Below are positions 1 to 64,000 of a DNA stretch of 64,000 nt, piece after piece. The notes beneath the pieces were generated by a model. The model did not search any database. It worked only from the letters and a program-made list of their open reading frames with translations, and was not told where the DNA came from. Each line of letters opens with the position of its first letter. Positions within the stretch are counted from its first letter, which is position 1. The position numbers were made by a program, and so were the translations under genes. The stretch lies in NCBI GenBank assembly GCA_964016885.1, contig OZ024766.1, forward strand, positions 15,066,001-15,130,000. Direction: 5' to 3'. The DNA comes from Eledone cirrhosa. Lineage: Eukaryota.

Positions 1-13564: not shown

Positions 13565-14407
13565 GCTAACTTAAAGAATGCCACGGTACTAAAGTACGCA
13601 GATGACATCAAGCTGTACCTTGAGATAAAAAGGACAGATCCTGAACACTATAGATCTTGCTTGCAGTCTGACCAGGACACAATGCAACAATGGATCTCAG
13701 ACTGGCAACTCAAGCTAGCTGTGGACAAGTGCACCACCATACATTTTGGGAGTAAAAACCTAGCGTCCACATACTCCCTCCACAGCACTAATATCAAGAA
13801 GTCTTCTTGTGAACGTGACCTGGGCATTACGGTCAGCAGCGATTTGCGTTGGACGAAGCACGTCTGTAAAATTGTCAAGAGCGTCAAGGGTGTCTTAGCA
13901 TCACTCAGCAAGACCTTTGTCAGCCGTTCTCCAGATATCTATTTAAGGCTGTACATGGCTATGGTGCGGCCACACTTAGAATTTGCATCACCAGTCTGGA
14001 ACCCCTATCTTGCTCAGAACATTGACCGCCTGGAAACTGTTCAGAGATGTGCAACCAAGCGAATACCCTCCATCAGGCATCTACCTTACACTGAGCGCCT
14101 TGCTTCCCTGGGCATGGATACATTGAAGCTCCGACGCCTGGCAACTGACTTGATACACACCCACAAAATTGTTAACCATCTTGCCAACAACAACCCTGAG
14201 TACCTTTTTGATTTCCATGTGTCTAACACACGTGGACATGCCCACAAAGTCAGAAAACTGCACAGTTCCCAAGACTTTCGGAAACATTTTTTCACGCTCA
14301 GAGTTGCTGAAGCATGGAACAAACTACCTGCATCAGTTGTTAGCTGTCGAGACACTGCAACCTTTAAGGCCTCCATGCTTCCCGAGATCCGCAAACACTA
14401 CAGCTAA
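13565..14407 (+). mobile_element. 5'-truncated CR1/L2-type LINE, RT C-terminal region
   Basis: LKYADDIKLY, WQLKLAVDKC, ERDLGITV, VRPHLEFASPVWNPY, LETVQRCATK. Confidence 0.9.
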
Positions 14408-14560
14408 TGTTCCCCCTCCATACACATACACACATGTATATATATGTATGTTTGTTTCATCTCTGACACACACACACATATATATATATATGTATGTTTG
14501 TCTCAGGTTCAATCAGAGGTAACCACAGTAAGTACGGTGCTCAATACATAGCAGAGTATG

Positions 14561-14697
14561 AATATTTAATATAGAAATGGCTTCTACAGGACTAGAACTG
14601 TTTCAGTCAGGAGAAATCATCAGGAAGCTTCCTGGTGATTTCTCCCGAATCAAACAAGTCTAGTCCTGTAGAAGCCATGTCTATATTAAATATAAAT
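14561..14697. repeat. Fold-back palindrome centred at 14627/14628
   Basis: Arms ATATAGAAATGGCTTCTACAGGACTAG... and ...CTAGTCCTGTAGAAGCCATGTCTATAT around GGAAGCTTCC. Confidence 0.9.
14580..14628 (-). ncRNA. Type-I hammerhead ribozyme motif (weak stem II)
   Basis: Minus strand: gcttc-CTGATGA-tttctcctgact-GAAA-cag ttctagtc ctg-TA-gaagc. Stems I and III pair; stem II is degenerate. Confidence 0.55.
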
Positions 14698-14705
14698 ATA
14701 TATAT

Positions 14706-15072
14706 ATCATCATCATCATTTTACGTCCACTTTTCCCTGCTTGCAAGGGTGGGATGGGTCCTATTCAGCACAGCATCTCTCCACTTGTCACGGTCCCTCG
14801 TCATCTCCTCCGTGAGATTCAGCGATCTGAGGTCTGCTCTCACCACCTCCCCTCATGTTTTTTGTGGTCTTCCTCTACTGTGTCTTCCTTCTATTAGGAT
14901 CTCTTGGCACTTCTTTACTCAGCGGTCATCTACCATGAGCATCACATGTCCATACTATCTCAGTCTCTTCTCCTGCACACCACAACTTATCCCTCTTATA
15001 CTCAGTTTCTCTCTCAACTCATCTATGCTTGGTCGTTCACGCACATTGACATTGCACATCCAACGGAGCATA
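14706..15072 (-). mobile_element. RTE-LINE 3' fragment with (CAT)n tail
   Basis: Similar to the 3' end of the RTE at 41831-43107 (GATATGGACATGTGATG, i.e. the YGHVM region). Confidence 0.75.
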
Positions 15073-15231
15073 CATATATATATATATATATATAATATTA
15101 ATTTGAGTATTTTGGGGGTAATTAGCGACACTTCAGTATGCAGGTTAGAGCACTATATGCGACCAGTGCTTTGAGAAAACAACACCATACTTCGAGATGG
15201 GGCATATCAAAATATCAGAAGTAAGCTTTAC

Positions 15232-16215
15232 TTCATCTAGCTGTCTGGTGTGGTCATCTAGCTGTCTCCTGTGGTCATCTAGCTGTCTGGTGTGGTCATC
15301 TAGCTGTCTGGTGTGGTCATCTAACTGTCTCATGTGGTTATCTAGTTGTCTCATGTGGTCATCTAGCTGTCTGGTGTGGTCATCTAGCTGTCTGGTGTGG
15401 TCATCTAGCTGTCTGGTGTGGTCATCTAGCTGTCTGGTGTGGTCATCTAGCTGTCTGGTGTGGTCATCTAGCTGTCTGATGTGGTCATCTAGCTGTCTGA
15501 TGTGGTCATCTAGGTGTCTGGTGTGGTCATCTAGCTGTCTGGTGTGGTCATCTAACTGTCTGATGTGGTCATCTAGCTGTCTGGTGTGGTCATCTAGCTG
15601 TCTGGTGTGGTCATCTAGCTGTCTGGTGTGGTCATCTAGCTGTATGATGTGGTCATCTGGCTGTCTGATGTGGTCATCTAGCTGTCTGGTGTGGTCATCT
15701 AACTGTCTGATGTGGTCATCTAGCTGTCTGGTGTGGTCATCTAGCTGTCTGGTGTGGTCATCTAACTGTCTCATGTGGTTATCTAGTTGTCTCATGTGGT
15801 CATCTAGCTGTCTGATGTGGTCATCTAGCTGTCTGGTGTGGTCATCTAGCTGTCTGGTGTGGTCACCTAGCTGTCTGATGTGGTCATCTAGCTGTCTGGT
15901 GTGGTCACCTAGCTGTCTGATGTGCTCACCTAGCCGTCTGATGTGGTCATCTAACTGTCTCATGTGGTCATCTAGCTGTCTGGTGTGGTCATCTAGCTGT
16001 CTGGTGTGGTCATCTAGCTGTCTGGTGTGGTCATCTAGCTGTCTGGTGTGGTCATCTAGCTGTCTGTTGTGGTCATCTGTCTGATGTGGTCATCTAGCTG
16101 TCTGGTGTGGTCATCTAGCTGTCTGATGTCGTCATCTGTCTGATGTGGTCATCTAGCTGTCAGATGTGGTCATCTAGCTGTCAGGTGTGGTCATCTAGCT
16201 GTCAGATGTGGTCAT
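15232..16215. repeat. 21-bp minisatellite (CTAGCTGTCTGGTGTGGTCAT)n, about 46 units
   Basis: Direct tandem units. Reads as (QLDDHTR)n on the minus strand. Confidence 0.97.
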
Positions 16216-16239
16216 TGTTGTTATATAATCGTTTGCAGT

Positions 16240-16372
16240 ACAGTTACGTCCCTTTACGGACTGAGCTCAAATCCCGCCGAGGTAAACTTTGCCTTACGCG
16301 GTCGATAAAATAAAGTACCAGTAATACACTGGAATTATTGCAGGCCTTGTGCCAAAAGTAGAAACAATTATA
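16240..16372 (+). mobile_element. tRNA-derived SINE (family also at 18089-18277, 31535-31645, 52047-52219, 52698-52885)
   Basis: TCAAATCCCGCCGAGG...GTCGATAAAATAAAGTACCAGT...GGCCTTGTGCCAAAAGTAGAAACAATT. Confidence 0.75.
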
Positions 16373-16527
16373 TATATAACAGTGAATATGAATAAACAAA
16401 GTTAATTTTAGTCTGTTGACTTACACTTGTTGTTTTATATATATACTAGACCTCCAGTGACCTGTTGGGTCACGTACACTTAAATATAATTTTTACTTAA
16501 TTAAAATATACACAGACATGTATATAT

Positions 16528-16655
16528 ATAGGAAAATGTATGACCCCGACGGCAGAGCTGAAGCCGTTTCGACGGTTATTTCTGGACTAAATTTAGTCCA
16601 GAAATAGACGTTGAAACGGCTTGAGCTCTGCCGTCGGGGTCATACATCTTCCTAT
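16528..16655. repeat. Fold-back palindrome centred at 16591/16592; the right arm carries the 3' half of a hammerhead motif
   Basis: CTAAATTTAG axis. GAAA-cggc ttgagctct gccg-TC-gggg at 16613-16639. Related copies at 23118-23227 and 24172-24358. Confidence 0.85.
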
Positions 16656-18088
16656 TACCCACTCTACTACCCTAAGTATTGAGTACTCTGGTGCATTATG
16701 GTCCATCTGGTTCCTTACTACAACTCCTTCGTTATAAATATATATATGTGTGTATATATAAGTGTGTGTGTGTGTGGGTGTCTGTGACCTCTATACACTG
16801 GTTACAGACAGACACACACACACACACATATATATATATACACACACTTAGAAACTCTTCCTATTCAGCAAGAGACAGTAATGTTGTAATTCAATTCTTT
16901 GAAGTCTCTGGTTATAAATTCATTCAACAACACCACCAGCTCTCTCTCTTCCATCCTCTGTCTCCTCTCCCTCTCTCTATGTCTCTCGTTCAATCTACTC
17001 TTTCACAACCACTATCTCTTTCTATCTTTCTCACTCTCTATTTATGAAGGTACGCTGAAAAACTCCGTATCTCGGGAACCTGTGCTCCAATTTATGTGAA
17101 ACTTGTTTTATTACATTTGTATTCCCATTTCAGGGCCAACTTCCTTTCAAACTATTTTCCCATTATGTGCCCTTTTGGTTGTATTACATTACACTAGCAG
17201 AAAAACCACACTTCAGGTAGTTTTCTGCTAGCATGTGTAGTGTGTATATTGATATTATATGCAGGTATATATATACATGTAGATATGATACATCAAATAA
17301 AATCATAATTGACAATATATAATACATAGAAATTGAACGAAGACTGCGTTACACTGTCTTATGTAATAAGTAACGTAATCCATGATACATTAAAAAAGAC
17401 GATATTATATATAAACTGCGTTAGGAGAAAATTAGTGACGGAAAATTAGTATGTTTATTTTAGCGATGGCCAACAGGAAGTGTTGACATTTGAAAATTTT
17501 AAAGAAGTGAATCTTTAAATAAACAAAATATATTTAATGAATAGCCACGAAATTTAGTAGATAAATTATGTAATATTCATTCATTATTTATTCAAGGTAA
17601 CCCAACTTATTTTACAAACGGGATAAAACTAAAAAAATCGTACGCAATCCCGCAGGCCTTCCTTATAGTTTAGATTACAGATAAGCAAGCAATAACAGAG
17701 TTTTAGTAGTAGATAGATAGATAGATAGATATCTTTATCTGCCACAGGGGTGCACAAAAATGGGACATTACAAGACGTGACGGCGGGGATTTTACATAAA
17801 AATCATATAACTTTAACATTAATAAATAACAATAAACTATATATAATAAAATAACAATTGAAATCCCCAATAGGGGGGAACGTTACTACAGGGTTGTTTT
17901 ACACCCCATGGATAGAACAACCCTCAACACCAGGAACACGTTTTGTAGGTGTTCCCGTCTTCCCTCTGTTTATCTTCCTCAACCTACAGGTTTATATCAC
18001 TCGGGACATTTTCGCCACATTCACTCATCTTTCAGCGAATTTACTGAGGTGAGATAGATAGACAGATAGATAGATATATAGATAGATG

Positions 18089-18277
18089 TATTGTTTCTAC
18101 TTTTGGCACAAGGCCAGCAATTACCCTAGTGCATTGCTGGTGCTTTATTCTATCGATTCCGTAAGGATGAAAGGCAAAATTAACCTTGGCGGGGTTTTAA
18201 CTCAAACCATAAAGGGTTGTAACTCTATGCCTCACAGCATGGCGTCCGACTCTCTACAAATACTGCCAATCCACTGC
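18089..18277 (-). mobile_element. tRNA-derived SINE
   Basis: Reverse complement of the family at 16240 and 52047. Confidence 0.75.
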
Positions 18278-18616
18278 CCTTTTCTATCTACAGGAAGTGT
18301 TCCATCCCCAAGCCTTAATAGATTCAGGGTGAACAGCTCTGATTGTTCACCTCTACCAAGGTCTGCCCTCATCTTTGTAGAGAGTTCAAAGTGTTGAATT
18401 TTTTCAAACAGGCTCAGATTTCATCACTTATTTCCTTTTGGAATGACAGGGAGGGTTTGTCTAGAACACAGGTTCTCAACCCATTTAGGCCAAACGCCCC
18501 CTTTTGTCCCTCGAAACCACGGAACGCCCCCCAACACCATATTGTTTCACTTTTTCAATATACTACTGATTTTTATATCAGTAGATTACTAAAAAATTGA
18601 TTAACAATATTCCAAA

Positions 18617-19705
18617 CATGTGTGTATTATCTGATTATGTGTTGTATGTGGTCCTAGATGTATGTATTATCTGATTATGTGTTGTATGTGGTCCTAGATG
18701 TATGTATTATCTGATTATGTGTTGTATGTGGTCCTAGATGTGTGTATTATCTGATTATGTGTTGTATGTGGTCCTAGATGTGTGTATTATCTGATTATGT
18801 GTTGTATGTGGTCCTAGATGTGTGTATTATCTGATTATGTGTTGTATGTGGTCCTAGATGTATGTATTATCTGATTATGTGTTGTATGTGGTCCTAGATG
18901 TATGTATTATCTGATTATGTGTTGTATGTGGTCCTAGATGTGTGTATTATCTGATTATGTGTTGTATGTGGTCCTAGATGTATGTATTATCTGATTATGT
19001 GTTGTATGTGGTCCTAGATGTATGTATTATCTGATTATGTGTTGTATGTGGTCCTAGATGTGTGTATTATCTGATTATGTGTTGTATGTGGTCCTAGATG
19101 TGTGTATTATCTGATTATGTGTTGTATGTGGTCCTAGATGTGTGTATTATCTGATTATATGTTGTATGTGGTCCTAGATGTGTATATTATCTGATTATGT
19201 GTTGTTTGTGGTCCTAGATGTGTGTATTATCTGATTATGTGTTGTATGTGGTCCTAGATGTGTGTATTATCTGATTATGTGTTGCATGTGGTCCTAGATG
19301 TGTGTATTATCTGATTATGTGTTGTATGTGGTCCTACATGTGTGTATTATCTGATTATGTGTTGTATGTGGTCCTAGATGTGTGTATTATCTGATTATGT
19401 GTTGTATGTAGTCCTAGATGTGTGTATTATCTGATTATGTGTTGTATGTGGTCCTAGATGTGTGTATTATCTGATTATGTGTTGTATGTGGTCCTAGATG
19501 TGTGTATTATCTGATTATGTGTTGTATGTGGTCCTAGATGTGTGTATTATCTGATTATGTGTTGTATGTGGTCCTAGATGTGTGTATTATCTGATTATGT
19601 GTTGTATGTGGTCCTAGATGTGTGTATTATCTGATTATGTGTTGTATGTGGTCCTAGATGTGTGTATTATCTGATTATGTGTTGTAAGTGGTCCTAGATG
19701 TGTGT
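18617..19705. repeat. 40-bp minisatellite (ATGTGTGTATTATCTGATTATGTGTTGTATGTGGTCCTAG)n, about 27 units
   Basis: Near-identical contiguous tandem units. Confidence 0.97.
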
Positions 19706-19889
19706 TCTACTCGCTTCTGTTTTTTTCTTTTCTTTTTTTTTATTTGTAATATTATTTATACAATAGGGAATAAAATAGATCTACATAGTGTTAACTCGTT
19801 ACGGTTGAGTCAATAATTTCAGACAAGATTCTAACTGTCTGCGCTCAAAGTGTCTTTGACCCAGTTGACTGTGGGTTTTTCCATTTTTA

Positions 19890-20029
19890 GGATCTCAATT
19901 ACCGGTTAACGTCTCAATTACCGGACATGCCTGCACACCTGCTCACAGCTGCAGACAGCATACCTATAGTCTGACCGCAGGTGTGCAGGCATGTCCGGTA
20001 ATTGAGACGTTAACCGGTAATTGAGATCC
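19890..20029. mobile_element. Hairpin MITE with about 55-bp TIRs, flanked by TA
   Basis: GGATCTCAATTACCGGTTAACGTCTCAATTACCGGACATGCCTGCACACCTGC and its reverse complement. Confidence 0.8.
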
Positions 20030-20182
20030 TAAAATTTGGAAAAAACCAACGCCCCCACCCCCCTCCCACACCTACAAACGCCCCCCCCCCCTCCTAACGC
20101 GACCTTGCTCCAAAACGCCCCCCGGGGGTGCATATGCCCCCCGTTGAGAAGCTTTGGTCTAGAATGTCCTCCACTTCCTCTT

Positions 20183-21512
20183 CCCACTACTGCTGCTACT
20201 ACCATTACTACTACCACTACCATTACTACTACTACTACAACTACTACTACTACTACTGCTACCACTACTACTACCACTACTACTACTACCACTACTGCTG
20301 CTACTACCATTACTATTACCACTACCATTACTACTACAACTACTACTACTGCTACCACTACTACTACCACTACTACCACTACTGCTGCTACCACCATTAC
20401 TACTACTACCACCACCACTACTGCTGCTACTACCACCATTACTACTACAAGTGCTACCACTACCACTACTACTGCTACTACCACCATCATTACTACTACT
20501 ACTACAACTACTACTACTACTACTGCTACCACTACTACCACTACTGCTGCTACCACCACCATTACTACTACTACCACTACTACTACTACTACTAACACCA
20601 CTACCACCATCGCTACCACTATCACCACTACAACTACTACTACTACCAACACAACTACTACCACTACTACCACTATCACCACCACTACCAGCTAAACTAC
20701 CCCCACCACCACTACTACTACCACTTCTACCAATACTATTACTACTATAAATACTACTACCACCACTACCAACACCATGCCCACTGCCACCACCATCACC
20801 ACCACCAGCTAAACTACCACACCCACCACCACTGCCACCACCACTACCACCACCACTGCCACCACCACTACCATTATCACCACCACCACACCCACTACCA
20901 TCACCACCTTCTACCATTATCACCACCACCACCTCCACTGCCACCACCATCACCACCACCACCACTACCATCACCACCACCACCACTGCCACCACCACTA
21001 CCACCACCACCACACACAACCATCACCACTGCCACCACCACTACCATTATCACCACCACCACACCCACTACCATCACCACCTTCTACCATTATCACCACC
21101 ACCACCTCCACTGCCACCACCATCACCACCACCACCACTACCATCACCACCACTGCCACCACCACTATCACCACCACCTTCTACAATTATCACCACACCA
21201 CCACTGCCACCACCACTACCATTATCACCACCACCACACCACTATCAACTGCCACCACCTTCTACCTTTATCACCACCACCACACCCACAACCATCACCA
21301 CTATCACCACCACCATCACCACCACCACACCCACAACCACCACCTCCACTGCCACCAACACTACTATTATCACCACCATCACCACCACCACCACCTCCAC
21401 CACCACTATCACCACCACCACACCCACCACTATCACCACCACCTTCTACCATTACCACCACCACCACCACCACTGCCACCACCACTACCATTATCACCAC
21501 CACCACCTCCAC
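20183..21512. repeat. (ACT)n/(ACC)n trinucleotide low-complexity tract
   Basis: Visible. The poly-T/V/G ORFs are artefacts. Confidence 0.95.
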
Positions 21513-21869
21513 CAGAATTCTGTGTTTGGGTGTGTACTTCCCCACCATCTGTTTATGGAGGGAGAATATACTGACCAATCAAAATCTTGTAAATTCCATA
21601 TTATGTGAGATAATTATGTGAGAAAAAGCCTTCACCATGAAAATATAATAGTAATGTAAATGCTAAAGGGTTAATGCTATCGTTAATATTAATTATCATT
21701 AGAAAATAAAATTACAGATCAAAATTTATAAATTTAAAACTTCAAAAATCTAAAAATTTAAACATTTCAAATTTCAAAAATTAAAAGTCAGAAAACCATA
21801 GCTTTAAATTGTATTCTCCCTTTGCGGTTATTGGTCGGTATATTATCCCGCCATAAATGGGAGGTGGAC

Positions 21870-22376
21870 ACACACACACCCAAACACAGAATTCTGCCGA
21901 ACACCGAAGCTAGCAGTAAACAACAAATCTGTGGCTGATTTGAACTCTCTGTGACCGTATCATATTGCCAGCTAAGATGGTGGGGGACTGGTGGCTGAGA
22001 GGTTGTCCTACTGGACTCAGGGGCCCTATCCACCCCAGCATTTTACATCATGGACTGGGTGGTTTTATTGTACCACCAGCACTAGAGAGGTTGTCTTACT
22101 GGACTCAGGGGCCCTATCCACCCCACCATTTTACATCATGGACTGGGTGGTTTTATTGTGCCACCAGCACTTGAGAGGTTGTCTTACTGGACTCAGAGCT
22201 CTTCTTCAATCCATAGTTTAGCATGCTTTTTAATAACTGAATGCTACTACAACACACCGAAACACAGAATTCTGCCGAACACCGAAGCTAGCAGTAAACA
22301 ACAAATCTGTGGCTGAATTGAACTCTCTGTGACCGTATCATATTGGCAGCTAAGATGGTGTGGGGCTGGTGGCTGG
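21870..22376. repeat. About 125-bp direct repeat (21870-21997 and 22250-22376) flanking an RTE-3'UTR-like segment
   Basis: AAACACAGAATTCTGCCGAACACCGAAGCTAGCAG...GGTGGCTG occurs twice. Confidence 0.8.
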
Positions 22377-22599
22377 GGTGAATCACCTATGGTAGTAGTA
22401 ATCTGGGTGGTGGTTAAGTGGTCAACTTCCCGCACCTCTGTGTCTATGCTGAGCTGCGGGAAGTCCTGAACTTCACAAGGGAGCTGACAACCCCAGCAAA
22501 AACAATAATTTTTTTTTAGTCCACTCCCTAGCACCCAGGACTGCCTCTGAAACGTAACATTTTACTCAATTTTGCTTCGTTTGGAACTGGTAAAATCTT

Positions 22600-22649
<50 letters not shown>

Positions 22650-22652
<3 letters not shown>

Positions 22653-23050
22653 TACATAGTAAAACCTACTCCAGCCAGTAGGCATCTCTAACAAAATACA
22701 CCCCGTCCCACCACCCCCACCCCCACCCCATCCACACCACCCCGTTTTATGTAAAGTTATGTTGGTGCCGCGCCATCCAGGCCGAAATAAATGAGATCGT
22801 GTAGGTGTCACGACAAAAAAAACACACAGTCCACGCTGTAATGTGGCCGTGTAGGCAACACGGTAAAAACCTCCCAGACCCACACTGTAAATGTGGTTGG
22901 TTTTAGGAAGGGCATCGAACTGTAGAAAACCTGCCAGACAGTCCTATGCGAGCAAGACAATCACTCTTGCCTCAAGTGGGACTACCCCCGTCCAAACCCA
23001 TGCAAGCGTGGAACACGGACGTTAAACGTTGATGATGATGATGATGATGA
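22650..23050 (+). mobile_element. RTE-LINE 3'UTR fragment with (GAT)n tail, in a (TA)n tract
   Basis: Same family as 11660-12010. Confidence 0.7.
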
Positions 23051-23118
<68 letters not shown>

Positions 23119-23224
23119 GGAACCAGTAAGACCCCGACAGCTGAGCTCAAGCCGTTTCGACGGCTAATTCTGGAGTACTTTGGTGCGTTATGGTCCACCT
23201 GGTTCCTTACCACATTTCCTTCGT

Positions 23225-23868
<644 letters not shown>

Positions 23869-23885
23869 CAATATATATATATATT

Positions 23886-23919
<34 letters not shown>

Positions 23920-24136
23920 TATATATATATATGAATATATATATATATTTATATATATATAAATATATACTATGAAATATGAGTTGAAAACTCAGGCAGT
24001 CCTTTATCAAATATATTAATTTATATTAACTTGTATAAATATATATATATATTTTATATATATAAATATATTTATATATATATGTATATATATATATATT
24101 TATATATATAAATATATATATATATAAATATATATA

Positions 24137-24171
<35 letters not shown>

Positions 24172-24173
<2 letters not shown>

Positions 24174-25420
24174 CGAAGGAAATGTGGTAAGGAACCAGGT
24201 GGACCATAACGCACCAAAGTACTCAATACTTGGGGTAGTAGAGTGGGTAATAGGAACCAGTAAGACCCCGACAGCTGAGCTCAAGCCGTTTCGACGGCTA
24301 ATTCTGGACTAAATGAAAATTTATCCTGGTATTTAAATAGCCGATCTTCTCAAGGGGTAATTCCATATATGGTCAAAGTGATTGTCAAAAATCAGTAGTA
24401 ATTCTGTGATTGCAAATTAGTAGGGGAGATGGTGGCTAAACCTGCCAGTAGGATAAAGAGGGGAGGGGGTGGAGTAGACCCAATCAAGCGTTGGTAGTGC
24501 CAGCTACAGCTGGGCATGAGGTCAAAGAAGATACTGGGGAGGGGGGAGTCGGAACGGTAGGTAGAACAATGGGGGGTAAAAATATATATGAAAGAAAAAA
24601 TACTGAGAGTGAAGAAAAGCGGATAAGTGTAAAGAAAAAAGTAAAGCAAGTTCTACGACCTAGGTCTCTAGCTATTGTTAGGCTAGAATAAATAAATAAA
24701 TAAAGAAAGAAAGAAAGAAAGAAAGAAAGAAGTAAAGAAAGAAATAAAGAAATAACGAAATAAGTAAATGAACTATGTGGGACGGAATAGGCAAGAACCC
24801 TTTTAAGAGGTATAAGTACGTAAATGATACGGTGACGGGTCAACAAATGGGGCCAAAATACTAAAGAGACTACCACGAAATAAATAATAAAGGTTTCCAT
24901 CCCGGGCACAATTCCAGCAACCACCCAGTGCAGCAAAGTGAACTAGTACGAGATAATAATTCTGAGTCCCGAAAAAAATATATACTAATGCTAACTCTAA
25001 AAGATCTAAAACAAGCTACATGAAAGTTCGTACGAAGTAAAGGTAGAATACGGAAAAATAAATTCAGAATCCACCCCGCCCAAAAGAAAAGCGAAGAAAG
25101 AAATACTGAAACGAGAAAATAAGGCATAAGTGCCACTAAGAAATATAGAAGGCACGGAGAATAGTGGGAGAGGTCGGAAAAAGGGGGCAAGTATCCGGGG
25201 TCTAAACCAACTGCTATAAAAGGCGGAGTCCGCCAAATCTATCATAGACTAGGGAAGAGGGTGGGGGTACTAAGGCTACAAGGGGCCAAAGGGCAGCCTC
25301 GGGTGGGCGAGAAAAGACGCCGACAAAGGAGAAGAGCTGGGGTAGAAGGACTAAGGAGGGAAGGGGGGAAGGAAATAAAGGAAGCGATAAAAGAATAAAA
25401 AGAAGATCTTACGTCTCCCT
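24172..25420 (-). mobile_element. Possible highly degenerate Penelope-like element: RT-like remnant followed by a pLTR-like end with a hammerhead-like motif (24265-24358)
   Basis: Minus strand acccc-TTGAGAA-ga(t)cggcta...tagccgtc-GAAA-cggc..gctg-TC-ggggt. Upstream only faint peptide resemblance (FSFVGVF..., YSVPHSSF). Confidence 0.35.
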
Positions 25421-26314
25421 TGGCAAGCAGGGGTTACCCATTGCAAAATCGGCAAGTGGGGTGTTATAGGAGGGGCAGCCAGTTGGCCATGCAAAACCCA
25501 CATGTTACCACAGTTTTGGGGCCCATCTCTCTCCAGGCAGATTTCTTCCAGAGAAAGAGAGAAAGTGAGAGAAAGGAAATGAGATGTAGAGGAAGAATCA
25601 ACTCCAGTATTTGACTGGTACTTTTTTGTCGACCTTGAAAGGATGAAAGACAAAATTGACCCCAGCAGGATTTGAAACCAGAGACCAGAATGAATACCAT
25701 AAAGCATACACATATATAAAAATGTATATATACATATATAACCAACATTAAATTAAGGGTGCCATAACATCTCTAAAATATGCTCAAAGATTCTAACGGA
25801 TAGATCCAAGCATTTATAAGCATTCAATTAAAAATCGATTGACATATATATATATAAAATAAACATATCAAACAATGACAGGGGATAATTTGTAAAGAGT
25901 GTAAGCACACATAGGTAGGTAGGGAACTAATTAAAATTTAACGAGAACATCAAATATAGAAACCTTTCAATAATGATTAATCTCCTATAGACATATATAT
26001 CTACAATTATATAAAATAATATTTTCCTTGCTACCGAGAAATCAATATGACAAATTTTGAAGTGAATAAAATTGACATCTTACCTGAAGGACAACAATTT
26101 CTTCTATGACAGATTTCTTTAGACTTTTAATAATCAGGTGCCTGTAATTTAATGAAATGATCTTTATATGACCCTTACATATATATTTCAGAACAGGATG
26201 TAAATAATATTTTGTATACATACACACCCATGTATCTATTAAATAAGATTGCGTCATTTTAATTTTGATTTGTTATATATTTACAAAGCTGTATAGAAAT
26301 ACACACACACACAC

Positions 26315-26406
<92 letters not shown>

Positions 26407-26566
26407 TTCTATATAGCTATTTAAGAAATCAAGATTGGAATGACGAAATCTTATTCATTACACCTGAGTGAACATTCACAGAAGTAGTATTATTAATATA
26501 ATAGATACATGGGTGTATATATATATACATATATTTATATACACCGTAGACAATAGAAACTTCTAG

Positions 26567-26614
<48 letters not shown>

Positions 26615-26620
26615 CGTGTG

Positions 26621-26660
<40 letters not shown>

Positions 26661-27882
26661 CATACGCACATATATATATGTATATATGTATATAAATATA
26701 TATATATATATTTATATTATGTATGTATATATATATGTGTGTGTGTGTGTACGTGAGTGTGTATGTGTGCATGTGTGTGGGCGTGTGTCTGTGTGTATAT
26801 TTTATCAGTATCAGTAACTAGACATTAGCCATGCTGGAGCAATGCTTCACTTAGTCTATCATATCGACCCAAGTTCCTATTGTTTTAAAATCTGGTAAAT
26901 ATTTTCTCAGTCATATATTTGTTGAACTATTGATATATATATATATATAGGTGTGTGTGTGAGAGTGTGTGTGTGTGTGTGTCTGTGTATTATTTGTTGT
27001 TTTCGTAATTGTTTTGGCATTAATATATGCTGGTTGGATGCCCTTCCTAACACCAGCCCCACCATTTTACAGCATGGACTAAGTGGTTTTATTGTGCCAC
27101 CAGCACTAGAGAGGTTATCTTACTGGACTCAGGGGCCCTATCCACCCCACCATTTTAAAGCATGGTCTGGGTGGTTTTATTGTGCTACCAGCACTTGAGA
27201 GGTTGTCTTACTCGACTCAGAGTTCTTCTTCACTCCATAGTTTAGTATGGTTTTTAATAGCTGCATGCTACTACCATTACCTCCCTGTTACAGCATGGAC
27301 TGAGTGCTTTTATTCATGCCACCAGCAGTAGGGAAGTCGTCTTATTAGATTTAAGGGACTTCTCTACCCAGCACCAATTTATTCGGAGTGGTAGCTCTCC
27401 TAGGCGGGTTGCCTACACTACATCTTACGGAGTCTTCATCCGACCCATGACTGCCCTGAGTGGAACTGGGTTCAAGATGCTATAAACACGAGGAAGTTGC
27501 TAGCATACAGTGTCAGGCATTTATAGTGGAGGTGATAGAGGTGGGGTGGGCAGGTGGTTTGGGAAATGGTGATTTCCTAACACAGGTTTATTGTACAAAT
27601 ACATACACATAAATATTGACATCCTATATAAGAAATTATGTATATATATATATATATATAGACACACATTCAACACGCATATATACATCTATATATGATC
27701 ATACACATCAATATATGTGAACATCTAAAGAAATCAGGAAATTGAAAATCAACATTTATCTGAGCTCTATATCCATCTACACTAATGACCCCTTTTTTAA
27801 GTCTCATCTCAGCATCTCTTAACACAGCTTATGGCACAAATACGCATAAATATTGCCATCCTATCGCAATTTCCTAACACAG

Positions 27883-27943
<61 letters not shown>

Positions 27944-41099: not shown

Positions 41100-41485
41100 A
41101 ATTCTCCTTTCATTTTATGTCTGTACAATCACAGTCTTCTCTCTTACACACCACTTCAGCTCACTCTTAAACCCAGCTTCTTCTTGAACTTGTCCAAGCT
41201 CTCCCTTTCTCTCACACTTACACAACATATCCTACAAAGCATGGTTGTTTCATATCTCTCCAGTCTACATAACCTCTGCAGTCACAGCCCTTATTTCGTT
41301 ACCATGCATCATTGCATATCACCCACATGTGTCATACAGTTGTCCTTTTGTACAGAGAGAGAGAAACTTTTTGTGGTCAACTGTTGCAGTAGCTCTCTAA
41401 ACTTTTTCCATCCTATCCTTATTCTAGCTATACAACTTTCAGAGCAGCCCCCTCCACTTCTAATTAACTCACCTAGATTGCAAAA
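41100..41485 (-). mobile_element. RTE-LINE RT fragment
   Basis: GGGCSESCIARIRIGWKKFRELL. Confidence 0.8.
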
Positions 41486-41519
41486 TATATTTGTCAGCAT
41501 ACTTTATGAAGGGTCTGTT

Positions 41520-43500
41520 TGGAAGTGCCTCGCCTAATAAACAATGGTGCCATAACTGGACTCAGAAACCAATGGTCACACATACATGGTAAGTTAGCTA
41601 AGAACGTAGGTTTTACATTGGTTCACTGCGCTGGAGAAGTAAGCAGCAATCACGTTTAGGAGACAAGCTCTATCAAATATTTAAAGGGTTCCATAGAAGC
41701 AGTTGACAGTTTCTGTTACCTGGGGTATCAAATAAGCAGTGGAGGTAGGTGTTCTGAAAGTACAGTAACAAGAGTAAGAACAAGATGGCAGAGGTTTAGG
41801 GTGTTACTACTGCTGCTAGCTACAAAAGGTTCATCATCATCATCATCATCACCGTTTTACGTCCGTTCTTCCACGCTAGCATGGGTTAGACGGGTTGTCC
41901 TGTTGTGGGCAGTGTCTGGTCGGCTGACCATGCCTTGCTCATACAGGAACTGATCTGGCTTGATTTCTACAGCTGGATGCCCTTCCTAACACCAACCTCA
42001 TTTACAGTGAGTGCTGGGTGCTTTTTCGTGGCGCCTACACGTCCACTTTACAGTGTGGGCTGGGTGCTTTTTTGCCGTGGCACCTCCACGACCACCTTGC
42101 GGTGGGGGGGGGGGGCATATTGTTTATATGCTTCAGCATGTACCCATGGGAGGTCGGGTACCCTGTATTACTGCGTGACGCCAGAAGTCACGGTCGTGTG
42201 TCATTGACTTTGAGAGGTGTAGTTGGGTAAGGTCGGCTTTTATCACCTCATCCCAAGTCATCTTGGGTCTCCCCACTCCGCGGTTTCCATCAACTTCTAG
42301 TGCTCTGCACCTTTTTATGCAGCTGTCATCCTTCATACGCATCACATGTCCATACCAGCGTAACCGCCTCTCCTGCACGCAGCATTTGATTCCTCTTATG
42401 CTCAGTCTCTCTCTCAATTCATTTATGCTTTGTCGTTCACGTATATTACTGTTACACATCCATCGGAGCATGCAGGCTTCGTTTCTCTCTAATCTACGTA
42501 AGTCTTCCACCTTCAGCGCCCAGGTCTCACTACCATGCAACATCGCTGTTCGGATACACGCATCATACAGTCTGCCTTTCATTCTGAGGGAGAAGCCTTT
42601 TGCAGCTAGCAGTGGTAGTAGTTCCCTAAACTTCTTCCATCCCGTTCTTACCCTAGTTATTGTACTTTCTGAGCACCCACCTCCGTTGCTAATTCGGTCA
42701 CCTAGGTAGCAGAAGCTGTCTACTGTTTCTACAGGGCCCTCCCAGAGATTGGTGGTACTTGTTTCCTGTGGCTGTTTGCTTGCTGTTTCAGCACAGCTGC
42801 TGCATGTGAATCCTACATTCTTAATTAAGCTTCCTGAGATCCCGCTACATCTCTTGTGTACCCATTGTTTGCATTTGGGGCAAAGAATGGAGTTCCTACC
42901 TACACCTTTCCTACATACTGAGCAAGGCCATTTCCCTGAGGGGATCTGGGTTCTGTTTTCTCGTCTACTTATAAGGACCTTAGTCTTTGTCATGTTGACT
43001 TTGAGGCCCTTTCTCTCTAGTCCCTGCTTCCAGGTTTGGAATTTATTCTCTAGTTCTACCATAGATTCAGTTGTTTCGCCAAATTGATGTGTGCATATAA
43101 ACAGCAATGCTGCATTGCAGTGAGGACCCCAGAAGATTGGATAGAAATGAAGCTTGAATTCTCCGATGGATGTGTAATATTAATATACATGAAGGGGAAA
43201 GTGTTAATAACCTGAGAGAGAACCTGGGCATGAGAGGGAAAAGATACAGTATGCAGGAGAGGAGATTGCTGTGGTATGGACATGTGATGTGTATGAAGGT
43301 AGAGATGCTGTATAAAAGGTTGACCACTTGAAATTGATGGAAGAGGAAGACCTAGGAATGCTTGGGATGTGGAGGTAAAAACTGACCTGACACCATTGTA
43401 CCTCTCAAAGGTGATGACACAGGATTGAAATCTCTGGCGTTATACAGTACTGCAGGAGACCTGCATTCCCATGTGCACGGGTTGACACAACATTTAGTGG
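41520..43500 (+). mobile_element. Old plus-strand RTE fragment split by a younger minus-strand RTE (pieces at about 41520-41830 and 43085-43500)
   Basis: VDSFCYLG...LLLLATKG lies before the insertion; TAMLHCSE...WYGHVM follows it. Confidence 0.7.
41831..43085 (-). mobile_element. 5'-truncated RTE (BovB-like) LINE: open RT C-terminus, 3'UTR and (GAT)n tail
   Basis: ORF 42133-43107: GLKVNMTKTKVL, CSVCRKGVG, GWKKFRELLPLL, MLHGSETW, RRLRWYGHVMR. Confidence 0.92.
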
Positions 43501-45035
43501 TTTGAAGTATGCTCCAATTTTCCTCCCCTTCACATCTTAACACTCCACCCCCTTACCAGCTAAGTACACCACCCTGACCTACCTCTCCAATCCCCACTCT
43601 ACATACACACAACCCCACCCCCACTTTCACATCTGATACACCTCTCTTGACCAACCCATGTATACAAGTAAGGAAAGCTTAACATTATCTCCTCCAATGC
43701 TGCTGAAATGGCTAAAAGCCCTCAGGCAACCCTGTAAGGTGGTCATGCAAGTGTCATGACAAAAGAGCACCAAGTCCTCTCTGTTAGGTAACATGACAAA
43801 AGAACACCTAACCCTCCCTGCAAGGTAGTCATGCTGATGACATGACAAATAAGCACCCAGTCCACCCTGTGAGGTAGACATGACAGAAGGCCCCTAGCCC
43901 ACTCTGTAAAGTAGTCATGCTAGTGGCAAGACTGAAGGGACCCGAAGCACCCTTCAAAGTGATCAAATTGGTGACATGACTTGACACCATTTTTTAGTTT
44001 ACTTCTAAAATATCTCATTTTTATTTTACTTCTAAAATATCTCATATATTTAAAAATTACTTATTTTAAAAAATTATTATTTATTTCTTAAAAAAATTAC
44101 TTTTTAAAGATTATTTAAAATTTTTTTATATTTTTTAATATTTTTTAAATATTTTTAAACATTTTAAATAGTTTAAGTACTTTTTAAGTATTTTATTTTG
44201 TTAAAAGGGTTTTTTGAGTATCTTCTGAGATTAAAAAAATTTTTTTTTTTATTTTTCCAGAAATGTTTTCCAGAACTTTTAATATTTTAATATTTTAAAT
44301 ATTTTTTAATTATTTAATATTAGAGTTATAACCAATAACTAATTCTGGCTATATATATCTTTCAACATTTATATCTTCGTCAAAATGGTCTCTTACTAAC
44401 TAATAAATAAACAAAGCTGGGTTTTTCAGTATCTTCCTAATTTAAAACATTAAAAACATATAAATAATCTTATTAACTCAGTTAATTTAATTACTTACAC
44501 TAAATATAAACCAGTATCCCTCATAACTTATTAAAACAATTATCTATAACATGATATAGCCATTTATCCACTCATATATCTATTCTTCTATCTATTGATT
44601 CTCCTATTTTCTACTTTATATCTATTTATTTTCAATTTATTATTCAATGTCTTTATATATATTTATTTTTTCTATATATCTATTTTTCTATATACTTATA
44701 ATAGTAAATATTATATTGTATTATATTAGAATTCTAACAATAATTAGTAAATATACGTAACATTAATATAAACGTAATACTTATTTACGTTACACGAGTT
44801 CATCCTCTATAAATGTCTTTCTTCTCTCTATCTCTCTATCTATCTCATAACAGTAATTTTTTTCTCTCTCTTTCTTCTCTTTCTTCCCTATCTTTCCCCA
44901 GCGTAATTTAAATAAACGGTTGTTTTTTCAATTTTTCATACATTCATTTGCATATTCACACATAACTTTGAATTACCCCTAATAAGTTTCCCCTATCCAG
45001 CGAATTTCCGACCGTTATTTATAAAACAAATTTTG

Positions 45036-45100
45036 TATTTTATCTGATGAAAGAGCACCAAGATTGACTTGGTCGCCCTTGAAATATATATAATAAAATA
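45036..45100 (+). ncRNA. Type-I hammerhead ribozyme, complete core
   Basis: tattttat-CTGATGA-aagagcaccaag attga cttggtcgccctt-GAAA-tatata-TA-ataaaata. Perfect 8-bp stem I, paired stem II, palindromic stem III. Confidence 0.78.
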
Positions 45101-46214
45101 AATATGCAAAAGTTCTATTTAAATTGTTGGGATACAACAAGCAAATATGTTTATAACTGATATAAAGCACTCAACAAGTATTTGGAATAAACATACGATA
45201 TTAACAATCCTTTTGTATTTTATGTACTCAATTATACGATGTACTATATTGATTTATACTTCTCTCTATATGTGAGTATATATGTATATGTGTATATTGA
45301 CATACATGTACATGTGTTCTATGCATTTTTATGAATATATGTCTGTCTGTATGTATGCATGCGTGACGCGAATCTACCAATTTGCCGAGGATGCACACAC
45401 ATGTATATATATGTATATGTAAGAATTGTGTGTGTACATGTACATGTATACCCATACAATTTGATTGCAGATAGACATAACTAACAGCCATAAATGCATA
45501 ACAGCTAATCTTATATATTTATATATATATATTAAAAAAAATTTGTTATAAAAAATATTTTATTTAATAACACAAAGGATGGATAACATTAAATTAAAAA
45601 TTCATTTATGCTTTGTATGTATATATTATATACGTGGTTAGATATGGTGTGTATTTTGTGAGTGTGTGTATATATATATATTTATGTGTATTTTTGCGTG
45701 TGTGTACGTGTTATATGATATGTAGTTCTCTAGCAATATATAGATTTCTTAATGTTTAGATTCCAATTTTTAATATATTGATCTCAATTTTTAAACTAAA
45801 TATCTAATCATAGTTAAACAATGATTAATTTCTCATATTATGTATGTATATTCCATTCATGATTATTAATATTTCTAATTTTATTTATTCATTTCATCTC
45901 AATTGTTAAGTTAACTTAATATGACATGACTTAATGTGTTCATTCTTTCCCCCTCTCTCTATCTCTATATTTTTGTCTCTGTCTGGTGTTTTGATATATC
46001 TCTCTCGTTTTTCTCTCCTTTTTCTTTTTTCTTGTTTTCTTTCTTTCTTTCTCCCTTTTCTCTCTCTCCGTCCTTTTCCTTATCTGTAACACAACGACTT
46101 ATTTTAAAAATACTAATATAAGTAAACAACTCCACTATCCCTGAGTCTTCCAAAAGTAACGGTTGCATTTTGTAAGGGTATGTCAATATTTATTTATAAA
46201 ACTGTTATATATTG

Positions 46215-46279
46215 TATTTTGTCTGATGAAAGCATACCATAATTTAACATGGTATCCTCGAAATATGTATAATAAAATA
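46215..46279 (+). ncRNA. Type-I hammerhead ribozyme, complete core (second, diverged copy)
   Basis: tattttgt-CTGATGA-aagcataccat aatttaac atggtatcctc-GAAA-tatgta-TA-ataaaata. The first pair of stem II is mismatched. Confidence 0.7.
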
Positions 46280-46347
46280 GATATGGTTTTATAAATATAG
46301 TTTCCATTTGTTAATATCGTATAATAAAATAAATATAGTTTTATAAA

Positions 46348-46732
46348 TCATCATCACCGTTTTACGTCCGTTCTTCCATGCTAGCATGGGTTAGACGGGT
46401 TGTCCTGTTGTGGGCAGTGTCTGGTCGGCTGACCATGCCTTGCTCATACAGGAACTGATTTTGGCTTTTCTACAGCCGGATGCCCTTCCTAACACCAACC
46501 TCATTTACAGTGAGTGTTGCGTGCTTTTTTCCGTGGCGCCCACACGTCCACTTTACAGTGTGGGCTGGGTGCTTTTTCTGTGTGGCACCTCCACGACCAC
46601 TTTGCAGTGGGATGGTGTGGGGGCATATTGTCTATATGCTTCATCTTGAACCCATGGAAGGTCGGGTACTCTGTATTACTGCGTGACGCCAGAGGTCACG
46701 GTCGTGTGTCATCATCGCCTTTGAGAGGTGTG
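46348..46732 (-). mobile_element. RTE-LINE 3'UTR fragment
   Basis: Closely similar to 41845-42220. Confidence 0.8.
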
Positions 46733-46733
46733 T

Positions 46734-46770
<37 letters not shown>

Positions 46771-46984
46771 AATAAATTATCGAGAATCGGAATCTCGGCC
46801 CACGAAATAACGAAACACAATCTTCGAAAAGTGTAGCAAAGTGCTCAATAGTTTGGATAAACCAGAGCTATAACTAATATTTAAATACCAACACACTGAG
46901 ATAATGCTTAAAATCATTCGCACAGCCGAAAAAACGACCAAGAAAATTCGGGTCAGACAAATAATAAATATATATATATATATT

Positions 46985-48256
46985 TTTTCTTTTAACATAT
47001 ATGTGTTTATAAAATATATACAGGAACTCCCCAAAAATGTATACACACTTCAACTACAGTCTATGTAAGTGTGTATATATTTTTGGGGGACACTGTAATA
47101 TACATATCATTAAACGTATCTCCTACATGTGTATAAATAAATATACATGTATTTTATTAACAATTTTCTGTAGAATCTGTTAAACATGGAAGAAAATGTG
47201 GAGACTAAATAAAATTAACGTGTTGGTCACATTAACTTAATAATATAACTATATATTAATGAAATATGTCGAAATAAAAGTTGTAATTGTGACAAAAATA
47301 TTGATTCGGTAGTTTATTATGACCAAGATTGAATATTTAATGGAATTAAGTGGAATTTATTAGGAAATAAGACAATAAAACAGTGAAATGTTGAGGTTAA
47401 AAGAGAGAAAAACAAAATGTCCTCTCTTTATAAACTTTAATGTGGTTGAATTAGTAGCGGCTCGGCTTACTAAACTCAGCTCTCTCAAGGGTTCGAATCT
47501 CACGTAGTTTACTATAGTGTCTACAGAGTTATCTCCTACTGCTTTTATATAGTATCACTGTTTATTGTAAAGAGGGCGCTACAATCATTTACTAGTGTGA
47601 CCAATGGTTTGCAGTCTGGCTTACTAACGCCAGGACTAAAGTGTTACATGGTTCCAACCGGGCTGGTTCCTTAATTTTTAAAAAGAGTTATCACCCATAG
47701 TCTTTCAGAGATTCCTCGAAAGGTGGCGTGGCGATCTGCTTTCATGAGGAGTAGTAAGAGACAATAATATATGTAAGGAGGAGGAGTGAGAGAGACAAAA
47801 ACAAAACTGTGTTAATTCTCTCTCCCCCTCGCTTCTTTTACTCTATCTACCTGTTATGTCTTCATTTCACTGTTTTATTGTCTTACTAGCAGTGTATCCC
47901 GGCGTTGCACGGGTAAGAACATTGGTAATAGCACCTCCAATGAGAAACCTTTATTTGTGAGTGCCTGTTAAAAACTCACAAACTGGACATGCTCACCGAC
48001 ATCCAGAGTTGACACTGCACTCAGTGCTCCTGTGGGAGACTCTGCATGGACACACTGGAAGAGGAAGACTGAGGTGAACATATGTTGATGCCCTCAGGAC
48101 AGACACTGGTCTGTTGGAGGTGCAGGACATGGCAGTGATAATGAGGGACAGAGACCCCTGGAGAGACCTCGTCTATGGTTCTTGGGAATTTTACCCGTCC
48201 TAGGTAGATAGATATATTTGTATGTGTATATTTATATATATGTATATGTGTATATT

Positions 48257-48337
<81 letters not shown>

Positions 48338-48338
48338 T

Positions 48339-48409
<71 letters not shown>

Positions 48410-48882
48410 ATATGTGTTTGTATATGTATGTATATCTATACAAATATATAAAAGTGAAATTGTGTGTGTGTGTGTCCTGATTTTTGCACCGCCAAGGAAG
48501 CACCAGAGATGTCGCAGCCTCAGCATGCCAAGCCCTCCACGCAACGGGTGTTGACAGCAGATGAATAGTCTGACCATGGGAGCATGTCCCTTCCATAGAA
48601 AGCGGAAGAGGAGGTGCTCCATTTTTGTCAGAGTTGGGCCGGGGCAATATTTCCTAATTCCACTTAATTCCATTAAATATTCAATCTTGGTCGAAATAAA
48701 TATTTTCATCTGTGACGATCTGTACAACCAATAATAGTAGGAGTCACGTTACATGATATGTATATATATATACAGGATGTCCCTAAAATATGTATACACA
48801 TTTACATAGACTGTAGTTGAAGTGTGTATACATTTTGGGGAGACCCTGTATATATTTTATTTATATATATATATGTTAAAAG
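46985..48882. mobile_element. Large degenerate fold-back element; each arm carries an approximately 75-bp Tc1/mariner-type mini-MITE (47021-47095, 48772-48848); the right arm is interrupted at 47886-48649
   Basis: GACCAAGATTGAATATTTAATGGAATTAAGTGGAAT (47321) is mirrored at 48657-48692. TA|CAGG...CCCTG|TA mini-elements in opposite orientation. Confidence 0.65.
47886..48649 (-). mobile_element. Helitron-ended composite insertion carrying RTE-X and Tx1/L1 LINE fragments
   Basis: Minus 3' end ACCCGTGCAACGCCGGGATACACTGCTAG|T. Plus-frame peptide [22 protein letters not shown]...DTGL...DRDPWR (RTE-X-like). Minus-frame FRFLWKG...[12 protein letters not shown] (Tx1-like). Confidence 0.6.
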
Positions 48883-48909
48883 ATGATTGATATATATATC
48901 TACACTCAA

Positions 48910-49299
48910 ATAAATTAATAAAATAATGAATAAACAAAGAAACAGTTCTTTATATTAAAAAAATTCATCATTTTACGATCGTTTCTAGGATATATATGTG
49001 TTAGAGTTGGTATGCATATTCTATAGATCTATGTACAATATTTATAAAAACTATCAGAGGGAATATACATACCTACACATATATATGCTGTCTTCAGAAA
49101 TAATATTATTTCTGAAGACATCATATATATGTGTAGGTATGTATATTCCCTCTGATAGTTTGTATAAATATTGTACATAGATCTATAGAATATGCATATC
49201 ACCTCTAACACATATATATCCTAGAAACGATCGTAAAATGATGAATTTTTTTAATATAAGGAACTGTTTCTTTGTTTATTCATTATTTTATTAATTTAT
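48910..49299. repeat. Spacer-less palindrome centred at 49104/49105 with about 195-bp arms
   Basis: CTTCAGAAATAAT|ATTATTTCTGAAG axis. Arms nearly identical. Confidence 0.95.
49104..49243 (+). ncRNA. Type-I hammerhead ribozyme with extended (about 105-nt) stem II; mirror copy on the minus strand at 48966-49105
   Basis: tattattt-CTGAAGA-[catc atatatatgtgt...acacatatatat ccta]-GAAA-cgatcg-TA-aaatgatg. Confidence 0.68.
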
Positions 49300-49501
49300 C
49301 TTGACTCTGTTTTCCGTTTATTTTTCACCGAAAGTAGTTGTTGAATGCATCTTCTCTTTTCATGATATCTGGATTACATTGAGTTCTTCATACGGATTGG
49401 ACACTACCGTAAACTTTTGGTAGATTTATCTACATTCTACACTCAAATGCATATTTATATATTTATATATATATAAATATATATAAATATATTTATATAT
49501 T

Positions 49502-49535
<34 letters not shown>

Positions 49536-50314
49536 AAGATATATATATACTTTTACGTGTATACATCTGAAAATGTATATATGGATGTAAACATATACGT
49601 AAACATACATGTTTACATATAGATGGACAGTTATACATATACAATAACTTATTTCTATACATAAATATACCACAAGGCATGGTGCTGCCAACTAACCAGA
49701 GCTCCCTCATAATGGACCAGCTAGATCCCAAAATACAGGCCTGCTAGCCAACACACAGTCCCAATAAGTGTAAACTACAGCGCAGCTATCTGGACTGACT
49801 TCTCTTAAGACTACTCATTATCCCACTACATCTTTTGTATACTATATATATACTGTATATATACTGTTTATATATATATACACACACACATATAATTGTG
49901 TATTCACACATTATCTTAGTAATGAAATAATAATTTTAGTAAATTGTTCAAAATTCTTCATTAACCCTTTTGGTAGAAACCCAGCCAAAATAGGTTCTCC
50001 TTCTATGGAAATGGTTCCTATCTAAATTAAAGTCTTCCAACGAAATTCTATATAACAACCATATGTTAAGTTACTATGTTAGTAATTAACTAACAATTGT
50101 GATAAATAGCCCAACATTATTCATAATTAATTGAAATACAAGGTTCATAATTATAATAAAATCTTCGAATAGGCTACGAAGCCGGTAAACCTTAAAGGTA
50201 CGCAACACAAACATCGTTATAGCGTTTCACCAGGCAATTCCTTCCTCAATCATTACATAGATGTGTGTATGTAATAATTATTTTGTATTGTGTGTCTATT
50301 TATGAATATGTATG

Positions 50315-50732
50315 TGTAGATGTGTGTGTGTTGTGTGTGTGTAACCCAGTAGATGTGTGTATGTAACACAGTAGATGTGTGTGTATGTAACTCAGCAGAT
50401 GTGTGTGTATGTAACTCAGCAGATGTGCGTGTATGTAACACAGTAGATGTGTGTGTGTGTAACACAGTATATGTATGTGTATGTAACACACTAGATGTGT
50501 GTGTATATATATAACAGTAGATGTGTATGTAACACAGTAGATGTGTGTATATGTAACACAGTTGATGTGTATATATAACACAGATGTGTATATAACACAG
50601 TAGATGTGTATATATAACACAGTAGATGTGTATATATAACACAGTAGATGTGTGTGTATGTAACACAGTAGATCTGTGTGTATATAACACAGTAGATGTG
50701 TGTATGTAACACAGTAGATGTGTATGTAACTA
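50315..50732. repeat. Variable 20-26-bp minisatellite (AACACAGTAGATGTGTGTATGT)n
   Basis: Visible tandem units. Confidence 0.9.
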
Positions 50733-51589
50733 AAGTGTAACGTACGTTACGAATGGACAACTAAAAGATTTTAACTTGTTTTTTAACAATTGATGGTGGA
50801 AACAAATTTAGATTGTCTCAATTCAGACCATAAAGGGCCGCAACACACGGTGTTTGACACACTTACCGGCTACATAGCCTCGGAGTCTATTTTACTGAGA
50901 CCAGCTACATATCTTCTTCCTAAAATCTTCCAACATAATTTTATACAAGAACCACATATTAAGTTACTAATAAAATAATTAATAATTAAAAACTTCAGTA
51001 AATCCTTCAAATGATATCTCAGTAATGAAATAATTAATAATTGTTATAAATACCTCAAAATTCCTCATTAATTAAACCCAAGACAGGTAAAAACTCCAGA
51101 GTCTTTCAATCGGACATGAAACAAATTAATTTCTAATGGAAGAAGTAAAGTTTGTAAAGTCAGCCAAGGGAGATCACTCTCAGCGACTTATCGTAATTCT
51201 TGTTCCTGAATTAATCCGGATTAAAATATTCTGGTGTATTTTGTGTGGAGGAAACCGGATTTAGGCGGTGATAGCACGCAATACATGAACGTATGGTTCG
51301 TGAGTTCGAATCCCATACCGGGTGGTCTGTACGTCGGGGCCTTGAACAAGACACTTTATTTCTCATTGTTTTATTTCACCCAGCTGGCAAAAATAATAAG
51401 TTGTAATAATTATAGTGGAAATGTTGTTACATAGAATTGTCACACTGAATCTCCCTGAGAAGAATGTCAACGGTATACGTGTCAATGAAATACTCAGACA
51501 CATTATAATATAAGATGGGTTCTACATGTATTTCAAAGGGAAGCCATGCCATACGTCTTGCTGAATCTCCCTGAGAACTACGTATATAC

Positions 51590-52005
51590 TAGTGACTATC
51601 AGACATAGTGTATCTAGGATTACATTATCTAATGTACAGTATAGTAGCTATTAGACATAGTGTACCTAGGACTACATTATCTAATGTACAGTATAGTGGC
51701 TATCAGACATAGTGTACCTAGGACTACATTATATAATGTACAGTATAGTGGCTATCAGACATAGTGTACCTAGGACTACATTGTCTAATGTACAGTATAG
51801 TGGCTATCAGACATAGTGTATCTAGGACTACATTATATAATGTACAGTATAGTGGCTATCAGACATAGTGTACCTAGGACTACATTGTCTAATGTACAGT
51901 ATAGTGGCTATCAGACATAGTGTACCTAGGACTACATTATATAATGTACAGTATAGTGGCTATCAGACATAGTGTACCTAGGACTACATTATCTAATGTA
52001 CTATA
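51590..52005. repeat. 52-bp minisatellite, about 8 units
   Basis: AGTGGCTATCAGACATAGTGTACCTAGGACTACATTATCTAATGTACAGTAT repeated. Confidence 0.93.
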
Positions 52006-52046
52006 TAGCAGTTAGTAATTGTGGCTATCATTATTATAGACTTCAA

Positions 52047-52219
52047 GTCGGTAGAGGGTCAGACGCTATGCTTTCCAGCATAGTTACGTACCTTTACGAT
52101 CTGAGTTCAAATCCCGCCGAGGTTGACTTTGTCTTTCATCCTTAGGGGGTCGATAAAATAAAGTACCAGTAATGCACTGGGTAATTGCTGGTCTTGTGCC
52201 TAAAGTAGAAACAATTATT
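52047..52219 (+). mobile_element. tRNA-derived SINE
   Basis: B-box-like GAGTTCAAATCC and the family body. Confidence 0.8.
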
Positions 52220-52619
52220 ATAGACTTCAAGTAAATCTTTGTCAACTTACCTCATTCACATATAATCAATGTGTTGTGTTGTTAGTTGTAACTAAACAAC
52301 CAAAGAAATAATCTCTTTGTTATCAAATTAAAAGTTTCAAAGATGTTATCAGCTTTATTTCACGACATTAACGTTGGTGTATCTTCTTCATCTTTAGTCA
52401 TGAATTGATATCTTGTCAGAATGAAGTAGTGAGGCTGACTTTATCTCTTTAGCTACAGATTTGATAGGAAATATATATATTGTCTATAAATGACTGATAG
52501 CAGATGTTCTGGTGAAATAGTAGTTTTACTACTACAGATTGTAATGGAACTCTTAGTAGACACAATTGTAAAGTAAGAATAGATATGACAGTGTAAGACT
52601 GATGTCGGGGAAATAAACT

Positions 52620-52664
<45 letters not shown>

Positions 52665-52697
52665 GTTACACAAGATATAATTAGATTAATTAAAGTT

Positions 52698-52885
52698 ATA
52701 ATTGTTTCTACTTTAGGCACAAGGCCAGCAATTACCCAGTGCATTACTGGTACTTTATTTTATCGACCCCGTAAGGATGAAAGGCAAAGTCAACCTCGGC
52801 AGAATTTGAACTCAGATCGTAAAGGGACGTAACTATGCTGGAAAGCATGGCGTCCGACCCTCTACCGATACTGCCAATTCACCGC
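52698..52885 (-). mobile_element. tRNA-derived SINE, inverted relative to 52047-52219
   Basis: Close reverse complement of 52047-52219. Confidence 0.8.
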
Positions 52886-53777
52886 AATGAAGGCAGCAGG
52901 TACTCGGTGTCGTTGTGCATGTTTCAACTCTCTTCCCGGTGTCATACGTTAAAAGTCCCTGATATAATTTAATACCTTCAGACACAGTTCCAATCGTTTT
53001 TAGTTTATTGTAAATCAGAAAGTATCACTCAATAAAATATCAATTATATATCAATAAGAAAACCTCTAGGTAGTCTCACTGACTGCTAGAAATAGCAGCG
53101 ATATTACCCATTACAACTGCTCTCTCTCTATATATATATATACACACATATATGTACGTATGTATGTATATGTGTATATATGTGTATGAATGAGTGTGTA
53201 TGTGTGTATATGTGTACATAGGGTTTTGGTATATGTACGTTTGGTGAACATATGTGTATTTACCTGTAGGTATGTGAGTGTGCGTTCTATACGCATTTAT
53301 GCGTGTATATTTATATATGTATTTATAATTATATGTATATATACACACACAAACATATATTTATATGTGTATTTGGTGCATACAATCGTATGTGTGCGGG
53401 TATATGTGTTGCGCCGGTTTACGTCCGTGCGCGCCTGTTTATGTGTACGTATATGTATATGCATGCATGCCGTGTGTTTTCGCATATGCTCGTGTATAAA
53501 TGTGTGTATGTATATATTTAATTATTATTACTTTTATGATTTTAATAACATCTGTCATTTTCGTTCAACTAATTTATTTACATTATTCTGGACTCCGAAG
53601 CCGAGCATCATTCAGTTTCCTTAATAGAATATTAGTCTACGACTCCATTTACACCATAAAGGTGGTTTTGTCTTTACGTGTAATTGTTGTCACCGCTCCA
53701 CATAACGACGTATTATCTTCTTTTTCCCGTTCATTGCCAGGGAACGTCTTCACGAATCAAAGCATAAATTATTTTCC

Positions 53778-54337
53778 CGAGCTGACGTACCCAGCTTCGC
53801 CCGGGTAAACAGATGATAAAAGAAAAGGTCCCTATTTACTCCCTTCACAACTCTGTATGTTAGACTGACAGACAGGCACACAGACAGATAAACTGCGTGG
53901 CGATTGTGGAACGCCGCACGTATACACACATACACACACACAAACTTACACACGCACCCGTGCACTTACACACACGCACACACTCACACATGTTGATAGT
54001 TTTTACTTTCTGTGGAACGCTGCACGCACGCACACATACATAAACATACGCGCACGTACATACACACGCACACGTGTTAATAGTTATTGCTTTCCTTCCC
54101 CTCTTATTTCCACACACATCACACACACACACGTCTCTACACTGACACATATACATAGTGTATCCAACACAGCGTTCACTTTGCCTCTCTCCGCCTCTCA
54201 CTCTCTCATTAGCATTATACATATTAATTTAAGTTTGGCGTAGTTGAGGTGGGCGGAGTCGTTTGAAACCTATGAACCAATGATAATCGAGAATTATGAC
54301 ACATGGAATATTGACATTGTTGAAATTAATATATAGA
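53778..54337 (-). mobile_element. Mini-Helitron (about 560 bp), deletion derivative of the adjacent large Helitron
   Basis: 5' TCTATATATTAATTT at 54337. Body matches 59765-60179. 3' end TACCCGGGCGAAGCTGGGTACGTCAGCTCG (CTAG mutated to CTCG). Confidence 0.85.
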
Positions 54338-57300
54338 CTAGCTGACGTACCTAGCTTCGCCCGGGTAAACAGATGATAAGAGAAGACAGGTAAAAGAGAA
54401 AATGTCTGTATTGGATGTTTGTCTGGTTACAGTGTGAGGCGAGTCCGTGTTGTCTGTGTGATACAAAAAAACAGTAAAAATAATCTTCCAGATATACCAG
54501 ATTCTTCGTCGTGCGGTTTGTGCATAGTATATGAACAATTCTAGGTGCTCCCACCTAGAATAGTGACCTCTAGGAGATGGTTCCTCTTCTGCCTGACTGG
54601 AAAACGTGTATCATTGCATAGACGTGGTTGTTCCACGTTTCTCAAAAGGATGATGGAAGTTCCAATCTTTTATATTATATGTAGATATAGATATAGATAA
54701 TTAATAAAAAAGATGTCCGTCAATGTAAAGAAGGTCCCTATTTACTTGAAATGGTTTATACAAATGCCAAATTAATATGGATATGGATAACATGCTTATC
54801 TATAAGTGGTCAGCTATAATAATAAAACAACAAATTATATGACACAAAAATTTATTCAGTAATTTCCAGGCTCTTAGCCACTGAGTAATAGACAGTCAAT
54901 ATTGCCCAGAGTTCAACTCGGGGAGGTGGCCTGGTTTGAACTCAAAATGGCGGATCCTTCTACTTCGAAAATAGAATCGTTTTTCAATATTACTCTAGCC
55001 CTGGCCGGCCATAGACACCAAACTTTTTGCCAGACTCAGCATATGATGAGGTTTTATTACCACTGCAATCAGAAGCGATAAATTTGAAGGCAATTTCTAC
55101 CAATACTTGTTGGTTTTTATTGCTCATTATCGACAATAAATGACATTGGACATAAATGATAACTCTGCCAAAGCTCACAATACAGATGAAAGGAAACCAA
55201 TGTCCGAATCATATACGTCGCTTATTGATAGCTTTAAAGATATGCATACATCAGCTCAAAGCTTCATTATAGACAATATTTAGGTTTGTTACTCTGTTAG
55301 TGGTATCAATTGCAAATTTTATACCATCAGGATCGCACACTCGAGATGCAGCAACATAGAGTTGCCCATGGCTGAATGCTGGATCATTCAAGTAGACACC
55401 GACTCGCTTGAAAGTCTGTCCCTGTGCCTTGTTGACAGTCATGGAGAAGGCCAAATTGACGGGAAACTGTCTCCTTTGCCAAATAAATGGCAGCAGATCT
55501 TCACTTGGTCTCAGCATGATCCTCGGAATGAGAACCGATTCCTCTCTGCCTGGGAGTTTAGCTTCTAAAACTCTTCCGTTAATCAATCTCTCAACAATCA
55601 ATCTGGTACCATTGCAAAGACCCATTTTATGATTGATATTTCTAAGCAATATAATCGGCAAACCCTTTTTCAACCTCAAAATATGTGGGGGAAATCCGGG
55701 TATTTGAAGTGAATTCAGATACTCAGTCGGAACATCCATACTGTTCTGCTGATTAGGCTCCATTGCATACGCACTGACGGTCAACCATTCCTCTCCAGGA
55801 AACATTCCGGCTACTTGTGAATTTATTTCATCGACCGTTGTATTCGTATGAGTTAGAATAACACGTTCCGATATCCAGGAGATATTCTGCCAAAAAGCAT
55901 TCAAATTAGGGAACACCCAGTCAATCAAGCCTTGGCGGTCCAGTGGCATGACCAAATGGTCTGGGATTCATACAGTCTGATTATCACCAACGTGTGGCAA
56001 TTCATCGTTTCCCAACTGCATCAACCATCGGCCGTATGTCTCAGCCTCTTCGTTTTGCCCGAACATAGGAAGTCGCATATTATCGTGTAATCGCAAAACT
56101 CTGAAATGGCCCCACAACGGGGACTTTTTCAGACATGCATCGACAATTTGCGCTCTTTGAGCATTCCTAACAATTGGTAGCACCTGTCTGAAATCGCCAC
56201 CAACAACGATAGTCTTACCACTGAATGGCAGGTCACTACCGCAGATATCTCTCAATGTTCTGTCCAATGCCTCCAGCAAATATCTGTGTGCCATTGGAGC
56301 CTCGTCGCAAATAATCAGAGACGTATTGCGTATAAGGCCCGCGAGTTCACTTTGTCCTGTAATATTACAGACACTCAACTCATCTGGAGCCAATGGAGCC
56401 TTGAAGCATGAGTGGAAGGTCCTTCCACCACTCAGCAAAGTGGCAGCGATGCCCCTGGTGGGCACAGGGAGAGCAATCTTCCTCTGAGCTCTGACTGCCG
56501 ATAACATAGTGTTGAAACAGAATGTCTTTCCGGTGCCTCCTGGAACATCTATGAAAGCACAAAGTTGCTCATTAGTGGAAATCGAGTGGAGAGCGCCATC
56601 GACCAATTCTCTGTGAGATTGGGTCAACATTGGCATACGTTCATCCACAATACGTTGCTGTTCCAGTGGATCAAACTGGAATAGTTCCCTCCGATCGAGT
56701 GGCAACCGTCTAAGCTGCAATCTCATGTTCAATGCTAAGACACGTTGCCACATTTCTTCATCAGGAATTGGCAAATTGAAATCTGTTAAACATTTCAAAT
56801 GAACTTCGAGCAGTTGCTCAATATTGAGCAAAACAATAGCCTTCATCAAATGTTCATCATAGACCTGAAGATGGTGCCTAAAATCATCAGCCATAATTCC
56901 CCAATGGCGTTCAAATAACTCTCTTGGATCGGCAGAATTGCAGAATCCTAGAATCGTGACAAACAACTGCCATATTCGAGCTGGCATCTGTGTTGTTCCT
57001 GCAGCTTCCATGGCGTTATTCCATTCAGCGTCATCCTGAAGGAGTCCCAGATGCTGACACACAGCCTGGTATCTTTTATATTCCACGCCATTGATTGTTT
57101 TCAAATCAGCGAAGCTCTGTTTACCTCTCGAAAAATCACTATGCAACAGAATTCGGAGATAAAACACATCACCAGATGCTGGATGGACATTACAAACCCG
57201 TCCAATAGTCATGAATCTCAACTTTTGTTTTCTATCATTCCATTTCTTTCCCTTCTTATCCCACGTATAGTGCGAAGGGAAATCGCAGTAGAGTTGCTTT

Positions 57301-60179
57301 TGATCCGGGTTCAAAGCATGTTCCCTATTATGCTTGAACCACTCAGTCAATTCCGTCTTAGGAGGTGGTGCGTTAGCAATTCTTTCGATACCTCTTCTAC
57401 TGTCCTTAAAACAGACCATTTGCCTATTCTCTAAGTGAACCGTCAGTTTCTGAACGCTGTGTTTGCGTTCATTGAGATCAAAATCGAACAATCTCCAGCA
57501 AGCTTCGCTAGATCCAATCGAGCGAACATCCTGGAACCTGCCAACTTCATCTCCTTGGTTCGCTTCCTCATTCCTGACATTCATCATTGCCCCATCATGA
57601 CCTTTGTAAACATACTTGAATAGATATTTGCAAGCTTTCACTGAGCTACAAATTTCCACATTAATATGACAACGATATTTCATAATCAAATATGGATTGT
57701 ATGGCACAACCCATTGATTTGTAACCTGTCGACCGTTTACATTTTCGACCAAACCGCCATCGGCAGGCGACCGTCTTCTGTATGAGGGATGAGCATCCCC
57801 ATCATTCCAGGAAGTGTTCCTGACAAAAGATTTCGGAAAGTGCTTACTGCATTGGCCATTTTTCATGCAAGGCGCTTTCCGATTTGCCACTCCGCATTGG
57901 TTGTGCACCATTGACTTTGCCACCAAGTTGCATAGTGCCTCATTCTCCGGCAGTTCAGCACACACAATGCTGTCGACATCCTCAGCACATCACAATTTGC
58001 AATCTCTATGTAAAATGATCAGCAAATGTGCATGTGGCAATCCTCTTTTTTGGAATTCAATTACGTATGTAAAAGCAACTATACCTCCAAAGATTCCCTC
58101 TTTTTCCACATCATCCATTATCTTTTTCAGATATCCTTTGAATACTCTTGCCACAATATCAGGACGGTCCTTTGGCTGTTGTCCTGGCAAAAGTGCATCC
58201 TTAATATCAGTCCATTCAGGATTGCATGTAACCGTTATAAACAAATCTGGCTTTCCAAACTTTCTGACAATAGCCATTGCATCCTGATAGCGAATGTTCA
58301 TATATCTCGGGCCGCCGATGAACGACGATGGCAAAATGATGCGTCGACCAATTTGCTTGTAATTGGCATCATTGGCTGTTATCGCATCCTGTATATTATT
58401 ATACAATTCAGCTCTGATATGTTGCTGATGTGTAGCTATATAATTTAGCCTTTGATTTTCGATCTTTGCGTATGCCATACAACAGTATTCCTGGAACAAT
58501 CTGCTGGCTTGAAATAGCGCATTTCTCTGTTGATTCCTCTCGTTCAAATGGAACGCGTAAAAGTCGCGAATTGAATTATTGTGTCTATTGCCACCTCCCT
58601 GTTGATGCTGATTCTCATGATCATCTAAATGAACAGACATGTTCCATCCATTTTCACCTTTTGGGAATAAAAGAACATAATGCAATGGATGGTATGTCCT
58701 ATTTGACTCATTGATAGTGTTGAGACCACCATCTCTGCGATTGAGGGCTATATCTCTCGATCCAGGCTTATCGTCCATCAACACAGCAACTTCACGAAAT
58801 CCTTCGGGGGCATTATATCGCCGTTCGTGTTGATTCCTTGGCACTGCGTCAGCCTTAATCACCAATGTTTGTTGCTGAACATTCTGCAGTTCAGCCACCA
58901 ACATGAAATCCATAACATAAGGATTACACTGTCTAAGCCATGATTGCAAATCATGGATCAAATCACTTAACCTTTGCCGTTCAAGTTCAGTTATATTTCC
59001 CGGCAACTTCATCCAACCGATCCTGATATCCTCCTCCGATTCACTATAATCTGGATTGTTAACGTAAATTTGAGCGAATCAAGGCCTCTCTCCTGGGGTA
59101 ACTTCTAAATTATCGATACAATGATACAAACGGCATTGAATGACGACATTCGGTTGCCATGCTCCACTCTCAAACATCTCACTAACTCTCTGCGATGCTA
59201 AAGCTAATAAATTGTTAATTTGCCGCGAATATTTGCGCAGTAATCTACCTCGGTCTCATTGATCACCCCACATACTTAGTATTTTAAACTCCGGTGACTC
59301 CCCATCATCCGGCATTCGCAAAGGTTCTAGTTGAACTGCTCCTTTGTGACAGCACATTGTGGTCCACGTCTTTTCGTGCCACCAAAGCAATGCTCCACAA
59401 TGTGGAGACCCTGGTCGTCCACCAATCTGACAGTGACACGGTTGCCATGATCCATTTTTAATATCATTCGTTCGCCTCTTTACTGGAATGAGGAGCACTT
59501 TGCGACACATTCCCTGAACTTCTGTATTGCGGTGGCGCTGTTCAGCCAGCTCCTCTTCATCCACCGGAGCACGCCATTGCTGCTGAATTCTGGCCACCTG
59601 CTGATGATGCTCAGCCAGTTCGTTTTTCAACCATCGCAGCACTCCGTCGCCGCTGTAGTTCACTGTTTGATAAAGTCGAATTGCTTTTCTTATCAGTATT
59701 CATTTGGAGCAATTGTAAAAAAAAATGACACAATAATAAATATAAAAGATGTCCGTCAATGTAAAGAAAGGTCCCTATTTACTCCCTTCACAACTCTGTG
59801 TATGACAGACAGGCACACAGACAGATAAACTGCGCGGCGATTGTGGAACGTCACACAAATACACGCATGGAAACGCGCACACGCACACAAACTTACACAC
59901 GCACACACTCACACATGTTGATAGTTTTTACTTTCTGTGGAACACTGCACGCACGCACACACACATAAACATACGCGCACATACATACACACGCATACAT
60001 GTTAATAGTTATTGAACACAGCGTTCACACTCTCCCCTCTCACTCCCTCATTGGCATTATGCATATTAATTTCAGTTTGGCGTCGTTGGGGTGGGCGGAG
60101 TCGTTTGAAACCTATGAACCAATGATAATCGAGAATTGTGACACACGGAATACTGACGTTCTTCAAATTAATATATAGA
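54338..60179 (-). mobile_element. Near full-length Helitron (about 5.8 kb)
   Basis: 5' A|TCTATATATTAATTTG at 60179. 3' TACCCGGGCGAAGCTAGGTACGTCAGCTAG at 54338. RepHel coding region in between. Confidence 0.93.
55251..59663 (-). pseudogene. Helitron RepHel (HUH Rep plus PIF1-family helicase) broken into four ORFs by frameshifts/stops
   Basis: KPDLFITVTCNPEW, EFQKRGLPHAHLLI (HUH), KYLFKYVYKG, PGGTGKT (Walker A), ICDEAPM, GGDFRQVLP, GLCNGTRL, RRQFPVNLAFSMTVNKAQGQT, FSHGQLYVAASRV. Confidence 0.95.
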
Positions 60180-60925
60180 TATATATATCATCATCATCAT
60201 CATCATTTTACGTCCACTTTTCTCTGCTTGCAAGCCATGTGCCTCTTCCTATATATACATATATACTATATACATATACACACATATACATATATATATG
60301 TATGTATATATATATATGTATATATATATACGTACTTAATACATGCATACATTTATTTTTTTAAAATTAATTGAGTTCTTAACACGCAGGATTAAAATTG
60401 TTTTTAAAAAAACTAATTAACCCACGTGTATATTATTTTACTTTCTTGTGTTTCGCGATTGCCTCCCTTTTCCGCTTCGTGACGCTGTGATATTCCTCAG
60501 TCTAGGACTGCTGGAATTTCAAATTTGGCGGTCATTATGATGCGTGAAGGGACGACTTAGCTGACACAAAAATAACTGCGGTAAGAAATTTTTTCTTATA
60601 TCAATGTTTGAAGGGCATCCACTGATGATTTATAAGGCCCACCTGCATATGTTCTTACAGAAAAATATGTAGGCTTCTACATAAACCGGAAACATTCTCC
60701 CAACTTGTAGAAAACTTATAATGAAACAATTGTTTGGAAAGAGAGATATATTTTAATTTTAATTATATCTCATATAAAATAATACAACTGGCTTTCCACA
60801 AAATACATATAGTTAGCACCCCAAACACAAAATTGGGATTATACTAAGGTATATCCTAATGTTTGTTGAGTGAGATGGTAGCCAGTCAGAGTTTAGCTTA
60901 AAGCTTTCTCTGTTATTGTATTAAA

Positions 60926-60956
<31 letters not shown>

Positions 60957-60974
60957 GTATCTATATATATATAT

Positions 60975-63960
60975 CACCTTGACCGACCAGTCTGTCGGGC
61001 GTCCATTCGACGCCGCTGGTCACAGCACGCCGTCCATTCCTCTCTGGATTGTGCTTTCCTCATCCATGTAGTCCCAATCATATTCCTAAAATGATCTGCC
61101 ACCTTCATGGAGGCCTTCCGAGTGGTCGCTTCCACTCGCACAGGTACCACTCCGCAACTGCGCAGGTCCAGCGATTATCGGTGAACCGGGCGACGTGTCC
61201 AGCCCATCTGAACTTGCTGCGTATATATTGCGCGATGACGTCCCTCACACCGGACTTCTGTCTGATGACTTCGCTCCTGATGTGCTCTCTCAACGAGATT
61301 CCTAGCATTGATCTCTCCATGGCTCTTTGAGCTGTTACCAGCCTCTGCTCTTCTCTCTTCGTTGTAGCCCAAGATTCACTGCCATATAACTTTGTAGGTA
61401 AAACTGTGCTATTGAAGAAGTTGGCTTGGGCGATCTTGTCTAACCTCCCCTTGAGCACATCCCTTATGCCGCTGAACGCCTTCCATCCGGCCTTTACTCT
61501 CTGCGAGATCAGCCTCTCAATGTCTCAGCGCATGTTCACTTCTTGTCCTAGGTAGACGTATTCCTCCACCTCCTCTATTTCATCACCGCCAACCACCATT
61601 CGACCTGTTGGTATGTTGTCGGACCGCATGAAGTTCATTTTCATGCTGTTCATCTTGAGGCCTACTGCAGAGCTTTTGATGTCGAGCTCCGTCAGCATGG
61701 TCTGAAGCCGATCCGTGGTTTCAGCGATGAGTACGATGTCATCAGCGAAACGGAGGTGGGTAAGTATCTCCCCATTGATGGTGACACCGCCTTGCCAGTC
61801 AATGCCTCTGAAGATCTGCTCGAGACACGCGGTGAAAACTTTTGGAGAGATCGTATCTCCTTGCTTCACTCCCTTCTCGACCGGCACTCGTACGGATGAT
61901 GACAGCAGAGCTGTGTCGGTGGTGCATCCGGAATTCGCCTCCTTGAGCAGTTGAACGTATTGCGCCTCGACTCCTTGCCTCTGCAGCGAGTTCAGCACTG
62001 CGTTGATTTCGACGCTGTCGAAGGCCTTCTTGTAGTCTACGAACGCGACGCAAAGAGGCATCTTGTACCCTTTTGCTTGCTCAAGCAGTTGTGTCAGAGT
62101 AAATATGTGGTCCATCGTGCTGTAGTTCTTCTGGAAGCCGGCTTGCTCTTTCGGTTGCTGTTCGTCCAGATGATGTGATAACCTGTTCAGGATTATCTTC
62201 GTGAACAGCTTGTACACGTGAGACAGCAAGAATATGGGTCGGTAGTTCTTCAGATCTTCTCTATCGCCCTTCTTTTATAGCAGGATCGTATTCGACTCTT
62301 TCCACTGCGAGGGTATTCTTCCCTCGTCCAGATCGTGTGTGAATCGCTCGGCGAGGATTTTCCAGAGCTGCTCTCCGCCTGACTTCAACACCTCCGATGT
62401 TATGCCGTCTTTCCCTGGCGCCTTTCCGCTTTTCATCACGCCGACGGCTCTTTCCACCTCACCGACAAGGATGGGTGGCACATTTTCTTCCTGTTGGAGT
62501 GACGGCAACGGCTGCACATTCCCGGCAGACTTGAAGAGCTTGGTGTAGAGGTCTTCGTAAATCTTTTCCATCTCATTCTTGTCGCTGACCGGTACTCCAG
62601 CTGTGTTCTTCAGGGTCGTCACCTCCGATCTGTACATTGCCATGTCCGTCTCGCATTTCTTGAGGCTTTTCTTTTCCTCTGCGGCCTTCAGGAGCTTCCC
62701 CATCCGGTATGGCTCGAAGTCACTCTTCAGTTGCCGTATCACTCTGCTGAGAAGGGAATATTCGAGGTGATCTTCAGGTGTCCCCTTCATAATCTTCCTC
62801 TTCTCAAGCAACTTCATAGTTTCCTCCCAGACTCTTCCCTTCCACTCCTTCGGGCACACACCCTTAGCCTTCCTCAAGCACTCCTTCAGTTTCCTTATCA
62901 GTGAGTCGTAGTCAGCGTCTATGCCGTCTCCTTTACACCACTTTTCCTGCATGATGGCTTCCTGCTGCTGCGCCTCGTTGAAGACCCAGACGCGTTCTCC
63001 CTTTGCCGCCAAATGCAGCACCTTCTTTTCCCTCGTCCGATCGATGACGACCTTCGCCCTCACCAGACGATGATCACTGCCAGTGTTAAATGGCGTTATG
63101 ACGGAGACGTCCTGCAGTATACGTCGCTTGTCGACCAGGATGTAGTCGATCTTGTTTCCGTGCTCAGAATTTAGCGATACCCAGGTCCATCTTTTCTCCT
63201 CCTTCTTCCTGAATAGGCTGTCTCCAATGTAGAGCCGTCTCATCTCCGCCATGGTGACCAGACACTCTCCTCTCTCATTTCGATCTCCTAGGCCGAATTT
63301 TCCTACATACTCTTCCCCTTGCCGTCCCTGTCCGACCTTTGCGTTGAAGTCTCCCATCACTACGGTGTAAGTGGACTTCACAGCTAGCACTTTGTCTAGC
63401 TGGCGATAGAATTCTTCCACTTCCTCGTCGTCGCTGGCACTTGTGGGAGCGTAGGTTTGGATGATCTTGAGGGTGGCCTTCCCTGAGAGGTTTACGTTCA
63501 CTACACCAATCCGTGACAATATGAACTGGCAAGAAGCGACCTTCGAAGCCCATTCCTTGCTTACGATAAACCCTATACCAATCTGGCATCCTCTGCTTTC
63601 CCGAGTCTCACGGCGCATCCATCTTGCCATCGGGAATTCGCCTCCTTCTTCTGGCGGGTCTCGCACAGCCCTAACACGTCCCACCTGATCTTCTTCTTCT
63701 CCTCCATTAGGTGGTTCAGTCCTTGCCCCCCTGCCAAAGACCTGCAGTTGTATGTGCATATGGCAAGGTTAGTCCTGTTCCATGGCGGCCTTCGTGAACC
63801 TGTGATTCTTAGCAGCCTTTCGTCGCTCGGGTTGCACTCCGACGTCATGGAGTAGCCCGATTGACTCGCATGGTACTGAGGCCCTTTTCTTCGTGCTGTT
63901 TTAACCATAAGATGACGCCATCCCATTGGCTGGGCGGGCAGGCCGGTACCTCTTCAGTTT
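60975..63960 (-). mobile_element. Near full-length RTE-1-type LINE (APE endonuclease plus RT), frameshifted
   Basis: ICTYNCRSL, WDVLGLCETR, IIQTYAPTS, VMGDFNAKVG, SDHRLVRAK, GKAPGKDGI, FVDYKKAFDSVE, GVKQGDTISPK, HLRFADDIVL, KFRWAGHVAR. The 3' end abuts (TA)n. Confidence 0.95.
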
Positions 63961-64000
63961 AGCTAGCTTTTGAACTCTAGAAGATGATGAATCATCTCTA

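Follow-up and report, generated by a model that had tools for sequence, protein, structure and literature searches.

Background

Penelope-like elements (PLEs) carry hammerhead ribozymes of type I with a long helix II and a tiny palindromic helix III, which occur in thousands of copies per genome and show high within-genome diversity accompanied by covariation (PMC4209133). These hammerheads are mostly single motifs, probably belonging to truncated PLEs, have low activity even as dimers, and are flanked by U-rich sequence on the 5' side and by AU-rich sequence on the 3' side, with AAUAAA being common in the tails (PMC4209133). Within the elements the hammerhead lies near the 3' end, the copies are usually 5'-truncated and (TA)n targets are favoured (PMC8557442); partial tandems are the typical PLE layout and are accompanied by a 30-40-bp tail extension (PMC8557442, section 6), and PLEs tend to insert beside earlier copies (PMC6765202). 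In the tabulated hammerheads of the Hydra clade of PLEs, stem III has 3-4 bp and a 1-3-nt loop in all 26 rows, the base of stem II is mismatched in 15 of the 26 and the cut follows an A in 13 of the 26, all of these being counts by eye, and in one Hydra consensus the hammerhead is closely preceded by a long T/C-rich tract (PMC8557442). Hammerheads are already recorded in cephalopods, both in the giant squid, with 235 Hammerhead_1 loci (PMC6962438), and in Hydra-1_Obim, a Hydra family from Octopus bimaculoides (PMC8557442, file S2).

A second group of described systems comprises the retrozymes. Those of animals are tandem whole-unit repeats of 150-450 bp giving rise to highly self-paired circles (PMC7229834), and a unit range of 51-972 bp has been reported, together with in vitro tests of predicted Xenopus dimers in which one of nine cleaved and the remaining eight did not (bioRxiv 10.64898/2026.07.22.740005). 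We compare here with both groups a locus in a 64-kb stretch of Eledone cirrhosa DNA, which is referred to throughout as the window.

Two type-I hammerhead motifs in the window

The window contains two real hammerhead motifs, HH1 and HH2 (Table 1), each of which possesses the CUGANGA and GAAA cores, an NUH triplet and the type-I order of parts. Both the sequence itself and a both-strand descriptor scan place the CTGATGA and GAAA words exactly where an earlier sequence-only reading had put them. Stem I is paired at 8 of 8 positions in both motifs, as claimed in that reading, whereas stem II is paired at 11 of 12 positions in HH1 and at 9 of 12 in HH2; the two different stem II helices that had been proposed, accaag/cttggt and ataccat/atggtat, are indeed present and have a pair probability of about 0.99 in each 77-nt motif. 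Where a G10.1-C11.1 pair is usual at the base of stem II, HH1 has an A-U pair and HH2 a mismatch (A.C), departures of a sort often seen among PLE hammerheads (PMC4209133, PMC8557442); in each copy a second stem II mismatch lies three pairs further inward. The stem III insert had been described as a palindrome of 6 nt; the palindrome stands, but the length has to be corrected because the last base of the insert is the A of the AUA triplet, so that stem III of a monomer consists of two A-U pairs closing a 4-nt loop, as against 8 pairs in a dimer. The cut positions given earlier were confirmed, and cleavage at both would yield 1179 nt. AATAAA overlaps both cut sites, with two hexamers at HH1, which overlap the cut site and stem I, and one at HH2. 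The 36-nt second copy of the HH2 3' part comprises stem III, the cut site, the stem I strand and the tail, and is possibly a 30-40-bp tail extension of the PLE kind or a local duplication. CT-rich tracts do precede both motifs, as had been noted, but they are not immediately adjacent and end about 140 nt before the cores; tracts of such pyrimidine richness lie 100-300 nt upstream of 1.4% of sampled window positions, by a threshold that was set post hoc.

Table 1. Coordinates of the two motifs and of the features around them, given as positions in the window
Feature	Position	Strand	Details
CT-rich tract	44818..44899	+	ends ~145 nt before HH1 core; limits by eye
Block around HH1	45015..45110	+	HH1 preceded by ~20 nt of A/T-rich sequence and followed by a short tail (two AATAAA); homologous to 46190-46290
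HH1, type-I hammerhead motif	45036..45100	+	stem I TATTTTAT 45036-45043, CTGATGA core 45044-45050, stem II region of 30 nt, GAAA 45081-45084, TATATA, TA, stem I ATAAAATA 45093-45100; predicted cut after 45092
Stretch between predicted cuts	45093..46271	+	1179 nt, 26% GC, no ORF over 63 codons on +
CT-rich tract	45942..46084	+	ends ~140 nt before HH2 core; limits by eye
Block around HH2	46190..46296	+	counterpart of HH1 block, one AATAAA at cut site
HH2, type-I hammerhead motif	46215..46279	+	stem I TATTTTGT 46215-46222, CTGATGA core 46223-46229, stem II region of 30 nt, GAAA 46260-46263, TATGTA, TA, stem I ATAAAATA 46272-46279; predicted cut after 46271
Second copy of HH2 3' part	46313..46348	+	36 nt, period ~52 nt
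Unrelated 5'-truncated LINE 3' end	46347..46731	-	91% identity to 41842-42220

A descriptor requiring the core words, at least 8 pairs in stem I, a stem II helix of at least 5 and a palindromic stem III was run on both strands and had exactly two strict matches in the 64 kb, namely HH1 and HH2. The comparison with shuffled sequence that the sequence-only reading had proposed upholds these two matches, for dinucleotide shuffles in 1-kb blocks gave none in each of 200 replicates, even at a looser cut-off. The Rfam search proposed alongside it detected neither motif: no hammerhead model matched HH1 or HH2 at E values up to 10 with 100-nt queries. Across the window Rfam yielded nothing at gathering scores, and relaxing E to 10 brought up only a background of hairpin and snoRNA models.

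Divergence of the two copies

HH1 and HH2 share a common block of 78% identity over 97 nt, whose alignment score of 104 (null 24.5 +/- 4.1) was reached in none of 300 shuffles. Identity within this block is uneven: outside stem II it amounts to 46 of 50 positions (22/24 and 24/26), which take in the flanks, both core words and the other two stems, as against 15 of the 24 paired positions of stem II. Six of the nine differing stem II positions make up three pairing-preserving double changes (G-C to A-U, C-G to U-A and A-U to U-A), which bears out the earlier observation that structure is kept despite sequence change. When nine changes were placed at random, at least three such doubles arose in 1.1% of 200,000 trials and at least nine pairs were kept in 4.6%, percentages that are indicative since the stem II register was picked by eye. 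This pattern in the sequences suggests that HH1 and HH2 diverged under selection.

Beyond the block, the spacers between CT tract and core, the CT tracts themselves, the regions upstream of the tracts and the immediate downstream flanks align at shuffle level, with respectively 56, 124, 243 and 270 of 300 shuffles scoring as well in these four of the six flank comparisons. The other two are broader: when the roughly 700 nt preceding HH1 were compared with the spacer between the motifs, only 5 of 300 shuffles scored as high, and when the flank downstream of HH1 was compared with that beyond the LINE piece, only 3 of 300 did. Both of these contain clustered microsatellite or CT tracts, which shuffling breaks up, and because masked BLAST found no match in either we read their scores as clustered low-complexity sequence, behind which there may be very old homology. 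With divergence uneven and clear homology confined to the block, the copies resemble two subfamilies for which the fold mattered while they diverged; HH1 and HH2 thus look like members of two subfamilies rather than one repeated unit.

Based on these observations we lean, by a modest degree, towards the proposal that the locus preserves the 3' ends of two 5'-truncated PLE copies, which belong to related but distinct subfamilies and lie in the same orientation 1.18 kb apart. An improbable account, though one with a real chance of being right, is that of a single old PLE insertion of partial-tandem form, with a short pseudo-LTR copy and a longer 5'-truncated one, or of a local duplication, the halves of which have since decayed. 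Such a layout is typical of PLEs (PMC8557442, section 6), and the same orientation, shared family, close spacing, equal distance of the CT tract from both motifs and weak excess alignment in the two broad comparisons (5 and 3 of 300) all speak for it. However, decay of one duplicated copy is expected to be even, whereas the flanks here are 92% and stem II 62% identical; matching flanks beside a stem II altered by compensatory swaps argue against one copy duplicated and decayed, as the three swaps have a chance of about 1% under random change, and the 115-nt spacers upstream of the block do not align (56 of 300). Nor was a near-identical repeated 3' end of the sort seen in partial tandems found at the locus, the repeat being confined to about 97 nt at 78% identity with a diverged stem II.

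Affinities with Penelope-like elements

In HH1 and HH2 stem III is palindromic, the base of stem II is imperfect, the triplet is AUA, a pyrimidine tract lies upstream and the tail contains AATAAA. These traits match the anatomy of PLE hammerheads, by which the two motifs are likely members of a PLE family. This supports the earlier identification of type-I hammerheads of the Penelope-associated kind with a short palindromic stem III. They resemble the motifs described in PMC4209133 in topology, cores, long helix II, a small palindromic helix III that is predicted to depend on a partner, flanks, the presence of diverged covarying copies and occurrence without an ORF nearby, and the combination of an A-U pair at the stem II base with a cut after A is found in the shrimp and Drosophila willistoni rows of that paper. 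They differ in having a stem I of 8 bp rather than the usual 2-6 and a helix III insert of 6 nt rather than 0-2, in the absence from both motifs of the G10.1-C11.1 pair of the published consensus, and in that no PLE ORF was found here (PMC4209133).

Among described groups the anatomy best fits that of the Hydra-clade hammerheads, with which it shares a stem III whose loop is too small to close, the frequent mismatch in the basal pair of stem II, the frequent cut after A and, in one consensus, an upstream T/C tract, whereas stem III of the present motifs is a perfect 8-nt A/U palindrome (PMC8557442). Position near the 3' end and (TA)n targets are further Hydra-clade traits (PMC8557442). At the present locus a (TA)15 follows the LINE piece that adjoins HH2, and a decayed microsatellite lies behind HH1, in a window that has microsatellites throughout. 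No sequence match was obtained to the motifs listed in the searched supplement parts of PMC8557442 and PMC4209133, the octopus Hydra hammerhead included, although line breaks in these files may hide matches. With a frameshift-tolerant motif for the Hydra C-terminus the ranks obtained were 394 and 730 of about 800 peaks, the scores not exceeding those of 65% and 93% of random windows. Given neither a sequence match nor a trace of the Hydra protein C-terminus, the Hydra clade is to be taken as a resemblance. Terminons likewise have 3'-terminal hammerheads, but the reverse-complement telomeric repeats of Terminons and Athena were not seen directly behind the hammerheads here (PMC6431247).

Searches for the coding part of a PLE gave no Pfam reverse transcriptase (RT) or GIY-YIG domain of the PLE type in 12 stop-read frames or in the 30 ORFs of the window, and no real match in a PLE motif scan of all six frames of the window. 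A 73-residue frame that by eye resembles an endonuclease tail had no phmmer match in 1.84 billion proteins. As no PLE reading frame was found nearby, the PLE assignment rests on anatomy; the missing frame is what is expected of short 5'-truncated copies.

Further copies of the motif were also sought. No other full copy was found in the window, and a motif pattern scan had no match in viral contigs or prokaryote genomes and a single one in metagenomes. The latter (L001, 351-415 on the + strand) is a decayed look-alike in a 1.1-kb A/T-rich contig with no ORF over 67 codons, and retains both cores and a stem I, but its stem II pairs poorly and its stem III is not a palindrome. Its E value of 1e-4 against a two-sequence model is not independent, because this locus was chosen by pattern. 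A search of viral contigs for a PLE locus gave no match, one phage stretch (L002) being unrelated.

The stretch between the predicted cuts

The sequence-only reading had proposed that the pair delimits a retrozyme-like unit of 1179 nt, and in some respects the spacer between the cuts agrees with this. No ORF lies between the motifs, as that reading had stated, the longest stop-free frames being 63 codons (+) and 96 codons (-); with no ORF over 96 codons and a GC content below 50% the spacer is in this respect like an animal retrozyme. Its circular fold has a z of -2.1, below all 40 shuffles. However, 60% of it is paired as against 61% in shuffles, and a rough test with 6 shuffles each gave 5 of 8 control segments from the window a z stronger than that of the spacer. 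The spacer is made largely of decayed (TA)/(GT) microsatellite, and within the window it was found repeated neither in tandem nor elsewhere. As for a target duplication, a shared word of at least 9 nt occurs in 2 of 5 flank comparisons, both low-complexity, and there is no clean one. The claim of a retrozyme-like unit is not upheld by a spacer that is unrepeated, over-long and unremarkable in fold and that lacks a clean target duplication.

The locus resembles animal non-LTR retrozymes in having type-I hammerheads in direct orientation, no coding capacity, low GC and a weak helix III favouring dimers, and differs from them in that the clear repeat is limited to about 97 nt, the spacer spans 1179 nt and nothing stands out in its fold. 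Two hammerheads around a 1-kb non-coding stretch are likewise found in plant LTR retrozymes, but there they are of type III and lie in LTRs of 300-400 bp, as opposed to type I and a repeat of about 97 nt here (PMC5680766).

Folding and a possible mode of action

Folded alone, each motif is predicted to favour a rod with GAAAUA paired to the 5' strand of stem I; compared with this rod, the active monomer is less stable by 4.2 kcal/mol in HH1 and 5.4 kcal/mol in HH2, with stem III essentially unpaired. A mixed stem III duplex of HH1 and HH2 has 8 pairs and -3.2 kcal/mol, and both stems I are likewise able to pair across the copies. A two-strand double hammerhead, at -26.0 kcal/mol, falls between two active monomers (-13.4) and the best co-fold (-30.3). 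For the native 1311-nt RNA the energies are -253.2 kcal/mol for the double hammerhead, -246.1 for two monomers and -257.3 without constraints, and the cross-pair probabilities are about 1% or less. All these values come from folding models that omit tertiary contacts and co-transcriptional folding.

For the parent element the following scheme is inferred. Transcription through tandem copies would bring a pair of hammerheads together. Since a lone motif cannot hold a stem III of two A-U pairs, the palindromic strands AUAUAUAU and AUAUGUAU would swap and form an 8-bp helix, generating a double hammerhead, which would cut at AUA and thereby set the RNA ends used for retrotransposition. The folding models make such a dimer mechanism the likely mode of this hammerhead family, and it is also a published view for PLE hammerheads (PMC6765202). 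As stems I and III are nearly identical and the pair is cross-compatible, weak cutting, at one of the sites or at both, is predicted for a + strand read-through RNA of the present locus; mixed-pair cleavage is in this sense possible, and the 1179 nt released by it would be an accidental passenger that is not under selection.

An alternative that we consider unlikely assigns a function to that RNA: the locus would be a non-autonomous, retrozyme-like element bounded by the two hammerheads, of which the mixed pair frees the 1179-nt RNA to be circularised and copied by a PLE reverse transcriptase. The near identity of stems I and III, where the partners must match, alongside the divergence of stem II, which pairs within a copy, speaks for this, as do the 8 pairs of the mixed stem III duplex, the cis double hammerhead standing just 4.1 kcal/mol above the best 1311-nt fold and 7 below two monomers, and an ORF-less spacer of 26% GC whose z was undercut in 0 of 40 shuffles. 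Against it stand the want of any repetition of the spacer in the window, a length above the published unit sizes, a paired fraction equal to that of shuffles with stronger z in the majority of controls, the largely microsatellite make-up of the spacer without clean target duplication, cross-pairing at the 1% level or below, and the uncleaved eight of nine Xenopus dimers (bioRxiv 10.64898/2026.07.22.740005). A particular form of interdependence, that of an obligate mixed pair whose stems II have drifted while stems I and III stayed cross-compatible, so that a hetero-double-hammerhead across 1.1 kb excises the 1179-nt RNA, appears distinctly unlikely. If true, it would represent an animal retrozyme of unusual length and non-tandem arrangement that carries two different ribozymes, or else a co-opted cutter that removes a defined segment from a host transcript.

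Read as the ends of two truncated PLE copies, the locus is ordinary, as thousands of PLE-type hammerheads are known in animal genomes (PMC4209133) and four candidates lie in the window itself. The contribution of the locus is a sequence family which Rfam misses and which was not found in the searched supplement parts of PMC4209133 and PMC8557442; a literature search, which covered few subscription papers, returned nothing on this motif family or on hammerhead pairs of mixed subfamilies. A natural pair in which the stems II differ while stems I and III match further offers a test of cross-activation between PLE subfamilies, and this bears on the role of PLE ribozymes, which is not yet clear (PMC8557442).

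The surrounding DNA and the possibility of domestication

The window is repeat-rich animal DNA of cephalopod-like appearance with 110 rows of microsatellites and minisatellites, and Pfam searches of its 30 ORFs recovered LINE RT, Helitron, ankyrin and C2H2 zinc-finger frames. At least half of 196 words sampled from a 2-kb stretch with both motifs recur in 5 of the 12 sequencing runs listed; these five belong to 2 studies and 2 organism labels, the second label having a share of 0.53. One run of 88 million letters has a share of 0.63, other runs have 0.14, 0.13 and 0.05, and no RNA run is among the sequencing-run matches listed. As one of the matching studies may be the source, the matches establish no more than the reality of the locus and its probable presence in a close relative.

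The LINE piece was inserted directly behind the HH2 tail and is followed by (TA)n. We take this 3' end to be RTE-like. Together with its left counterpart (41842-42220), which runs on into an RT-type frame, it forms a 388-nt direct repeat that was considered as an LTR pair and rejected, being a LINE 3' end with more copies in the window. Nested and inverted LINE pieces occupy 41694-43473, with an RT C-terminal frame bearing a PHD-like cysteine motif at 42133-43179 (-), and the 61-bp unit of one minisatellite (36506-38096) derives from the same LINE 3' region. About 4 kb upstream of the motifs there is a C2H2 zinc-finger array (40172-41030, +) with a repeat insertion at ~40510-40555 and frameshifts, which is probably a pseudogene.

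It is very unlikely, in our estimate, that the pair has been domesticated to trim or destabilise a + strand host transcript (a long 3' UTR, an intron or an lncRNA) with AATAAA at the cut sites. Each motif retains an intact catalytic core and intact stems I and III, AATAAA overlaps both cut sites, the zinc-finger array is on the + strand, and the 2-kb stretch recurs under the second organism label. Yet that array is broken and separated from the motifs by LINE pieces, ordinary PLE hammerheads commonly have an AU-rich tail that contains AAUAAA (PMC4209133), and the second organism is evidently very close, so that sharing speaks of age and not of selection. Finally, that the motifs are chance look-alikes in A/T-rich DNA, or C/D-box snoRNAs, of which UGAUGA is also the C box, is scarcely credible: stems I and III contain nothing but A/T and G-T pairs, the GC content of the DNA is about 25%, and the motifs match no Rfam hammerhead and snoRNA models weakly (E above 1), but these snoRNA scores fall far under the cut-offs, no CUGA D box precedes the 3' stem strand, stem II is compensatory and 200 composition-matched shuffles gave no match.

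Other repeats in the window include Helitron Rep/Pif1 helicase frames at 55251-59078 (-), near-complete but broken by stops, and at 7291-9048 (+), and a MITE-like short element with terminal inverted repeats, present as inverted copies of 82% identity at 46969-47126 and 48737-48902. Young minisatellites with 91-98% matches lie at 15233-16215 (21-bp unit), 18618-19705 (40), 34634-35375 (33), 36506-38096 (61) and 51590-52008 (52).

Other hammerhead-like and palindromic features

A short type-I motif at 28590-28627 (-), with its core at 28621, combines CTGAAGA, a 3-bp stem II plus a C.U mismatch, a palindromic AGTACT stem III and a 6-bp stem I, and lies about 100 nt from a 326-nt palindrome; its build is close to that of Hydra-clade PLE motifs (PMC8557442). 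The window has seven zero-spacer palindromes and a high density of hairpins. One of 132 nt (14562-14693, 89%) has a decayed type-I motif (-), core 14623, near its centre and looks like an inverted PLE end. Another of 400 nt (48906-49304, 97% perfect) bears CTGAAGA half-cores at 49097 (-) and 49112 (+), which face outward, have no GAAA partner within 70 nt and recall the 'HHR half core' of cephalopod Naiad PLEs (PMC8557442). In the five further near-perfect examples (16528-16655, 19872-20048, 28173-28498, 32330-33460 and 33722-34376), of which the last two are embedded in (TA)n, there is no full hammerhead and no recognisable frame. The two - strand motifs and the seven palindromes, which would resemble inverted PLE insertions, are consistent with a PLE-littered genome.
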